Part shown: positions 1 through 64,000 of the stretch, one piece after another | How the letters are laid out: every line of letters starts with the position of its first letter | How positions within the stretch are numbered: the first letter of the stretch is position 1 | IMG/VR virus record: IMGVR_UViG_3300037470_000577 | Location: 1 to 64,000 of that record | Strand: one strand, 5' to 3' | Origin: a virus | Lineage: Duplodnaviria > Caudoviricetes | Length of the DNA stretch: 64,000 nucleotides | Made by a program: the position numbers and the translations under genes | Notes under the pieces: generated by a model | Databases searched by the model: none | What the model saw: only the letters and a program-made list of their open reading frames with translations | What the model was told of the DNA's origin: nothing

Positions 1-217
1 CCACTACCATGACCGGCGCATGAAGATAGCGGCAGGTGATGGCGTCTTGTGGTGCGCGGGCTGCGGCAAGGAGTACGCTCGCTGGCCCCTGGCTGATTTA
101 CCGCTCTACATGGGGCTGCCACCCTAATATGAACAAGAAGGGGCAGCAGTGGACGATATAACCGTCATAGAGATGGCGACAATCTGGTCGCTGTCCTTCA
201 TCTCAACTATTACTTTA

Positions 218-245
218 TTGTCAATATTTTATTATATATTATAAA
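218..245 (+). promoter_or_regulatory. sigma70-like promoter upstream of rusA
   Basis: TTGTCA (218-223) N16 TATAAA (240-245) in an AT-rich gap. Confidence 0.5.
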
Positions 246-277
246 AAGAATTAGTCTTTAGGGACTAATTCTTTTTA
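242..277. repeat. AT-rich inverted repeat, conserved-loop hairpin copy 1
   Basis: TAAAAAGAATTAGTC-TTTAGG-GACTAATTCTTTTTA, 15-bp perfect stem. Confidence 0.9.
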
Positions 278-288
278 CTGGATAAAGT

Positions 289-675
289 ATGAAACTAATA
301 CTTGAGGGCGAGCGGCCCATGAGTTGGAATACGCTCTATGCCGGGAAATTCTGGAGCGTTAGAAAAGAAGAGGCCGAGCGAGTTCACCTGACGGTTCTGG
401 GCGAGTTGGAACCAGATAGCCTCTTGTACCAGAACCGGGTGGACATCATCATAACCACTTACTTTGACAAACGACCCTATGACTCCTGCAATATCCCGAT
501 GAAACTCTATATTGACGGGCTGGCAGGACGGCTGATCATTGATGATGATATTAAGTATGTTCGCTCCAGCAAGTCAATAGTTGAGATAGACCGTCAGCGC
601 CCAAGAGTGGAAATAGATATTATTGATACCGGACAGCCTGTGTGGAAGAAGCTACCCCAAAGCGGGAAGCCATGA
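289..675 (+). CDS. rusA: RusA-like Holliday junction resolvase
   Basis: RPYDSCN..K..IDGL...IIDDD..YV acidic motif and C-terminal RPRVEIDI strand typical of the RusA family. Confidence 0.75.
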   Translation: MKLILEGERPMSWNTLYAGKFWSVRKEEAERVHLTVLGELEPDSLLYQNRVDIIITTYFDKRPYDSCNIPMKLYIDGLAGRLIIDDDIKYVRSSKSIVEIDRQRPRVEIDIIDTGQPVWKKLPQSGKP

Positions 676-926
676 TACTGTCTAAAGAGAACAACAATCT
701 CTGTTGGATGGAAGCGTATCAGGAATACCGGCTTGTAAAGTTCATCGAAAAAGTTAACCATCGACGCTCCCTGGTTCTATTCCTAACAGGCCCATCATCC
801 TTTATTCAGACGCTAGTTAAAACAAGAGATTTGCACCCTATTCCAGATTGGCTGGTGGGGTTTGAGATAACGATTATGACAAGCGGCCTATACGAACTTG
901 GTAGAATGATTAACGGAGATAAATAG
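672..926 (+). CDS. hypothetical protein
   Basis: ATGA overlap with rusA stop; next ORF starts at 927. Confidence 0.55.
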   Translation: MILSKENNNLCWMEAYQEYRLVKFIEKVNHRRSLVLFLTGPSSFIQTLVKTRDLHPIPDWLVGFEITIMTSGLYELGRMINGDK

Positions 927-1229
927 ATGGGTGTCACAAAGGCGTCGTTGGCCCTGGCTTACAAAAACGCCAGAGATTATCCAGGCTTACCTGCCTGGTC
1001 AGTTTTGAAAGACCTGCTCCTGCAAAGTCTGTCGCCCCAGGAGATGTATGTTTACGACCTGATTAAAAAGAATCCTGGTACTTTCACTACTGCTATTTGT
1101 TCTGTCACCGGTATGGAACCAAATCATGTCGGGAATCTGGTAAGTAATCTGGAACGCTATGGACTTATCGAAAGAGAGGCAGCTACAGATAGGAACGGTT
1201 TGTATTACAAACTAAAGAGTGTTCGCTAG
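927..1229 (+). CDS. winged helix-turn-helix protein
   Basis: LSPQEMYVY..I...PG....AI...TGME..HV..LVSNLE.YGLIER pattern (MarR/TrmB-like wHTH). Confidence 0.65.
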   Translation: MGVTKASLALAYKNARDYPGLPAWSVLKDLLLQSLSPQEMYVYDLIKKNPGTFTTAICSVTGMEPNHVGNLVSNLERYGLIEREAATDRNGLYYKLKSVR

Positions 1230-1444
1230 TGGATCAGCAGCAATACGAGAATATCGTCAGCAAGGTTTCCTTTTCTGCCGTTTCCCTCTACGAACTCGAC
1301 CTTGTGGCGGCAATTGAAATGGCTGAGATGGTGCGGGAGATTGCGCCCTCTACTGCGCTGGAGAACCAGATGAAACTTCTTCACGCGGCGTGGGAATTAC
1401 AGCTTGTTATTGCGCCGCTTATGAAGGACTATAAAGGAGAATAA
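1229..1444 (+). CDS. hypothetical protein
   Basis: GTG start overlapping the previous stop; ends in the RBS of the next gene. Confidence 0.55.
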   Translation: MDQQQYENIVSKVSFSAVSLYELDLVAAIEMAEMVREIAPSTALENQMKLLHAAWELQLVIAPLMKDYKGE

Positions 1445-1445
1445 T

Positions 1446-1859
1446 ATGATTATCCAGGCAATTACACTGTGGCAGCATTGGGCCTCGGCAATGGCGTTGG
1501 GCGAGAAGGGATACGAGACACGGGGCTGGGATACGGATTACCGGGGTCTCATTGCCGTTCATTCAGCCAAGACGCGCGACTATTACGACCGCCGTTTCTT
1601 TGAGCGGTTGGGCATTACCAGCATTCCCTTCGGCTGCATCTTATCCATCCACGAACTGCTGGCCGTTCATCGAGTAGAGGGTGTTCGGGATACCGTCAGT
1701 CACGGCGAACGGCTCCTGGGCGATTACACCGATGGTCGTTTTGCCTGGGAAATGCCACTGGTTTACCGCCTTCCCGTTCCTCTTCCGGCGCGGGGCTATC
1801 AGAAGTTGTGGCGCTGGGACATGCCGGAATCTATGTATAAACTTATCACAGGAGAATAA
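1446..1859 (+). CDS. ASCH domain protein
   Basis: AITLWQHWAS....GEKGYETR.W...YRG.IAVHSAK signature; AGGAGA RBS. Confidence 0.85.
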   Translation: MIIQAITLWQHWASAMALGEKGYETRGWDTDYRGLIAVHSAKTRDYYDRRFFERLGITSIPFGCILSIHELLAVHRVEGVRDTVSHGERLLGDYTDGRFAWEMPLVYRLPVPLPARGYQKLWRWDMPESMYKLITGE

Positions 1860-1860
1860 C

Positions 1861-2052
1861 ATGGACAGCTTATCATTGTGGGGCGACCGGTTCAAGATGA
1901 CGGTCTTGGAGATTGTTGAAGAGTGGCTGAGGCTAGAATATGGGGAACAATATACAGCCTTTGTGTACCAGGACGAGATAGAGGCCGCTGTTCCGGTCGG
2001 CAAGAAGATAGCGGTGTCGGTTTACCTGGTTAATGAGGATACTGATGAGTGA
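1861..2052 (+). CDS. hypothetical protein
   Basis: AGGAGAATAAC RBS before ATG 1861; overlaps the next start. Confidence 0.6.
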   Translation: MDSLSLWGDRFKMTVLEIVEEWLRLEYGEQYTAFVYQDEIEAAVPVGKKIAVSVYLVNEDTDE

Positions 2053-2602
2053 GGGTAAGAAATACCCGCTGGCCCAGGTCAAGGCCATTGCCGATGAAAT
2101 TGTTGAGAGGCTCAGTCTCCGCTGCGAGCGCATTGAGATTGCAGGTTCGCTGCGGCGCGGTAGGTCAATGATTGGCGATATTGAAATTGTGGCCCTGCCT
2201 CTGTACAACGTAACTAAAAATTTGTTCGGGGAAGTTACCGGCCGCAAGAGCATGGTTGACCTCTACCTTGACAGCAGCCCTTACGGGCCGCTGGAATTGA
2301 ATGGCCCGAAGATGAAGAAGTTCCGCTATCATGACCTCTTGAATGTAGACCTGTTCTTGCCGGAATCGGCCAACCATTGGGGCTGCATCTTAACCGTCAG
2401 AACCGGGTCGGCTGATTTTAATATGTGGCTGATGAGCGTCGTCCAGCGCCGAACTAAAACCTATTTTCAGGGCGGACGCCTTCATCGTGATGGGCAGTGG
2501 CTCGACACCCCGGAAGAGGAAGATGTATTTCGGGAGCTGGACCTGCCCTTTATCCCACCTGACTATCGAGATGATAATAGGTGGCTGGAGATTGTTGGAT
2601 GA
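2045..2602 (+). CDS. polX: minimal family X DNA polymerase (palm + thumb only)
   Basis: IAGSLRR...GDIEIV, VDLF, WG.....RTGSADFN and EEDVF..L.LPFIPP.YR motifs; about 185 aa. Confidence 0.85.
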   Translation: MSEGKKYPLAQVKAIADEIVERLSLRCERIEIAGSLRRGRSMIGDIEIVALPLYNVTKNLFGEVTGRKSMVDLYLDSSPYGPLELNGPKMKKFRYHDLLNVDLFLPESANHWGCILTVRTGSADFNMWLMSVVQRRTKTYFQGGRLHRDGQWLDTPEEEDVFRELDLPFIPPDYRDDNRWLEIVG

Positions 2603-2829
2603 TTTATGAAGATAGGCTGCTGGCCGAATGTATTACCAATCCGTCCCTGGAAGGACGCAAACAGGCACGAGAGGCGCTGGGCCGATACTATTATAATGGC
2701 GTCGAAACGGCTCGCGGTGAATTAACGCACACCGTCCACGAAGCATGGTACAGAGACTACCGCCGCGATGGAACGCTCAGGCGAGAAGGCGGCAGTCGAA
2801 CCACGACAACAACTTTAAGGACGTTTTGA
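2599..2829 (+). CDS. hypothetical protein
   Basis: ATGA-coupled to polX. Confidence 0.5.
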   Translation: MIYEDRLLAECITNPSLEGRKQAREALGRYYYNGVETARGELTHTVHEAWYRDYRRDGTLRREGGSRTTTTTLRTF

Positions 2830-3059
2830 ACTATCGGGCCTACCTTCGTTCGCCAGACTGGAACAAGAAAAGGCTTGCCCGGCTGAAATATGATGGCTAC
2901 CGTTGTTATGATTGCGGGCGTAAGAGACGGCTCCAGGTGCATCACGTCACCTACACGCGCCTGGGCCGTGAACGCTTGAGCGACCTTCGTTCTCTGTGTT
3001 CGCACTGCCACCGCAAGCAACATGGGCTTCTGTGGTGGCAAAGGATATTTAAGCGATGA
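2826..3059 (+). CDS. HNH endonuclease
   Basis: YLRSPDW......RDGYRCYDCG....QVHH.TY...G.E...DL..LCSHCH..QH; probable TTG start coupled to the previous stop. Confidence 0.85.
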   Translation: MNYRAYLRSPDWNKKRLARLKYDGYRCYDCGRKRRLQVHHVTYTRLGRERLSDLRSLCSHCHRKQHGLLWWQRIFKR

Positions 3060-3727
3060 AAAGAAAACCCCTTCTGCTCGACCTCTTCTGCGGCGCTGGC
3101 GGCGCAAGCATGGGCTACTATCGGGCCGGATTCGATGTGGTTGGTATTGACAAGAACCGCCAGAAGAACTACCCCTTCGGCTTTCTCCGGGCGGATGTAA
3201 TGGAGTGGCTGCCAAGAGCAATTGAGAGTGGGGAGATTGAACGATTCGACGTTATAGCGGCATCGCCGCCGTGTCAATACTACACGGAACTTCCAGGAGA
3301 CTTCCGCGATAATTACCCAGATTTAATAGGGTCTGTCAGAGAACTCCTCATCTTGTCAAACAAGCCCTACATTATCGAGAATGTGCGTGGGGCCAGAAGA
3401 AAGATGGGTCATTGGGTTATGTTGTGCGGGTGGCAGTTTGGCCTCAAAACGTACCGGCACAGATACTTTGAGACAAAGCCCCTCGTTCTCGTCCCGCCCC
3501 ACCTAGTCCACCCCGAACCGTGTCCTCGGTCTGGTAGGGGTAAAAGTCCCATATATGGATTTATCTCTGTAACCGGGAACGGCGGAGCGCCCAACCTTGA
3601 TATGCCCTATTTGCAATATGCAAGTACGGCAATGGATATTTCCTGGATGACCCGCGACGAACTATCACAGGCGATCCCACCCGCGTATACCCGTTTTATT
3701 GGTAAAAAGATGTTGGAGATGATATGA
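3056..3727 (+). CDS. C5-cytosine DNA methyltransferase (short phage type)
   Basis: Motif I LDLFCGAGG, catalytic SPPCQ, ENV, and terminal QAIPPAYT.FIG. Confidence 0.9.
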   Translation: MKRKPLLLDLFCGAGGASMGYYRAGFDVVGIDKNRQKNYPFGFLRADVMEWLPRAIESGEIERFDVIAASPPCQYYTELPGDFRDNYPDLIGSVRELLILSNKPYIIENVRGARRKMGHWVMLCGWQFGLKTYRHRYFETKPLVLVPPHLVHPEPCPRSGRGKSPIYGFISVTGNGGAPNLDMPYLQYASTAMDISWMTRDELSQAIPPAYTRFIGKKMLEMI

Positions 3728-4845
3728 ACTGGATTAAACGATTATTCACAAAGAAGCCGACCTGGACAGCAGACGACATCATGCCACCGACTGTCTGGCC
3801 CAAGACCAATGGGTTTAATTCACGCACCTTCTGTCTGACCTCAGAGGGACTGTATGTGACCGACGACTTCTTAGCCGACAGCGTGGAGTGGCAGATAGCG
3901 GCTCAGCCTCAGCCGGGCCAGTCGTTCTATGACTTCACCATCGACAAGGCCAGGCCCTCCACCTGCGCCCTGCTGTGGGCAACGGACGGCCTGTACTGGT
4001 CGGAGAATCTTGAGACCTGGGAACGGATAAAGGAGTTTTGATGAACTACTGGATTGAATCTAAGGTTAGCCACCTCCTCAGCCCCGTCTCCTTCGGTATG
4101 TGGGTGCTGGAAAAGATGGAGGAAGAAGAATATTTGTTCCCGGCAAATTTCGGTGATGCGTTGTATGAATATCTTCGACCGCACTTTGACCTTGCCGAGG
4201 TTGAATACGAGACCTGGGCCAATTGGCGCTTTACTTTCCACAAGGGAGTTCAAACCCTGGAGTGTCAGCTATCAAGCCTGAGTTGGCTGGGCCAGCTATG
4301 CGACCAACTACCCATCAGAGATTGGACTGGCTATGGCCTGATGTGGGCCTTGCTGGAAAGTATTCGTAGGATGCAGGATTGGGATGAGTTAGAGATTATT
4401 AGAGTGACGGAGGAAGGATGATTGGCCTACACATTATACTTGATGGAGAGGGAGCCTGGAAAGACCTATTTGATAAGCAGGTTCGGGAAGCAACCGACAT
4501 CCATATCGCCGCCCTGCCCAACGGTATGGCGAGCGGTAAGCCATCGGTTGCCTTTCGCCTTGACTTGTCGGACGGTTCCGTCGCAATCGGACAAACAAGT
4601 CTAGCCCTGCTACTTACTGCGGCTGACGCTCTGCGCCTTCGATATGGCGATCCGAGGGAACAATGAACGTGACCGGATTAGAGATATTGGTCGCCATGAT
4701 AGAAGAAGCAGAGAAGATACATAGAAAGCTACTCAAGCAGCGCGATTACAATGGGGCAATCCTTATGGAATTCTACTTAAAGGGTCTCAAGCAAGCCCAT
4801 GAACTTCTTTCGTTAGAGCAGATTGACCAGGAGCGCCACAAGTGA
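3724..4845 (+). CDS. four coupled hypothetical ORFs (3724-4041, 4038-4421, 4418-4666, 4663-4845)
   Basis: Consecutive ATGA stop/start overlaps with GGAG/GAGG RBS. Confidence 0.6.
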
Positions 4846-5208
4846 TGTCGCCGCACTTGGCCCAACAATGCCAAGCCAGACCAGTTTCTTGCGATGGAGC
4901 GGCGAAGTGATTCTGGTGCGCCCTGGTTGGCTGACGGTTTTGGTCTCCTTAATCTTCGGCGCAACCGCCCTGCTTTCGCTCTCGGCAAGGCTTTCGGCTA
5001 ACTGGCTCATGAGAGGACGCGGCTTTGTTTTCATCGCCGCTATCTCGATAAGCTCATCTTCGGTAAGCAGGTTGTCAGAGATAATCTGTTGAAGCCGCTC
5101 TTGTTCCTGATTGGACAGGTTGTCCAGACGCAGCGAGATATTGATGCCCCGTCCCAAACGTGTGCGCCTCCGCTTTCCCGGCCCGTCCGGCCAATCGTAG
5201 TAGCCCAT
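4813..5208 (-). CDS. hypothetical protein with C-terminal TM helix
   Basis: 131-aa ORF ending LVWLGIVGPSAATSLVALLVNLL; follows the LuxR gene. Confidence 0.55.
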   Translation of the reverse strand: MGYYDWPDGPGKRRRTRLGRGINISLRLDNLSNQEQERLQQIISDNLLTEDELIEIAAMKTKPRPLMSQLAESLAESESRAVAPKIKETKTVSQPGRTRITSPLHRKKLVWLGIVGPSAATSLVALLVNLL

Positions 5209-5209
5209 T

Positions 5210-5410
5210 CTATTGTTTGAGTGTGAAGGCTAACACCGCAATCTGGGTTCGATTCTTTAAGCCCAGCACGGCCATGATGCCGCTGATATGATTTCTGACC
5301 GCCGAATTGGTGATAAATAGCTCGCTGGCTATTTCCTTGTTGGACTTGCAGGCAGCTATGCACTCAAATATCTCTAACTGTCTCGGCGTCAAATCGTTCA
5401 GGGCGCTCAT
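5210..5410 (-). CDS. stand-alone LuxR/CsgD-type HTH regulator
   Basis: LTPRQLEIF..IA..KSNKEIA.EL.IT..AV.NHIS.I...LG.KNRTQ signature; probable start MSALND at 5410. Confidence 0.9.
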   Translation of the reverse strand: MSALNDLTPRQLEIFECIAACKSNKEIASELFITNSAVRNHISGIMAVLGLKNRTQIAVLAFTLKQ

Positions 5411-5670
5411 ATCGAAACCTTCGCTGTCTGGCTGCCATTCTCCCACATCCAATGGTCAATGGTGCGGCCCTCGTTGTTGGTGACGTAAACCGACACCCCG
5501 TCTTTGGTGGACTGCCAGTGAACGTCAGGAAGGCCGCTCCGCTCCATCGTGATAGCGATCTCGTCGGCCTGAATCGGATGCCCTTCTTCGCTACCTGACA
5601 CATTCCTGATGTGGTAAGCGTCGCACTCGTAAACATGCTCAGCCCCGTTAACTACTATCTTTACAAACAT
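5407..5670 (-). CDS. hypothetical protein
   Basis: AAGGAG RBS on the - strand; coupled to the LuxR gene. Confidence 0.6.
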   Translation of the reverse strand: MFVKIVVNGAEHVYECDAYHIRNVSGSEEGHPIQADEIAITMERSGLPDVHWQSTKDGVSVYVTNNEGRTIDHWMWENGSQTAKVSI

Positions 5671-5736
5671 TTCTAATCTCCTTACTATTTATCTAATATC
5701 TACCAATAATCTTACATCAAAAGGAAAAACTTACCA

Positions 5737-6259
5737 ATGAATCAAAAAGCATCCCCACTTATCCGGGCCGTTAAGATCGAGGATTGGGACGAGTATATCC
5801 GACAACGAAATGCAGAGCGGAAAACTCTCTTCCGTCTCCTCGACCCTGACCTGAGTGCCGATTGGGGCAGACCCGTATACCTTGATAAGTACGCCGAGGG
5901 GCCAACGGATGATCCAGAAGAGGCCCTGCAAACAACTCGCCCAGAACGGTGGGATAGCTTTGTGGCGGAAGTTGTGGAGAATAGCAATGAGTGAATATGA
6001 TGAACTTGTATCGGAATGGGTCAACTCATACGAGATAGTCCGGTCCGAGAACGAACGACTGTCCAACGCCCTCTATCAAATTCGGGTGTGGGCCAATGCC
6101 TATCCGGTGACGGTGTTCCCCGAACCGGACTGGACGAAGGCGGCTGAGGCTCTAAGAGTAAACGGTATGACCCTGGATGCCGTCAGCGCCAGTAACATGA
6201 GACACGTACTGGATGGGGTTATGCGGATTGTTGACGAGGCGCTGGGAGAAGCGGGTTAA
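5737..6259 (+). CDS. two hypothetical ORFs (5737-5994, 5987-6259)
   Basis: AAGGA RBS; overlapping stop/start. Confidence 0.55.
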
Positions 6260-6289
6260 CTTACGGGCATTATATCGTGGAGAACAGCT

Positions 6290-6793
6290 ATGAATACCAT
6301 TGCCTCCCTCATGAACATTTGTTGGATTCCCGTTAAAGATGGCGACCCGCGTGTGTCCTCAATATATAAACGACACTACTCTTGCTATCAATACAAAGAC
6401 GGACGAAGAAATCAGCCCCAATACCGTAACCGCCATCTCGTTATGGGGCCGGGCGAAAAAATGGTTTTACTGTCTGCCGATTGTCGGGCCATCTTTGGGT
6501 GGAGAAAGTTCAAAGACGATAGTGGGCAGATTGGCGTTAACTGTGCCTTTTTCCGAAATGAGAACGCATTCAATGGAGATGTCTTTAGTAGCGTCCTGAT
6601 TCTCTTGGCCGAAAGATTGGCCTGGCGTAGGTGGCCCGGAGAACGCCTCTATACCTACGTCGATGGCGAAATCACAAAGAAACGACGAAGTAAGCGGAAT
6701 ACACCCGGCGCTTGCTTTGTCCATGCCGGTTGGACGCCCCTGGACTACACCACCCAAAGCGGGCTGCATGTGTTGGAAAAGTGGCCCATGTGA
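6290..6793 (+). CDS. Mom-like GNAT-fold protein (putative DNA base acylase)
   Basis: RHYS..., PGEKMVL, VNCAFFRNE, SS.LI..AE..AW.RWPGERLYTYVD and PGACF..AGW match the phage Mom-like/GNAT family as I recall it. Confidence 0.6.
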   Translation: MNTIASLMNICWIPVKDGDPRVSSIYKRHYSCYQYKDGRRNQPQYRNRHLVMGPGEKMVLLSADCRAIFGWRKFKDDSGQIGVNCAFFRNENAFNGDVFSSVLILLAERLAWRRWPGERLYTYVDGEITKKRRSKRNTPGACFVHAGWTPLDYTTQSGLHVLEKWPM

Positions 6794-6867
6794 TAGTCCT
6801 GGCCGATTTCTTGGGGCTTGCCGTTTTTGGGGTTATTTCTGCGGGTTAAGAAGTTGGAGGAAAACAA

Positions 6868-7083
6868 ATAAACGAAAATATCATAACCGACTATATCAGA
6901 CCAACTCATAAAACAGCATCCGACCTGATCCGCCGGGCGCAAATCCTGGCAATGCTGAACGGCCTGAATGGAACAAACACCCTGACCTATCACATTTACC
7001 ATAACGAATTAGCCGACATCCCGCCCGGCAAGAAGGTGACTGTTACCTTTCTCCTGGAAGATGATGACGGACTATTCTCTTAA
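6868..7083 (+). CDS. 71-aa hypothetical protein with non-canonical ATA start (absent from the ORF track)
   Basis: GGAGG (6856-6860), 7-nt spacer, ATA AAC GAA AAT...; open to TAA 7081-7083. Confidence 0.45.
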   Translation: MNENIITDYIRPTHKTASDLIRRAQILAMLNGLNGTNTLTYHIYHNELADIPPGKKVTVTFLLEDDDGLFS

Positions 7084-7534
7084 AACCTTCCATCATTCTC
7101 TCTACATCCTTCCGGTGGAAATCGGCTATTGACCGATAGAGATAGTCCCGAACGCCGCCCTCGTCTTGCATCCCGTCTATCAATAATTCCCCCTCGCCGT
7201 CCAGTACCGCAATGAGATAGGGAATCCTAATTGTCAGATGTGGAAACGGTGCGGTCATGCTCGATGGGTGCATGTGTCCACCCACTGTCGAAATAAGCCC
7301 GTATCCTTCATACGGCAAATGAATCTTTATGTTGTAGTCTGGAAACTCATCTTCTGAGATATGGCTGAGAATTGGATTGGCTGCCACAATTATGTTGTCG
7401 CCATCTCTACAGGCCCATATGTCCTTGCCCCTGTCGTAGGGAATGCCGATGTTAGCAAGACGGAAATTAAGCTCCTCCTCCCACTCAAGTAAAATGTCCG
7501 ATAACGGCTCGCTCGCCTCAAAGGAAATATTCAT
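7043..7534 (-). CDS. hypothetical protein, probably leaderless
   Basis: ATG at 7534 lies 8 nt downstream of a perfect TGnTATAAT (7550-7542) on the - strand. Confidence 0.6.
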   Translation of the reverse strand: MNISFEASEPLSDILLEWEEELNFRLANIGIPYDRGKDIWACRDGDNIIVAANPILSHISEDEFPDYNIKIHLPYEGYGLISTVGGHMHPSSMTAPFPHLTIRIPYLIAVLDGEGELLIDGMQDEGGVRDYLYRSIADFHRKDVERMMEGFKRIVRHHLPGER

Positions 7535-7561
7535 GCCCACCATTATAACATGGGAGCGCAA

Positions 7562-8570
7562 TGTGAAAAGCGTGTGCTAATGTACGGTTAATGATTGTCG
7601 GGGGAATCGGCTGAAATTGGCTGCGCGATTCTTAGGGGTTAAACACCATAGACAACCATTTGCCCCCATTGCAGCACGTGGTAATTGTCGTTGCCGCCGT
7701 AGGTTAATGGTTGTCTGGGGAATCGGGCATTTTTCACGGCGCGATTTTTAGGGGGATGATGCTACCCACCTTCTCGCCCATTCCCAGAATGGGACCCTAT
7801 CCCGCCGATTTTCCCGCCAACCATTTACCCAGCCGATGTAACAGCCATTGCCGCCAATCGCCACCTGGCCGATGCTTTCGCCAATGTGCCGACAATGGGA
7901 AGGGAAGCCGGACGGCCGACACGCTCGCCATTTGCAGATGCACGGCCAGGGAAGCCACCTAGCAAGCGAATAGCACCCTACTATATGATGGTGGGAGTTT
8001 GCTATCAAAATTAGGCAAGGTGGGCCATATAGCGGGCAAATGTGGACGACACGAGGGAAGGGTTGGCATAGGGGGGCATGGGGTGAAGGGGTGAAGGGTG
8101 GGGATAATCCCCCACTCTAACCCTCTGTCCTTACCATTCCCCCTTTCTACCCCTCTTGGCAATCCCCCTCTCTAACCCCTCACCCTGTCCCTTGCTCCAT
8201 TTTACCCCTCTTGGCAATCTCCATACCCTCACTCGCTCCACCCCGCTTGGCACGTACTCCCCTATATGGCAGCCGCCCATAGAACGCCTGTGCTATCCCA
8301 TATATAGTCCATTGTGGTCATTTGCTGCCCATGTTCCCATATGTGGATTGAATATGAGTACAACATTAGAACGGGTTAATTTTAGATAGAAACTTTGTTC
8401 TCATGACATTTTGGGCTTGACTGGTATATGTGGGGGTGAATGGTTGGTTGTTGGTTGGTTTATGGCTATATGTGGGGGTTGGAGGGGTTGATTTTATCTT
8501 GACTGGCTATGAGATAATAAAGCCATAGATTTTACTCATACGCGCGTAAGAACCGCAAAGGGAACAAACA
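7562..8570. other. about 1-kb non-coding, strand-skewed region (candidate origin or genome terminus/pac region)
   Basis: No credible ORF; imperfect 53-bp direct repeat (7586-7638 / 7702-7755); G-run tract 8055-8103; C-run tract about 8109-8265; repeated ATATG(T)GG and TACCCCTCTTGGCAAT. Confidence 0.45.
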
Positions 8571-8573
8571 ACC

Positions 8574-8747
8574 ATGACAATTAGATTTTTAGGGTATCAA
8601 TTAAACATCAGCAAATGTCCGGCTGATTGCGCTGAATTCACAATCGAAATCGACAACAGCCAGCGAGAGCGACAAGTTGCCGACATAGAGGACAGCGAAT
8701 TTTTCCAGCGCTTGCTGGCACGTAAGGCGGAGTTAAAAGGTCTGTAA
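8574..8747 (+). CDS. 57-aa hypothetical protein
   Basis: AAAGGGA RBS; TGnGATAAT promoter at 8510-8518; followed by a hairpin. Confidence 0.55.
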   Translation: MTIRFLGYQLNISKCPADCAEFTIEIDNSQRERQVADIEDSEFFQRLLARKAELKGL

Positions 8748-8822
8748 TCTGCCTACTGCCCATAATCACCTGATTATAGGCAGTGGATAGACTTACAGTC
8801 TATATAGGAATTTTGAGAAGAT

Positions 8823-9457
8823 ATGAAACACGAACTAACAAAGAAAGTAAAAAGAATAGCGCACAATCGACGCAAGCCGGGCAAAGCGGCTGTTGCTATC
8901 GTATCCGATAATAGCCAACACCTACGCAAGCCGCGTACGGGCAAGACTGCCCCTATTGCCTTTGAACAGTCGCCGATCTGGAATATCGAAAAAGATTGCG
9001 ATATTGCCCCAATTGGCGAGGGTGCGACGGCCGTGAGTAAGCTACTCAAGCTGCTTGAATTGAAGGACTATCAACAGCCGCTTGGTATGAGCAAGCGTAC
9101 CAGCAAGGGGATTATCGAATTAGACAACCTCTCTAAGCCCACGTTCACGCCCATAGAAAATGAATTAGGTAATTCACCTGACCTTGCTTTGATTGAAGGC
9201 AAACTACAATCGACTGAACGCATGTCGAATAAATTCTGGAATCGGGAATTTTTATCAGATAAGGATAGCAACCAATGAATAACGACGATATGGATATTAT
9301 TAGAGCGGCCGGCCGCCGCAATGCCAAGATAGAACAACAAAAGTTTTATCAGGCAGTACAAAATTATTGCGAAAATCGTGACCAATTAGACGTTGTTGAT
9401 GCTTTAGACAATGATAATTTAGCTGAATACCTGTATCTGTCCATTACAACAGAATAA
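8823..9457 (+). CDS. two hypothetical ORFs (8823-9278, 9275-9457)
   Basis: GAGAAG RBS; ATGA overlap. Confidence 0.5.
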
Positions 9458-9476
9458 CACAGCTTTATTCCTGTCT

Positions 9477-9509
9477 AATGTGCCTATAGAATCACGCTAT
9501 AGGCACATT
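9477..9509. terminator. stem-loop after the 9275-9457 ORF
   Basis: AATGTGCCTATAG-AATCACG-CTATAGGCACATT, 13-bp perfect stem; no clear U-tract. Confidence 0.55.
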
Positions 9510-10305
9510 GGAGAGACTGTAAAGCGTCTCTGGCACATTTACAATTTATCCTTTGAACTCTTGAAGATTTAACCCGCTAGTGGAGTAGACTGCGCAGCAT
9601 TTAGCTCTAGCTGGCTAGTCGCTGGTAAAGATAGCTGGCTTATGGCTGTATGTGCGTGCGGGGATTGTCGAGACAGCGTTCAGGGGATAATACATTAGGT
9701 TAGAAACGCTTTCGGCCGTTTGCCTGTTCCAATCGTACCAGCGAACGGAACAGGAACCCCAAACAGCCACCTAAAGCAAAATCTTTCCAGCAATCAGGCT
9801 AAATTACTGCCAGGCGCGATCAAGGCTTACGTCATGATTCTAGCAGGAAAAGCCACCAACGAACAGCAAGCCACCATACCGGAAGGTAAGCGACTCGCCC
9901 AAACTCTATAAGCCAATAGAGAGAAGCCAGCCGCAAGCCAGAGTACGGACACCGTGAGAACCATGGCTAGGTGCTTTCATTGCGATTGCAACCATTAGAA
10001 CGGCCGGGAGAGCTTAGCATCTTTTCCCGGCCGTTCTAATCCAACGCTAGAACGCCCGTTCTATAGTACTCTGGTACTATTTGCTTTGGTGGGATTATGA
10101 CCCGCCAAAAATTTGCCGCGTCCCAGGCCCAAAACCGTCTATAAGGCGATTTCGGGCAGACTGAGCAAAATATTTTCCCCGCGCTCACTTTTCCATCCCG
10201 AAAGTGACTCGCCGAAGGAGGAGGAATTTACACCCCCCCCCCTTCGGCGGAGCATTTCCGCGTCCCAGGCCGGATTAGGCCAAATTAACCGAAAGGAGAA
10301 TAAAC

Positions 10306-10740
10306 ATGTCACATAAAGTAACCGTATCCGAATTGCAAGCACAGCTTGCAGAACAGCGCAAGCAGATTGATGAGTTACGCTTGCAGGTATCCGCCCCCAA
10401 GAAGGCTCGCGCCAAGAAAAGTCAGTGGTTCCGGGTAGTTAATGCCAAATCACCCCTGCGCGTTATCGGCGTCGCAGCTTCCGCCCTCGGCATGGACTTT
10501 GTCCAGCGGGTCAACGACCTGCCCATAGGCGAGTCCCTGGCCGTACCAACGGCCGACGCCGCCAAACTCTTGAACAAGAGTTTCCCGCAGTCCGGTTTCC
10601 GGGGCGAGTGGGACGCAGCCACCCGCACCATGACCTACACCCACATTGGCAGTAAATCCGGCAAAACGCCCGCTAACGGCGCAATTATTGCCGTCACTGT
10701 TCCCGTCAAGGGAGCGCGTACCGTTACCCGCCTTGCTTAG
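10306..10740 (+). CDS. hypothetical early protein
   Basis: AAAGGAGAATAAAC RBS; 144 aa with N-terminal coiled coil. Confidence 0.7.
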   Translation: MSHKVTVSELQAQLAEQRKQIDELRLQVSAPKKARAKKSQWFRVVNAKSPLRVIGVAASALGMDFVQRVNDLPIGESLAVPTADAAKLLNKSFPQSGFRGEWDAATRTMTYTHIGSKSGKTPANGAIIAVTVPVKGARTVTRLA

Positions 10741-10808
10741 TAATCTTATCGTTTCACTCGCCCCGGACTCTCCGGGGCCAAAAACCCCCAAAGGAGTAAA
10801 TAAACATC

Positions 10809-10940
10809 ATGGAAGAACTAATCGGCACTATCGCATTAACTATTCTGGGCGCGGCCGTCCTCGTCATTCTGGCCCTCGTCTTTGACATCATCACAATGGA
10901 ACAAATCAATCACGCCCTCGACTTTCTGAGTGCAATTTAA
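10809..10940 (+). CDS. 43-aa membrane peptide
   Basis: AAAGGAG RBS; LIGTIALTILGAAVLVILALVF hydrophobic helix. Confidence 0.6.
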   Translation: MEELIGTIALTILGAAVLVILALVFDIITMEQINHALDFLSAI

Positions 10941-10961
10941 CGATTAAAGGGGAGCCAATAC

Positions 10962-11033
10962 GCCCTATCCGGGAACCGCACCTACATGTAGGTCAACGGG
11001 GATGAAAGAGGGGTTCGAGTCCCCTCATGGGCA
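10962..11033 (+). ncRNA. degenerate tRNA-like element
   Basis: 72 nt; perfect T-arm AGGGG-TTCGAGT-CCCCT; partial acceptor GCCC/GGGC-A; anticodon-position hairpin ACCT-ACATGT-AGGT; no proper D-arm or CCA. Confidence 0.45.
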
Positions 11034-11108
11034 CATATCCCTGCGGCCTGCCCCGAAGTTTATTCGGGGAGCGTCCCAGGGAATAAACTATCAGCAAGGA
11101 GAATAGAC

Positions 11109-12405
11109 ATGAGCGATAAAGAATTAGCCGAATTACTGGACGAGTTGGACATAGACCTGGGTGACGACGATAAGAGTTACGAGGGCTTTGAGCGTTATGG
11201 GGTGAATCCGCCCGATAACGCCTATCCCTTTCCCTGGGGATAGTCTGACCGGTTACTTAGCCCGCCGTGTAGCGGCAGCGCAATCGCTGGGACAGCCCCA
11301 CCGCCTGACCGTCTGGTTAGATGAGTGGCGCATTAAAAACCCCCGTCCCAGGGGGGGAACCAATGTAAAATGAGTGTAATTTCAGACAGTCGGAGAGACG
11401 ACAAAGGAGAAAATGTGTTAGTTTTTATTGACGCCCCCAGCTTCGAGGTAGATGCCGAAGGAATAGCCGCGATGAGACTGCGGGAACAAGCCTTTCGAGA
11501 GTTCCTGGAGGGGCTGGCCGATGAACTTAACAGCAGTTTAGATGGCTTTCAAGTTCGCCTGACCCATCTCGATACCGACGATTATCTTGAGTTTGTTCCC
11601 GTAGAGTAATCTCCCCTTCCAGCCGCGCCCGGCACTCAGAGTGCTTGGGAAAAGCGCCGCAGCGACAGGCTTACAAGAGTAAGCGCGACGGCCGGGAAAG
11701 AATCGCCTCAGCGATGCCTACATTTAGTAGGCTGTAAATTAGACGGCCCGGCGGTTCCGGGATATGGAGAAAGTGAAATGTCAACAAAAGCCTTTTTGAA
11801 TACATGTAAGAAAATTGCGCCCGCTCTGGAAAAAGCCGGGCGGAGTGACTTGGCGGAAAAGTTCCGCCGGGTTACGGCCGAAACCACCAACCTGGACATC
11901 TTTGGTGGAGCAGGCCACGCCAAAGATGTCGCACTTGCCCGCGCTGCCATTCGGGGGTTAAAGTCGGACAGTCCGGGGGAACTCTCCCTGGCGATTGATA
12001 GAGCCACTGTCCTCGTGATGCCGTACGGAGGCGGCGGGTCGGAGCGGTACATCCGCCATGTTCGGGCGATTCGCCCCGCATAGTCGATAGATTCCCCGCC
12101 CTGGGTACGGCCGAAAACTGCCCTCAGATTATCAATTGTTAAAGTACCAGCCCGGCCCCCCAAAAAAATCTTCACGCCGCGTGAAGATTAGCGGCGTATA
12201 ATACCCCTACAAATAGGCCGAAAGGCAAAGGAGAAAACCAATGAGCGAGATTAAGTGGAGCGGCCCTGGTTGGTACGCCGCCGAGCGCGGTGGGTGTGTC
12301 AGCCGCATTGCCCGTCACCTGGGCCAAAATGGGCTGGCTGCCGTGCAAGGCATCGCCCGCGCCTACGGTATGAGCGATGTTAGATGGCTGGAGAGTGAGC
12401 GATGA
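11109..12405 (+). CDS. four small early ORFs (11109-11243, 11370-11609, 11778-12083, 12241-12405)
   Basis: Most have a GGAG-type RBS; separated by hairpin-rich spacers. Confidence 0.55.
12167..12189. promoter_or_regulatory. palindromic box TTCACGC-C-GCGTGAA (intergenic copy, arms extended to 11 bp)
   Basis: AATCTTCACGCCGCGTGAAGATT; the core recurs at 16733, 18376, 31938, 41156, 51628 and 63405. Confidence 0.75.
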
Positions 12406-13716
12406 ACTACACGATTGATTTTATTCCCAATCACGAGGGCGCTACCAGAGGTACGCTCTGTATCCGTGATGATTGGCCCATGACCGACCGGCCCGTCATT
12501 CTACGCCTCTGGTCACGCATCAGCAGCAACGCTCGTCTTTCCGAGGTGGAAACCTGGATCGGGCAGCCGGTACAACGGGTTGGCCCCGGACTGTATGAGT
12601 GGTATGGGGGCATGAGACCGCTGCGGTTCCGATTGGAGCATGGCGGCGAGACCATCGCCTTCAAGACCCAGGAGATTGAAGTACCTCCGCCAAAAACCAG
12701 AGTAGAGACCCGTTGGGCTTACGGCGGCTATTGGGAGAAGTATCTCAAGAGCAAGGGCTGGGTGAAGGCATGAGCCAACAATGTTGTGTTGTGATTACGG
12801 GCCGTTTGATAACTATGTCTCGGCCCACGATTTAACTAACCATATCGAACTGGTTGGGTTGGGTGAGTCATCCCTGCTTAATAAGTGCTGGCAGGAGCAA
12901 GGGCCTGAACCAACCGTGTCCGATTTTCCAGAGACTTTGCAAGTCGATATTCGATGGTTTAGAGGGAAGCCAGGAGAAACAAAGTGAACAACGTTAAGAA
13001 ATTACAGGCGGGCGGTTTCCGCCTCTCGTACAACTATTGCCGCATCTGCGGGCGAACGCCCCAGACAAATCTAGATGAGGCCAACTATGCGCCGGTGCGA
13101 TTCTGGGACCCGGACGATGGGTTTGTGATCGGAACCCTTTGCCGCTGGTGTATCGAGGCGTCGGGCGATGCTCAGCCCCACCCCGACGACTACGCTCACG
13201 AAGATACCAACGGCGTGTGTGACGCCGAAGATACGGACGAGGATGCAACGGAGGCGCTGTATGGATACTAAGTTCATTATCAGGAGTATATCCAGGAGAG
13301 AGTTGGCCGAACTAATGGATTACTCTGAGGAGCAGGTTCTATCCCTAAGTGACGAGAACATGACTTATATCGCCGAGTGTATGGAAGATTTCCAACGCTT
13401 TGATTATTTATATGCGCTTGGTCGCATCACCGATAGAGTGATTGAGGAGAATAAGCGGAAAGACCGTACCCGTAATGAGATAGTGGCGGAGTTAGCGGCC
13501 CAAGCAAGCGGCAACACGGCCAGGGCCGTCATTGCTGAGGCGCTTCGCATTGGATACCTGGGAAGCAAAACATCCTTTGCCCTGGAAGAACGGCTTCGGC
13601 ACTGCCGGAGCATTCCTGAATTTATTGACGAAGTTGCCGCCGTATGGGACGGCAACGATTATTTAGCTGGAGCGCGGAAAGCGGCGCACCTGCTGGTACA
13701 TGGAGAACGGACGTGA
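12402..13716 (+). CDS. hypothetical ORFs (12402-12773, 12781-12987, 12984-13271 with CxxC..CxxC, 13261-13716)
   Basis: Coupled or near-coupled + strand ORFs. Confidence 0.55.
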
Positions 13717-14183
13717 ACAAACTTGTATCTGTTGATGATGAACTATATCTGGTTCAGACCGTCGATGAGTCCACACTGGCCTGGTTTAGTAAGTTAGACA
13801 GCGGCTCAGTAGGTAAGCCATTTTTCTATGACCGTAAGTTGAGCGGCATTGTCCTGGTGAATGCCTACAGCAATCTTATCCCCGTTACAACGGACGGTCC
13901 CGTGTCCCGTGACGAGCATTTTGCCCGCATCAACACCTACCCGTCTCGGCCCGTTGTAGGCGAACGGTGGGAGATAGGCGAAGAGGATTACTTCTATTTC
14001 CTGGAAGTATTGCCACCCATGCGCTGGCGGCGTATTCCGGGCGGCTCTTCGTTCTGCATGAGCGAGTTTCAGGTGGGCAATATCACCAGTCAGTACAGCG
14101 AAGAGAATGGCCGCTACTTCCACGAGTTTGTGGAGTTGGATAGTGGGGCGAAGGGTAAGTGGGAGGTGGAATATTATGGATAG
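13713..14183 (+). CDS. DUF1419-like protein
   Basis: GERWEIGEEDYFYFLEVLPP...FCMSEF..GNITS....RYFH resembles the DUF1419 consensus as I recall it. Confidence 0.55.
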   Translation: MNKLVSVDDELYLVQTVDESTLAWFSKLDSGSVGKPFFYDRKLSGIVLVNAYSNLIPVTTDGPVSRDEHFARINTYPSRPVVGERWEIGEEDYFYFLEVLPPMRWRRIPGGSSFCMSEFQVGNITSQYSEENGRYFHEFVELDSGAKGKWEVEYYG

Positions 14184-15145
14184 CGGATTACTCCAAGTCG
14201 GTAGCGAGTTAGAGTGTTCCGTCACCCTCTTTGACCACAGCAAGAAAGCAACGGAGGAATACACCTGCACCCTGGCTGGTAAGGTCGCCTCTTTCGATGT
14301 GTATGAGGGTCGGCAAGTAGTCCTGGTGGAAGGGACGGCCGCTTCCAGACTTGGCCCTGTTCCCTTGCACGGGTGGTATTACGTGGATGATATAAACAGG
14401 GATGAGAACAAACCTGTTCACCAATTGAGTTTATTTTAAGGAGAATAGTCAATGAATAGAGTGACGGAAGTGGCATGGGATTTGGATGACCCAAAAGTTC
14501 GTGAAGATTTGCGGTTGTTTCCCCTTGCCGTTGAATCTGGATGGGAGGCCCGTACAAACGGGCCTGTTATAAATGGATTACCGCACAGTCCGATCAAGTA
14601 CGTGCGTGGAACCACGACGCTTTGGAACTCAAGCGTACTGCACTGGCCGACCGGAAAGTATAGTTACCAGTGGACGGCAGGCGATATAGTGGGCGGTCGG
14701 TATGACCATCGCAACTATCGCCACTACATTTCCCTTGAAGAAGCATTAGAGCAGGAGGGCAAGCATGAAATACCTGAATGATTACATTGACGACCAGATG
14801 AGCGAGATTTGGGCCAGGCACGGCGCGTTCTTTGCCTTCTCGGACAAGCAGTTCTTTGAGAAAGCCAAAGAGGAGCATCGCCCCTACATCAACCTGGGCA
14901 TGGGTCTGATTTGCCCCCAGGAAATGGCAGTGCAGATGGTGGCCGAAATAGACACTGTGATTGAGGCCGGTATCGCCCAGGACATTGCCGAGAATGGCCT
15001 GGAAGCCATTATCCGACGCGAGTTAGACAACCACGAATGCTATTACTCCGGTGATGTAAAGCCGGTCGTTGAGAAGCTACGTGAATATCCCGGCATAGAA
15101 AGCGAGATGATCTATGCGGTCTATCGGAAGGGAGGCGGGGCATGA
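14176..15145 (+). CDS. three hypothetical ORFs (14176-14439, 14452-14781, 14765-15145)
   Basis: RBS and overlaps; the last has an FFAFS.KQF...EL.NHE.YY.GD motif common in phage/ICE small proteins. Confidence 0.6.
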
Positions 15146-15235
15146 TACCTGGAACTGCAATCGTTATCGTTGTTGGCCTCATCCTCATCATCGGATGCGG
15201 CATAGCCATAATCTTATTACTGTAAGGAGAAAAAT

Positions 15236-15751
15236 ATGAACACCGTAACAATTAACCTGACAAAAGAAGAAGCCTTGCTGGTCAAGTGGGTGATGAAGGC
15301 GGCATCAACAGACGACAGCCGCCCGACACTGTGCTACATGAATGTCGAGGACGACTACCTGGTGGCGACCAACGGCTTTGTCCTCTCGGCCGTACCAACG
15401 CCGGTGTCACTGCGTCCCCACATCGGCAAACATATGCGTCCGATTAAAGCGCCCGGCGCGGGCCTAAATCTCTTCGAGGTGGACGAGGATGGCAGCTATC
15501 CCAACTGGCGAGCTATGATGCCGGACGAGGCTGTTGCGGCCGACCGGATTGTATCGGGCCGTGAATTGGCCCGCCTCTTACCCCTGAACGGCATGGGCAG
15601 CGGCTATATGTCCATCCGCTATCACGATAACGAGGGCGCTCCCATCACCATCTCTGCTCCACACGGCTTCTCGGTAATTATGCCGGTCAGCACGGGCAAA
15701 GGCTATAAAGACGAGTGGCAGACCCCGCCAGGAGAAAACAACAATGAATAA
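15236..15751 (+). CDS. truncated DNA polymerase III beta-clamp-like protein
   Basis: AASTDDSRPTL......LVATNGFVL and G.YPNWR.MMP, resembling clamp domain II motifs; only 171 aa. Confidence 0.55.
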   Translation: MNTVTINLTKEEALLVKWVMKAASTDDSRPTLCYMNVEDDYLVATNGFVLSAVPTPVSLRPHIGKHMRPIKAPGAGLNLFEVDEDGSYPNWRAMMPDEAVAADRIVSGRELARLLPLNGMGSGYMSIRYHDNEGAPITISAPHGFSVIMPVSTGKGYKDEWQTPPGENNNE

Positions 15752-15771
15752 GTATCAGGAGAGAAGGGCTG

Positions 15772-16134
15772 ATGTTCTGTCTGTGGCACGGGAGGTGTTT
15801 GGTGGCTACGGTTGAACGGGTAGACCTGCTTACGACGCTTGAGATAATAGCCTTTGGGCTGCGAACGGGTTGGTATGCTGGGCTGTACCGCTTTGATATG
15901 TCGTACTGGCGGGAAGAGGATGAGGACGGCGGCTGGATTGGCGGGCTGGCAGCCTGGTACGATTGGTGTTTCCCCAATCGATTGTCCCTAACCTGGACGC
16001 TGCCCAACGATAACTTTATTAATCTGGCCGAACATTTCCTCCTCACCTTTGAGGAGGCGGTCTATATCTTCAACTACTACCCGGCAGATGACATTGCCTC
16101 TGTTATGGGCAGAGTGAAGGAGGTATTCAAATGA
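15772..16134 (+). CDS. hypothetical protein
   Basis: GGAG RBS; 120 aa. Confidence 0.5.
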   Translation: MFCLWHGRCLVATVERVDLLTTLEIIAFGLRTGWYAGLYRFDMSYWREEDEDGGWIGGLAAWYDWCFPNRLSLTWTLPNDNFINLAEHFLLTFEEAVYIFNYYPADDIASVMGRVKEVFK

Positions 16135-16200
16135 GTAAATGATTAAGGCATGGGGATTTATCGTTGCAAAATTTTGATGTACCCCCCATATTACCATATG

Positions 16201-16247
16201 GATACTTATAAATATATGTCCCTTAAAGACATATATTTATAAGTATC
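16201..16247. repeat. AT-rich inverted repeat, conserved-loop hairpin copy 2 (reverse orientation)
   Basis: GATACTTATAAATATATGTC-CCTTAAA-GACATATATTTATAAGTATC, perfect 20-bp stem. Confidence 0.9.
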
Positions 16248-16307
16248 AACTGTTTTAACATTGTTAATATATATAATATCGCGCGTGTGCGTGGGAGAAC
16301 AAAATGA

Positions 16308-17295
16308 GTGCTTATGTGTCAACAGAAAATGGACGGCTGTCGAACGGCCTTGTTAGACGAGACCTGGAAAAGGATGGTCGGGTTATTATGGTCGGCACTC
16401 CGATTGAAACCGGTAAGTATGTCAGAGAAGTTATGCAGCCCGGAGATACCTTCCAGGAGGTGGCCCGTGAAATACGTAGTTAAGGAACGGGGGTACTTTC
16501 CCGGTAAGGCACTCTTTGCCAGAACCGAGTTGTGGATAGATGGAAAGTTGGAGATGATGGCCTCTTCTCTGTTCGTGGACGAATACCCGCGAGCCAATAT
16601 GGAGTCGGGCGACACCTGTTACTTCTCTGGCGAAGCACACGCCACCAGCTATGAGGAGATGCAGATTCAGTGGGCCAAGTCAGACGCTTTTATGCGGGGA
16701 GACTATTGATGTATGCCGAACTCGATGCCCTCTTCACTCCGCGTGAACTTTCTGACATCGCTGAGCGGGAAGCCTGTCACCTGCTGCGCCTCCAACACGA
16801 AGCCGCACTATACCGCCTAGACATCTGCCACTCGCTGCTGGATGAGGCCGGGATAGAAACTGGCCCCGACATCACACAGCGGGTAGCAACGTTGGTGGGC
16901 CGCTACCTGGCGGCCCTCTAAACAGGCTAGAATTAAGCCGTAGTAAGCCGTACAGTCGGAACGCTTGCATTATGCGAGAAAATAACCAAACGCCCCACAG
17001 CGGGCAAATTTAGTGAAGAAGAAAAGTTACAGCAAATTCCCGCACTTGTATGCGACGAGTTATCTGATACTGACCTCAATAATGCTGTTATAGGAGAATA
17101 ACAATGAACACCGATGATCTTATGGAAAAGGCAAGGCAGTACATAATGGGAAGCAGGGGGGTAGGATACTATCCTGACCGGGCGCAGATTTTCGCCCTAC
17201 TTGCCATTGCCAACGAACTCAAGCGAGCCAACGACATAGAGACGGCCTTATTTGAGTACAAGAACAATCACAAACTCCCAACTAAAAGGTACTAA
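16308..17295 (+). CDS. three hypothetical ORFs (16308-16709, about 16709-16921, 17104-17295)
   Basis: + strand ORFs with RBS; exact starts uncertain. Confidence 0.5.
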
Positions 17296-17297
17296 CA

Positions 17298-17786
17298 ATG
17301 TTAACCATAGAGAGAACAAACAAGGGCTTACTGGTAGCCAACGGCCAGCCCTTAGCCTTCTTCGATACCGAGGAAGAGGCGGAGGCGGCGCTGCTCTGGC
17401 GGGGAACGTTGGTGCAGGCTGCGGCCCATCGCGTCTATCTGATTCACAGCGATAAGAAGATAGGTCGGGAGCAGACCGATACCGAGCGGGAGGAGAATGG
17501 TCACGGCCCAAGAGTGAGGCGATACGATGGCCCCCACGCTTCTCACTACGTCGGGTATACAACTGGCGATGTGGACGGGCGGCTGGAGAAGCATCTCAGA
17601 GGCTATGGCTGCCCCTACACCCGTCTCTTGTTGCAGGGCGGCGGCTACCTGGTGCGGGTCTGGTTTGCCGGATACCTGTTCGAGAATTACTTGAAGAATA
17701 GTTACAAGAAAACGCCCAACCTCTGCCCGGTCTGTAATCCGGCAGCGGCGGGCTATTTACCCTACCCAGGAGAGATATTAGCATGA
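17298..17786 (+). CDS. GIY-YIG-like endonuclease
   Basis: RVYLIH ... HYVGYT..DV..RL..H..G.G..YT.........LVRVW.....FE..LK......LCPVC. Confidence 0.7.
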   Translation: MLTIERTNKGLLVANGQPLAFFDTEEEAEAALLWRGTLVQAAAHRVYLIHSDKKIGREQTDTEREENGHGPRVRRYDGPHASHYVGYTTGDVDGRLEKHLRGYGCPYTRLLLQGGGYLVRVWFAGYLFENYLKNSYKKTPNLCPVCNPAAAGYLPYPGEILA

Positions 17787-18076
17787 AAATTGAATTGAGT
17801 GGCATTGAGTTTGTTCGTTCCCCGGTTCGGGATGCTTTGTTCGATCCATTCTTCGGCGGTTGGTACGACCTCGTTGAACCTGTGCCGTGCGTGATTAAGG
17901 GCGAGTTAGATGTGGGAGGCCGGTCGTTTCTCAATCAGCCAGCCCAGATTGTAGGGGTTGGTGAGCAGGATGTAATGATTGAGGTGGAATTCGGGATGGA
18001 GCGGCCCTGGTTTGGCCCTGGCCGTTATCTCTATGCCGATATGCAGGATTTAACTCTGGAGGCAGACAATGACTAA
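17783..18076 (+). CDS. hypothetical protein, VEPVPC/FGP.YLYA family copy 1
   Basis: YDLVEPVPC ... FGPGRYLYA. Confidence 0.7.
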   Translation: MKIELSGIEFVRSPVRDALFDPFFGGWYDLVEPVPCVIKGELDVGGRSFLNQPAQIVGVGEQDVMIEVEFGMERPWFGPGRYLYADMQDLTLEADND

Positions 18077-18368
18077 CCACACCCCCGGAAACTGGTATGA
18101 GTTTATTGATAAGGTGGGTGATGTCTATGTCTTGGCCGGTGATGCCAAGCCGGGCGAACACCACGCCTATTACATCGGTAACATGGAAGATACCTGCGGC
18201 GAGTGTCACGCCAACGCCGACCTCATGGCGGCCGGGCCTGATTTGCTGGAGGCTTGTGCAGCATTTATAGAGGCGTGGGAGAAGTCCCTGCAATTAGAAA
18301 AGACTGATGTGGCCCTGCGTTTAGCTCGCGCCGCTATTGCTAAAGCAAAAGGAGAAACAGATGATTAG
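18069..18368 (+). CDS. conserved phage protein (HTPGxW...ANAxLxAAxPDLLEA family)
   Basis: HTPGNW and ANADLMAAGPDLLEAC motifs. Confidence 0.7.
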   Translation: MTNHTPGNWYEFIDKVGDVYVLAGDAKPGEHHAYYIGNMEDTCGECHANADLMAAGPDLLEACAAFIEAWEKSLQLEKTDVALRLARAAIAKAKGETDD

Positions 18369-18401
18369 TAAAACCTTCACACCGCGTGAAAAAGGAGACA
18401 T

Positions 18402-18680
18402 ATGATGTTTAAGAAAACAGGTGAAATTATTAGAGATGTAATGGGAGTTTACGAGCGCGTTGAACCGGTTCCGTGTCGGTTCATATACAGAGATGCCAGA
18501 TACAGCAAAATTATTGGTCAGATGGTCAACATCATATCCGTTGGCAAGCGCGACCAAGTAGTTCTGGATATTGGCGGCGACAAGTCGGGTTGGGCGGACG
18601 AGAACTTTGGCCCCAACTACTATCTGTACGCCCTGAACAACGGCAACTGGTTTGAATTGATGGAGGAGGAAAATGTTTAG
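18402..18680 (+). CDS. hypothetical protein, VEPVPC/FGP.YLYA family copy 2
   Basis: YERVEPVPC ... FGPNYYLYA; palindromic box immediately upstream of the RBS. Confidence 0.7.
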   Translation: MMFKKTGEIIRDVMGVYERVEPVPCRFIYRDARYSKIIGQMVNIISVGKRDQVVLDIGGDKSGWADENFGPNYYLYALNNGNWFELMEEENV

Positions 18681-19137
18681 GAAAACGGGAAAGAAAGTTG
18701 TGGATGGGAGGAACGTATTCGAGATGGTCGAGCCGGTAAGCTGTGTTATTACCGGAAAAATCGACACCCTTTCTAATAGTAGTGTAGGAACGCGAGCCAC
18801 CGTCATTGCAGTCAGGAACGATTTTCATCTCGTCATCGAAACTGTGTTCGGCTGGGATGATGACAATTTCGGCCCCAACAAGTATCTCTACGCCACGACA
18901 GACAAGGTAGAAATAGAGTGGCCGGAGCCGGAAACGTTCAACGGCTACTCCGAAGCCTTTGCTATCGGGCAGGCCATGAGAACCTATGGCGGTTCATTCG
19001 TCAGCCACCTGGGTCAGGCTCTGCAATATGCCGACAGCGAGAACCAGGCCAAAATCAGGACAACGTGGCCGGAGTACTGGCAGCGGTATCTTGAGATGGC
19101 TCGCAAGATGGAGATGTTTCAGGAGGCATCAAAGTAA
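18673..19137 (+). CDS. VEPVPC/FGP.YLYA family copy 3, fused to a YGGSFV...WPEYW domain
   Basis: FEMVEPVSC ... FGPNKYLYA, then YGGSFVSHLGQAL..AD..N...I...WPEYW. Confidence 0.7.
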   Translation: MFRKTGKKVVDGRNVFEMVEPVSCVITGKIDTLSNSSVGTRATVIAVRNDFHLVIETVFGWDDDNFGPNKYLYATTDKVEIEWPEPETFNGYSEAFAIGQAMRTYGGSFVSHLGQALQYADSENQAKIRTTWPEYWQRYLEMARKMEMFQEASK

Positions 19138-19370
19138 TGGACAAGAAACATTGTATCGGTTGCAGGGATGATTACTACAATCACGACAACCGCTCTACTA
19201 CAGGCGAGTGTTGGCGACTAAGGGATGCCAGACTCGTTACTAAATATGCCATCGGTTGGTGGACGCCGATGGATGACGCCGATAACTTTACAAAAATACA
19301 GAAGCCCTCTTGTTACCATCAGCCTGGAACGATGGCTTACTTGGACGAGATGCCGGGGCATTTACAATGA
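19137..19370 (+). CDS. small Cys-rich hypothetical protein
   Basis: CIGC...CW; coupled. Confidence 0.55.
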   Translation: MDKKHCIGCRDDYYNHDNRSTTGECWRLRDARLVTKYAIGWWTPMDDADNFTKIQKPSCYHQPGTMAYLDEMPGHLQ

Positions 19371-19822
19371 AACTCCGAACCGGTAACATGTGGTCGGCGT
19401 ATGACGAGGCCGACCTCTTCCTCATTACAACCAACTCCACCATCGCCAACGGACGGCTGGTGATGGGGGCTGGGATAGCGCGAGAGGCGCGGGACAGATT
19501 TCCCGGCCTAGACAAGGCGATGGCCGACATCCTCATGCCCTGGTGCGGACACCTGGGAAGCTATTACCTGCTCATCTCAAGGGAGTGGCCCGCCAGGAAG
19601 TTAGGCGGTTTCCAGACCAAGACCAACTGCCAGCTACCGGCCAACATCACGCTCATCCGAAACGCCACCAGAGGGCTGTTGTGGTGGGCCACCTATCACC
19701 CGGACAAGCAGGTGCATCTCAATTTCCCCGGCATAGGCAGCGGTGGCCTGTCCTCCCACGTTGTCATGCCCTATATCACACAACTGCCGGACAATGTGAC
19801 TATCTGGCAGAAGGAGAACTGA
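19367..19822 (+). CDS. macrodomain (ADP-ribose-binding/processing) protein
   Basis: ITTN.......LVMGAGIA..A..RFP, FQTK and FPGIGSGGLS macro loops. Confidence 0.8.
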   Translation: MKLRTGNMWSAYDEADLFLITTNSTIANGRLVMGAGIAREARDRFPGLDKAMADILMPWCGHLGSYYLLISREWPARKLGGFQTKTNCQLPANITLIRNATRGLLWWATYHPDKQVHLNFPGIGSGGLSSHVVMPYITQLPDNVTIWQKEN

Positions 19823-20993
19823 TGAACAAATACCTGGCTGTCCTGGAAATATTAAACCATCCTGCCGGATATTATCTCGTCGAGAACGCGGCTGACGAGA
19901 AGGACGCAGTAGAGCAAGCGTGGAAGGTGATTGATAGAGAAGCGTACCTGCTGCCTGGGCGGGATTGGGACGAGCGTTGGAGTGCAACATGGCAAGTAAC
20001 CGCCCACCCCATGTATCAGCACAGTGTAGCGGGTGTGAGTAGTGATTTGAAGGAGTGGGAATATGAGCAAGAAACTTAACAGAGAGACGAATAAGAACTT
20101 AACCTTCGACCGATGGATGAAGCGTGTCGAGACTTATGCTGGAGAGGCGAGTGGTAAACCGCTCAGACGCTTCCATATTTACAATGATGTCGGTTACAGA
20201 AACGCATACAAGAAGGGACAGCGGGCCTACGATGTTGCCTTGAAAGCCTGCGGCCAGTGACTTAAAGGAGTTTGAATATGAACAAGGGTGAAACTTATTT
20301 CATTGTGGAATTGCAAGGGTTGTTCTATCCGAGAGGTTTCCAATTACACGAAGATGAACTATCCAATTTCCATCTGTTTGACCACAAGAAATTATATTGG
20401 GACGAGCAGTTGGAAATGCAAATAGTAGATGACGACTACGCCGTTGGAATAGACTTATACCCTAAAGGAAACTCCATCCAGGATGGGCATGTCAACAGCC
20501 TTGACCGTGAGATGCACCAGGCTGGCCTGGACTCTGTTAGGGACATTGAAGAGATGGAGCGGCCCCTGTTTGATATTATGTATAAGCGGCGGGCTGAGTT
20601 GGAGTGCGATACTTTTAACGCCCGCGTTAAAGGGAAGTTCGGCCCTGCTTTCACGCCCTATCTCAGCGTGCTGATGATTTGGAGTTACCACTGGAGCGAA
20701 GATTCCTGGGGAGAACTTGACACCTGGTTTGAATATCACGACCTGTTGACCAACAAAGTGATTGACATGCTCGGAAGGATGAGACTGCACAAATGAAGAA
20801 ACACTTTAATTACGAGACGTGGCTGGAGCAGGTAGAGGCGCTACTGGAGGAGATTTACGAACTCGACGACATGGATTCAGTAGACTTCTATGCCTATTAT
20901 ACCACTGACTACGACGCTGCTGTGGCGGCGGGGCAGATTTACCAGGAAGCGATGAGAAAAAGAGAGGATGACGATGCCCGAAATAAGATTTGA
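19822..20993 (+). CDS. four hypothetical ORFs (19822-20079, 20063-20260, 20272-20796, 20793-20993)
   Basis: Coupled ORFs with GGAG RBS. Confidence 0.55.
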
Positions 20994-21837
20994 AAGTCGA
21001 GGGATGGTGGTGGATACCGGCTACAACGAAGCCTATCAGACATGGTTCAAGCGTTCCATCCCACCCAAAGATAGAGATTGGAACGGCAAGCCCAGCTACG
21101 CAGGCCAACCCTGGTTTTCTCGCTCTTGCTGGACGGTAAACGCGAAACATTTCCAGCTTATCCGCGCTAAACTAAATGAGATATATGGCTACTGCGACGT
21201 GGTTGGAAGCCCAGCGCAAGCAAGGCAAAACGAAACCGTCACCTTCGTCCTGGATTACATCGGCAATCTCAAAGAGAAAGAGGCGGGCCAGCCGCTCTCC
21301 TTTGCCGTGCGAGACGGAAACCGGGAAGATTGGAACGTTATCTTTCCCCAGGATGTTCTGGAGAAGTGGTTTGGATTTACCCTGTCGTCCCCGGTTCTGG
21401 CAGGCAGCTATTACACCGTCCTGTCTATCGCTCAGGGTGCGGCTGGCAGCGACATCAAGCGAGCCTACCGGCAGGCGGCGCGGACATATCATCCTGACTA
21501 CAACAAAGACTCAGACGCCAATCAGCAATTCATCAAGGTACAGGAAGCTTACGAAACACTATCCAATCCCCTGCTTCGCAAGAAGTACGATGCGGCCCTG
21601 TCCTGGAAGGAAGAGGCGGGTATCAAGGAGGATAAAGAGTACGGCGTCTTATGGCGGCCGCCCGTTCGATGTGGTCTGATGAAAGCCAAGATAGAACATG
21701 CAGCCGGTCGGTGGATCATTAACGAAGTATTAGCGTGGCAGGATCAGGTCAACGTATCTGGCTACGTTCGAGTAACATATTGGGACATTCATGCTGGAGG
21801 TGACTTCGGCACATGGGCTGAGAAGTGGCAGCCATAG
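20968..21837 (+). CDS. J-domain (DnaJ-type co-chaperone domain) protein
   Basis: YYTVLSI...[20 protein letters not shown]......[15 protein letters not shown] with intact HPD. Confidence 0.9.
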
Positions 21838-21851
21838 TAAAGGAGAATGAA

Positions 21852-22412
21852 ATGAACTGGGAATCAACCCGACAAAGACTTATTGAATGTGGCATTGACA
21901 ACCTACCAGAAGAGTGGGAGCAGCGAATTGACCTGAGCGAGGCTAACCTGAGAAGGGCTAACCTGAGAGGGGCTGACCTGAGCGAGGCTTACCTGAGAGG
22001 GGCTAACCTGAGAGGGGCTTACCTGAGAAGGGCTAACCTGAGAGGGGCTTACCTGAGCGAGGCTAACCTGAGAAGGGCTGACCTGAGCGAGGCTAACCTG
22101 AGAAGGGCTTACCTGCCAACATCTATTAAGGTCAAGAACCTGGATGCCCGCATCCTGGAAATCCTTGAAAGTGGAGAGGGCCAAATAGATATGTCAAGTT
22201 GGCACACTTGCGAAACAACCCATTGCCGTGCGGGGTGGGCAATTATGCTGGCCGGGGAAGCTGGGCGAGTCTTAGAGGATATTTACGGCCCCTCGGCTGC
22301 CGGGGCAATTATTTACGCCAGTAGTTATCCCGATCTGCCTATCCCCGATTTTGTTGCGAGCGACGAGGATGCACTGGCCGATATGAGAGAACGGGCGGCT
22401 CTCGACCAATAA
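21852..22412 (+). CDS. pentapeptide-repeat protein with a C-terminal [13 protein letters not shown] domain
   Basis: 12 A(N/D/Y)Lxx pentapeptides; C-terminal His/Cys motif. Confidence 0.85.
21930..22109 (+). repeat. 15-bp tandem repeat x12
   Basis: Consensus (A/G/T)ACCTGAG(A/C)(A/G)(G/A)GGCT with identical codon choice across units. Confidence 0.95.
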
Positions 22413-22429
22413 CCACAAGGAGAACGAAT

Positions 22430-23032
22430 ATGAGGAAGTCACGCGCCTTAACCAGAACCAACTACACCGTCGCCGAGGGCAGCATAAAAGATGTGGCCCA
22501 ACGTGAAAACATTTCAATCGAGCAGGCATTTATGAATGCCGAGTACATCGCTCTGGTTGACGTGTCGGGCAGCATGACTGCTACCGACAGCCGGGGCGGG
22601 CAGTCGCGGCATGATGTGGCTGAGGAGGAGTTAAAGAAACTTCAAGCCAAGTATCCAGGCAAGCTGGCCTTAGTCTGCTTTTCATCTGAGACGAAGTTCG
22701 TTCCGTCTGGAATACCAGATAGAATGAACGGCGGAACCAATCTACTGCGCGGCCTAGAAACCATTCAGGCCGTTGACGGCGCGGTCAAACTATTCTTCGT
22801 AATATGCGACGGCCAGCCAGATTGGGGACAGGAGGATGAATGTATGGCTCTGGCCCGTCACTTCACAACGCCCGTCAACAGCATCTTCGTTGGCCCCGAA
22901 ACCGACAGTGATGCCATGTCCTTCATGCGCCGGTTGGCCGAAGCGGGGAATGGGCAGAACGTTAATGCCAGCGAGATTGGGAAGCTAGCTGAACCATTTG
23001 AGATAATATTGCTAGAAGCGGGAGAAAAATAA
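22430..23032 (+). CDS. vWA domain protein
   Basis: MIDAS DVSGSM, GGTN and ICDGQPD. Confidence 0.9.
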   Translation: MRKSRALTRTNYTVAEGSIKDVAQRENISIEQAFMNAEYIALVDVSGSMTATDSRGGQSRHDVAEEELKKLQAKYPGKLALVCFSSETKFVPSGIPDRMNGGTNLLRGLETIQAVDGAVKLFFVICDGQPDWGQEDECMALARHFTTPVNSIFVGPETDSDAMSFMRRLAEAGNGQNVNASEIGKLAEPFEIILLEAGEK

Positions 23033-23033
23033 T

Positions 23034-24026
23034 ATGGCAGACAAAGAGTATAACAAGCTAGAAGTGCCAGCGACATTCAATCCGGCCCAACCCAAGTTCA
23101 TCCAGGTTAAATTCAAATTTGATATGCCAAAGGAATTTGATAAGGGAACCTACACATCCTATCTCTACGGTGTGGAGGATGAGAACAACCAGGATGCCAG
23201 TCTGTGGGCCTACTCCGGTCTAAAGAATGCGTTGGAGCATCTGGTCGGAATAGACGATGACGAGAACGGCGTACCAAAGACAGCCTATCGGGTTACACAG
23301 GGAACCATTGCCAAGTTGATGTGTTTCCAAACCGATCCCAATGACACCAAGTCACGCCGTTACAGCGCCATCCACATTGCTGGGCCGTACAAAGAAACTT
23401 ACTCAGCCCAACCAGCCGCCAGTAATGGCGCTGCGCCAGCCCCCCAACAAAGTAAAGGAGAACAACAACCCATGATTGATAAACAAGCGGCAAGAGATAG
23501 TAAGTTCTATAAGCCTATGACGGATGCCCAAATGCTTGTTGCTACCGGGCTTATTAACGACCGAGGCAACACCTTGTTGGTTGCCTGGCGTTTTATAACG
23601 ACCAACTTTCCCGATCTAGCACAGGAGAATCAGCGGGCAATGGCAATTCACCTGAACATGGAAGTAGCGACCAACCTCTGGCGTTACGATGGGCCGTATG
23701 AGGAGCCGGAACCCGATCCAACCAAAGCTCTGGCAACCGACCCGATATACCAACGGCTTGAGAAGGTGACAAAGATGCCGGAACTATCCGCCCGTATCCA
23801 GGAATACTTTACCATCCTGGTTGAGGAGACTTCATCTGAAAACGAGTTCTCCGTCAAAGGCGCTTTCAAGAAGATGGGCATTAACACCATCCCCAACAAA
23901 GCTCTCTTTGCCCCTAGTATGTATGCCGATTTCAAGAAGCTGGAACGTTACCGACAGTATCGTGACCAGGGCTTTGAACCCGATGCTGCGGCCGAAGCGG
24001 TTGTTGCTGAGAGTGAAACCGCGTGA
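23034..24026 (+). CDS. hypothetical 330-aa protein
   Basis: beta-rich N-terminus, PAASNGAAPAPQQ linker, helical C-terminus; no family recognised. Confidence 0.7.
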   Translation: MADKEYNKLEVPATFNPAQPKFIQVKFKFDMPKEFDKGTYTSYLYGVEDENNQDASLWAYSGLKNALEHLVGIDDDENGVPKTAYRVTQGTIAKLMCFQTDPNDTKSRRYSAIHIAGPYKETYSAQPAASNGAAPAPQQSKGEQQPMIDKQAARDSKFYKPMTDAQMLVATGLINDRGNTLLVAWRFITTNFPDLAQENQRAMAIHLNMEVATNLWRYDGPYEEPEPDPTKALATDPIYQRLEKVTKMPELSARIQEYFTILVEETSSENEFSVKGAFKKMGINTIPNKALFAPSMYADFKKLERYRQYRDQGFEPDAAAEAVVAESETA

Positions 24027-24559
24027 CCAACGACCTTGTAACGAGCGGGAGGGCTTGCATCACGGCCACTGGTGCAACCTTCCTGCCTGGTATTCCCTAT
24101 GAAAATATGGAAGGTTTTATCGTCGAGATGTGCCGGGTCAGGCGGGGAGTGACGGCCGCTATTGGCGACGCCTTGAACTACGCCGAACGAGAGTACGGTG
24201 AAACCTATGCCCAACTAGAGGCGTCAACCGGTTACAGTCCAGGTTACCTGGCTAACCTGAAATGGGTGTTCGGTTCTGTTCCTATCGAGAATCGCATCGA
24301 CGGCCTGGGCATGTCCTACTACCAGGTTGTGGCCCCGATTACCGACATGATTGTGCAGCGTACCTGGCTGGAAACGGCCTGGGAAAACGGCTGGACGCGG
24401 GATGAACTTCGACTGGCGGTGAACGGCGCACCCCGCGAGCGTCAGAAAACCACTGCATTACGCGATGTGGTCCAGGAATTTGTGTGGGCCTATCGCAAAG
24501 GAGACAGTATAGAAAGATGGGTAAAGGAGTTGGAGACAATGCTTTCGCACTGGAGATAG
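24023..24559 (+). CDS. LmbU-like DNA-binding protein
   Basis: IGDALNYAE..YGETY.Q....TGY....LANL.WV...VP...R...L..SY...VA.....Q..WL..A....W...ELR. Confidence 0.55.
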   Translation: MTNDLVTSGRACITATGATFLPGIPYENMEGFIVEMCRVRRGVTAAIGDALNYAEREYGETYAQLEASTGYSPGYLANLKWVFGSVPIENRIDGLGMSYYQVVAPITDMIVQRTWLETAWENGWTRDELRLAVNGAPRERQKTTALRDVVQEFVWAYRKGDSIERWVKELETMLSHWR

Positions 24560-24712
24560 GCAACTCTCTTCGAGCGGCCCAGGAGATTACCGACGAGTTC
24601 CTGGCGGTTAGCGATTACCTGACCGCCCTGGGAGTTCCGTATGAATTTGACGACGGGACGCCGATGCTCACCTTGTTAGACAGGGTGCGCTATATGAAAG
24701 AGGAGATGCAGC

Positions 24713-25267
24713 ATGAATCTAAATGATGATCAGCAAGCAGTATTGAGAACGATTATCTCTTACGCTGGCATGAACGGCGATACGCCCCGCCAGTCAACGC
24801 TCGCCGTCTTAACCGGACTCAGTAGAAATAAGGTTGAGTATGCGCTTTCCCGGTTGGGTAGGGGGGGCTACTTAGTCCGCCCGTTTCCGGGTGAGTGGAA
24901 TTACCAAGTTACCCCCAAAGGAGTTGAGGCAATGAACCAGTCCCCTATCGTCCCGCCATCCCCCCTGCACAACGACAGCACCGTTGTCTGCCGTTATGAA
25001 TATTGGCCCAATGCCCGGCGAGCCGAACACCATCTGATTTATACCAACGGAACCTGTTCCTGTCGTCACGTCAAACGTTGCTTCCACCTGCGGCGGGCGG
25101 CAGTTGATTTACCCGACTTGATTGAACAGTTTGAGATTGAGTTCGAGGATAACGGCAGCCATTGGTCGCAAGAAAACATCGAGCGAATGGAACGGTGGTT
25201 GTCAGAGAACTACGAAACGATTATGTCCTGGAGCAAAGTGCCAGTGCCAACGTACGATGACTTTTAA
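24713..25267 (+). CDS. HTH + SWIM zinc-finger protein
   Basis: N-terminal LA..TGLSR..V..AL.RL...GY HTH; CSC....RCFHL SWIM-type motif. Confidence 0.6.
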   Translation: MNLNDDQQAVLRTIISYAGMNGDTPRQSTLAVLTGLSRNKVEYALSRLGRGGYLVRPFPGEWNYQVTPKGVEAMNQSPIVPPSPLHNDSTVVCRYEYWPNARRAEHHLIYTNGTCSCRHVKRCFHLRRAAVDLPDLIEQFEIEFEDNGSHWSQENIERMERWLSENYETIMSWSKVPVPTYDDF

Positions 25268-25272
25268 GGAGA

Positions 25273-26125
25273 ATGAGGGTGAACGAACTACGTGCAGTGA
25301 ACAGACCCCTGATAGTGATGCACACCGGTTGGGTCGATGCTGACCTGACGCTGGAGGAGTTGGGCTTACGGCTATGGGTGGCCGTACATGGGCCGGTGAC
25401 GGCCGAATGCATTTACGAGATGTTTCCAGACTGTCCGACCGAAATAGTCAGCAGACTGGAGCACGACCAGCCGATGGACTTAATGAGTCCGCCCAAGAAG
25501 AAGCGGCCGAAGGTTAAGGCAGAGCGCAAGAAGTCCCAGGATCAGATTGATCGTGCGGTATTGGAGAGTCACTTCTCAGAGATAACCGGCATCGCCAAAC
25601 CCGAACCCAAGACTGCCCGTCAGCGTTCTCAGGCCGTAGCATTGTGGTGGAGTCCCTTGCGCGATATCTACGAGATGACAGGCAGAGATGTTGAGGCCGC
25701 GCAAACGCTTATAACAGAGGCCGTGTGGCGTATGGCCGAACTAACTATTGCCTCTCCCAAGTCCATCGAAAAGGTCTGCATCTCCATCAATGCAAAGGAA
25801 GGCCATGATGATCTGGTCTTTTGATGAGGGGGTGGATTATCGGATTGGCTTTTACACCAGCTTGCTCAATCGGGCGCTGGCCCCCAACTCGCCCATCGTC
25901 CATACCGACCTAGACCATACTGCCTATCTACGCCAGGTCGCGGCAACGTTGAATAAAATTGTCGAAGCGGGCATGAACGTACAACTGGTCGAACTAGCCC
26001 AGGTTACGGGCAACGCGGACATCATGGTCGATGTTGTAGCCTGGGTAGTTGGGGCGACCAACGCTTTGGGCGGAGAGTTGGACGAGATTGAGCGGGCGAT
26101 GGCGAGCATAATGGAGGAATCATGA
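25273..26125 (+). CDS. two hypothetical replication-region ORFs (25273-25824, 25805-26125)
   Basis: Lie upstream of primase/helicase; RBS present. Confidence 0.55.
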
Positions 26126-26597
26126 GAACAGGATACGCATTTTCAGCTAGTGGAGTAGATAGCAAGGGTTTTCTAAGAACTGTTTGGGGAGTGGTTTGTG
26201 CTATAAGTGAAGAAGAAGCGGTTGGAGTGGCAGCGGCGCGATTTAACGAAAGACATCCCCACTGCCCCATCCACACAATAGGAGCAGTCGTTGTGGATGG
26301 AGAAGGAACAAAAATTATTAACGGGAGAATGGTGCAGGTGGAGGAGGAATCATGAATAAAGGTTATATTTTTTTAGTGACAGGATTAGCCAGAAACGGAA
26401 GGGACTTTGAAGTTTCTTACGGACTTTTATTTGCAGAAAACGAGACTTATGCAAAATCATTGGCTACGTCTTACTTTCACAGAAACAACCCGTCTTGCAG
26501 CAATGTAAGTGTAAAAGTTACGGAAGTAGTCCTCCCGGAGGATTCTCACGTCCGCATTTATGGCAGCACCCTTATCGCTGATACGGAGGAATCGTGA
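26122..26597 (+). CDS. two paralogous small proteins (26122-26355, 26352-26597)
   Basis: Shared GY.F...G....G......G...A..E..A...A...F....P.C pattern. Confidence 0.6.
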
Positions 26598-27619
26598 ACT
26601 ATCATCCCAGCATTAAGAAGTGGGTGGGGCTGCCCTATTTCAAACAAGTATCGGCAACAGAATATTGTTCAGCCTGTCCGAGTTGCGGCGAGTTTGACCA
26701 TGACTCCTCGTCCGGCGAGCCAGACCGCTTCCGCATCTTCCCGGAAGGAACAGGCAAGACCGGGGTAGCGAGAGCCTGGTGCAGGCGTTGTCAGCACAAA
26801 GAGTTTTCGTTTCCGACCGGATACGACAAGCGTGACCCGGCAGGGCAGGCAAGAATGGCCCAACTACATCAAGAGATGTTGGAGAAAGCCGAGGAAGAAA
26901 TCCAGCGTTTGCACAAGATGATCGCCTGGCTTGCTCGTTCTCAGTTCTGGCTCTCGGCCCATGAGGGAATGAATCAGGCCCAACGACAGACCTGGCTCAA
27001 ACATGTTCCCTCATGGGCTATAGATATGCACTGTCTCGGCTTCTTCGACCACGACCTGCACGTACATGGCCCTGAATCGGATGTCTTTGTACGGGGCGAT
27101 TCCCTCTCCATCCCCTACCTGGAAGGCGGCGTCGAACCGGAACATATCCAATCGCTCCAGCTAAGGATGTTGAACCCGGACGAGGGTGGCAAGTACCGCT
27201 TCTTGCCTGGATTCAAGGGCAGTGACCGATTGTTCTTTCCCTATCCGGAACATACGCACATGGATGAAGTTGTTATCGTAGTCGAGGGAGCTAAGAAATC
27301 AATATGGCTGTTTGACGAGTTGTCGGACATTGAGTACAGGGGACAGTCGGCCACCATTGTAGCGTTGCCCAATAAGTGGCTGGAATACGCTTCCGTTGCC
27401 CGGTTCGAGGACAGTAAGGTTGTGATATGGATGCTTGACCCGGACGCCCATTGGCCGGACAAGAACGGCAATGTGACGGCCGAGATTAACGCCAACAAGG
27501 TGGGTCGGGAAAAGAGTCGCTTTGTCCGTTTGCCGGGCAAGGTGGACGACCTTATAACAAGCGGCGTATATAAGAACAAGCATTTGAAAGCTCTAATCAA
27601 TCAGGCAGGTACAGTATGA
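26594..27619 (+). CDS. DNA primase (Zn-finger + TOPRIM)
   Basis: CPSC...WCRRC zinc-binding domain; GKYRF; VVEGAKK and MLDPD TOPRIM motifs. Confidence 0.8.
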   Translation: MNYHPSIKKWVGLPYFKQVSATEYCSACPSCGEFDHDSSSGEPDRFRIFPEGTGKTGVARAWCRRCQHKEFSFPTGYDKRDPAGQARMAQLHQEMLEKAEEEIQRLHKMIAWLARSQFWLSAHEGMNQAQRQTWLKHVPSWAIDMHCLGFFDHDLHVHGPESDVFVRGDSLSIPYLEGGVEPEHIQSLQLRMLNPDEGGKYRFLPGFKGSDRLFFPYPEHTHMDEVVIVVEGAKKSIWLFDELSDIEYRGQSATIVALPNKWLEYASVARFEDSKVVIWMLDPDAHWPDKNGNVTAEINANKVGREKSRFVRLPGKVDDLITSGVYKNKHLKALINQAGTV

Positions 27620-28647
27620 ACATAGATGAAAGACGCTCTGAGGCTATGAAACGCTGGGGCCATACCCCCGCCGACGCTCAGACCGCTTTGATTCACTTTG
27701 CCGAGAAGCTGTACGGAACAACTGGTGTGTCGTCCGGCAGTAAGAACCTGGACGCCATCATGGTTCCTACCAGACCGCCCTGGATACGAACTTGGCTTGC
27801 TGCATCAGGACACGGCAAAAGTACCCAGCTTAGGGTTATCGCCAAGACTGAGGCTCGCCGCCTGGTTGATGCCGACATTGGTGATAGGTACGCCGCTATC
27901 CTGACTTACGAGGAGGCTATTGACAGCCAGGAGTTACACATGGTTAGTGGCAACTTCACCAAGATGGATGTCTGGTACGGTCGAGTCCCGCCTCAATTGG
28001 TAGCGGAAGCGGCAGCCGACCGGGTTCTTCTGCCCATCTACATGATCGGGAAATCCATGTACAAGGCAGAACTAACGGGCCGCAAGAACGTCTATCACCA
28101 GCCCACTATCCACGACGCCATTGATGTGATGATGCACCTGTGGACGAAAGACCAGATTCGCCCCTCGGTTATATGTATTGACTACATTCAGAAGGTTCAC
28201 ATCAATAAACGTGGCCTTTCCCTGGACGCCAAGACCTTGCGGATTGCCGAGGGGTTGTCAGACATCTCACAGATGGCACTGGAGATGGAGTGTGCAATCG
28301 AGATGGGTTCCCAGGCAAGAAAGGAGGTGTTGACCCGCCGCGACCCTATCCCGACCGAGATAGATAACGAGTGGTCAAACGCTATCTTCCAGGAATCGAC
28401 CGAGATGGTGGCCCTGTACCGGCCCTGGGCGCACAATGAGGCCAGGAAGAAAGCCATTAAGGATGGCCGGGGTTTTGACCTGCTGCGGGACGATGGCACA
28501 AAAAGCAACGTGCCGTTCACGCCTGACCTGGTGATTGCCAGACCGCTCAAGAACAGGCCCAGCGCCATGCCTAACACGATAGCCTACCGCATCAGGCCGG
28601 ACTCGCTGGAGGTAGTTGATTTCCCGACCCAACTTATTTTCCCATAG
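27616..28647 (+). CDS. DnaB-like (SF4) replicative helicase
   Basis: Walker A ASGHGKST, Walker B ICIDYIQ, SQ..KE motif, and KNR arginine finger region. Confidence 0.85.
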   Translation: MNIDERRSEAMKRWGHTPADAQTALIHFAEKLYGTTGVSSGSKNLDAIMVPTRPPWIRTWLAASGHGKSTQLRVIAKTEARRLVDADIGDRYAAILTYEEAIDSQELHMVSGNFTKMDVWYGRVPPQLVAEAAADRVLLPIYMIGKSMYKAELTGRKNVYHQPTIHDAIDVMMHLWTKDQIRPSVICIDYIQKVHINKRGLSLDAKTLRIAEGLSDISQMALEMECAIEMGSQARKEVLTRRDPIPTEIDNEWSNAIFQESTEMVALYRPWAHNEARKKAIKDGRGFDLLRDDGTKSNVPFTPDLVIARPLKNRPSAMPNTIAYRIRPDSLEVVDFPTQLIFP

Positions 28648-28658
28648 GAGAACAAACA

Positions 28659-29635
28659 ATGGAACTGGTAAATACGTTATTGGAATTGTCCGAAGAAGAA
28701 TCGAAAGTTGATTGGACGATATTTATTGAGAAGGCCCAGGAGTTAGCCAGGCTGGTGCGGGAGTTAGAAATCACCGCCGCCCGCTGCCCACTGTGCCAGG
28801 GAGGATATTCACATGAAGTACATTGATATTGATTGGGACGATCTTGCAGAAAGCATATTGTCGGGAGCAATGGCGTGGGATTGGGATTACTACATCGACA
28901 TCGACCTGCTGGATAATGGCTGGTTGAAACTCTCTAGCATTTCTGGCAATGGCCTAGCCGTTGAGGCTACATCCCCACCCATGACACCAACCCAGGAGAC
29001 GGCGCTGGGCTATCTTCGTTCGACCGGTTTGAAACCAACTCTCTTCGAGGTGGCGGAACTGGCCCTGGACAAGTTTGTCGATGAGGCTGCATTGACCCGC
29101 CATATCTGCCAGATAATGGGGATTAGCTGATGAGCCTACACGAAACGATTACAGAGATAGAGCATAACCTGGAACAGATTGGGAATGTGTTCAAAGACAG
29201 GTATCAAATGATAGACGGACTGCACCGCTTTGAGTTAAGGATGAACGACGATGATAGCTGGTGTGTTCTCTTTGCTTCGGGCCGGGTGTTTATTCCCTCC
29301 GATGAAATAGATGAAATTCAACGACAGGTCAGCAATGCCCTGGAAAATGTAATAAGGAGATTGACATGAACAGTAAGGTAATTTTAGAACAATTGGACAT
29401 CGAGTACTTAGCCCATCTGAACGGCTGGGAACCGCCGCAGCGCATCCGCTTCTACTGCTTCACCTGCGGACAGCAGCACAACGGCGTCATCGCCCGGAGA
29501 TGCGGCTTAGACAACGTTTACACAGAGGACGAGGGCGGCAAGTTGGAGAAGGTTTACCAATCTGGCGGAGCCTACTACTGTCGGGTTAAGACAGTATTAG
29601 AAGAAGCACACCCCGCCTTGCATCAGGCCACCTAG
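28659..29635 (+). CDS. four small hypothetical ORFs (28659-28826, 28813-29130, 29130-29369, 29366-29635)
   Basis: Overlapping or coupled ORFs. Confidence 0.55.
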
Positions 29636-30252
29636 TGGAGTACAGTGACACCATTATGGTTAAGGACACTGCTTATCATGTAGGTTTGCTGGTTACGTGC
29701 CTTGTTCTGGGGCTGATACTGGTGATTGTCGGGACGGTCAACGTCAACGCTTTCATTGGGTCAGCCCTGTTGGGCGTTAGCGCCTACTGCGTGGCCTACA
29801 TCTGGCTGCTCCACACCGAGCCAGCGCCAGAAGAGGAGTGGGTAGAACCTGAATCGGAATGGGGCGAGGCCGCTGTGATGTCCGACCGCAAGCGCATAAT
29901 TGTCAACGGCAAGATGGAGAATATCCCGGCCAACCTGCAACCGGCTATCGAGGCCATCATCTCTTATCGGGAAGCGGGCGAGTTACAGACCGTCTCGGCC
30001 AGGTCGCTGCACGAATTGGGCATAGCCAGTCGCTTTGCGGCCAATGATGAGACAACGGCCCAGGACATTATGGATTGGCTTATTGAAATGGATGTTGTGG
30101 AACAGAAACCACGTTCGGCTGGCGAGTGGGTGGGTGACATAAAGTACTACCCCCCTACCCCCAACGGTGTGTCCCGGCAGGCGGGAAATGGTGGAGTGGA
30201 CAGGAGTGCGCCACCACCACCACATTTATCCACCACCACCACCACTAACTAA
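29635..30252 (+). CDS. membrane protein (2 TM) with a cytoplasmic domain
   Basis: Two hydrophobic helices near the N-terminus. Confidence 0.6.
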   Translation: MEYSDTIMVKDTAYHVGLLVTCLVLGLILVIVGTVNVNAFIGSALLGVSAYCVAYIWLLHTEPAPEEEWVEPESEWGEAAVMSDRKRIIVNGKMENIPANLQPAIEAIISYREAGELQTVSARSLHELGIASRFAANDETTAQDIMDWLIEMDVVEQKPRSAGEWVGDIKYYPPTPNGVSRQAGNGGVDRSAPPPPHLSTTTTTN

Positions 30253-30263
30253 AGGAGAATGAC

Positions 30264-30686
30264 ATGAGCTTGTACAATATGGTATTTGGATTTAATGCGG
30301 CAGTATTGTGGTGTTTGCCGATGCTTGGCAAACATCCAGACGAATATCCCCGTTTTCGAGATTGTTTCCTGGGTGACGAAGCATATCCAGAGTACAACGG
30401 GCATATTCACGTTTACACCAGAACCGGAGGCGGAAATAGAGAGGGCTACGAAGCAGAGAATCAGGCCATGCGAGATATGACCGGCTTTGTCACCGACTTT
30501 GATGATGACTTTGATTCCACTTTTGCCTCATGGGTTTTCGAGGTTCCTGAAAAATGGAAGGCCGACTTCGCCTTGATAGTTACCAACCGACAGAAAGAAA
30601 TCAGCCCGGCCTATCGTGAACAAATGAAAAGCGTGTATCCGAAACTGGCCGAGCGTATTGATCAGCTATTTGAGGACGGTGAATAA
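30264..30686 (+). CDS. conserved phage hypothetical protein
   Basis: MSLYNMVFG...RFRDC...IHVYTRTGGGNR...DDDFDST.A motif. Confidence 0.65.
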   Translation: MSLYNMVFGFNAAVLWCLPMLGKHPDEYPRFRDCFLGDEAYPEYNGHIHVYTRTGGGNREGYEAENQAMRDMTGFVTDFDDDFDSTFASWVFEVPEKWKADFALIVTNRQKEISPAYREQMKSVYPKLAERIDQLFEDGE

Positions 30687-31336
30687 TGCCATTACGAAAA
30701 AGACTTTCTTACAGCACTATCCAACGAATCGGTATCCTGGCCCTTATGGGAGCGGCCCTGGCCTTTGGCGGGCAGTTGGCTTACGGCTGGTCGCTGGGCG
30801 AAACCCAAAGCATCATGGCCTTAGTCGTTGGCCCCCAATGGGCTGAGACTGCGGCCTGGCTGGTAACGTTTGGCCCGCAGCCGCTGCTCATCATCTCTTC
30901 CTCGACCAGGGAGGGCAAGCTCCGTCTGTTCAGTATCTCAGGACTAACGCTCCTGGCTGGGTTTGCCTTGAATTTCACCGACATGGCAACCAATATTGCT
31001 GCGTTTGTTGAATCATTTAACGGCGGTGAGGCTTCGTCCGACTTTGTGCGCTACATCGCCTTTGGCATTGGCGTTCTTATGTGCATCGGCATTACCTGGT
31101 ACGAGGAAATTGGGCTGCTCATTATTGCCAAAGCCTTTGACCTGGTACGGCAGATTTTGGCAGATATGAGTAAGTCCGCCCCAAAATGGTTCGCCTGGGA
31201 CCTGGCAATCGACTTGGCCGGAGCCGCTTCCAACGGCAATATCTTGTCCGAGCCGAAGCCACAGCCCCGCCAGGAACGACAGCCACAAGGCGGCAACGGC
31301 CACCGTCCAGAAAACAGGCGAGAGAGACAGCCATAG
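30686..31336 (+). CDS. multi-pass membrane protein
   Basis: Four or five hydrophobic helices; Q/R-rich tail. Confidence 0.65.
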   Translation: MPLRKRLSYSTIQRIGILALMGAALAFGGQLAYGWSLGETQSIMALVVGPQWAETAAWLVTFGPQPLLIISSSTREGKLRLFSISGLTLLAGFALNFTDMATNIAAFVESFNGGEASSDFVRYIAFGIGVLMCIGITWYEEIGLLIIAKAFDLVRQILADMSKSAPKWFAWDLAIDLAGAASNGNILSEPKPQPRQERQPQGGNGHRPENRRERQP

Positions 31337-31402
31337 CTACCCTATGGGCCATCACGCTATTGGCGGTGATGGCCCTACTTAAACTGATAGGAGTATTTTA
31401 AT

Positions 31403-34400
31403 ATGGACATATCTACCCAACGAGTGTACTGGCACTGGTATGCTCAGACAGGAGAGGACGAGGCGCTGGCCCATGTGTTGGCCGACCGCGCCTTCCGCTA
31501 TCCCAATGAGGAGTACCTGGCGGCTAAAACATTATTTGGCGGCGGCATCTTAGCCGGAAGCATTGTGGTGGAGAGCGAGCCGGAGTACGTGCTGCATAGA
31601 GGGCACGAGCCGTTCTGTGCTGGCAGCGAATCAACTTTGCTGCATCTCCTGGACGGTCTGCGCGAACAGCGACACGAGTGGTCTGTTGGACCGGGTCGGA
31701 TTGTGGCTTGCGATATTGTGGTACGGCTCATGGGCGGGCATGAGGTTCAGACGCCATCGGCCAGAGCGGTACTGCACATGCACCACATGGTTGGAAAGCA
31801 GCGCCTTCAATCCTTTACTGCCCATGCGTTACGACGATGAGTTATAGAAAGCGGGCGCTCATCATGACAATAGCAGGAGGGTTACTTGCTATCGGGATAC
31901 TTATATGGATTACATAAACTTCACAAACAGTGAAGCCTTCACGCCGCGTGAACTTTGTCCGCGCTGCCGAAAGGAAGTCGGAACGGTCAATATACTCGTT
32001 CCCAATGCTGGCACTCGTCCAGAATTGTACGGGATGCCCTTGTGGTGGCGGCGGTTCAAAGTTTGTCGGGAGTGCTATCACACGGTTATCTTGGGGCGCG
32101 AATCGGCCGAGCCTTACCCGGATTGGCTGCTGCCTTATGTTGTGGCCGAGACGGTCTATACCTGTCTTGGCATTTACATCACGCCCGAACACGCAATGCG
32201 GGAGATAGCATATTTAGAAGAACTGGCTTGTGAATAGGAGAAATGAACGATGGGAAGCAGCAAACCATGCCCAGGCTGTGGAGAAATAAATAGCAGTCGA
32301 AAATCAACAGAAGTTTGCCGGGATTGCCGGGAAAAACTTGACCTGTACGGTGAACTAAATAAAGAGTTTGAGAAAACCACTCTGGATAAAATAACTTTTA
32401 AGATTGGAGAGCAGGCGCACTGGAACCGGTATTTTCCAGTGAATTATCCGCGCTATGAAGATAGGGCAATAGGCCAGAATCTAAGAGATGTTATTTTCAA
32501 TGTTTGTATTGCTGGTTCAATTCGTGTTTCAAGAGACGGTTGGGGTAATGCTCCTCATATAATGAGTAGCAAAACCCATCACGGTGGAGCCGTTCTGAGG
32601 GCAAGCTCCCAAGAGTTCTTTGATTCTATTCAGAACTTAATGGAAGTCGTCCAAAGAGCGGTTGATTTGTCGTATGAAGCAGGACGGCAGGACGGTCAAA
32701 GATTTCTGGTTGACATTGCAGAGGGTAAGAAGTCAATCCAGGATTACAATGATAGTTTAGTCAGGTAAAGACGCCCGTCCTCCCCGCCTGATTTTGTTGG
32801 GTGTTTGGGGAAAGTGTGGTTAGAAGGAGAATAAACGATGATTGACAATTTTAATGACCGTGTGTTAAGCAGGGCGGGGGATGCTGATGCCTTCGCAATG
32901 GGGGTCGGCATGTTTCACGAATTGCTAGTCCTGGAAGTTATGAACGAGAAGATGCACGGGCCAGAGACCTGCCCATTCTGCGGTGAGTACCCTTACGAAA
33001 TTGTTGCCGCCCAACGAGTCATCAACTGCTGTCGGGCCGGAGATATGTACCTCTCTGGTCGGGCAACGGCAGAGGTGGCCCAGGCGGTGTACGATAACCC
33101 TAACCTTTTCCGGTGCTGGAGTTGCCGGGAATGGGTTGAATACGGCGCAGAGGAAGTATGTCCGAAATGCGGCAAGGATGAGATTCCGTTTTGAAGCGGA
33201 AGCGGAAGTTGCCCACCTACTGTACTAAAGTAAAGATTAGGGATGAGAACACGGCTATGGATGTCGTGGTGCGGCTGCGTTCTCAGGGCATACCTATCCG
33301 CCGTTATTATTACTGCCGTCTGTGCCACGCCTATCACGTAACAAGGAAGGAGAGACTGTGAACGAAATCGGATGCTGGATGTGTGATGGATGGGGTTACA
33401 TTCACCCACTAGACACGGGAGAAAATAGCCATAACGGGAAACCGCCATTCAAGCGAGAAGATCCCGTTTATGTTTGGGCAGCCAGCCGAGGGACTCACTG
33501 GCCTGGTGATGTCCAGTGTCCTGTTTGCCAGGGCGACGGAAAGTCCGTTCCATTTAATAGCGCATACTCAGGAGATGTCCTACTTCTTGAATCGGAGATT
33601 TGGTGATGTTTGACTGTTGTGATGTCTGCGGTCATCTCCTCTCCCGTTGTGCCTGTCCTGCTTGCTGGCGGTGCGGGGAGAGGGGTAAGCTATCTTGTGA
33701 GACTAATCACCGCCTCAGCGTCTATCTGGAGGCTGTAGAGGCTGTTCTGGCAGCGCATGGTGGCAACTCTCAGGCGGCTGCTGACACATTGGGGATTAAC
33801 AACACCCACCTCTACATCGACCGCCGAAAATTGCAGAAGAAATACATCTCGCCCACCTTGAAGCGAGCGTTGTACCGGATGGGATACATGCGGATAAAGC
33901 GCCAGCGTTTTCGGTTGGCGGCGGAGTGGGGGGATGAGGGGCAGAGGCAGGCATTTATTGAGCAGGTGTTGGATGGCAAGAGTTTTACTGAGTGGGTAAC
34001 GGAGAAAAGCTATGAGTGAGGAAATTGTATTGGTCGAATTTTACAAACGGAGACCGTTCAGCGCATTGGTGCTGACCGATCAGGGCGACATTGTTGACTA
34101 CGATATTGATTACAGCCGCCTTGATGGAGAGTTCTATTACGATTGGGCAGGGGGGTGTTCCGAGCCAGCCAAGCGTACATTCTATGACGGCGAAACCTAT
34201 TGGTTAAACCCCAGGCACGAGGATAAGGTGGTTGTCACTGGCGGTCGGCGGATAAAGAGTAGTAAGTATGCCGTTCTTCCTGAGGAATACGGTTGGGAGG
34301 ACGATGTAATATGGTGTGAAATTTGCATGGATGTTAGGTCTATGGGAGATATAGGTCAGCCCTGTGATCATATTACGTGGTGTAACGAGTGCGGAGATTA

Positions 34401-34455
34401 CAAAACGCAAAACGAGGACAACTATTGCGATCACGATTTATCGGAACAGTGGTAA
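31403..34455 (+). CDS. run of hypothetical, often Cys-rich ORFs (31403-31840, 31905-32237, 32250-32768, 32838-33194, about 33358-33606, 33600-34019, 34012-34455)
   Basis: + strand ORFs with RBS; several CxxC pairs; 33358-33606 has two CxxCxGxG motifs. Confidence 0.55.
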
Positions 34456-34470
34456 TGGAGAAAGGAGAAT

Positions 34471-35031
34471 GTGATGAGTAAGGAACTGATTGAGTGGGCA
34501 ATGCAGCCCACCGAATATCACCCAGGATTAATTAATGACGGCGACAGGGCAATTGTTGTCGCCAATAAGCAGAGGGACATTAACTACCGCTTTCTCGACG
34601 CTGGACCTTTGAACAAGGAGTTTATCGTATTGCGTATTGACCCTGTTGTTGAGGCGATTGACTTGTCGGTTATCTTTGGTTTGTACGAATACGACGAGGG
34701 ATTGTGGGCCACGAAAGTAGGAGGTCCCTGGAGCGATTCGCCTGATTGGGTTATTGTCCGAGGCGGCCATATAGACACTCAGGCGGATTGGATTCGCACT
34801 ATCCAAAAGCAGTGTGCTGCCGCCGCTACACCCTTTTACTTTGCTGGGTGGGGCGAATGGTGTCCAGCGCGACCGTCCTTCCTTATGCAGAACGGCGAAA
34901 CGATTACTGCCGCCGAATACGCCCGTATGGGACACCATATCTATCCAGGCCGCGCTTCGTTCCGGGTTGGAGCAGAACGGGCCGGTTGTCTGTTAGATGG
35001 TACGGAATATAAGGAGTTACCCAATGAGTAA
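34471..35031 (+). CDS. Gp37Gp68/DUF5131-like protein, C-terminal half only
   Basis: DWVIV.GG......DWIR.I..QC.AA..PF.F..WGEW.P and VG...AG.LLDG.EY.ELP; no N-terminal Cys cluster. Confidence 0.7.
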   Translation: MMSKELIEWAMQPTEYHPGLINDGDRAIVVANKQRDINYRFLDAGPLNKEFIVLRIDPVVEAIDLSVIFGLYEYDEGLWATKVGGPWSDSPDWVIVRGGHIDTQADWIRTIQKQCAAAATPFYFAGWGEWCPARPSFLMQNGETITAAEYARMGHHIYPGRASFRVGAERAGCLLDGTEYKELPNE

Positions 35032-35775
35032 CGGGCCAAGAGACTTTGAATACATCTCGCTTGATGATTACATCGAACTTTACAGAGATGAACGTAGCGA
35101 CGAGGAACTTCTGGAACTACGAAGCGACCTAGCTCATTACCGCCAGTTGCACTTCGCTGGAACCAAGTGTGATGTTTGCGATGGAGAGATATGGATTATT
35201 GGCAGTGCGGCTTGCGGGTGGCCGGGTTGCTTCCCCTGTATTGCGGGAGAGGCCGATGCCTCGGAGGACTATGAAATCTTGTGAAACAACTAACCTGGTT
35301 TGATACTTCATCCCGCGCCGGGCAAGACGCTATCTGTTCCTGGTGCGATTACCCTATCGAGGACACACCGGTTCGCATGACCAACGGCGAGTTGGAACTG
35401 CGCTTCCATAGCGAGTGTCTGACCGAAGCGTCCTATATCTTCATCGACGATTCGCCCCGGCGCGGGGCCATACTACCTTATCGACGTTCGCACAATCCCC
35501 ACATCGCAGGACTTATGCCGTTTCGCTGGCAGGACAGCCGGGTTTACTCTATGGCGATACGGCAGTATCTTGACCATAGAACCATCCACACCGACCTGGT
35601 TCCTGATGCGCTGGAGGCTGTGATTGCCTATATGAACCACTATATCTTTGCCTCGTGCTGGACTAAGACGCCGAAGCTGTTGAACTTGCGGCTGCGGGCC
35701 GATGCGCTGGCAACGGTAGAGGATATTGACGCCTTTATTAAGGCATGTTTGGAAATTGGGGTAGACCCCTTGTAG
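35024..35775 (+). CDS. two Cys-containing hypothetical ORFs (35024-35284, 35281-35775)
   Basis: Coupled ORFs. Confidence 0.55.
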
Positions 35776-35783
35776 GGGAGGAG

Positions 35784-35842
35784 TGATACAATCTTATTAC
35801 TATTAAAAAATAATTATCTTTAAGGGATAATTATTTTTTTAA
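35784..35842 (+). promoter_or_regulatory. extended -10 promoter followed by conserved-loop hairpin copy 3
   Basis: TGATACAAT (35784-35792), then AAAAAATAATTATC-TTTAAGG-GATAATTATTTTTT (35805-35839). Confidence 0.75.
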
Positions 35843-35855
35843 CTGGAGAAGAATC

Positions 35856-36677
35856 ATGATCCACGTTTGCTCCTTTTCAACTGGACTTTCATCGGGCCTA
35901 ATGACAGAGAGAGTTCTAGGGAAGCATGGAGCCGATTCTACAAGGGTTGTTTTCATGGATACCACGATAGAGCATGAGGATAACTACCGCTTCTTGAATG
36001 ATATGGAACGGCGCTGGCAAGATGTTTATGGGTTGGGGGGGATAGAGATTCTGCGTGAGGGTCGTTCGCCTTACGAGGTGGCTGATGACCACCACATTGT
36101 CGCCAACCAGCGAACGGCTCCATGCACCAAGGAGTTGAAGATTTGGCCGTTTATGGAATGGTTGAAACGACAATCTTTCCAGCCCGTCATTCATATCGGG
36201 ATAGATTACTCCGAGGTTCATCGCAAGAAAGCAATCTTGCGAAACTACACGAAGGCAGGTTACGAGGTTGACTTCCCCCTTCTTTGGAAACCAATTGAGC
36301 ATCGTTCATACTCTCTTGTTTGCCGGGAAGATTGGGGTATAAAGCCACCAGTGACCTACGCAATGGGGTTCTCTCATGCCAATTGTTTGGGGCAGGATGA
36401 GCAGGGCAGGGGGGGGTGTGTCAAGTTTGGAATAGGGGATAGGGTGCGCCAGTATATCCACATGCCCGACATTGCCCTGGCGACGGCCCAGTGGGAGTTG
36501 AACAGTCCAGGTTATACCAAAGGGGGATACACTATGCTGCGTGACCAGAGCGGGGGCAAGGTTTCGGCCAGAACATTGCAAAGCGTTATTGATGAGTACG
36601 ACGGCAATCCACCCAGTCTATTTGACACTGCCTGTATTCAGTGCGGGATTGGCGATTTTATAGGAGAAGAAGAATGA
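35856..36677 (+). CDS. PAPS-reductase-like PP-loop protein
   Basis: SFSTGLSS PP-loop, DT..EHEDNYRF, PCTKELK, IGID..E..R and GFSHANC.....GCVK. Confidence 0.7.
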   Translation: MIHVCSFSTGLSSGLMTERVLGKHGADSTRVVFMDTTIEHEDNYRFLNDMERRWQDVYGLGGIEILREGRSPYEVADDHHIVANQRTAPCTKELKIWPFMEWLKRQSFQPVIHIGIDYSEVHRKKAILRNYTKAGYEVDFPLLWKPIEHRSYSLVCREDWGIKPPVTYAMGFSHANCLGQDEQGRGGCVKFGIGDRVRQYIHMPDIALATAQWELNSPGYTKGGYTMLRDQSGGKVSARTLQSVIDEYDGNPPSLFDTACIQCGIGDFIGEEE

Positions 36678-37174
36678 TTCAAATTTTAGGCAGTATCTTA
36701 ACCCTCTGTTCTTTCGTGTCTGGCCCCATTGACAACTGCGTTCCTGATCCACCGGAGGATTGGCGAGATGCCAGGCTGGTGGTGACGGTTTATGACCCGC
36801 TCCACAACCCCTATCTGCCCGACGAGGATAACGTTAACTGCGATGATGACTGTTCTAGCCTGGCCCTGACTGCAATGGACGAGGCATTGTACGGTCATGC
36901 CGCTTCATGCCCATGGCCTGCCTGGGATTTCGGCTACGTCAACACCATTGTCGTGGCCCATCCCGCTATTGGCGAACGGGTCTGTCTTGACACGGGCGGG
37001 GCCATTAACTGCGAGTACGGGCTGTTTGGCGGGGAATGGCAGTGGATATGCCGGTTGGACATTCTTGAAGATTTAAGCGGCGGCGTTCACCCGGCTAATG
37101 GCTGGCTGTTAGATGGCTGGAATTGGTGGTGGGTTGGAACGCAGGGCGCGATAAGAAATTTAGTAGGAGAGTAA
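36674..37174 (+). CDS. secreted 3D/RlpA-like double-psi beta-barrel protein (candidate peptidoglycan lytic enzyme)
   Basis: N-terminal hydrophobic signal; VTVYD...AASCP.....G.......G.RVCLDTGGAI....LDI. Confidence 0.5.
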   Translation: MIQILGSILTLCSFVSGPIDNCVPDPPEDWRDARLVVTVYDPLHNPYLPDEDNVNCDDDCSSLALTAMDEALYGHAASCPWPAWDFGYVNTIVVAHPAIGERVCLDTGGAINCEYGLFGGEWQWICRLDILEDLSGGVHPANGWLLDGWNWWWVGTQGAIRNLVGE

Positions 37175-37175
37175 A

Positions 37176-37671
37176 ATGTTTACATTAACCATTGAAGAAC
37201 TGGAGGGAGAATCGATTTCGGATTTGACGAATGCCCTTGAGAGAATTATAGAACTGTTGAATACGGGCTATGTGGCAGCCTACGAACCATCATTTCAATT
37301 ATCTGGAGATGAGGAGGAGGAGTAAAATGTTTACATTAGAAGAATTAGAGACCGAAGTGCGGCGATTGGCAGAAGAGAACCCGGAGTTTGCGTATGAGAG
37401 AATTGCCTCCTCGTGCTACTACACAAAAGGCGGCGACCAAAATAGTCCGGGCTGCATTATGGGCCGGGCGTTGACGAAGTTAGACCCTGACATTGTGCCA
37501 TTCTTGCGGATGATAGACGCTTCACCCATTAACATCGACGGCGTATTGGATAAGTTGGGCCTTACCGTCAGCAGCTATTGGTTCAGTCGCGTCCAATACA
37601 AGCAGGACAGTGGCACTCCCTGGGCAGAGTGCGTGGCCTACGCTGATGCCAAGCGGGAAGAGGCAGCCTAG
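37176..37671 (+). CDS. two hypothetical ORFs with duplicated starts (37176-37325, 37327-37671)
   Basis: Both preceded by GAGTAAAATGTTTACATTA. Confidence 0.6.
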
Positions 37672-38183
37672 CTCATTGCCGCGCCGCCACGAATGCCGTA
37701 CCAGACCGTCCCACCGTCGTTGGTGATGAAGGTAACGACATCTAAACCAGCGGCAGTCCAGGAAGGTTCTGAGCCGCCAGGCCAGACCACACCGGAAAAC
37801 CAGTTGATGGTCTGACTTCCACCGTTCGTCAAATATATTCTAAATTGGTGTTCTGTACCGGCAGGCAAAATATTGTCCAGCGTATAGGTTACGGCCGAAG
37901 TCGAGACGGTAATGTTGACCGAGTTGCCAAGCGCCAGGTCAATCAACTGCGCTCCGCCGCCATGATCGCCTATGTCATTAACCTTATGCAGCCCGCCGCC
38001 CATCAGAAACTCCCAGGTTGGGGTAATGGCTGTCAGCCGCCAGTAAGAGCCATTATCTACCTGATGGGCCACCTTACCCAGGTCGGCAACGGCAACGCCA
38101 GTGTCGGCTTCCCGCTCGGCTGTGTCGGTATAAGACCAATTTTCAACTATGTGATTGGCGGTTAGCGCCGAGTGTCTGCTCAT
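37668..38183 (-). CDS. tail fibre/tip accessory protein
   Basis: Last gene of the tail operon; IDL..GN..........T.T...(WFSGVVWPGGSEPSWT..G.DV.TF) fibre C-terminal-type motif. Confidence 0.6.
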   Translation of the reverse strand: MSRHSALTANHIVENWSYTDTAEREADTGVAVADLGKVAHQVDNGSYWRLTAITPTWEFLMGGGLHKVNDIGDHGGGAQLIDLALGNSVNITVSTSAVTYTLDNILPAGTEHQFRIYLTNGGSQTINWFSGVVWPGGSEPSWTAAGLDVVTFITNDGGTVWYGIRGGAAMS

Positions 38184-38184
38184 A

Positions 38185-39111
38185 TCATCCTTCCATTACC
38201 AGCGTCCAGTTCGATTCGTCCACCACAATTGTACCACCGGTCTCGTCAATGACAGGTTTTTCGGGGGTGAAGGCGCTGGTCGTCAGCGCGAATAGTATCT
38301 GGCCTGCCGATTCGGGTACTTGCGTGCCCGAACCGGAGCTAAGGAATGGCCTGGCGTCCACATAATCATCCACCATCGAGAGTGTGGTCTGTCCATTAGC
38401 CAGTGTGAAAAAGGCGGAGGGGATAGCGTTGGCTGGAACGTCTGGTGGAACCGGGTCGCTGGTATCGGCAATCTCGGCCCCGGCCGAAACCATAGTGGTT
38501 GTCGTTACCTTATCTAAATAGATTAAGATGGCGTGATGGTTCGAGGGCGTCGCCGGAACATAAGGCGACAAGTCCAGCGTTGTTCCACCAAAGGTATAAA
38601 TAGTTTCCCCGTGTAGATAGATAAGTGGTCTGACTGTAATCAACAGGCCGCTTGACGCCTCTGATTTCAGCATGTCGATGGCGGGCTGGTAAATACGTAC
38701 AGGGTCTTTTCCCGGCGCACTCTCAGAAGGAACCTGATGGTTTTTGCCGTGAATGCTGACCCGGAAAGAGGCGGGCGAGCCACCTTGATTTGGGGCTAAG
38801 TCGCTGGTGTAGAGGTCGATGATTTCCCAGGGGAAGGGGCGCTGGGGAGCGTAGGCCAGTTGAACCGGAGTCTGGTCTATGAGGGCAAAGCCTTTGTTGT
38901 ATGCCGGATAACGGGAACCGGCAATGCCCCAGGTCGATACCCATACGTAGCCTGGTTGGTTGGGAACATCGATACTGCCGTTTAAGGCGTTGACATAGGC
39001 AACGGCAATGACCCGACTGGCGGCAAACGCCTCTTCGCGCTCGCGCTGACGCCTTGCCGCCTCGCGCTGCATGAATTGCAGGTTAACGGGAATGTTTTTG
39101 TTGTCAGCCAC
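38185..39111 (-). CDS. minor tail protein
   Basis: Position in the tail-tip module; 308 aa, beta-rich. Confidence 0.55.
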   Translation of the reverse strand: MADNKNIPVNLQFMQREAARRQREREEAFAASRVIAVAYVNALNGSIDVPNQPGYVWVSTWGIAGSRYPAYNKGFALIDQTPVQLAYAPQRPFPWEIIDLYTSDLAPNQGGSPASFRVSIHGKNHQVPSESAPGKDPVRIYQPAIDMLKSEASSGLLITVRPLIYLHGETIYTFGGTTLDLSPYVPATPSNHHAILIYLDKVTTTTMVSAGAEIADTSDPVPPDVPANAIPSAFFTLANGQTTLSMVDDYVDARPFLSSGSGTQVPESAGQILFALTTSAFTPEKPVIDETGGTIVVDESNWTLVMEG

Positions 39112-42100
39112 TTATTCCTCCAGCCACAACGGAGTAATCACACTGTTACCTAGTGTTATCGTAAAGCCAAAAGCCCAATCTCCTGTCTTATCAGTAAAGG
39201 TATCCCCGTTGTCAATCGAAACAAAGATGCCGGTCGTTGTCAGGACGTAATATTGCTGATTGTTATAGGGGAAGCCGCCTGCCGCCCGAACCATGCCGGA
39301 CACGCCTGTGGCATTGGCCTGACTCCAACTATCGCCACCATCAGTTGAAAGCCATAGCGTATCATCTTCTCGCCAATGGAAAAGGCGCATACGATTTTCG
39401 GTATAACTCTCGATGCCGTGCCGTTTGGCATTTGTGTAAATATCGGACCCTAATTCAGACCAGTTCGAGCCGCCGTCCTCGCTACGATACAGCCCTTCGT
39501 TCTGCCAAACGGCATAGATAATCTGGCCGGTGCTGTTGTTGTTGTATGGGTAATGAACGACGATACCGCCATCATTACCACCACTACCAAAATTGCCGAT
39601 GTCAACCAGGGTCCAGGTTACACCGGAGTCGGTCGTGTAGTAAAAACGACCGTTCCCTTGCTGGCTCTTACAGGCCACGCCCATCACAACTTGGTCGCCG
39701 ACGAGATGAGGTAGGTAATCTGCGCCACCAAGGAACGGGCGTATCTGAGTTGTGTTGACCGAACCGTCAGCAATAACGTTGTAACTCCATGACGAGCCAC
39801 CATCGGTGGTAATGGTACAAAGCAGGGCCATTCTGTCGCCATCGCCGATGTCTCCTTTTTGGTGAATAAAAGCTACCCACCCCTCGCGGTTGATACTTGC
39901 CATAATCTTACGGCCGTTAATATAGTCATTGCCTGGTTTGATAGATGAATACCCAGTCTCTATTTCAGACTTGCTAAGTATCTGTGTCCAGGTCGGCACA
40001 GTCTGGTCTAAGTCAACTGATTTCCAGAAGCCCGTCGTTGATGAGACATAACCTATCTGGAACGGATTCCAGGGGTCCAGCACGAAGTCATATAACGTGC
40101 CAGTAATACCTCCGGTGATGTCTGACCAGGAAGGCGACGAGGCCGACAGGTCGCGCGTTCTCCCCAACACCCCATCGACTAACACGTAGTTCGTTCCAAA
40201 ACCACCACCGGGCGTTGGGATTGGGTTTGGAACATCATCAGGCTCGCCACCGGGATCAATTGGAAAGGACAGACACTCAGTCGAGACGCCAGTACGAGAG
40301 ACAACTTCCGGCTCGAAGAAAGCAAAGCAGGTTACGAGACCTTTCTCGACACTGACCTGGATGGTAATGGTATCGGGGATAAGGCGCTGCCCGCTCCAGA
40401 CAACGCCAAGATTGTTGTGGTCGTCGTCAATGGCCCACATATCATCACGCGGTTCCAGGTAATCACTGTAGTCGCCCTGGAATAGGACAACCACTTCCTC
40501 TATCTCCCGGTTCTCTCTCGCCAGAAGCCGCCCGGCCAGTTCATTAGCGTGTTCCTGGGAGCGTAATGTCTGACGTTCCAGGCGAACAAACGCTTCACCG
40601 CCATATTCGGGAACAGGGCCAGGGGCAATGGCGCAGAAGCCTTCGGCCGTTGGGTTGCCGTCCCCGTCAAATGTGCCATCGAAATAGATGCCCGACACCG
40701 AAGCGAACGCGGCCGGTTTCCAGTGACGCTGCACGAAATTGAGGTTCGCACCCTTATCGGTATCGGTGATGGTCATGGTCGTGTCCAGCGTTGCCCGTTC
40801 AGCGTCGGTTAGTAGATTCAATATTGGTACAAAACGCAAGTTGCCGTTTCTGTCAGTGGCAAGAACACGCCTGACCCGGTTGTACATCGCCTCGGCCATA
40901 CCGTACAGCGTTCCCTCCTCGAAGTCAGTGGCGTAATTCAAGTCCATGCCGTCCTGCGCCAGGCCAGCAACATCGGCAATCTGAAATAGGGTCGAGTGCC
41001 TGAGATAGAGATGGGCCAGAGCTTCGCCGATAGACAATTCGTCAGCCGGGAATTCGTACCAGACATCGGGCGCGTCGTCACTGGTTAACGAGACCGAGAA
41101 TTGGAACTCGCGGCGCAGGTACTCTTCGACCGACACTATATCCATTGTGGTCGTGTTCACGCCGCGTGATAAGTCGGCAATGGCGCTGGCCCGATACAGA
41201 TAGCCAACGGCCAGATGATGGGGAAACACCCACAAGGTTGAGGGATACCGCTGCTCGTCGGCAATGACGGGCGTATTGCGATAGTCGTAAGGGACGGTTA
41301 GCAAATTAACGGTCTCGTCCGTATCTGAGAAGGTGACAGAGCCGTTGGCGCAGTTTACACTACCGGAAGTGGACAGGGTGATGCTGATAATGCCGCCCGC
41401 TGTCATGGCGCTGCCCGTCACCAGCCCACCGCCCGATGCAACAAAGCCTAAGTTACAGACCGTTCCATCTGGAGCGGGAGCGCCATCAACCATAACGCTG
41501 GCAGTGAAGGTGAAGTCCACCACGCATAACGGTATGGTAGAATCGGTGAAGGTGTAGCCAATGGACGGGTTGACATATAATTTATTGCCCGCTACAACCA
41601 TCTTGGCGAAGTTCCCCAACTCCATATCATTTCCGTAGACGCTCTCCTTCCACAGAACCGAGAAGGCCCGCTTTGGAACGGGCGATAAATCTTCCGCCCG
41701 AACAATAACCTGGGCAAATGAACCGCCCCGTCCAATGGAACGCACTACCTGATTGACGGTGAAATCGGTGATGGGGTAGGTTGCGTTGCCGGGTTCCGGG
41801 TTATGGGCAAAGACGCAGCGCCAGGTCGAGATGGATTGCCCGTTATCGTCATTAACCGTCAGTTTCAGCCAGTAATATTCCTGGGTTAGCGACGTTACCT
41901 TCACCGACCCCAGGCCCGTACCGGTATCGAAATCAACGGTCACACCGCTGGTTGGGTAGCACGACAGAGCATAGGAGGCTACGGCTGTCCCGGCCTGGAT
42001 GGGGTAGGAGTTGGAGGCATTGACGAAAAAGGTCAGCGAGCCGTTGCGAACAAATCCGGCCTTCATCGAGAGCGAGAGAATGGGAATGGGCGGTCGGTCT

Positions 42101-42534
42101 ACCGAGGACCAGGGGATGTCCCTGTCTTTGTAGAACGTTTCAGTCACAGGGTCGATGTAGGGATAGACGGCCCACAGTTGGTAGTTATGAATGAAGGTCA
42201 GGTACAGGTCGTTGATCCAGGGGAAGTTCTGTGCTGCCACTGTCACCGTCCCGGTTACGCCGCTGTCGCCTGAGGTAATGGCCCGAATCCGAATGATGCC
42301 GATGTCATGCGCTCCGGGCGATGTGCCAACCCACAAGGTTTGGGGCGCTTCGATAGCAGCGAAGTGACTGCCTGTTCCGCCGTCAAAGACAATCTCTGTC
42401 TCAGCATCCTCTATCTCGGCGTCGTTCACCCTTGCCGACCAGAGCGTCAGCGGTTTCAGAAACGAAAGATAGAAGGCTGACAGATGATGGTCGGCCCGGA
42501 GAAAGGCTAAGTCATTGGCGGAGATAACAGTCAT
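39112..42534 (-). CDS. large tail-tip/receptor-binding protein with C-terminal Asp-box (BNR) beta-propeller
   Basis: 1140 aa; TTDGGSSW, TTDSGVTW, SEDGGSNW, STDGGDSW and SIDNGDTF Asp-boxes after a PDDVPNPIPTPGGG linker. Confidence 0.75.
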   Translation of the reverse strand: MTVISANDLAFLRADHHLSAFYLSFLKPLTLWSARVNDAEIEDAETEIVFDGGTGSHFAAIEAPQTLWVGTSPGAHDIGIIRIRAITSGDSGVTGTVTVAAQNFPWINDLYLTFIHNYQLWAVYPYIDPVTETFYKDRDIPWSSVDRPPIPILSLSMKAGFVRNGSLTFFVNASNSYPIQAGTAVASYALSCYPTSGVTVDFDTGTGLGSVKVTSLTQEYYWLKLTVNDDNGQSISTWRCVFAHNPEPGNATYPITDFTVNQVVRSIGRGGSFAQVIVRAEDLSPVPKRAFSVLWKESVYGNDMELGNFAKMVVAGNKLYVNPSIGYTFTDSTIPLCVVDFTFTASVMVDGAPAPDGTVCNLGFVASGGGLVTGSAMTAGGIISITLSTSGSVNCANGSVTFSDTDETVNLLTVPYDYRNTPVIADEQRYPSTLWVFPHHLAVGYLYRASAIADLSRGVNTTTMDIVSVEEYLRREFQFSVSLTSDDAPDVWYEFPADELSIGEALAHLYLRHSTLFQIADVAGLAQDGMDLNYATDFEEGTLYGMAEAMYNRVRRVLATDRNGNLRFVPILNLLTDAERATLDTTMTITDTDKGANLNFVQRHWKPAAFASVSGIYFDGTFDGDGNPTAEGFCAIAPGPVPEYGGEAFVRLERQTLRSQEHANELAGRLLARENREIEEVVVLFQGDYSDYLEPRDDMWAIDDDHNNLGVVWSGQRLIPDTITIQVSVEKGLVTCFAFFEPEVVSRTGVSTECLSFPIDPGGEPDDVPNPIPTPGGGFGTNYVLVDGVLGRTRDLSASSPSWSDITGGITGTLYDFVLDPWNPFQIGYVSSTTGFWKSVDLDQTVPTWTQILSKSEIETGYSSIKPGNDYINGRKIMASINREGWVAFIHQKGDIGDGDRMALLCTITTDGGSSWSYNVIADGSVNTTQIRPFLGGADYLPHLVGDQVVMGVACKSQQGNGRFYYTTDSGVTWTLVDIGNFGSGGNDGGIVVHYPYNNNSTGQIIYAVWQNEGLYRSEDGGSNWSELGSDIYTNAKRHGIESYTENRMRLFHWREDDTLWLSTDGGDSWSQANATGVSGMVRAAGGFPYNNQQYYVLTTTGIFVSIDNGDTFTDKTGDWAFGFTITLGNSVITPLWLEE

Positions 42535-42576
42535 ATTAGAATTAGATTAAGTGTCCCATTATTAAGTATGTGTAAA

Positions 42577-42943
42577 TGTTATAATGTTTAGCAAAAGGAG
42601 AATTAAAATGGAAAACATAACAGTTGTAATTGGTAGTTTTGTTACTCACTCAAACTACTCCAACGATAACACCAGAAAGATAGAGTTCTCTGGAGAAAGA
42701 GTTGGTAGTTACAATTATCGCCATGACCAGAATCGTGGAGTAGATGAAGTGCTTTACAGAACGGGTGACGGGCGCCTGGTCGTTCACAAAACAAGCTGGA
42801 GCCATTGGCAGGGAGAGGGGACAGATTATTCCCTCGAAGAAGTTCAAGAATCCGACCTGCAAATCGGCGGCGAGTACGAAGCTCTGGGAATCGAGTGTGG
42901 CTACGGCCGTTCGTTGACATTGGATGAAGCTCTCGCGCGTTAG
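42577..42943 (+). CDS. counter-oriented moron gene with its own promoter (ORF 42608-42943)
   Basis: Perfect TGTTATAAT (42577-42585); AAAAGGAG RBS; LYRT..G..V.H...WS.WQGE motif. Confidence 0.75.
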
Positions 42944-43362
42944 AAAACCGGATTCTCATTAACGACCGTGACATTGTTCAACGTCAGCAGCACGTTCTGG
43001 TGCATGTGACTGCCCTCGAAAAGCATAGGGGCTGTAGCGGCAATGTCGGACAGGTCAGGATAGCCGGATATGTCAATCCAGTCGGCGGTGGGATTGCTGC
43101 CATCGAGCCGCTGAACGGTTAGATACAGCAGTCCCAGCCCGGCGTCGTCAACATAACGGCGTAGAGCGGCGGCTTGCGCCCTGGTCATCTTCTGCCACAA
43201 AACCGGGCAGTTGCGATAGCCGTGTCGGGAGACGCCCCCTTCGCCGCGTGACGCCTTCTCGGTATATTCCTTGTAGGTGGCAAGCGATGGGATACCCATT
43301 CCGGCAACGATCATGGGGATAAGGGTTGAATCAGATAGGCCAATTCGCCAGTTATATGACAT
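42940..43362 (-). CDS. distal tail protein-like
   Basis: 140 aa, immediately downstream of the tape measure gene. Confidence 0.55.
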   Translation of the reverse strand: MSYNWRIGLSDSTLIPMIVAGMGIPSLATYKEYTEKASRGEGGVSRHGYRNCPVLWQKMTRAQAAALRRYVDDAGLGLLYLTVQRLDGSNPTADWIDISGYPDLSDIAATAPMLFEGSHMHQNVLLTLNNVTVVNENPVF

Positions 43363-46300
43363 GGTTCAATATCTGCTCCGTTGCAATCTGTTGAATCATT
43401 GCTATTTGTATCTGAGAGAAGGTTGATGGGTCGCTCAACATAAGATTGATATTATTGGTCTTGCTGCTTCCAGCGCCCGTGCCGACCAGATTAGGAGATG
43501 GCACATTCGTTACCGGATTGCCCTGAGCCGGGCCGACAGGGGTGGGCGATACCGGATTACCGGCAGTGGGGAAATTATTTATCTGTTCCTGCAATTGGGC
43601 GATGAGCGTTCTAAGCTGGGGCGCGGTCATGGTGTTGATGGAGGGGATGAGATAGTATTTACCCAACTGCCTGGCTAACTCAATTGCCAGATTACGCAGG
43701 GCGTCAATGTCTCCTGCCCCGCCAGCCGCGCCACCGGCCGCACCGCCCGCGCCGTTTCCCGTTCCACCGCCCGATGGGTCTGCTCCTGGCCCAGCGCCAG
43801 CCGAACGACCGCCCCCGTCCAATTCCGCAGTTCTTTGGGCATAGCTTTGGCGAAGTTCATATTTGAGTTGCTCATAGCGTTGGATGATAGCCAACTCCTC
43901 GGCATATTTCATTTGCAGGGCAGATAACTTTCTGCTCCACCATAGCAGCAAATCCTGGTACTCTCGCTCGCGCCACAGTTTCAGAGCCTCAATGCGCTGC
44001 CGCTCCTTGATTTCCTGGTCGCGCAATTCCTGGTCGTACTGTTTGAGCAAGGCTTCATTACGGCGTTTGAAGGCCAGTTCCAAATCTTCTTGCTTACGTT
44101 CGTCCGAAAGGCGGGCGTCCTCTTCTTCACGACGAAGCCACTTATCCAAATCTTCACGCCGCTCTTTGGCCTTGTCCTCAGCGTCTCGCACATCCTTGTC
44201 ACGATTGCGGCGAGCCTCATCCAGTTCAAACTGCATCCGGCGTCGGATTCTACGCAGGGCAACGGCGTCGTTGTTGCGGACAGCTTCGGAGGCATCGAAA
44301 TCAAAGCGGCGGCGAATGTCCTCTAACTTGTCCTGGAAATCACGCTCGATGTCCAGCCGCTCTCTGGCCCGGTCGATGTCCTGGTCGGCTACCTTGCGGC
44401 TGTACTCGATGCCAATATCTTCCAGCTTGCGGCCCAGAGCAATCTCCCTGTCCTCAATATCCTGGATAAATTTGTCATAGCTCTTCACCAGGTCATCAAC
44501 CAAATCCTGCCATATCTTGCGGCGCTCTTCGGCTGACTGGATTGCCAGGTCAATCTCTTTACGGGCCAATTCAATATTGGCGTCCTCAACCCGTTCGGCC
44601 GCTTCCTGATTGGCCTCATCGTAGGCATCGGTTAAGGTTTTGCGAGCCTCGGCGGCGGCGGTGAGAGCCTCGCTTAACTCGTTGGCCGATGCCCTTTCCT
44701 GCAACATAGCATCGGCTACTTCTAGCGACGATGCAGCCTGTTCGTCCGCCGCCGCTGCATCATCCCTACGCTTTTGCTGTAGTTCCTCCAGAGCGCGAAT
44801 ATCTTCTTCTATGGCAGAAAAGTCAGCGCCCAATCCCTCTAAGAAGTCTCTCAGAGATTCTCCGCTCTCATCTCTCCCATAGTCAAAGTCATTTTTCCCG
44901 CCCGGTCGCGGAACGCCAAACCCGGCGTCGATGTCATTCAGTGTGTATTGAAACTCCCTTATAGACTTCGTTGCATCTTCGATATGGTTGATAACCGCCT
45001 CGGCAACAGCGAGCCATATCCTCATAATAATGACGGTTTTCTCAGCAAATTCAAGCGCCGACAGAAAGGCTTCTGGTATAGAATTTATGTCATCTGGAAC
45101 AAGATCGTCCGTCAGCCCAACTAAATGAATAGCCACCCCCTCGGCTCTTTCAAGAACCTCAAGTATCTGGTCGAAATCCAAATCATCAAGAGAGAGTTCG
45201 CTACCAATTTCCCCTACTCGGTTAATAACATTAGCAACCATATCTCCGACAGCAACGGCGGTGGCCTCTATCTCTTTCCGATTGTCCTGAATGAAGTCGA
45301 TAATTTTCTGTAGTTGGGCGGCCAGTTCCGTTTTTACCGGCTCGCCTAACACCTTCTCCATGATGTCGCGCAACACCCGGAGCGACCCTTCGACCCGATC
45401 CAACGTTCCTTCAAAGGCGTCCCAGCCCCGACCAGTCCGTTCAAAGAACACTTCCATACCGTGCAAGAGGCCGGTGAACGCGCCTTCGGTTTCCTGAAAG
45501 CCCTTGATAACGTCAATGTCAGTGCCAAGCAGACCGAACTGCTCCTGGAGAGAGCGGAATAACCCGGCCTGCCCCTGCTTGACAGCGCGGGTAATCTCTT
45601 CATCCGTTGCGCCAAAAGAAAATTTCAGGGTCGAGGCAACCTTTAGCGCCCGATCTAATTCCTCGATGCTTTTCACTTCGGCCGAGAATATCTTGCCGAT
45701 TGTACCGGTGAAGTCAACGCCAAATTCAACCGACCGTTCCAGCAGGTGGTCGAAGAAAGCGTCGGCCGCTGCGGTGTTACCCTCAAAAATATTACCAATC
45801 TGCCGCTCCAGAATTTCAAACTTGCGGGCGGCGTCCAGCGAATCCTTCACGATGTTGATGAATAAATCTTTGGCCTTGCCCGCTATCTGAACGACAACCT
45901 GGCCCACCTTTTGCAAGGACACAACAAAAGCCGCCACGCCCACTGCCGCCACAACCAGGGCCGGATTGATTCCTCGTAGGGCGTCAACAATGCGGAAGGC
46001 GCTACCCGCTCCCTGAACGCCCAACCTATCCAGGGTATTGCCTAATTTGTAGGCGGACACCTGGGAACGATTAACGCCTGCCGGAACCTCATCCTGGAAA
46101 TTCTTCGCCATGCGATTAGCCTGGGTGTTAAGGGTGGCAAGCTCTCTGTTGAACTGCTCGGCAGATGATTTACCGGTGCTAAATAGCTGCTGTGATTCAG
46201 CGGCGGCCGATTGAAGCGTTCTGGCAAACTTGGCGGCTTCGGCATTGCCGGTGTCAAAGAGGGAGTTGATAGTTCCTTTCAGCTGGCCCAGCCGTTGGTT

Positions 46301-46651
46301 GGCCTCTTGAACGTTTAAGGCTTCTTTTAAGGCATTGCTCTTGGCCGTGTCTGACAGACCCTTAGATAGCTCCCCAACCGAACTTCTTAACTTGCGGACT
46401 TCTTTCTCAAACTCCCGAATCGTTTTGGGCTGGTCGCCAAAGGCGGTATGAAACACTTCGCCCGTTTCCTGTCCTGCTCCAAGAGCGGAGCGAAGTTCTT
46501 TGGTTAGCCCGCCAATTTCTTTGCCCATTGATTTGAAGTGGGCGTTGGAGGATGCGGCCATCTTCCCGGCAAAGGCGTCTATTTCATCCAGCGCCTTAAG
46601 GGCCAGGGCATTGTCTATGTCAGCGGTTAACTGATAATCAGCGTCGGGCAT
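43352..46651 (-). CDS. tape measure protein
   Basis: 1099 aa; Ala/Glu/Arg-rich helical repeats and long coiled coil; canonical position. Confidence 0.85.
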   Translation of the reverse strand: MPDADYQLTADIDNALALKALDEIDAFAGKMAASSNAHFKSMGKEIGGLTKELRSALGAGQETGEVFHTAFGDQPKTIREFEKEVRKLRSSVGELSKGLSDTAKSNALKEALNVQEANQRLGQLKGTINSLFDTGNAEAAKFARTLQSAAAESQQLFSTGKSSAEQFNRELATLNTQANRMAKNFQDEVPAGVNRSQVSAYKLGNTLDRLGVQGAGSAFRIVDALRGINPALVVAAVGVAAFVVSLQKVGQVVVQIAGKAKDLFINIVKDSLDAARKFEILERQIGNIFEGNTAAADAFFDHLLERSVEFGVDFTGTIGKIFSAEVKSIEELDRALKVASTLKFSFGATDEEITRAVKQGQAGLFRSLQEQFGLLGTDIDVIKGFQETEGAFTGLLHGMEVFFERTGRGWDAFEGTLDRVEGSLRVLRDIMEKVLGEPVKTELAAQLQKIIDFIQDNRKEIEATAVAVGDMVANVINRVGEIGSELSLDDLDFDQILEVLERAEGVAIHLVGLTDDLVPDDINSIPEAFLSALEFAEKTVIIMRIWLAVAEAVINHIEDATKSIREFQYTLNDIDAGFGVPRPGGKNDFDYGRDESGESLRDFLEGLGADFSAIEEDIRALEELQQKRRDDAAAADEQAASSLEVADAMLQERASANELSEALTAAAEARKTLTDAYDEANQEAAERVEDANIELARKEIDLAIQSAEERRKIWQDLVDDLVKSYDKFIQDIEDREIALGRKLEDIGIEYSRKVADQDIDRARERLDIERDFQDKLEDIRRRFDFDASEAVRNNDAVALRRIRRRMQFELDEARRNRDKDVRDAEDKAKERREDLDKWLRREEEDARLSDERKQEDLELAFKRRNEALLKQYDQELRDQEIKERQRIEALKLWREREYQDLLLWWSRKLSALQMKYAEELAIIQRYEQLKYELRQSYAQRTAELDGGGRSAGAGPGADPSGGGTGNGAGGAAGGAAGGAGDIDALRNLAIELARQLGKYYLIPSINTMTAPQLRTLIAQLQEQINNFPTAGNPVSPTPVGPAQGNPVTNVPSPNLVGTGAGSSKTNNINLMLSDPSTFSQIQIAMIQQIATEQILNHVI

Positions 46652-47493
46652 TATCCAACCTTGCGAGCAGTGTATCGGCCGCCGCCATTTCCCGCTGCAA
46701 TTCCTGAGCGTAGGCCAGGAACTCCTGAGGGGCAGGGGAGGCTTTGGCCTCTTTCACTATCTCGATTATTTCTTTACGGTTCTCTTCAACCACATACAGC
46801 AGGTCAGGCGCAAGGCGGGTCGCTTCTATTCCCTGCCACCACATCAGATTTGCTAACTCGTACTCGGCAGAGAAGGGGGGTAAGGCTTCAAACAGGCCAT
46901 GTCCCGCCGCTCGCCGCTCGTAAGCCAATCGCCAGGAGATGAAACTAGATAGATCGACCAGTGACTTTTCGGAAAGCTCTTCTATAGGCTGCACGAATCC
47001 TCCTGTCTAATGCGGGTTCAATCAACTCGTTCTTGGCCCTCTCGGTATAGCCACCCGGCTCTACTGCGCCTTGTGTAACGCTGCGTGCCGAAACCCAATC
47101 GCCGTAACGGGAACCAGGTGCGCCACCCGAACTGGCAACGGCCAACCCTGTTTTCTTAACGTAGTTTGAAAGATAGCGCATGACGTCAGATGGATTCTTG
47201 GCCGTAATGGTCACGCCGCCATCCCGACCTTCGCTGTCCACCATATTCCATCGTTGCACAGCCAGTTCGTCGCCAACCGCCTTGATGGTCAAGATTACCC
47301 GACTGGCAGTTACCTGAACCGTGACTCGAAAGGAAATGTCTGAGTCCCAAAATCGAACAACCTCGTCAAAGTAAGTGCCAACCACCTCATCGCCAATGAG
47401 CTTCAACTCGCCGCGTATCTCATCATTCATAATCTTCCCGGCCGCTTGCGATTTAATTGGCCGTCGCTTGATGGTAAGTCCGGTCGGCATCAT
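46638..47493 (-). CDS. two tail-module ORFs (46638-46994, 46945-47493)
   Basis: Lie between the chaperone and tape measure genes. Confidence 0.55.
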
Positions 47494-48198
47494 TTCTTCT
47501 CCAATTTCTCAGCCAGCGCCAGCGCCTCGGTTATCTTGGGCAGGTTATTCGCGGCCACCCGCTGCACCCGTTCGGGCCAGGGCAGGTCAAGCCACTGGTC
47601 GAAGGTCATGCCGGTCTGGTTTATCACCGCAATCTCCCAGGTCATAATGACATCGTAGGCAGTCTTGTTTTCTTCATCGGCGATTCTATCCAGCGCCTCA
47701 AATACCTGTCGCCCGTTATAGGTCGCCTTCATGTCCTCGGCAAAGCATTTTGCCAGCGCTTCCTGAGTGACACGCGGAATAAGAACTGCATCCATGACCG
47801 CCACCCAATCGTCCTGGGTCGTTATACGCTGCCGGTCAACCTCCTGAACGCAGTTGTCCAGAATGTAGTGTAGAAACCAGCGCACAAAATCTTCAACCGA
47901 TTTCAACCGTTCCAGTTCGTGGGCAACGGCGCTCTTGAACCGCTGCCAGTCCATAAACTGCCACCAGCGGTTGGTGTGCGGCAGAAGCTCTTCATCGTCG
48001 GCCAGCACCGGCCGTTCCGGGGGCCGCTTAACAGCCGATAGATCATACGTTTCCTTGAATACGGCCTTGTCAATGGTGACGATTTCGTACTGGTAGGGGC
48101 CAAGAAGGGCGGGCTGTTTACCGTCCGTTTCAAAAAGAGCCAATCGCCTCAAGACGATTGGCTCTTGGTCAGAGGGCAGAATAATTTCTAGTTGCATC
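47490..48198 (-). CDS. tail assembly chaperone-like protein
   Basis: Follows the tail tube gene; probable start MQLEIILP; C-terminal W..LPW.ER motif. Confidence 0.5.
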
Positions 48199-49738
48199 CA
48201 CCAGATTGGGCCAGCAGCTTGTGAACGACGCCATTTGCGCCATCGTCGTCGCCGCAAATCCAATACTCGTTGGGCGATTCGATAGAGGCCGCCGCGCCAT
48301 TGTAGCCGCCGTTGGTTACAACCGATACCAGATTCCAGCTATTACCGGCGTCGTTGCTGTGCCAGAACTCGCCGCTTCCTGGGGTCGTCACATCAACAAC
48401 GCAGTAGATGTTGTACGGATCGCCTTCGGGTAAGAAGATGTTCTTAACCACATGAGCCGCACCAAAGTCCTTGACCTCAGACCAGCCCCCGGCATTCTCA
48501 CCCTGATTACGCGAGACGTACAGCGATTGTCCGTTTCCGGCAAAGAGCAAGCCGTCGCTAGATAGGGCTAAGGCAGTGAAAGCGCCGCCGCCCGATGGCC
48601 CGACACGAGCCGATACCGACCCTGACAGATTGCGTTCCACCAGGAGCGTGTTAGTATCGCCTCCAAACCAGACATCTTCACACTCGCCGTAACCGCGAAT
48701 GGCAACATTGATCTGAGCCAGGCCCGACGCAATTTCAGAATTGCTTTCGTGCTGGTCGGTTGAAACGTGGAGAGTTCCATTGTCGGTTCCATAGTAGGCT
48801 CGGAGCGGGAATAGTTGGGCCATCATGGTGATAATGTCGCCAGTATTAGCACCAACATTGACGTTGGTAAAGGTAATCGTTCCCTCAGCGCCGAAGGTGA
48901 TGTCGCCGTAGGCTATCTCGGCTGGGTTGCCCACATCGGTAAGGGAGCGGGAAACGGCAATCCTCATCCGGTTGCCGGTTGTGATTCCGCCCACGATATG
49001 GCCGATATGTTCGTCATTTCCAAAGGGGTTGGAACTCATAGCTGCCCAGGAGCCGCCGCCGTTAACCGAGTAGAAAACCTCAGCCGGTACGCCGGTGTCA
49101 GCCTGCTGGGAAACCATGATGTGTTTGCCAGGTCCACGATAAGCGGTAATACAGCCGCCAGGAACCGGATCGTTAATAACCAGAATACCGGTTAAGTCGG
49201 TGACGTTTAGGGCGTCGGTAAAGGTTAGGTTGGAGATGGTCATCGGCAAGAGCTTAAGATAGACCTTGCTGGCAACCGGCACTGTCTCGGTGACAATGGG
49301 GTCGCTGCCGTCCACGACCGGGCCATCCGTTTCCGTCCCGCCAGACGTTACCCGATTGCTGCCGAAATATTCCAACTGTCCACCGTTCAACCAGCCCTGG
49401 GGATTGTCGCGGGTAACACAGGGCGAGAAGGCCCGCCAGATAGGAAATTCATCCTGGGCCTTACCCCGCTTATCGAGATAGCTTTCCTCAACCGCCTTGC
49501 GAACGGTTAAGTTAAAGGTGTCAAGTCCGCTGGGTGGGGTCTTGAACGTTCGGGAAACAACAATCTGACCAAAGCGATTGTTGCTGTACTCCTGGTCAAC
49601 GGTCGGGACATTGTTTTTTGTTCGGCCTGTCAGCCCGTACCGGGACAGGGATAGGGGAACCAGGTTCGTTCCAATGCCGCCAACGCGGCCATTGGGCATG
49701 GCAAATAAGGTCATTTTGCCAGCTGATAAATCTGTCAT
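48188..49738 (-). CDS. probable major tail (tube) protein with C-terminal Asp-box beta-propeller
   Basis: Position between neck and chaperone genes; YSVNGGGSW and HSNDAGNSW repeats in the last 300 aa or so. Confidence 0.55.
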   Translation of the reverse strand: MTDLSAGKMTLFAMPNGRVGGIGTNLVPLSLSRYGLTGRTKNNVPTVDQEYSNNRFGQIVVSRTFKTPPSGLDTFNLTVRKAVEESYLDKRGKAQDEFPIWRAFSPCVTRDNPQGWLNGGQLEYFGSNRVTSGGTETDGPVVDGSDPIVTETVPVASKVYLKLLPMTISNLTFTDALNVTDLTGILVINDPVPGGCITAYRGPGKHIMVSQQADTGVPAEVFYSVNGGGSWAAMSSNPFGNDEHIGHIVGGITTGNRMRIAVSRSLTDVGNPAEIAYGDITFGAEGTITFTNVNVGANTGDIITMMAQLFPLRAYYGTDNGTLHVSTDQHESNSEIASGLAQINVAIRGYGECEDVWFGGDTNTLLVERNLSGSVSARVGPSGGGAFTALALSSDGLLFAGNGQSLYVSRNQGENAGGWSEVKDFGAAHVVKNIFLPEGDPYNIYCVVDVTTPGSGEFWHSNDAGNSWNLVSVVTNGGYNGAAASIESPNEYWICGDDDGANGVVHKLLAQSGGCN

Positions 49739-49977
49739 TATTCTTCCTCCTCATGGGTTAATTGGGATAACAAATAAGCCTCCCTTACCTGATAGACAAG
49801 CAAGTAGGTACTATAGCCAACAATGTGCGTACCGTGCTGGGGTAGGTTGTCCAGCTTTTCCAGGCTGTCAATACCCAATCCCTCTAAGGCGGCAATAACG
49901 AGCTTCGCTTTCTTGGCCGGTTTAACGATTTTGCGAATGTATTTATTGAACATAAAGCGTTCCTTACAGCAGAGCAA
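49738..49977 (-). CDS. small hypothetical neck-region protein
   Basis: Coupled ORF. Confidence 0.5.
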   Translation of the reverse strand: MLCCKERFMFNKYIRKIVKPAKKAKLVIAALEGLGIDSLEKLDNLPQHGTHIVGYSTYLLVYQVREAYLLSQLTHEEEE

Positions 49978-51205
49978 AGGTATATTGGGCGTCGCTCTGC
50001 TTTAGCTGCATCAAGATACGATAGGCTTCCACTTCACCCATCTTGGTTCCAAAAGGACAATTCAAGATGTCGCGCCGGATGAACTTAACCTCTTCCCCTT
50101 CCTTTCGTCTGGTCTGGGCGATGATGAGGTCTTGCTTGTATTCATTCTCTTTGGCCCGAACGTTCTCGCAGGTGGAGCAGATGGGCTTCTCCAGTCTGGC
50201 CGTTGTCATGTAGACAATGGCCTGGGCCAGCGCCTCCGGGATAACGTACTGGCCGTTCTCGACCTCCGCCAGACCAGACAGGTAGCTGCTGACAACTCTA
50301 TCAGGCTCGAAGCCGTTGATAAAGGCGGTGTCGGTAAAGGTGTCGCCCTCGTAAATGGTGGGAACGGGCGATACCAGACCAACTTCCGGACTGCGTGGTA
50401 GAAGCTGGGCGGTCTGCACCTCGGCGATGTTGATGTGTCTGCCGCTCCAGTAAAGCGTACACTGCTCGGCCGGATCGGTGTAGACCCGATATACGTCAAC
50501 AGCGGCAACAAAGCTGGCCGGAACATCTATGGGAATGCCGGAGCCGTAGGCTGAACCGGGCCACGCCTCCTGAACGGCTGGCGACAGCAGCATCTCGCTC
50601 GCTACCGTTGCGGTGAAGGTCGTGCCGTCGGCGCTCTTGGTCAGAAGCGGCCGAATCTCCCACTGTTTGGCTGCGCCCGTTCCGACAAAGAAGAGCCTTA
50701 ATTCGGTTAGCTCAGTTAAATCGGTCAGCGCCGAAATGGTTGCCAACTCATCCCAACCATCGCCGTCCGGGTCGCTGTAGGTGACGGTCGCACCCGCTTC
50801 GATGAGGGTAGCGGCCCGCTTGCCGCCAGTGATGAACCGCTCTCGTTTCAGGGCAACGGACTTAAACGAGCCGTTGACACTTCGACCGGTCGTGCCGACA
50901 AAATCAGGGCGAAAGAAGGATGGGTACTGGCCGTTCTCGTTCTCGATATAGTGCGGGGCAGGCCAGTATCGTAGTTCGGAAGCAATGGCGTTTTCTGTTC
51001 GGGCCATCTCGCGGGCCAACTCTTCCCGGCTGACGCGCGTTCGATGCTGCCACTCATGCTGATACCAGATGTCACGGCAGCCCTCGTTTTGGGGGATTAA
51101 GGGAACGCTTGAATCATCACCACCATTAAAATGGACAGGATTGATACCCATAATACGGGCATAGGTGTCCAGGGGGGTGATGGTGTAGATACTAGCTCTT
51201 GCCAT
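49964..51205 (-). CDS. head-tail adaptor/neck protein
   Basis: 413 aa; SREELAREM.RTE..IA..LRYWPAP and C-terminal PFGT..GEV.AYR; position after the head genes. Confidence 0.55.
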   Translation of the reverse strand: MARASIYTITPLDTYARIMGINPVHFNGGDDSSVPLIPQNEGCRDIWYQHEWQHRTRVSREELAREMARTENAIASELRYWPAPHYIENENGQYPSFFRPDFVGTTGRSVNGSFKSVALKRERFITGGKRAATLIEAGATVTYSDPDGDGWDELATISALTDLTELTELRLFFVGTGAAKQWEIRPLLTKSADGTTFTATVASEMLLSPAVQEAWPGSAYGSGIPIDVPASFVAAVDVYRVYTDPAEQCTLYWSGRHINIAEVQTAQLLPRSPEVGLVSPVPTIYEGDTFTDTAFINGFEPDRVVSSYLSGLAEVENGQYVIPEALAQAIVYMTTARLEKPICSTCENVRAKENEYKQDLIIAQTRRKEGEEVKFIRRDILNCPFGTKMGEVEAYRILMQLKQSDAQYTFALL

Positions 51206-51476
51206 AATGTTTATCTACTAGCAGCGCCGCCGCCGACAAGGCGAAAGGCATGGCCGCTTTAACAGGTACAAAGACAAGCGCCAGTCCAACCCAAACCGAC
51301 AGGCAGTATTTGCAGGTGAGTGCTTCTGATAGTTCGTTCGTACCATAGGAGATAGCGCCTTCATACCGAACGCCCGCCTGGTGGCGAAACCAGCGCAGAC
51401 AGTCATAGGGGCCATCCTCTTCCATCAAGAGTTTGACCAGTCGCCACGTTGCCAGTGCCTTAATCAAATAGTCCAT
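51192..51476 (-). CDS. DUF1360-like membrane protein
   Basis: ALATWRL..LL..EDGP....R......L.EALTC.YCLSVWVG. Confidence 0.75.
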   Translation of the reverse strand: MDYLIKALATWRLVKLLMEEDGPYDCLRWFRHQAGVRYEGAISYGTNELSEALTCKYCLSVWVGLALVFVPVKAAMPFALSAAALLVDKHYGKS

Positions 51477-51483
51477 AACCAAT

Positions 51484-51529
51484 AAAAAAAGGGCCGGTCA
51501 GCACAGGGAGGATACCCGCTGACCGGCCC
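51484..51529 (-). terminator. intrinsic terminator closing the glycosylation cassette
   Basis: 12-bp GC stem GGGCCGGTCAGC/GCTGACCGGCCC followed by T7 on the - strand. Confidence 0.8.
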
Positions 51530-51628
51530 AAGTGGGAGCCGTACAGTGAAATAGTACAGGAAATTATGAAAAGTTACAAGGGACGCCCTTTCATGCTACG
51601 TGCGAAACCTTCACTACTTGTGAAGCCT

Positions 51629-54600
51629 TCACGCCGCGTGAACTTCGGAACCGAATACCAGGTCAACGGTACTTTGTCCCACGCCAGGCAGCGCCAGCAA
51701 GCCGTCTGGCCCCAATGCCTGGGCCTGGGCTAAGGTGGTAATGCCTTTCTCCTCCAATGCCTTAAGCGAACGGAAGTTGATGGGTAGTCTACTAAGTGGT
51801 TCTTCGACAACGATGGGCTTGGGCGCCTCTCGCTCACGCTGTTTGGCCTGGTACGCTTCTCGTCGCTGCTGGATTAAGTCAACCGGATCGTAGCCGTTGA
51901 CAGTCTTTCTTTCGACAGGTTCAGGCTGGGCGACAGGTTCGAGACGGGGGGCAGGAGCGACCTGTTCTGTATGGCGAGGCTGACCGCCACAGTCGCACCA
52001 GGCTGTCTCACGGTTAAACTGGAGAGGACGGCGGCAGTAGGCGCAGGCAAAAATCTGCACCTGTGCCCGCACATCCTGACTATCCACATTCTTAACAACA
52101 TCGCCCTTCGTCACGCGGGTATAACGTTTGCCGGTTTCGGCGCCAACAAGCCACTGCTCGCCGCCAAAACCCTGGTAGATTACATCCATCGCACTCATCT
52201 CCATTGGGGCAGGTGGCCCCGGTTGTTTTTCATCGTTATCACAGTTACACATACGCTCTACCTCATTGAATTTCTGCTGGATATAGGTTAAGGAACGGGC
52301 GTACACATCCGGCTCCTGAATCCGCCGCCTGCCGCTTGCCAGGTCATATATCCACAGCGGCTCGGCAATCTTGGTGAACTGCCGCCCGCTCCAAGATAGC
52401 TGCAAAATCAGCAGGTTATCTTCCCACGTTTCCAGCGTCTCGTCAAAGGGGATCATCCACTCGCGCGGGATCAGGATATTCGTTCCGGCAGCGGTGTAAG
52501 GGATTGGCCCCTGGGGAAAGGCCGTTGCTTTCTCGCAGCGCCATTCAGGAACCTTATCTGGTATGTACGCCTTACCACCCGCAATCTTGGCCGCTGGTGG
52601 GCCGTAGCTGTCGGCGTACTGCTCGTCTACCAAAGCAATAAAATCACTGTACGGTATCTTGCCCGTCTCTTGAAAGCGGCGGTAATGCTTTGCCAGATAT
52701 TCCGGTAGGATACGGTCGTCGGCATCGACAAAGGCTAACATCGCCCCCTTCGCCTGCCCTACGCCAGCATTGCGAGCCGCGCCCGCTCCCACGCCGTCCG
52801 TCTCTAAGTAGGTGACAAAGGGGAAGGCAGTGCGGTAATAGGCTTTAGCCGTCTCGTTCTCAACGCCATCCCATACCACAACTGCCGCCCATTCCCGCAT
52901 AGTCTGCCCTTCGATGCAGTGCAGGCAGTTGACCAATAGCCCTTCGTGACCTGGGCCAACCGGGATAATGATAGAGACCTCCGGCTTCTCGTAGGAATAA
53001 ACGGGATGGGCAATGCCGTTCACAGGCTGGGCGATAGAGGCAAACGGATGGACGCCGCCGCTGGTCCAGGGATGTTCGAGCGTCCAGTCCGGCTCTTCAT
53101 AGCCCATCTTACCCGACACATGCCCCACACCCGAATAGTGAAGCCATCTGCTGGGCCTGTCGCGGTCAACGACATAGCTTGCGCCCCAACCCATTGCCCC
53201 CAATCGCAGCCATAACTCAGCATCCTCAGACCCAGCGCCATCCGGGGCGTAGAGCGGCATGTAGCCGCCCGCTCGCTCGAAGGCTTTGCGGCGAATCATA
53301 CAGCCTGACGGAACCTGATTTATGTGCGCTAACTGCTTCTGATAATCAAATGGGAAAGGCCAGTTATACTCATAATCTTCAACTCTGCCATCGTCGTCCC
53401 AACGAATCTTGCCCGTCATACTATCTTTCTGGAAACCACGAACCGTATCTATGCCCAACATGGAAGTGTAAGCCACTCCCAACGTTCCATCTCGTTCCAA
53501 CTCTCGCGCCAGAATCGGCGACCAACCCGGCTCAATATTATCGTCGGCATCTAAGAAAGCTAGATACTTACTCTGCCCCTGTCTGGCCCCATAATTACGA
53601 GCCAGAGCAACGTTGCCAAATTCGACCCGATGATAGCTGATACGGCTGTCTCCCTGAGCCGCCACAATCTCCTGTATGCCAGGGTCAGATGAATCGTCCA
53701 CGACGATGATGTTCTTGACTGCTGAACTTTGGCCCATTGCGCCCTGTAGCGCCCGTTCTAGGGTATGATGGTAATTGTGGCAGGGAATGACTATATCGAC
53801 TGAGGGCGGCTCGTTTTGAAGGGCTAGACGATAAACGGTGGCGACTTGGGCAACGATGCCAGGCCAGGAATAGCTCTTTGCGATTTCTTTGGCCCAGGTC
53901 GAGTAATCTCTCCTGTTGTAAAGTATATCTTCAAGAAGCATTACGGCGTCATCAAAATCTCTATAAGACCAACCGGCTTTCTTTCCTGGTCTTAAAAGAA
54001 AATTCGGGACCTCCCCAGCGTCAACCGTTAGCACCGGAACGCCACTAGCCATCGCCTCCAGTGGGGCGATACCAAATGTTTCCCGGTCTGAGGCAATGAA
54101 CACCAGCGATTGCTGGATAAGGCGCTTCATCTCGCCCGAAGGAACCGCGCCGCCCAACACCTGTAAGTTGGCGGGCTGGTTAGGCCCGGCCAGGGTCGAA
54201 ATGAACTTCTGACTTGGAAAGGCTTTTGCCAATCTGTTAATGAACGAAGGGTCGAGGCCGTCCGTTGCCCGGTTCTTAGCCCACAGGATATGGGCTGGCG
54301 TCTCATTATGCTGCCACTCCTCCCACTCTACGCCATGCGGAATGATGTGGGGTGTGACGCGCATGTCTCGTTGGAAGGGCATGGCAACCCATGGCGACGG
54401 AACGGTTACCTGACGGGCTAGGCGGTAGGAGCGTACTAGGTCGCGATTAACGACGTGAGCGGCATCACCTAATTGCGGCATCTCTCCCGTCCAGAGATTT
54501 CCGTGTGAATGAACCACCTGCGCTCCAGGATGGGCGGCGGCATGAGCTACCTCCAGGTCGTAGCTGGTCGCCATCGGGTCAACCAACTCAATATCGTAGT

Positions 54601-54697
54601 CCGGCAGGTAGCGGAAGTAATGTTTGATTACCTGGGCAATGCCGTTGTCGTGGTTTGCCAGGTCGTGAAGATGGGGATACATGCGTACTTTAATCAT
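51629..54697 (-). CDS. multidomain glycosyltransferase GT4 + GT2 + GT2 + Cys-rich segment + HhH
   Basis: GT4 ETFGIAPLEAMASG (E-x7-E); GT2 VIPCHN...FLDADD; GT2 IIIPVG...FVDADD; CAYC..CDC; C-terminal KGITTL..A......LLALPGVGQST HhH. Confidence 0.9.
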   Translation of the reverse strand: MIKVRMYPHLHDLANHDNGIAQVIKHYFRYLPDYDIELVDPMATSYDLEVAHAAAHPGAQVVHSHGNLWTGEMPQLGDAAHVVNRDLVRSYRLARQVTVPSPWVAMPFQRDMRVTPHIIPHGVEWEEWQHNETPAHILWAKNRATDGLDPSFINRLAKAFPSQKFISTLAGPNQPANLQVLGGAVPSGEMKRLIQQSLVFIASDRETFGIAPLEAMASGVPVLTVDAGEVPNFLLRPGKKAGWSYRDFDDAVMLLEDILYNRRDYSTWAKEIAKSYSWPGIVAQVATVYRLALQNEPPSVDIVIPCHNYHHTLERALQGAMGQSSAVKNIIVVDDSSDPGIQEIVAAQGDSRISYHRVEFGNVALARNYGARQGQSKYLAFLDADDNIEPGWSPILARELERDGTLGVAYTSMLGIDTVRGFQKDSMTGKIRWDDDGRVEDYEYNWPFPFDYQKQLAHINQVPSGCMIRRKAFERAGGYMPLYAPDGAGSEDAELWLRLGAMGWGASYVVDRDRPSRWLHYSGVGHVSGKMGYEEPDWTLEHPWTSGGVHPFASIAQPVNGIAHPVYSYEKPEVSIIIPVGPGHEGLLVNCLHCIEGQTMREWAAVVVWDGVENETAKAYYRTAFPFVTYLETDGVGAGAARNAGVGQAKGAMLAFVDADDRILPEYLAKHYRRFQETGKIPYSDFIALVDEQYADSYGPPAAKIAGGKAYIPDKVPEWRCEKATAFPQGPIPYTAAGTNILIPREWMIPFDETLETWEDNLLILQLSWSGRQFTKIAEPLWIYDLASGRRRIQEPDVYARSLTYIQQKFNEVERMCNCDNDEKQPGPPAPMEMSAMDVIYQGFGGEQWLVGAETGKRYTRVTKGDVVKNVDSQDVRAQVQIFACAYCRRPLQFNRETAWCDCGGQPRHTEQVAPAPRLEPVAQPEPVERKTVNGYDPVDLIQQRREAYQAKQREREAPKPIVVEEPLSRLPINFRSLKALEEKGITTLAQAQALGPDGLLALPGVGQSTVDLVFGSEVHAA

Positions 54698-56023
54698 TTA
54701 CCACGTAGCCAATTCGATGTCGGGGTCTGCCGCGCCATCTCCAAGAACTTCCTTAGCATTACCGGTTAGCAGAACCGGAGGCTGGGAGGTGCCAAGAATA
54801 GCCAGATATACTCTACCACCAAGCAAGATTTTCATCCGCTCCAGGAGGGAGGGTTTCCAGCAAGAAACAAGGGCGGGGCTGGTGTTGTACTGGATACGTA
54901 AAACGTGCATATTGCCGATATTCCTATCCTCGTCTCCCGTATAGGTTGTTTGTTGTTTATGAAAACTGATTGGTTTCATCACGCCTCTCTTTTATTCGGC
55001 CTCGGCTTGCGCGGTTTCCTGCGCTTCACCAGCCCTAATTCCGACAGCCTCTCCGCACTCAACTGCCCAATATCGCTGCCGGGTTCAACGATGGTAACAG
55101 AGAAGTCGGCATAGGGAACGGATGCGGCCCAGGCCCACACCGCTTCCTGAATTTCGTCCGGCTTGTCATGGTAGATAATGATGATGTCGCCGTCCTGGGG
55201 ACGGATTACCTTGCCGTTAAGAATAAGGTCACTCATTGCCCATCCCTGTCCAATAAAAGGCTTCTTTTTCCATCTCGTCCAAAATAGAGAGACAATCGCT
55301 CGGTGTTAAATATTTGCCCGTCACTCTTTGCTGATTAAGCTCGCGTAATCCAGCCGCTTGGTTAGCACGTTTCCCGAACTCAATTGTCCACACCGGAAGG
55401 TCGTATGTTCGTTGGCCTACAACTAACTTACCATCGTGGATTTTGCCGTCTGTGTCATAAGAATAAGAATCAAGTTCGTACATCAGATAAAGCAACAGAG
55501 GATTATCAAGTTTGGCAGTCTTAACCTGGAGCCACCTTCTAAAATTTCCAATTGACCAATGAATAGGGTTATAGGATTCCGCCTCCATCTTCATGCTATA
55601 TGTCGTTCCGATTCCCAGGTGGTCAACATCCATCTCCCGGTCTAGCAGGGATACGGCAGTTCGATAATCGCTCTCGCTTTCAAAGTAGAAAATCGCAGCG
55701 TATTTTTCCGTGACGGTTACACCAATAGTAGTTTCTTGTGCCATCTAATTCACCACTCTCTTCTCTGCCCTATAGATAGGGTTAAAGTCCTTATCTGGTT
55801 CCAAATGCCAATCGTACTTTTGGTCGGATACGGGGGTCTCGACAGATTCATACAGATCGTTAAACGCTATCTCTTCAACAAACCATGTCTTACCGCCACT
55901 TCTTACCCGCCAGTCTCCAGGGGAATACCTAAATTCTGAACCACTTTCCAAATCAATAAAGGTTCCTCCCTCGTCAACTTGTTCGGCAAATACAGTATGC
56001 GGCCTTCTTCGGTACGGTTCCAT
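54698..56023 (-). CDS. four hypothetical ORFs inside the cassette (54698-54982, 54979-55236, 55229-55744, 55745-56023)
   Basis: Tightly coupled; the first has the common phage VSCWK.S..ER...L..GRV.L...G..QPPV motif. Confidence 0.65.
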
Positions 56024-56024
56024 A

Positions 56025-56717
56025 TTAGTTCACCACCAATCCCTTGCCTATCTGATTAGACATCCCGATGTGCGCCCATTGATATTTATTTAACCCATAC
56101 ATGGGAATGAACACCGATGGCCCGTTGTCGCCCAGTCCCCGTTTCTTCTCGATAAAGCGGGAACAGAACGCCATCTCCGTCTCGCCCAACGGCAAACTCT
56201 CATCGTACCAGCCGTAGTAATCGGTGTGAAACTGCCTGACCTTGAGATGAGGACGATTGGAAGTCACATACAATTCATTATAGGGCAGGAGTTCCCAATA
56301 GTCACCCCATGCCTGGGCCGCGAATTTATAATGCTTGTCCGGCTCAATGCACTCGCCCATATAATAGCGCACCCAACCGAAGCGCGGCTCGTTGTTCAGG
56401 CGGCGGGCGGCGTCGTTGAGGTCAAGAGGCTGGGTCAGTATGTGATCGTCGTCCATCTGAAACAGGAGGTCGGTGCTGGCCGTTTCAATCAGGCGGTTGA
56501 GATTTGCGCCTAACCCCCGCTTGGGGCCAGGAACAATGTGTACCCTATCATCCAGGACGGCAATCTCGTCCAGGCTTTCCGCGCCATCATTGCCAATCAG
56601 GTAGTGGATGTGGCCTAACTCGTAGCGGACATTGGCTCCAAATTGGGCAACGGCTAAGGCAACGGTGCTGGGCCGGTTGTAGGTGGGGATGAGGACGGTG
56701 ATGTCGAGGTCAGCCAT
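56025..56717 (-). CDS. GT2 (GT-A fold) glycosyltransferase
   Basis: ITVLIPTYNRP, GNDG, GLG.N.N and FQMDDD (DxD). Confidence 0.9.
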   Translation of the reverse strand: MADLDITVLIPTYNRPSTVALAVAQFGANVRYELGHIHYLIGNDGAESLDEIAVLDDRVHIVPGPKRGLGANLNRLIETASTDLLFQMDDDHILTQPLDLNDAARRLNNEPRFGWVRYYMGECIEPDKHYKFAAQAWGDYWELLPYNELYVTSNRPHLKVRQFHTDYYGWYDESLPLGETEMAFCSRFIEKKRGLGDNGPSVFIPMYGLNKYQWAHIGMSNQIGKGLVVN

Positions 56718-57006
56718 CTACATATCCTGTTGTAAGCAAGGCATCCAGCCCCGGAAATTCGTTGCCGGTATCAACTCGCCCTGGAGCACCGTGCCAGAGA
56801 TAGCTGGTTTTCATCTCTGCTTGGTGGTCACTTTCCAGGATGGCGAACAAGCGTCGATACTTCTTGCCGGTTTTTTCCGTCTCCCGAACGCTTCCATGAA
56901 GAAGAGTGCGAACGACCTCTCTTTCTCCGCGAAGAAAAAGGCGGGTCATTCGTTCCTTATTTCTTTTCAAGATAACCTCCGGCTTGTCTATGTCAAGATG
57001 GGTCAT
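56710..57006 (-). CDS. hypothetical protein
   Basis: Coupled between the sulfotransferase and GT2 genes. Confidence 0.55.
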   Translation of the reverse strand: MTHLDIDKPEVILKRNKERMTRLFLRGEREVVRTLLHGSVRETEKTGKKYRRLFAILESDHQAEMKTSYLWHGAPGRVDTGNEFPGLDALLTTGYVDG

Positions 57007-57673
57007 ATCTAAACCTCGTGATGTCGTCAGTGAAAAACGTCTCCACTTCTGCAATCTGTTCGGCTGTCAGCGCCTCGCGCCACTGCCCTATTTCGCCAGA
57101 ATAGATGTGACGGGGCGACATGAAGTGCCGTTCGTTCTGGTCCAGTGCCATCCCCGCCCGTATCCGATTGGCCTCCCTACCCCACTTGCGGGCGATGTAT
57201 TCGGCAAGGTCAGAATGAAGGTGAAAGTCCATGTAGCTGCCAACCACCTTAACAAACCGGGTCGGATCGGCCATCATATCTTCGTAACGAAGATACTCTG
57301 CTCCGGGGCCAATCCCATAAACATAGCCAGACTTGGTTTCCCACGAACTGAGCGCCGCACTCCAGTTCTGCACTGCCCTACTTGCCATCGTGCCTTCAAA
57401 TGTATTTTGCTGAAAGTGCACGAGCGAGACGAATACATCTCTTGGATCGCGGACGGTCACAACAGCCCGATAGTCAAAACCCTTTAGCGCCGGATGCCAC
57501 TCATGCAATTTGATGACTACGCCATTCGGCTCGCTCTCCCACCCGCGCACCATATCGGCGTCGATGCCGAATGGCCTAACCACTCGCCCGCCGTGTAGGA
57601 GAACAATTTCGCCCATGACCTGGTAGAGAAAGGTCGAAGCGGTTTTCATGGGGCCACCGGCAATATAGAGCAT
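56993..57673 (-). CDS. PAPS-dependent sulfotransferase
   Basis: 5'-PSB loop GGPMKTASTFL, 3'-PB RDPRDVFVS, RYEDM..DP and C-terminal SGEIGQWRE.LT.EQ. Confidence 0.88.
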   Translation of the reverse strand: MLYIAGGPMKTASTFLYQVMGEIVLLHGGRVVRPFGIDADMVRGWESEPNGVVIKLHEWHPALKGFDYRAVVTVRDPRDVFVSLVHFQQNTFEGTMASRAVQNWSAALSSWETKSGYVYGIGPGAEYLRYEDMMADPTRFVKVVGSYMDFHLHSDLAEYIARKWGREANRIRAGMALDQNERHFMSPRHIYSGEIGQWREALTAEQIAEVETFFTDDITRFRYDPS

Positions 57674-57674
57674 T

Positions 57675-58119
57675 TTAGATGACCCTCTGGTAAATCAACC
57701 TTTTTCGCAGCTCATGAACCTCTGCCTCCAGCTTTTCAACCCTTTCCTTAATGCTTGGTGGTTCTTCGCTAAACATCCTGACAACATCATTTCCATCGTC
57801 GTCGGTGACAACTTCACCAATTACAACGCCGGCCATATATTCCATACCCATCTTCTTTCGTCCATTATTTTAATTTCCTCAGAAGTTCCTTCTCGTAAAC
57901 AGTCATTTCCAACACCGCTCTGATATTATGACCAGTGAGCGATTGGTATGCTTCCGCAAGCCTCTCGCACAATTCCGTATAGTTCTCCACCGTATTCGAT
58001 AATTCTTCTCTATCGGCATCGTGTTGGATTAGCCGGTCGGCATACTCTTGTCTAAGTTCCTCGAATTTTTCAAACTCCTTGTATATGGAGTCTGTGATTT
58101 GTGCATCTAACTTGTCCAC
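57675..58119 (-). CDS. two small coiled-coil ORFs (57675-57851, 57865-58119)
   Basis: In-cassette ORFs; the first (58 aa) is below the ORF-track cutoff. Confidence 0.55.
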
Positions 58120-58124
58120 GATAT

Positions 58125-58664
58125 TTACACCATTCTCCTAAACGACCGAATCGTACAGGCTCTCTCCAGTTCTACGAACCTATCACCATTGGCTGCATAC
58201 CAATCCGAGACAACTTCATTCACTTCGGGACAGATGTGGTGCGGTTTGTTGGGGTCGCAGGAACCGTAGTCGCTACAATCGTGGAAGGCAACCACGCCAT
58301 TGACGGTCAGACGGTCAATCCACCCCAGGTCTAATGTCACCCCCTGCCTGGAATGGTCGCCGTCTATAAACAACAAGTCAATGTCGCCAACGAAGGTTTG
58401 GAGAACATCGTGCGAACGGCCCTCGACCAGATAGAAGTTGCGGTTGGGATATTTCGGCCCCGCATAGCGGGCTAGGGAAATGTCTATGCCGGTGACAGAG
58501 ACGGAGGGTTTAGCGCCATCGGTCAGGCAGACCATTGACTTACCAAATTCGATTCCAATATTAACAATACTTCCATTCTCTGGTACTTCCCCGGCAAGTT
58601 TATATAACCGTTTTGCCTCAACCTCTTGAAGATACCCTCTCGCTTTTAGGTGTCTGTCACTCAC
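58125..58664 (-). CDS. class I SAM-dependent methyltransferase (Methyltransf_24-like, putative sugar O-methyltransferase)
   Basis: VNIGIEFGKS motif I; DLLFIDGDHS..GV..D......GVVAFHD. Confidence 0.85.
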   Translation of the reverse strand: MSDRHLKARGYLQEVEAKRLYKLAGEVPENGSIVNIGIEFGKSMVCLTDGAKPSVSVTGIDISLARYAGPKYPNRNFYLVEGRSHDVLQTFVGDIDLLFIDGDHSRQGVTLDLGWIDRLTVNGVVAFHDCSDYGSCDPNKPHHICPEVNEVVSDWYAANGDRFVELERACTIRSFRRMV

Positions 58665-58960
58665 TCTGTAGCTCCTTTACTTGGGAAAAAGTATTTCTCA
58701 GGCTCTTCATTCCAATTAACACCTTCTATCTGGTTTGGCGTAACCACTTTCCCTTTGATAATGAAAAAGCGGTCTCCGTATCCAGAGAACCTACTAAGTC
58801 CAAGATAGCCCGTCGCTTTGATTGGATGAAGCGGTGCTTCTTCGGTAGCGTGACTGAGTTCATTGACGAGAGAATCCTCTTCACGCACTAAGACAATGCC
58901 AGCACTAGGAGAGATAACGAAATATACATCTTCTTTTTCAAATGTTGGTCTGTCAGACAT
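58661..58960 (-). CDS. hypothetical protein
   Basis: Coupled ORF. Confidence 0.55.
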   Translation of the reverse strand: MSDRPTFEKEDVYFVISPSAGIVLVREEDSLVNELSHATEEAPLHPIKATGYLGLSRFSGYGDRFFIIKGKVVTPNQIEGVNWNEEPEKYFFPSKGATE

Positions 58961-59153
58961 ATTCTATCTCTACCTCCAGTGGGTCAATCGTCTCGTTCTC
59001 AAAATATATACGAACAACCTGCCTACCCTGCCGGGCAAGGTCATTGTGGATTAGTTGGCGGATGTAGGCCACCAGTGACAGGTCGCGCTCGCCCGCTCGC
59101 TCAGTTGCCGCTTCGTGCAACTCATCTTCTAATCGTACAGAGAAAGATACCAT
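58953..59153 (-). CDS. ribbon-helix-helix (Arc/CopG-like) regulator, leaderless
   Basis: FSVRLEDELHE.A...A....SL..YIRQLI; ATG lies 7 nt after the -10 box. Confidence 0.8.
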   Translation of the reverse strand: MVSFSVRLEDELHEAATERAGERDLSLVAYIRQLIHNDLARQGRQVVRIYFENETIDPLEVEIEYV

Positions 59154-59159
59154 AACCTG

Positions 59160-59188
59160 ATTCTATCTGGCAAGGTTTACGGTGTCAA
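59160..59188 (-). promoter_or_regulatory. sigma70 promoter of the glycosylation cassette
   Basis: TTGACA-N17-TAGAAT on the - strand. Confidence 0.85.
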
Positions 59189-59222
59189 GTTGGTGCAAAT
59201 ATGAGAGCGTTGTGAGCGACGG

Positions 59223-59250
59223 TTGGCAGTGGAGGATGTCGTGCTATAAT
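59223..59250 (+). promoter_or_regulatory. divergent + strand promoter
   Basis: TTGGCA-N16-TATAAT with TG extension (TGCTATAAT 59242-59250). Confidence 0.7.
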
Positions 59251-59428
59251 GTTCATGTTTGTTCTCTGCGGCGGGAAGGTAGGAGTCCCCCTAGCTCCTA
59301 CCTTCCCGCCCACCTAAAAACATTCGCTGGCAGTAACAGTAATAGGGGGCCAAAACGTTCTCATATCCTTCTTCCAAAGTAAAAGAGCTATCCTATATGG
59401 ATAGCTCTTTTACGTAAAGGAGAACTAC

Positions 59429-59530
59429 ATGAGAAGTAGTTGGGCGGACGGACAAACCATAACCCATTTGCCGGGACGTGTCAATAAAAAAGAGAGTGGC
59501 ATAAAAACCACTCTCTTTTTATTTAAATAA
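59429..59530 (+). CDS. 33-aa small ORF antisense to the capsid operon
   Basis: AAAGGAG RBS (59416-59422); ATG 59429 to TAA 59530; preceded by two 15-bp hairpins. Confidence 0.4.
   Translation: MRSSWADGQTITHLPGRVNKKESGIKTTLFLFK
59483..59523. terminator. bidirectional intrinsic terminator downstream of the major capsid gene
   Basis: AAAAAGAGAGTGG-CATAAAAA-CCACTCTCTTTTT, with A/T tracts on both sides. Confidence 0.8.
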
Positions 59531-59571
59531 TCAGGATAAGAATTTGAATAAAACTCTTATCGTTGCGATTT

Positions 59572-61086
59572 TTATAGCCAAGCAGCGTAAGCTGTTGGGC
59601 CTGCCGGTGAACGTCCAGGGGTTGAAACGCCACCATTGACCCAATAATTTGAGTCTGGATGCGGGTCGCGCAGCGGTGCATTCTGGCGGGCATATTTGAG
59701 CCGGATAACTCTGAAACCAAGATGGGGTGTCCGTACCACAACACGGGGCGCGGTCGTCATCTTCAACTTGAAGCAGGTGAACTTGCCATCTTGCGACCAC
59801 AGGAACCGACCGCCATCTGTTGACCAATTGATGAGATTGGCCGGAAGTCCGGCTGCCTGGGCATTAATATCTGCATAGTTGAGATACTGCCAATAAGTGA
59901 CGGGCATACCGCCTGCCGAGAGGGGGATGAAGTTGAAGGATGAGGCAAACTCGCCCATGCCCAAGCCGGGATTGGAGGCGCTATTCTCTTCCGGGATGCC
60001 ATGATCAATGACGACATTGTAGCGCCGACCGTTGATGTCGATGTACAGCCCGGCTCGCATCGCATCCCGCTCCTGAACGTTGGTTCTGGCGTCGATCATC
60101 ACGCGAGCATTACTACCGGCAATGACGGCCATATCGGGCTGCGTGTTGTAGGCGATGGGCCAGACGCTTGTTAGAACGCGCCATAGCTGGGGCCGAACGG
60201 CAACGACGAAATCGGCCGGGTCCATACCGGTGTCCATCGCCAGATTAAAGGCGAAATCTTCCGCCTCTTCGATGGGGGCCACAACGTCAAAGGCTGAACC
60301 AACGGTCTGGTAATTGACGTTGATAATGGTTGTATCAGCCGAGGGTAGCGCCTTGCCACTAATTTCGGCATCGACCTGCCCGGTTACAAGCTGGGATTCC
60401 AGACCTGGGAACTCAGCATAGCCGCCCAGCGTCTTAACCGCCACATTGCCTGTCCAGAGCATCTTATTCAGCTTGCGCTCCATCCGAACGCCGGTCTGGA
60501 GTTGTTCGGCCTGAACAACCAGGTTCAGGATGTTGGCCTGATTCAGATTGGTGGGATAGCCAATGCCCCGGTTCTCATCATTCAGAAGCGAGCCAACGAG
60601 CATTAAGTCAGTGAAGTCGCCCCGGTTAATCTTGGTGATAGTTTGGGTGATCTCGATATTCTCGGTGTCGCGGGAAACAACGCCGAAACGGGCGGTCAAC
60701 GTCCCTGATTTGATGTAGCCCGATGGCGCATCATCGCAGGGGTAGGTTGGTTCGCCGCCCTGATCATCGGAGATACCGGTCAAGAGACCGAACATCGGGT
60801 TGGTATCGTTGGACGGGAAGGCTTGCAGCAGGGAGCCAAGTCCTCTGGCCCGAACATGAGTAGAGATAACGGCATTGTCCAGTCCTGGGGTGTTGAACAA
60901 CCCGCCCGGCCCGTGCAGCAGTGTGCCGGTATGGGCATTGACAACATCACGGGACAAGGCATTACCGCCATATTGATGTAGACCCTGCATGATGTCTAAC
61001 CCGCCACCAACGTCACGACCGCGCCGGGCAGACATTTCCAGGTGACGAGCAACTTCTTTAGCGAGGGCTTCGATTTCGCCAGCCAT
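59572..61086 (-). CDS. major capsid protein
   Basis: 504 aa; follows scaffold and protease-like genes; followed by a terminator; AEFPGLE..L motif. Confidence 0.75.
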   Translation of the reverse strand: MAGEIEALAKEVARHLEMSARRGRDVGGGLDIMQGLHQYGGNALSRDVVNAHTGTLLHGPGGLFNTPGLDNAVISTHVRARGLGSLLQAFPSNDTNPMFGLLTGISDDQGGEPTYPCDDAPSGYIKSGTLTARFGVVSRDTENIEITQTITKINRGDFTDLMLVGSLLNDENRGIGYPTNLNQANILNLVVQAEQLQTGVRMERKLNKMLWTGNVAVKTLGGYAEFPGLESQLVTGQVDAEISGKALPSADTTIINVNYQTVGSAFDVVAPIEEAEDFAFNLAMDTGMDPADFVVAVRPQLWRVLTSVWPIAYNTQPDMAVIAGSNARVMIDARTNVQERDAMRAGLYIDINGRRYNVVIDHGIPEENSASNPGLGMGEFASSFNFIPLSAGGMPVTYWQYLNYADINAQAAGLPANLINWSTDGGRFLWSQDGKFTCFKLKMTTAPRVVVRTPHLGFRVIRLKYARQNAPLRDPHPDSNYWVNGGVSTPGRSPAGPTAYAAWL

Positions 61087-61087
61087 G

Positions 61088-61711
61088 TTATTTCCCTCCT
61101 TTGATTTGGGCGTCCAGTACAGGAATGCCGGTTAAGCCGCGCGATAAACCATTCATATTTATCGGGCGATCATCTTCTGTCTCGAACGGTTTCTTGTCCA
61201 GCAGCCCATTGTGTCGGGCCAGGTTGCCGTCAGGCTTATCCTCGCGCAGCAGTCGTTCGGCAATAATGGCCTGGAGCGATGCAGGTGGAAGCTCTTCTTT
61301 GGCGCGAGAAATCTTTTCGCTGTCGTCCGCCTCCAAAGCATCCAACCGCTGGGAGATTTGTTCGAGCGACTTCACAATTTGAGGCAGTAAGCTCAGGGCG
61401 TCCTCGGAACCTTTTACCAGTTCCACAACGACATCAGCCACTTCCTCCCTGGTGACATAGGCAGGCACTTCCTTCTCTACCACGTCCTCTTCTTTTTCAT
61501 CCTCATCGGGCGGCATGTCTGCTTTTTCGACAGGGACTTCTTGCTTTTTAGTAGCCATAATAATTGCAACCTCCTTTCTTGGTGCATTTTGGGCATTAGC
61601 GTCCTCGTCGAAGTCCGCAATTGCCATATCCAATTCATTTAGCGGTTCTCTAAAACCCGATTTTTGGAACCAGTCATCTTTGTGTTGGGGAATTTTCATT
61701 TTGCCATCCAT
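61088..61711 (-). CDS. capsid scaffolding protein
   Basis: Acidic, Lys/Glu-rich, helical; directly upstream of the major capsid gene. Confidence 0.6.
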   Translation of the reverse strand: MDGKMKIPQHKDDWFQKSGFREPLNELDMAIADFDEDANAQNAPRKEVAIIMATKKQEVPVEKADMPPDEDEKEEDVVEKEVPAYVTREEVADVVVELVKGSEDALSLLPQIVKSLEQISQRLDALEADDSEKISRAKEELPPASLQAIIAERLLREDKPDGNLARHNGLLDKKPFETEDDRPINMNGLSRGLTGIPVLDAQIKGGK

Positions 61712-62448
61712 GCTGTTCTGTGGTTAGCGGCGAATTTAACGGGGAGAACAGAGAACTCCTCTGATAAATACCAGGTGATAATCTGCTCGTCGTGGGGGTC
61801 TACGCCGTACAAACCAGCCGGTACGCCATGACTCATACCTAACGGCTCGTCCACTTTTGAAAACAGTTCAAACCACCTGGCATATTTTGCACCGGGCTTC
61901 TGAACGCCTGCCGTAATGGGAAAGCCCCGCTCGTCGTAGGCCATCATCAAGGTATCGCCAATGGGATAGGGTAGATGCCAGGGCCAGAGTTCGGGAGCGG
62001 GCTTGCCAAATATCTCTCTGTAAAAACCGCTGTCTACGGCAGATACCATAAAGCGGTGGGCGTCGGCGGAAATGATGTGCTGGGGATAGCCCTCGTCCTG
62101 AATGTTATTGGACGGAATGCCGATCCAGTTCCATAGGCCGCTATCGCTGTCCCGCCACATGGCGGTTGAGGCTTTGTCACGGGTCATAATGGCATTGGCG
62201 GTATCGGCGTCTACCGGGGTCTGCTCCAGCGCCACACCAACGGCTGTGCCAAAGTTGTCTAACATCTCGCCTATCAGTCCCGATAATGAGATGCGGGTCG
62301 GACGGTCGATTACCCCGCGCCCGAATAACTGGTCGGCAGCAACGGTAAATGATTCGTGAATACGGGCTTCCAGGACGTTGCGAACGTTTGTATTTATCAT
62401 GCAGTAGACAACAAAAAAGGGCTGCGAGATGGAAGTCTCGCAGCCCAA
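61696..62448 (-). CDS. putative prohead protease
   Basis: W.GIPSNN..D.....IS..AH; L..WH....IG; EFSVLP...AAN..T; position before the scaffold gene. Confidence 0.5.
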   Translation of the reverse strand: MGCETSISQPFFVVYCMINTNVRNVLEARIHESFTVAADQLFGRGVIDRPTRISLSGLIGEMLDNFGTAVGVALEQTPVDADTANAIMTRDKASTAMWRDSDSGLWNWIGIPSNNIQDEGYPQHIISADAHRFMVSAVDSGFYREIFGKPAPELWPWHLPYPIGDTLMMAYDERGFPITAGVQKPGAKYARWFELFSKVDEPLGMSHGVPAGLYGVDPHDEQIITWYLSEEFSVLPVKFAANHRTAWMAK

Positions 62449-62483
62449 GTAAGAACTGTTAATTGGGGACAGTATATATCAGG

Positions 62484-62882
62484 TTATGTTTCCTTGTCAA
62501 AATTCTCCGGCGATGTGAGGGAAGCGTCTGCATGAATAGAGCCGCCCGGTTGGGCCGTCACCGTCATACTCGCCCCCCGTCCCATGCGTACCCGGTCAAT
62601 AATATCATTGGCATAATTACTGCCCCGACTGATAATGATGCCGGTAATAACTACCCCCACATAGGGGATGCGGGCCTGAAAACCCAGCGCGTCAAAGAAG
62701 TCCAGGTTGTAGGCAATGGCTGTGACAATGGACAGGACAAGGGCCACGATAAACCGCCAGTTCTCTCCCAGCCACTCTTTCGAGAATGACAGCCCCTTGA
62801 AAACATCGAGGGCATTAACTGACCCCTCAACCAGCACCGCTCCCAGAGCGATGAAACCAATTAGCTGTAAAGTAGTGTCCAC
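62484..62882 (-). CDS. putative holin
   Basis: Three TM helices; LDFF..LG.......G..ITG.IISRGSNY..D motif. Confidence 0.6.
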   Translation of the reverse strand: MDTTLQLIGFIALGAVLVEGSVNALDVFKGLSFSKEWLGENWRFIVALVLSIVTAIAYNLDFFDALGFQARIPYVGVVITGIIISRGSNYANDIIDRVRMGRGASMTVTAQPGGSIHADASLTSPENFDKET

Positions 62883-62962
62883 ATTAAACCTCCATTAACG
62901 CATGAGTGACTAATAGTTAATCCATGATACCATTATGACACTAAAACAGCAAGGAGAATGAT

Positions 62963-63241
62963 ATGGAGAAGCTATTCGACAAGAACGGCAAAGAGATTCG
63001 GGAGGGGGATACGGTCTCCCTTGCCGGAAACATGACCGCCGATGATAGCCTGGGCTATTTGCCTAATGGTTGGATATTTGATGAGAGTGATGTGTACGAA
63101 GTTTACTTTGATGAAAGGATTCAAGGGTTGGCATTGCAGTTGGGAGTGGAACCAGATAGCGCAGAAAACGCCAAGTATATGAATCACGCCATGTCACTAT
63201 TATATGGCGGTATGGTAGAGATTGTAGAAGGAGAACGATAG
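62963..63241 (+). CDS. YopX-like protein
   Basis: DKNGKEI.EGD.V motif. Confidence 0.65.
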   Translation: MEKLFDKNGKEIREGDTVSLAGNMTADDSLGYLPNGWIFDESDVYEVYFDERIQGLALQLGVEPDSAENAKYMNHAMSLLYGGMVEIVEGER

Positions 63242-63418
63242 ATGACAAACTTTGAGCTCAAAGTATTCCTGGCCTCCTTTGTATTTGTGCTTGCTGCATG
63301 GCAAGCTGTTGCAGAAGTTCTCTTTATATTAACTGACGAAGCCGATAAGGGGTATACCCGATTTCAGACCTGCCTCCTGTATCTTATTATTGGCCTGTTG
63401 CTCCTTCACGCCGCGTGA
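63241..63418 (+). CDS. small membrane protein whose stop codon lies in a palindromic box
   Basis: Two hydrophobic stretches; ends CTTCACGCCGCGTGA. Confidence 0.5.
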
Positions 63419-63632
63419 AGATTCAGGAGGAGATGGGTGATTTAAGGTAGCCCAGGATCGTAACTGTACCGGCCGTTCCTCCGCAAGCCCCTCGCCCGCA
63501 TCACGGCCGACATAACCGAACTCCAGCGCGAACGTCTCCACGAGAAAGCAGAATTATTCGGCGGCTGGTCTGAGCTATGCCGCCGAATTGCCGACGATGA
63601 AATTAAATTGAGTTTTAAGGAAGGGTAACCAA

Positions 63633-64000
63633 ATGATTTTCTCAATTAGCGACCTACCGATAACCCCGGAAAACCTCCGGGAATACGAAAGATTCTTATT
63701 GGAAATACACGACGAAGTACCATACGGCGAATTGTGCGACTGTGGCGACTGTCTGGGAGTTAGCCCTCGTTTGATTGCAGCGGCCGACAGGATAGAGGAG
63801 CTTGAAAAGAAACAAGCCGCCCTGAAAGATGATAACGAGGCTCTGAAAAAAGAACTCGGAAGTTCACCAACGGCCGACGCTCTCAACAAACTATGGCAGG
63901 ACATCATTCTCAAGAGAAAGCCCGACTATGGTGATTGGGAATATCCCGGTCAGGCTTACCGGCATTTATTGACAGAGTATGAGGAATTGAAGGCCGACCC
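63633..64000 (+). CDS. hypothetical protein, truncated by the window end
   Basis: Open frame from ATG 63633; coiled-coil segment. Confidence 0.5.
   Translation, partial: MIFSISDLPITPENLREYERFLLEIHDEVPYGELCDCGDCLGVSPRLIAAADRIEELEKKQAALKDDNEALKKELGSSPTADALNKLWQDIILKRKPDYGDWEYPGQAYRHLLTEYEELKAD

What the first reader, a model, noticed from the sequence alone, without database searches (positions are those of the whole stretch)
51484..59188. Self-contained glycosyl-sulfo-methyl-transferase cassette inserted between capsid and neck genes: candidate sulfated virion-glycan system
Seen: a 7.7-kb - strand unit with its own TTGACA-N17-TAGAAT promoter, a leading RHH regulator, a Methyltransf_24-like MTase, a sulfotransferase, a stand-alone GT2, a GT4-GT2-GT2 fusion, and its own terminator. 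It sits between the capsid terminator and the neck genes. Established: some actinobacteriophages carry GT and O-methyltransferase genes among their structural genes and glycosylate capsid/tail proteins. Inference: four GT active sites plus methyl- and sulfo-transfer would build an oligosaccharide that is methylated and sulfated, a strongly anionic decoration I do not know to have been described on a phage virion. Possible roles are masking, adhesion to EPS/S-layer, or modifying the host surface for superinfection exclusion.
Basis: partly seen in the sequence, partly recalled or inferred. Interest (0 to 1): 0.87.

Follow-up and report, generated by a model that had tools for sequence, protein, structure and literature searches.

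The report
Phage capsid-side sugar-building island with sulfotransferase
An uncultured sediment phage carries, between its capsid gene and its head-tail adaptor gene, a 13-gene operon of sugar-adding, methylating and sulfate-adding enzymes; nearly every sampled relative has its own version there, so it probably sugar-coats the virus particle, but that is unproven.

Summary
A tightly packed - strand operon (59153 to 51629) has a near-consensus promoter, an RHH first gene, a Methyltransf_24 enzyme, a Sulfotransfer_1 enzyme, a GT2, a 1022-aa GT4-GT2-GT2 fusion and a strong terminator. It has 13 ORFs, not six. The upstream 504-aa gene folds as an HK97 major capsid protein. The downstream 413-aa gene best matches phage head-to-tail adaptors.

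It is not a private insertion. In 50 related IMG/VR records, 47 carry GT2 matches, including all 13 that are at least 90% complete. These are mostly the same triple fusion, downstream of the capsid gene and usually just before the adaptor. The stretch between capsid gene and fusion is hypervariable and full of nucleotide-sugar enzymes, methyltransferases and glycosyltransferases. Ten of 50 records have sulfotransferases there, and one also has an APS kinase.

No relative encodes thymidylate-synthase-like or TET enzymes, a priming phosphoglycosyl transferase or a many-helix (flippase-like) membrane protein. That weighs against DNA or exported polysaccharide as the target.

The best reading is cytoplasmic glycosylation of virion proteins, with methylation and sulfation as optional tailoring. 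The acceptor is inferred, not shown. Earlier notes of this scan describe similar islands in other genomes.

The parts
59572..61086 (-). Major capsid protein, 504 aa, HK97 fold. Last gene before the island.
   Evidence: The AF2 model was built on a 44-sequence alignment (pLDDT 76, pTM 0.70). Foldseek against the PDB gives probability 1.00 and E about 1e-9 to the SU10, Mic1, PhiTE and HK97 capsids. There are 288 homologues in metagenomes.
59483..59523 (-). Intrinsic terminator after the capsid gene.
   Evidence: Hairpin with dG -20.4 kcal/mol and z -7.6, followed by a U run.
59160..59188 (-). Sigma-70-type promoter TTGACA-N17-TAGAAT of the cassette.
   Evidence: Matches 11 of 12 consensus positions and is the best site in 51000-60000.
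58953..59153 (-). 66-aa ribbon-helix-helix protein, first gene of the operon and its presumed regulator.
   Evidence: Pfam HicB at 24.5 bits against a cut-off of 21, covering only the RHH part. Weak PHROG matches to Arc-like repressors.
58661..58960 (-). 99-aa ORF of unknown function, overlapping both neighbours.
   Evidence: No Pfam or PHROG match.
58125..58664 (-). 179-aa class I SAM methyltransferase (Methyltransf_24), a candidate sugar O-methyltransferase.
   Evidence: Pfam E 1.5e-14. Homologues sit in the same island in 19 related loci. Methyltransf_24 occurs in 9 of 125 island ORFs of relatives.
57865..58119 (-). 84-aa ORF of unknown function.
   Evidence: No significant family match. 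One low-depth contig of run X5 appears to lack it.
57675..57851 (-). 58-aa ORF of unknown function.
   Evidence: No family match.
56993..57673 (-). 226-aa PAPS-type sulfotransferase.
   Evidence: Pfam Sulfotransfer_1 E 5.8e-11. Aligns to plant SOT16 (8k9y) across the 3'-PB and C-terminal motifs. K54-x-H56, R75-DPRD..S83, RYED and RHIxSGxxGQW are conserved in 24 relatives. There are 229 representatives at E<=1e-3 among 1.84 billion.
56710..57006 (-). 98-aa ORF of unknown function (114 aa if it starts at the TTG at 57054), filling the gap between the sulfotransferase and the GT2.
   Evidence: ORF list. No family match. Whether it is coding is unverified.
56025..56717 (-). 230-aa stand-alone GT2 glycosyltransferase.
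   Evidence: Pfam Glycos_transf_2 E 7e-12. 45% identical to a 285-aa GT2 at the same island position in L004/L016.
55745..56023 (-). 92-aa ORF with a weak PGDYG-like match.
   Evidence: Pfam PGDYG at 22.5 bits, below the cut-off of 27.
55229..55744 (-). 171-aa ORF of unknown function.
   Evidence: No match in Pfam, PHROG or NCBIfam. The Atlas gives only unnamed clusters below 0.9.
54979..55236 (-). 85-aa ORF with a basic C-terminus, function unknown.
   Evidence: No family match.
54698..54982 (-). 94-aa ORF of unknown function.
   Evidence: phrog_34105 (unknown function), E 4.7e-7.
51629..54697 (-). 1022-aa GT4-GT2-GT2 fusion with a Cys-rich segment and a weak helix-hairpin-helix tail. This is the conserved core enzyme of the island.
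   Evidence: Pfam. Full-length homologues lie downstream of the capsid gene in 30 of 50 loci within 10 kb, and GT2 matches occur in 47 of 50 records. E206, E214, D383, D385, D658, D660 and D661 are invariant in 33 of 33. The three GT domains are aligned in nearly all homologues, the C-terminal 150 residues in only 20-47%. HHH_5 is sub-threshold at 16 bits in this protein, but HHH families are precomputed on several homologues.
51491..51529 (-). Intrinsic terminator of the cassette.
   Evidence: Hairpin with dG -32 kcal/mol and z -5.0, followed by a U run.
51192..51482 (-). 96-aa conserved small protein with one hydrophobic segment, which follows the GT fusion in relatives.
   Evidence: Homologues directly after the fusion in 17 loci. 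phrog_781, plus DUF1360 just below its cut-off (20.4 bits against 21). One TM-like segment.
49964..51205 (-). 413-aa head-to-tail adaptor-like protein with an inserted beta domain.
   Evidence: AF2 pLDDT 87 and pTM 0.87. In VIA-align, the top five rows and most of the top 50 are phage neck or adaptor proteins (GTA 6tba_2A Z 7.4, phi812 Z 6.5, DT57C, Milano, Mu, HK97 gp6, P22 gp4, SU10). The Atlas gives SU10_adaptor as a lead. Foldseek alone found nothing.

Best explanation
The stretch is this phage's version of a hypervariable glycosylation island. A large family of uncultured tailed phages with genomes of about 55-90 kb keeps such an island between the major capsid gene and the head-to-tail adaptor gene.

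The proposed mechanism runs as follows:
1. Late in infection the operon is transcribed from its own promoter, probably under control of its RHH first gene.
2. All its products are soluble cytoplasmic proteins.
3. The conserved GT4-GT2-GT2 fusion lays down a short core oligosaccharide. The GT4 domain is the likeliest initiator on a protein hydroxyl, and the two GT2 domains extend the chain.
4. The stand-alone GT2 adds a further sugar.
5. The Methyltransf_24 enzyme O-methylates the glycan with SAM.
6. The sulfotransferase O-sulfates it with host PAPS. This phage encodes no APS kinase.
7. The acceptor is most likely a virion protein that is being assembled at that time. The capsid protein is the first candidate.

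Shown here: the enzyme families, their intact catalytic motifs, the operon structure, the capsid and adaptor flanks, the family-wide synteny, and the glycan-related content of the island.

Inferred: the order of the steps, the sugar identities, that methyl and sulfate groups go onto the glycan, and above all the acceptor.
For: - The enzyme calls and catalytic motifs are intact.
- The operon is tightly packed with overlapping ORFs and has its own promoter and terminator.
- The flanks are a capsid protein and an adaptor-like protein.
- GT2 matches occur in 47 of 50 related records and in 13 of 13 that are at least 90% complete. Most lie in 700-1060-aa frames. The fusion lies downstream of the capsid gene on the same strand and is followed by homologues of p96, p413 or both in at least 23 of 30 loci.
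- 125 island ORFs from 30 relatives are dominated by sugar chemistry: Epimerase 18, Polysacc_synt_2 13, RmlD 15, DegT 7, GHMP kinase 5, Methyltransf_24 9, GT2 8, Sulfotransfer_1 6, GT10 2.
- Sulfotransferases occur in 10 of 50 records. All lie between the capsid gene and the fusion on the same strand. One island (L037) also holds an APS kinase, and one (L035) has a methyltransferase-sulfotransferase fusion.
- No cassette ORF has a TM-like segment. Only 11 of 368 ORFs scanned downstream of the capsid gene in 50 relatives (islands, or the whole flank where no end was found) have two or more, and none more than five, so none looks like a flippase or polymerase.
- 0 of 50 records have a priming phosphoglycosyl transferase.
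- 0 of 50 records have ThyS-like or Tet_JBP genes, and neither does this genome.
- A tyrosine integrase is absent here and present in only 3 of 20 relatives. Lysogenic conversion therefore cannot be the general role.
- Precedents exist. Mycobacteriophage GT plus O-methyltransferase genes modify capsid and tail-tube proteins (Freeman et al. 2023, as cited in PMC11600133 and PMC11256854). PBCV-1 A111/114R is a conserved three-GT-domain protein that builds the capsid glycan core, and A064R is a GT-GT-methyltransferase (PMC7826918).
Against: - No acceptor is identified. No virion protein of this phage has an obvious Ser/Thr-rich tail.
- The conserved GG[VT]S motif in the disordered C-terminal tail of the capsid protein does not track GT presence cleanly.
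- The fusion's C-terminal helix-hairpin-helix is a nucleic-acid-binding type of motif. It is weak here but precomputed on several homologues.
- A conserved small protein with a hydrophobic segment (p96) follows the fusion. This leaves room for a membrane-associated step.
- Relatives' islands also hold a few DNA methylases.
- The GTs share no detectable sequence relationship with any GenBank phage beyond a generic GT2 domain.
- The host is unknown and there are no expression data.
Confidence: 0.55

Rival explanations
1. The enzymes modify a host envelope glycan, such as a lipid-linked LPS, EPS, teichoic-acid or S-layer glycan precursor. They would act during infection to mask the receptor, so that progeny or competing phages do not adsorb to infected cells or debris.
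For: - GT2 and GT4 enzymes typically act on lipid-linked or polysaccharide acceptors. The best sub-threshold NCBIfam names are EPS, teichuronic-acid and colanic-acid GTs.
- PHROG labels for weak matches include GtrB-like O-antigen conversion.
- A conserved small protein with a hydrophobic segment follows the fusion.
- Sulfated polysaccharides are known from bacteria (my own knowledge).
Against: - 0 of 50 relatives have a priming phosphoglycosyl transferase.
- Neither the cassette nor the islands contain flippase-, polymerase- or transporter-like polytopic proteins.
- The gene is near-universal and fixed inside the head-neck part of the structural operon, which is unlike accessory conversion genes.
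- An integrase is absent here and present in only 3 of 20 relatives.
Confidence: 0.18
2. The glycosyltransferases hypermodify the phage DNA with a methylated or sulfated glycan, to escape restriction or CRISPR. The helix-hairpin-helix tail would tether the fusion to DNA near the packaging site.
For: - Phage GT-A and GT-B enzymes add mono- to trisaccharides to DNA, and some such clusters lie near structural genes (bioRxiv 10.1101/2023.12.21.572611).
- HHH motifs occur on the fusion and several homologues.
- DNA methylases occur in some relatives' islands, and this genome has a C5-methylase fragment.
Against: - All described routes need a hydroxylated pyrimidine made by a ThyS homologue or a TET/5mYOX enzyme. 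ThyS is absent from this genome and from 0 of 50 relatives.
- Tet_JBP also gave no hit in any of them. The control genomes did not ring for that model, so this half of the test is weaker.
- The HHH tail is aligned in only about 20-47% of homologues, whereas the GT domains are universal.
Confidence: 0.08
3. The enzymes act on something else in the cytoplasm. This could be a host protein (takeover), a small molecule, or a free oligosaccharide. Alternatively, the slot after the capsid gene is simply a hot spot for unrelated cargo with no common target.
For: - The best NCBIfam resemblance of the first GT2 domain is to MftF, a small-molecule GT, though far below its cut-off.
- The sulfotransferase aligns best with a plant small-molecule SULT.
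- Seven small ORFs of unknown function share the operon.
- The islands also contain cREC_REC domains and DNA methylases.
Against: - The cargo is strongly biased towards one chemistry: nucleotide-sugar synthesis, GTs, and methyl and sulfo tailoring.
- The fusion is fixed in position and catalytically invariant across capsid divergence down to about 30% identity. This argues for one conserved function tied to the virion module.
Confidence: 0.12

Closest known systems
Mycobacteriophage virion glycosylation (Che8, Corndog/Cluster O; Freeman et al. 2023, known here through PMC11600133 and PMC11256854)
   Same: Both have phage-encoded glycosyltransferases beside an O-methyltransferase gene. The mycobacteriophage enzymes are reported to modify capsid and tail-tube subunits in the cytoplasm without host secretory machinery.
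   Different: - There is no detectable sequence relationship. tblastn of the fusion against 50,697 GenBank phage records finds only short generic GT2 hits, none in mycobacteriophages, and the sulfotransferase finds nothing.
- Here three GT domains are fused, and the gene is fixed between the capsid and adaptor genes.
- The island also carries a sulfotransferase here and, in relatives, whole nucleotide-sugar pathways.
- The acceptor is unproven, and no C-terminal Ser/Thr tail is evident.
Chlorovirus PBCV-1 capsid glycan enzymes A111/114R (three GT domains) and A064R (GT-GT-methyltransferase) (PMC7826918)
   Same: Both have a virus-encoded, multidomain GT of about 860-1020 aa that is conserved across the whole virus group. 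In PBCV-1 it builds the conserved core of a capsid glycan in the cytoplasm, and methylation serves as tailoring. Some homologues of this fusion also carry a fused methyltransferase domain.
   Different: PBCV-1 is a eukaryotic giant virus with a double-jelly-roll capsid and N-linked glycans. Homology was not tested here. No sulfation is described for PBCV-1.
Clade-specific glycosylation gene clusters of Megavirinae (PMC9614988)
   Same: Both are variable, clade-specific clusters that combine rare-sugar pathways, single and multidomain GTs, methyltransferases and sulfate-metabolism enzymes. In Megavirinae the clusters are linked to the fibrils that surround the capsid. [quoted passage not shown]
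   Different: These are giant viruses of amoebae, and their clusters are not placed between capsid and neck genes. Sulfation is likewise unproven there.
Phage DNA sugar hypermodification clusters (Pyle et al., bioRxiv 10.1101/2023.12.21.572611; Lee et al., PMC13326640)
   Same: Both have phage GT-A or GT-B enzymes, sometimes with epimerases and secondary GTs, and sometimes near structural genes.
   Different: Those clusters depend on ThyS-like or 5mYOX enzymes. No such gene was found in this genome or in 50 relatives, though the TET model's control did not ring.

Membership tests
PAPS-dependent sulfotransferase (Pfam Sulfotransfer_1) | Profile match above the curated cut-off | tested here: met
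   42.7 bits against a cut-off of 22.
PAPS-dependent sulfotransferase (Pfam Sulfotransfer_1) | 5'-PSB loop, catalytic base after a conserved Lys, 3'-PB Arg and Ser, and C-terminal GxxGxW motif | tested here: met
   G7..T11..S13, K54-x-H56, R75-DPRD-x3-S83 and RHIxSGxxGQW are conserved in 24 family members. The 3'-PB and C-terminal motifs align with SOT16, 8k9y. Assigning these residues to catalytic roles rests on my knowledge of cytosolic SULTs.
PAPS-dependent sulfotransferase (Pfam Sulfotransfer_1) | Transfers sulfate from PAPS to a defined acceptor | not testable with these tools
   This needs an enzyme assay. No APS kinase is encoded in this genome, so PAPS would have to come from the host.
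GT2 / GT4 glycosyltransferases | Profile matches above the cut-off, with DXD (GT-A) and EX7E (GT4) motifs | tested here: met
   Glycos_transf_2 at 126.9 bits in two stretches, Glycos_transf_1 at 38.7 bits, and the stand-alone GT2 at 46 bits. The motifs are invariant in 33 of 33 homologues.
Mycobacteriophage-type virion glycosylation system (Freeman et al. 2023) | Phage-encoded GT genes together with an O-methyltransferase gene | tested here: met
   The gene composition of the known system is taken from PMC11600133.
Mycobacteriophage-type virion glycosylation system (Freeman et al. 2023) | Sequence homology to the Che8 or Corndog enzymes | tested here: not met
   tblastn against GenBank phages at E<=1e-5 gives seven short generic GT2 hits, none in a mycobacteriophage. 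The sulfotransferase gives none. The methyltransferase was not searched.
Mycobacteriophage-type virion glycosylation system (Freeman et al. 2023) | Glycans covalently attached to capsid or tail-tube subunits | not testable with these tools
   This needs mass spectrometry of particles or of co-expressed proteins.
Phage DNA sugar hypermodification cluster | Co-occurring ThyS-like or 5mYOX/TET enzyme that provides the hydroxylated base | tested here: not met
   PF00303 gives 0 hits in this genome and 0 of 50 relatives, and its control rang in 10 of 14 genomes. PF12851 gives 0 hits but its control did not ring, so that half is inconclusive.
Und-P-dependent surface polysaccharide (O-antigen/CPS-type) gene cluster | Priming phosphoglycosyl transferase plus a flippase, polymerase or ABC exporter | tested here: not met
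   PF02397 gives 0 of 50. No cassette ORF has a TM-like segment, and among 368 ORFs downstream of the capsid gene in relatives none has more than five. WecA-type (PF00953) and Wzx Pfam models were not searched directly.
HK97-fold major capsid protein (upstream flank) | HK97 fold | tested here: met
   Foldseek probability 1.00, with 299 PDB matches at E<=1e-3; the listed rows are phage capsids plus a few encapsulins.
Head-to-tail adaptor (downstream flank) | Adaptor fold | tested here: inconclusive
   The best VIA-align rows are nearly all neck or adaptor proteins, but Z is only 7.4 or lower. Foldseek found nothing.

The most novel reading that the evidence does not exclude
A widespread family of sediment and soil tailed phages coats its capsids with a strain-variable glycan. 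A conserved three-domain glycosyltransferase would build the core, and an O-antigen-like swappable island would diversify it. In about a fifth of the sampled members, this phage included, the glycan would be sulfated. That would be the first sulfated glycoprotein coat on a bacterial virus.
Probability: 0.35. Interest if true: 0.8.

Novelty: new variant of a known kind. Interest (0 to 1): 0.62.

Why it matters
Virion glycosylation in bacterial viruses is so far documented only for a few mycobacteriophages. If this reading is right, glycan coats are a core trait, not an oddity, of a large, globally distributed and entirely uncultured phage family.

The trait would have three notable features:
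- A dedicated, conserved three-site enzyme.
- A hypervariable tailoring island, which implies diversifying selection on the particle surface in the way O-antigen loci vary.
- Sulfation, which would give the particle a strongly anionic surface. That bears on adsorption to minerals and EPS in sediments, on escape from grazing or enzymatic decay, and on host recognition.

It would also supply compact soluble enzymes for glyco-engineering: a triple GT and a 226-aa sulfotransferase.

Tried and rejected
The 48-kb Logan contig of the nearest relative could not be fetched, so its gene order is unknown.
- Single-protein scans of IMG/VR with the sulfotransferase, the GT fusion and p413 found nothing. 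Only the profile-based scan with the capsid alignment worked.
- GenBank phages gave no DNA match for the cassette and no protein match for the capsid protein.
- PHROG and Pfam did not identify the capsid, adaptor, p516 or p257 proteins.
- Sequence search of the PDB gave nothing useful for the flanks.
- Foldseek on the p413 model found no match at E<=0.001.
- The seven small ORFs have no usable family match. The Atlas gave only unnamed clusters for the 171-aa ORF.
- I looked for a capsid-tail Ser that tracks GT presence. The three records without GT2 matches (L052, L055, L063) differ at or after the GG[VT]S motif. However, several GT-positive phages also lack the Ser, only three records are involved, and all three are incomplete. 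I rejected this as evidence.
- No Ser/Thr-rich C-terminal tails were found on the window's virion proteins.
- Host assignment failed. Capsid homologues sit in MAG bins of unrelated phyla.
- No RNA holder was listed among public runs, so there is nothing to say about expression.
- The small shares of the sequence in soil and sediment runs are short, low-depth contigs. I take them only as a sign that near-identical DNA exists outside the source sample.

Full report
**The sequence.** The window is the first 64 kb of a 79,290-bp IMG/VR virus record that CheckV estimates as 96% complete. A stretch of its first 100 bases recurs within its last 100 bases, so it may be a complete genome. Genes on the + strand up to about 37.6 kb are early and replication genes: a DnaB-like helicase, a DnaJ-domain protein, a pentapeptide-repeat protein and a C5-methylase fragment. 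From about 79.1 kb down to 37.7 kb, almost all genes lie on the - strand and form the late module. It holds the large terminase (PHROG 2), a 536-aa ORF just downstream of it that I take to be the portal, the 504-aa protein, the cassette, then p96, p413, p516 and p257, a 1099-aa tape-measure-like protein and a tail-fibre protein.

**The observation.**
- The promoter TTGACA-N17-TAGAAT at 59188-59160 is the best site in the region, matching 11 of 12 positions.
- The hairpin after the 504-aa gene (dG -20.4, z -7.6) and the one after the GT fusion (dG -32, z -5.0) are both followed by U runs.
- The unit contains 13 ORFs, not six. Seven of them, of 58-171 aa, have no usable family match.
- Gaps between successive ORFs run from an overlap of a few bases to 13 nt, apart from a longer overlap at the uncertain start of the ORF after the sulfotransferase. 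This fits one translationally coupled operon.
- Logan contigs from the run marked as the possible source bridge both borders of the cassette. Short, near-identical contigs over the methyltransferase, sulfotransferase and GT2 genes occur in runs of other sediment and soil studies.

**The flanks.** I folded the 504-aa protein on a 44-sequence alignment, giving pLDDT 76 and pTM 0.70. Foldseek matches HK97-fold capsids of SU10, Mic1, PhiTE and many others at probability 1.00. I folded p413 on 18 homologues, giving pLDDT 87. Foldseek found nothing. The Foldseek-independent search ranks phage neck and adaptor proteins first (GTA Z 7.4, phi812 Z 6.5, DT57C, Milano, Mycofy1), and such proteins make up most of the top 50. 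This agrees with an Atlas lead to SU10_adaptor. 'Between capsid and neck genes' is therefore right. The adaptor call is of moderate strength.

**The family context.** This changes the reading.
- The capsid protein has 288 metagenomic homologues.
- A profile scan of IMG/VR returned 80 loci with up to 10 kb on each side.
- BLASTP of this phage's late proteins against their ORFs shows a conserved order: portal, p250, capsid, variable stretch, a full-length homologue of the 1022-aa fusion (alignments of about 800-1060 residues), p96, p413.
- Among 50 selected records, GT2 matches occur in 47, and in 13 of the 13 that are at least 90% complete. Most lie in frames of 700-1060 aa.
- Where the fusion is not within the 10-kb flank, it lies 10-20 kb further downstream on the same strand (and arithmetic).
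- The three GT domains are aligned in nearly all homologues. The EX7E motif and both DXD motifs are invariant in 33 of 33, although the capsid proteins have diverged to about 30% identity.
- The fusion is thus a fixed, selected gene of the family, not part of an insertion.
- The three records without GT2 matches are incomplete. In L055 and L063, homologues of p96 and/or p413 follow the capsid gene within 1 kb.

**The variable stretch.** In 30 relatives the stretch between the capsid gene and the fusion is 0.7-7.3 kb long. Its 125 ORFs of at least 130 aa are dominated by glycan chemistry:
- NAD-dependent epimerase/dehydratases: 18
- Polysacc_synt_2 dehydratases: 13
- RmlD-like reductases: 15
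- DegT aminotransferases: 7
- GHMP kinases: 5
- Methyltransf_24: 9
- GT2: 8
- Sulfotransfer_1: 6
- GT10: 2
- UDP-glucose dehydrogenase: 1

Sulfotransfer_1 passes its cut-off in 10 of 50 records. Every one of these genes lies on the capsid strand between the capsid gene and the fusion. One island (L037) also encodes an APS kinase, and one (L035) has a methyltransferase-sulfotransferase fusion. The closest IMG/VR relatives repeat the window's order. L005 has MT24, two SULT genes and a GT2. L004/L016 has MT24, a GT2 (45% identical) and the fusion. The nearest relative of all, a 48-kb Logan contig, holds the capsid protein (81%), the sulfotransferase (65%) and the fusion (62%). Its DNA could not be fetched.

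**The enzymes.**
- The sulfotransferase belongs to a small clade of compact enzymes of 210-235 aa. It has 229 representatives at E<=1e-3 among 1.84 billion.
- The Lys-x-His, RDPRD..S, RYED and GxxGQW motifs are conserved in that clade. It aligns with plant SOT16 over the PAPS-binding parts.
- This genome has no APS kinase, so PAPS would have to come from the host.
- None of the 13 cassette products has a hydrophobic segment.

**Which acceptor.**
- *DNA.* The described phage DNA-sugar pathways need a ThyS homologue or a TET-type dioxygenase. ThyS is absent here and in all 50 relatives. Tet_JBP also gave no hit, but that model's control did not ring. The weak C-terminal helix-hairpin-helix (HHH families precomputed on several homologues) keeps this rival alive at a low level.
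- *Exported polysaccharide.* No priming transferase occurs in the 50 relatives. No polytopic flippase- or polymerase-like protein occurs in the islands. Integrases are rare.
- *Virion protein.* What remains is a cytoplasmic acceptor made at the same time and encoded at the same place. This is an argument from position, conservation and exclusion, not a demonstration. I found no Ser/Thr-rich tail. The conserved GG[VT]S motif in the disordered C-terminal tail of the capsid protein does not track GT presence cleanly.

**Comparison with known systems.**
- The closest in function is mycobacteriophage virion glycosylation, where GTs plus an O-methyltransferase modify capsid and tail-tube proteins (Freeman et al. 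2023, via PMC11600133 and PMC11256854). There is no sequence relationship. tblastn of the fusion against 50,697 GenBank phages gives only short generic GT2 hits, and the sulfotransferase gives none.
- The closest in architecture is chlorovirus PBCV-1. A111/114R is a conserved three-GT-domain protein that builds the core of the capsid glycan, and A064R is a GT-GT-methyltransferase (PMC7826918).
- Megavirinae glycosylation clusters include sulfate-metabolism genes. The review only suggests that the sugars might be sulfated (PMC9614988).
- Sulfotransferases have been noted in marine phage genomes with 'unclear' function (PMC10580990).
- I found no paper that describes this phage family, its conserved triple GT or a sulfated phage glycan. 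The library does not cover all journals.

**Verdict.** This is a new variant of a known kind, phage-encoded virion glycosylation. It is notable for three things: it is a core, position-fixed trait of a large uncultured family; it has an O-antigen-like hypervariable tailoring island; and it recurrently includes sulfotransferases. Earlier notes of this scan describe similar islands in other genomes. I reached the same picture here from this window's own relatives.

Noticed in passing
window 62500-64000 and beyond (genome 62.5-75 kb; L002:500-13000): About 12 kb lies between the portal-like gene and p250. It holds ORFs of 451, 228, 144, 267, 344, 281, 152, 633, 169 and 211 aa on the - strand and two ORFs on the + strand. 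In almost all relatives p250 follows the portal within about 0.3-3.7 kb. This looks like a second accessory island inside the head module. The 451-aa ORF has an N-terminal hydrophobic segment and a Thr/Pro-rich linker.
   Followed up: partly
window 59189-59571: The 383-bp gap between the capsid gene and the cassette promoter holds three strong hairpins (dG -20 to -37, z -6 to -7.6). It also holds a + strand extended -10 promoter, TTGGCA-N16-TATAAT, at 59223-59250 that points back at the capsid gene. It may encode an antisense or regulatory RNA.
   Followed up: partly
window 35856-36677 (+): This 273-aa ORF has a sub-threshold PAPS_reduct-like match at 18.4 bits against a cut-off of 22.5. Pfam hmmscan at E<=0.001 and NCBIfam gave nothing. 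It could bear on sulfur-nucleotide metabolism or DNA modification.
   Followed up: partly
L037:12492-18202 and L035:13355-14488: One relative's island (L037) carries both a sulfotransferase and an APS kinase just upstream of the GT fusion. Another (L035) has a 377-aa methyltransferase-sulfotransferase fusion.
   Followed up: partly
L063:9875-13389, L055:6985-10661, L052: Three relatives have no GT2 match in their (incomplete) records. In L055 and L063, p96 and/or p413 homologues follow the capsid gene within 1 kb. The L063 capsid protein ends right after the GVSSR motif, and L052 has Tyr in place of the motif's Ser.
   Followed up: partly
window 57865-58127: One low-depth contig (depth 2.1, 22 letters on the shorter side) from a different sediment study joins 57865 to 58127. 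This would remove the 84-aa ORF. The evidence for a strain lacking this small gene is weak.
   Followed up: no
window 1-100 and genome 79191-79290: Bases 35-100 of the record recur inside its last 100 bases. The record may therefore be terminally redundant or circularly permuted, although IMG/VR lists it as linear.
   Followed up: no
window 51192-51482 (-): p96 always follows the GT fusion in relatives. It has an amphipathic N-terminus, a CxxC-like pair and one hydrophobic segment, plus a DUF1360 match just below its cut-off. Its role is unknown; it could be a membrane anchor, an assembly factor or a holin-like protein.
   Followed up: partly

What the first reader, a model, noticed from the sequence alone, without database searches (positions are those of the whole stretch)
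51629..54697. Three glycosyltransferase domains fused to a Cys-rich module and a C-terminal helix-hairpin-helix
Seen: GT4 (about aa 1-290), GT2 (about 295-560), GT2 (about 570-815), then a segment that begins like an independent protein (MCNCDNDEK...Y.G.....G.ETGKRY..V...VD..DV...CAYC..CDC), a Pro/Glu linker and an HhH (LLALPGVGQSTVDL). Inference: the last 200 aa or so resemble the small proteins that usually follow capsid genes, so the enzyme may be an assembly-line glycan polymerase tethered to the prohead or packaged DNA. The alternative is that the HhH targets sugar transfer to DNA, since GT4 shares the GT-B fold with the T4 DNA glucosyltransferases.
Basis: partly seen in the sequence, partly recalled or inferred. 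Interest (0 to 1): 0.75.

Follow-up and report, generated by a model that had tools for sequence, protein, structure and literature searches.

The report
Phage triple glycosyltransferase with targeting tail
An uncultured 79-kb phage encodes, next to its capsid gene, one 1022-residue protein made of three intact sugar-transferring enzymes plus a small module that is a separate gene in a related phage; it most likely builds a sugar coat on the virus particle, a trait so far shown by experiment only for a few mycobacteriophages and algal viruses.

Summary
ORF 51629-54697 lies on the minus strand, not the plus strand. It encodes GT4 (aa 1-293), GT2 (298-560), GT2 (572-815), then a module: CxC, a small beta domain, a Cys4 zinc ribbon, a Pro/Glu linker and an (HhH)2 domain.

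All three catalytic motif sets are invariant in 25 homologues. The architecture is a large family known only from uncultured phages: of the 120 best hits, 73 have all five parts, 21 lack HhH, and 26 have the three GTs only.

Stand-alone 204-274-aa copies of the module exist, all but one (P0123) keeping an N-terminal Cys pair. In a related phage one sits exactly at the fusion junction, between the three-GT gene and the next gene.

In 49 of 69 related loci the gene follows a capsid-like gene, with sugar-tailoring genes in between. The window carries an O-methyltransferase-type gene, a sulfotransferase and a GT2.

Virion glycan synthesis is my best reading (about 0.55). DNA glycosylation is disfavoured: no ThyS or TET was found, and the HhH domain is acidic. 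What the module binds is unknown.

This scan noted comparable capsid-adjacent glycan cassettes in other phage genomes; I did not check whether they hold this enzyme.

The parts
51629..54697 (-). Whole ORF: 1022-aa GT4-GT2-GT2-module fusion (P0001)
53819..54697 (-). GT4 domain (GT-B fold), aa 1-293, with EX7E motif E206/E214
   Evidence: Pfam Glycos_transf_1 38.7 bits; motif invariant; Foldseek matches ManT, MshA and GlgM
53018..53806 (-). First GT2 domain (GT-A fold), aa 298-560: D335 (D334 in at least 90%), D383xD385D386, E491D492
   Evidence: Pfam Glycos_transf_2; motifs conserved; Foldseek K4CP and PmHS2
52253..52984 (-). Second GT2 domain (GT-A fold), aa 572-815: D610, D658xD660D661, E759D760
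51983..52252 (-). Start of the module, aa 816-905: M816-C-N-C, a five-stranded beta domain (aa about 836-885), and a Cys4 zinc ribbon (CAYC-x12-CDC)
   Evidence: Model pLDDT above 90; one invariant Cys, family-wide beta domain; stand-alone homologues with an N-terminal Cys pair such as MGCNC; sub-threshold Zn-ribbon Pfam hits
51812..51982 (-). Pro/Glu-rich linker with one long helix (aa 906-962)
   Evidence: Low pLDDT apart from helix 938-956; family linker is 22% Pro
51632..51811 (-). (HhH)2 domain, aa 963-1022, of the RAD51-NTD / RNAP alpha-CTD / NusA-AR type
51484..51528 (-). Terminator-like hairpin (11-bp GC-rich stem, 15-nt loop, T7 run) ending the cassette
   Evidence: Read directly; the consensus scan misses it because of the long loop
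59572..61086 (-). 504-aa HK97-like major capsid protein candidate, upstream of the cassette
   Evidence: ESM Atlas structure TM 0.79 to a 'major capsid protein' cluster, SU10_MCP rows TM 0.78-0.84; homologue present in 52 of the related loci
58125..58664 (-). Class I SAM methyltransferase (Methyltransf_24); the relatives' copies also hit the rhamnosyl O-methyltransferase/CmcI family
   Evidence: found in 30 related loci
56993..57673 (-). PAPS-type sulfotransferase
   Evidence: Pfam Sulfotransfer_1 42.7 bits, cut-off 22; three paralogues in relative L072
56025..56717 (-). Stand-alone GT2 glycosyltransferase
   Evidence: Pfam 46 bits; 47% identical orthologue in L072
51192..51482 (-). Small DUF1360-like membrane protein with CxxC (p96; the likely ATG is at 51476), conserved directly after the three-GT gene
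   Evidence: co-occurs with the beta module
49964..51205 (-). Conserved 413-aa protein at the neck/adaptor position, function unknown
   Evidence: Present in 57 related loci; no Pfam, PHROG or PDB match

Best explanation
P0001 is a soluble, cytoplasmic, three-active-site glycan synthase of an uncultured tailed phage. With the neighbouring GT2, sugar-O-methyltransferase-type and sulfotransferase genes, it most likely builds a short tailored (methylated, sulfated) oligo- or polysaccharide on virion proteins, most probably the major capsid protein, during head assembly.

Inferred division of labour: the retaining-type GT4 domain and the two inverting DxD-type GT2 domains each add a different sugar from host NDP-sugars. 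Relatives add their own amino-sugar pathway genes.

The C-terminal module (CxC, basic beta domain, Zn ribbon, Pro-rich linker, acidic (HhH)2) is a detachable accessory subunit that in this lineage has been fused to the enzyme. It most likely localises the enzyme to its site of action through a protein or nucleic-acid contact. It is not part of the catalysis.

Shown: the architecture, the motif conservation, the fused and split forms, and the synteny. Inferred: the acceptor, the product and the module's ligand.
For: - All three GT domains are confidently folded and keep invariant catalytic motifs.
- No hydrophobic membrane helix appears in the model.
- The gene lies in the head-to-neck block. 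An MCP-like gene lies upstream on the same strand in 49 loci, p96 follows in 43 and the 413-aa gene in 57. In five loci, which form two near-identical sets, the GT gene starts 55-62 nt after the MCP stop.
- The variable genes between the MCP gene and the three-GT gene in relatives are glycan genes: CmcI-like O-methyltransferase, DegT aminotransferase, NAD-dependent epimerase/dehydratase and extra GT2s. The window has a methyltransferase, a sulfotransferase and a GT2.
- The module is dispensable and separable. Of the 120 best homologues, 26 lack it and 21 lack only HhH. In L071/L072 it is a separate gene that overlaps the stop of an 833-aa three-GT orthologue by 11 nt.
- The genome has no integrase, which argues against lysogenic conversion.
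- Precedents: glycans on the capsid and tail tube of mycobacteriophages (as cited in PMC12619734), and chlorovirus three-domain GTs for capsid glycans (PMC7826918).
Against: - There is no direct evidence for any acceptor.
- The MCP, the 413-aa protein and the tube-position protein show no Ser/Thr-rich tract or shared C-terminal tag.
- The cassette has its own promoter-like site and terminator, like a moron.
- A beta domain, a zinc ribbon and an (HhH)2 domain are all typical nucleic-acid-binding parts.
- The conserved downstream gene p96 is a small membrane protein, so a membrane-associated acceptor is possible.
- P0001 has no detectable homology to any cultured phage's virion-glycosylation enzymes.
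Confidence: 0.55

Rival explanations
1. DNA hypermodification. The (HhH)2, zinc-ribbon and beta-domain module clamps the enzyme on phage DNA, and the three GT domains build a glycan on a modified base to block restriction.
For: - (HhH)2 domains, zinc ribbons and small beta barrels are common DNA-binding parts. The module matches the RAD51 NTD and alpha-CTD.
- The beta domain is basic (median pI 9.0).
- Phage GT-A and GT-B enzymes that add multi-sugar glycans to 5hmC are known (bioRxiv 10.1101/2023.12.21.572611).
- The genome has a C5-cytosine methyltransferase.
Against: - No ThyS-type hydroxymethylase was found in this genome or in five relatives.
- No Tet/JBP hit was found either, although that search had no positive control.
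- Known DNA-GT clusters sit beside the methyltransferase/TET/ThyS and replication genes. Here the gene sits between the capsid and neck genes.
- The (HhH)2 domain is acidic (median net charge -4).
- About a fifth of the family lacks the module altogether.
- No T4 beta-GT-like match appears among the top Foldseek hits.
Confidence: 0.12
2. Host-envelope or free-polysaccharide synthesis. The tandem GT2 pair, with the GT4 domain, extends a lipid-linked or membrane-primed polysaccharide (like capsule or glycosaminoglycan synthases). This would alter the infected cell surface, for example for superinfection exclusion. The small membrane protein p96 would be the anchor bound by the module.
For: - The best structural matches are the bifunctional capsule polymerases K4CP and PmHS2.
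- Cellular tandem GT2-GT2 relatives occur in cyanobacterial chromosomes.
- The cassette looks like a moron, with its own promoter-like site and terminator.
- The beta module co-occurs with p96: 34 loci have both, 17 neither and 8 are discordant.
Against: - The genome has no integrase.
- The gene's position is fixed in the head module across a wide phage family, unlike mobile morons.
- No flippase, ABC exporter or polyprenyl-phosphate initiating transferase was noticed among the cassette genes scanned.
- The K4CP match has an rmsd of about 20-23 A, so the domains match individually but their arrangement does not.
- The p96 link rests on only five independent contrasts (sign test p about 0.125).
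Confidence: 0.15
3. The enzyme itself is a virion or prohead component. The module works like a capsid-targeting or scaffold-like tail that docks the synthase on or inside proheads.
For: - The gene sits in the head operon next to the protease-like, scaffold-like and MCP genes.
- The separable C-terminal helical domain on a flexible linker recalls C-terminal coat-binding domains of scaffolding proteins (from my own knowledge, not tested here).
Against: - No homology was found to any known decoration, scaffold or targeting sequence.
- Module-less enzymes occur in the same genomic position.
- Nothing here tests binding.
Confidence: 0.1

Closest known systems
Chlorovirus PBCV-1 multidomain glycosyltransferases A111/114R and A064R (PMC7826918)
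   Same: A virus-encoded single polypeptide with three roughly 300-aa catalytic domains. It builds a capsid-protein glycan in the cytoplasm without host glycosylation machinery. A methyltransferase function belongs to the same system.
   Different: - It is a eukaryotic giant virus and its glycans are N-linked.
- No homology was tested or seen here.
- It has no GT4+GT2+GT2 order and no beta/Zn/(HhH)2 module.
- Here the methyltransferase and sulfotransferase are separate genes.
Mycobacteriophage virion glycosylation (Che8, Corndog, Myrna; Freeman et al. 2023, seen here only as cited in PMC12619734)
   Same: A tailed phage that encodes its own soluble glycosyltransferases, plus a methyltransferase, that decorate capsid and tail-tube subunits.
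   Different: - tblastn of P0001 against 50,697 phage records found no mycobacteriophage match, only short GT2 hits below 40% identity.
- Those enzymes are separate single-domain proteins.
- Their acceptors are C-terminal tails, for which no counterpart is visible here.
Bifunctional tandem GT-A polysaccharide synthases: E. coli K4 chondroitin polymerase K4CP (2z87) and Pasteurella heparosan synthase PmHS2 (8viw)
   Same: Two DxD GT-A domains in tandem on one chain. These are the best Foldseek matches (E 6e-26 and 7e-17). A neighbouring sulfotransferase would fit a glycosaminoglycan-like product.
   Different: - Identity is 12-19% and the rmsd over both domains is 16-23 A, so the domain arrangement differs.
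- They have no GT4 domain and no C-terminal module.
- They act on lipid-primed capsule chains that are then exported.
Phage DNA glycosyltransferases (T4 alpha/beta-GT; 5mYOX- and ThyS-associated GT-A and GT-B enzymes; bioRxiv 10.1101/2023.12.21.572611)
   Same: Phage-encoded GT-A and GT-B enzymes that can act successively to build multi-sugar adducts.
   Different: - Those genes cluster with C5-methyltransferase plus TET, or with ThyS, and with replication genes.
- Neither ThyS nor TET was found here or in five relatives.
- None is described as a three-domain fusion or as carrying HhH; a search of that paper for 'helix-hairpin' and 'fusion' gave 0 occurrences.
(HhH)2 domains of the RAD51/RadA N-terminus, RNAP alpha-CTD and NusA AR1/AR2
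   Same: The same roughly 60-residue five-helix fold, with sequence-profile similarity. Like the NusA acidic repeats, the domain is acidic.
   Different: It is attached to a glycosyltransferase through a Pro-rich linker. Pfam HHH_5 is below threshold in P0001. Its ligand is unknown.

Membership tests
CAZy GT4 / Pfam Glycos_transf_1 (retaining GT-B) | Pfam score above the gathering threshold | tested here: met
   38.7 bits against a cut-off of 26.4, aa 181-262
CAZy GT4 / Pfam Glycos_transf_1 (retaining GT-B) | EX7E motif in the C-terminal Rossmann half | tested here: met
   E206 and E214 are invariant in 25 homologues
CAZy GT4 / Pfam Glycos_transf_1 (retaining GT-B) | Two-Rossmann GT-B fold | tested here: met
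   The model matches ManT 7qsg (TM 0.58-0.70), MshA and GlgM. The N-terminal half hits Pfam Glyco_transf_4 only weakly (E 0.0046).
CAZy GT4 / Pfam Glycos_transf_1 (retaining GT-B) | Retaining glycosyl transfer activity | not testable with these tools
   Needs an enzyme assay
CAZy GT2 / Pfam Glycos_transf_2 (inverting GT-A), two copies | Pfam score above threshold, in two separate stretches | tested here: met
   126.9 bits against 23.3, two stretches; PHROG GT hits at 296-389 and 574-670
CAZy GT2 / Pfam Glycos_transf_2 (inverting GT-A), two copies | DxD metal/NDP-binding motif and acidic catalytic base in each copy | tested here: met
   D383xD385D386 with E491D492, and D658xD660D661 with E759D760, all invariant
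(HhH)2 domain superfamily | Recognised by curated HhH models | tested here: inconclusive
   HHH_5 is 14 bits against a cut-off of 27 in P0001. Many homologues carry PF14520, and the module profile hits the RAD51 NTD at E 2.7e-5.
(HhH)2 domain superfamily | Five-helix fold with two hairpins | tested here: met
(HhH)2 domain superfamily | Non-sequence-specific DNA binding | not testable with these tools
   The domain is acidic (median pI 4.6), which argues for caution
Phage DNA-glycosylation pathway | A route to a hydroxymethylated base (ThyS-type hydroxymethylase, or C5-methyltransferase plus TET/5mYOX) in the same genome | tested here: not met
   ThyS is absent in this genome and in five relatives, with a working control. 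Tet_JBP gave no hit, without a control. A C5-methyltransferase is present.
Phage DNA-glycosylation pathway | GT clustered with DNA-modification or replication genes | tested here: not met
   The gene lies between the MCP-like gene and the neck-position genes in 49 or more loci
Mycobacteriophage-type virion glycosylation (Che8 gp108-110 type) | Homology to the characterised enzymes | tested here: not met
   No mycobacteriophage hit in tblastn against 50,697 phage records
Mycobacteriophage-type virion glycosylation (Che8 gp108-110 type) | Glycans on capsid or tail-tube subunits | not testable with these tools
   Needs glycoproteomics. No obvious acceptor tract was found.
Bifunctional glycosaminoglycan synthases (K4CP, PmHS2) | Two GT-A domains in tandem with the same mutual arrangement | tested here: inconclusive
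   They are the top Foldseek hits, but the rmsd is 16-23 A and TM 0.33-0.36 over both domains
Bifunctional glycosaminoglycan synthases (K4CP, PmHS2) | Alternating polymerisation of a disaccharide repeat | not testable with these tools
   Needs product analysis

The most novel reading that the evidence does not exclude
A large lineage of uncultured phages coats its heads with a self-made, methylated and sulfated glycosaminoglycan-like glycan. The glycan is built by a single three-site assembly-line enzyme. A detachable beta/Zn/(HhH)2 subunit positions that enzyme at the site of head assembly by docking on packaging DNA, on the capsid, or on the small membrane protein p96. This would be the first sulfated glycan and the first targeting subunit described for any phage glycosylation system.
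Probability: 0.2. Interest if true: 0.85.

Novelty: new variant of a known kind. Interest (0 to 1): 0.6.

Why it matters
Virion glycosylation by phage-encoded enzymes has been shown by experiment only in a few mycobacteriophages, where it affects antibody recognition.

The family described here has at least 964 hits in the protein search, which was capped at 8,000 candidates, and 69 IMG/VR loci. That would make capsid-linked glycan synthesis a widespread trait of environmental phages. It uses an unrelated, fused three-enzyme design, and in this subclade there are sulfotransferases as well.

The fused and split forms of the tail identify a new, unnamed roughly 200-aa protein family as a functional partner of the enzyme. 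That gives a concrete handle for finding the acceptor: determine what the module binds.

Practical interest: phage surface chemistry bears on immune evasion, adhesion to mucus or particles, and stability. It also offers compact multi-step glycan synthases for glycoengineering.

Tried and rejected
I therefore could not read the genomic context of most stand-alone module proteins. Only P0125 was placed, through the single metagenome scan.
- The search for related loci with the module alignment failed because it has no conserved stretch. Single stand-alone proteins found nothing in the viral contigs.
- An HMM of the module found no stand-alone copy in the 69 IMG/VR loci.
- The beta domain could not be assigned a fold. 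Foldseek and VIA hits on the module model all fall on the (HhH)2 part. The ESM Atlas gave no usable hit. The Pfam DUF5800 hit is sub-threshold. This is no evidence that the fold is new.
- The 413-aa and 504-aa neighbours gave nothing with Pfam, PHROGs or a PDB profile search. The MCP call rests on the ESM Atlas alone.
- I looked for a Ser/Thr-rich or shared C-terminal acceptor tag in the structural proteins and found none.
- Host inference failed. Full-length hits in genome contigs are all MAG contigs of inconsistent taxonomy, and one contig appears in MAGs of two different phyla.
- The co-occurrence of the beta module with p96 is strong on raw counts (Fisher p 7e-8). It has only five independent contrasts on the tree (p about 0.125), so I treat it as a lead.
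- I rejected lysogenic serotype conversion as the main reading because the genome has no Tyr or Ser recombinase. One of five relatives does have an integrase.
Full report
**What is there**

The window is the first 64 kb of a 79,290-bp IMG/VR virus record that CheckV rates 96% complete. The finding's coordinates hold one ORF, but on the minus strand: 1022 aa, kept as P0001.

Pfam places Glycos_transf_1 (the C-terminal half of GT4) at aa 181-262. It places Glycos_transf_2 in two stretches, 126.9 bits in all. HHH_5 reaches only 14 bits at aa 978-1012. PHROGs gives glycosyltransferase families over all three enzyme regions and nothing over the tail.

An AlphaFold2 model built on 25 homologues has mean pLDDT 82.9 and pTM 0.74. 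It shows one GT-B and two GT-A domains, then a small beta domain, a disordered Pro/Glu stretch with one long helix, and a helical end domain.

Foldseek matches the tandem GT-A part to chondroitin polymerase K4CP (E 6e-26) and heparosan synthase PmHS2 (E 7e-17). The rmsd of 16-23 A shows that the domains match one by one and their arrangement does not. The GT-B part matches ManT, MshA and GlgM.

**Are the enzymes alive?**

In an alignment of 25 full-length homologues at 34-66% identity, these motifs are invariant:
- GT4: E206-x7-E214.
- GT2a: D335 (D334 in at least 90%), D383-A-D385-D386 and E491-D492.
- GT2b: D610, D658-A-D660-D661 and E759-D760.

**The tail**

A separate model of aa 818-1022, built with 25 homologues including the stand-alone ones, has pLDDT 86, with the beta domain and the end domain above 90.

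The end domain is an (HhH)2 fold:
- Foldseek gives TM 0.73-0.77 to isolated RNAP alpha-CTD and RAD51 N-terminal domains.
- A sequence profile of the module hits the RAD51 NTD (E 2.7e-5), NusA AR2 and alpha-CTD in the PDB.

The CAYC-x12-CDC segment gives only sub-threshold zinc-ribbon hits. It is confined to the P0001 subclade and the stand-alone proteins. Across the whole family only the first Cys is invariant.

**The family**

The protein search returned 964 hits at E 0.001 or better, from a capped candidate list. The listed proteins come almost entirely from metagenome sources. With domain HMMs, the 120 best hits split as follows:
- 73 have GT4+GT2+GT2+beta+HhH.
- 21 have the beta domain but no HhH.
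- 26 have the three GTs only (about 730-970 aa).

The pattern scan returned 69 IMG/VR loci, 65 of which gave a hit to the GT gene in my own BLAST.

In one-genome-per-species prokaryote contigs, full-length matches occur only on MAG contigs of mutually inconsistent taxonomy. Isolate genomes, mostly cyanobacteria, match only the GT2-GT2 part, at 22-34% identity. I therefore read the fusion as a phage family. The host remains unknown.

**Fusion and fission**

A full HMMER pass of the tail against 1.84 billion representatives found stand-alone proteins of 204-274 aa with the same order of parts. Most begin MGCNC or similar (P0121, P0122, P0123, P0125, P0128, P0129).

P0125 could be placed. In metagenome contigs L071 and L072, its ATG lies 11 nt before the stop of an 833-aa three-GT protein. 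That protein is 43% identical to P0001 residues 1-813. The gene after P0125 is a homologue of the window's 96-aa gene. Upstream lie a methyltransferase, three sulfotransferase paralogues and a GT2 that is 47% identical to the window's.

This is the same cassette with the module as a separate gene, at exactly the place where P0001 reads ...ERM-CNC.... The idea that it resembles proteins that follow capsid genes is not supported. P0001 still has GAGG 8 nt before the M816 codon, so separate translation of the module is conceivable but untested.

**Context**

BLAST of the window's minus-strand genes against ORFs of the related loci shows a fixed order:
- a 504-aa protein (52 loci);
- a variable insert;
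- the three-GT gene;
- the 96-aa protein (43 loci);
- a 413-aa protein (57 loci).

The ESM Atlas links the 504-aa protein to major-capsid clusters (structure TM 0.79; SU10_MCP rows TM 0.78-0.84). Just upstream of it lie a 250-aa and an acidic 207-aa ORF. I take these for the prohead protease and the scaffold from their sequence character only.

The variable insert is 55 nt to 9.5 kb long. Its commonest genes are an unknown 240-aa protein, a CmcI-type sugar O-methyltransferase, a DegT aminotransferase, GT2s and an NAD-dependent epimerase/dehydratase. The window has Methyltransf_24, Sulfotransfer_1 and a GT2.

A promoter-like site at 59188-59160 and a strong hairpin with a T-run at 51528-51484 bracket the window's cassette.

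**Weighing the readings**

Virion glycan synthesis fits these observations:
- the head-module position, kept across a broad family;
- the glycan-tailoring neighbours;
- a soluble enzyme;
- no integrase in this genome;
- precedents in mycobacteriophages (cited in PMC12619734) and in chlorovirus three-domain GTs (PMC7826918).

It remains an inference. No acceptor tract is visible, and there is no homology to cultured-phage systems.

DNA glycosylation is the natural reading of an HhH tail, but several points go against it:
- ThyS-type hydroxymethylases are absent here and in five relatives, including a complete one with terminal repeats.
- Tet/JBP gave no hit, though that search had no positive control.
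- Known DNA-GT clusters sit with such genes.
- The (HhH)2 domain is acidic family-wide (median pI 4.6, net charge -4), while the beta domain is basic (pI 9.0).
- A fifth of the family does without the module.

A membrane or polysaccharide reading keeps some weight. The best structural matches are K4CP-like enzymes. The beta module also co-occurs with the small DUF1360-like membrane protein p96: 34 loci have both, 17 neither and 8 are discordant. On the tree, however, that link has only five independent contrasts (p about 0.125).

**Verdict**

P0001 is a member of a large, undescribed, phage-specific family of three-site glycan synthases. Its accessory module is a separate gene in at least one related phage, and stand-alone copies of it exist. 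The most likely function is building a tailored glycan on virion proteins (about 0.55). What the module binds is the open question and the best experimental entry point.

Earlier notes of this scan describe comparable capsid-adjacent glycan cassettes in other phage genomes. They agree with this reading but are not independent evidence. I did not check whether they contain this enzyme.

Noticed in passing
window 12171, 16733, 18376, 31920, 31938, 51610, 51628, 63405 (each 15 nt): The palindrome TTCAC-N5-GTGAA, mostly as TTCACGCCGCGTGAA, occurs 8 times where 0.06 is expected by chance. Two tandem copies span the stop codon of P0001. It may be an operator for a phage regulator or a structured RNA element.
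   Followed up: partly
window 52253-52269 (minus strand): A Shine-Dalgarno-like GAGG lies 8 nt upstream of the M816 codon at the fusion junction. The module might therefore also be translated on its own by internal initiation.
   Followed up: no
window 51192-51482 and the related loci: The small DUF1360-like membrane protein with a CxxC motif (p96) follows the three-GT gene in 43 loci. It co-occurs with the beta module (Fisher p 7e-8), but with only five independent contrasts on the tree (p about 0.125).
   Followed up: partly
L072 2321-5041: A related metagenomic phage has three sulfotransferase paralogues in a row in the same cassette. Sulfation therefore seems to be elaborated in this subclade.
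   Followed up: partly
protein P0078 (1289 aa): One homologue of the three-GT protein carries a Pfam intein-splicing domain (PF14890), which would be an intein inside a phage glycosyltransferase.
   Followed up: no
window 48188-49738 and 39112-42534: The 516-aa protein at the tail-tube position and the 1140-aa protein both have weak Sortilin-Vps10 (Asp-box/BNR propeller) hits. This hints at glycan-binding propellers on the tail.
   Followed up: no
L084 and L085: Essentially the same roughly 83-kb phage contig is binned into MAGs labelled Proteobacteria and Gemmatimonadetes. The MAG taxonomy of these contigs should not be used to infer hosts.
   Followed up: no
L010 and L014 (IMGVR_UViG_3300031566_000001, 143 kb): One viral contig holds two copies of the MCP plus three-GT block about 75 kb apart. 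It is probably an assembly concatemer of two related genomes.
   Followed up: no
window 58953-59153: A 66-aa ORF with a HicB-family hit (24.5 bits) is the first gene after the promoter-like site that heads the cassette. A second gene for a methyltransferase of the PHROG 'DNA methyltransferase' type lies in the same cassette.
   Followed up: no
L090-L117: Chromosomes of filamentous cyanobacteria (Calothrix, Rivularia, Nostoc, Tolypothrix) encode tandem GT2-GT2 proteins 25-30% identical to aa about 293-768. They may represent the cellular source of the double-GT2 core.
   Followed up: no
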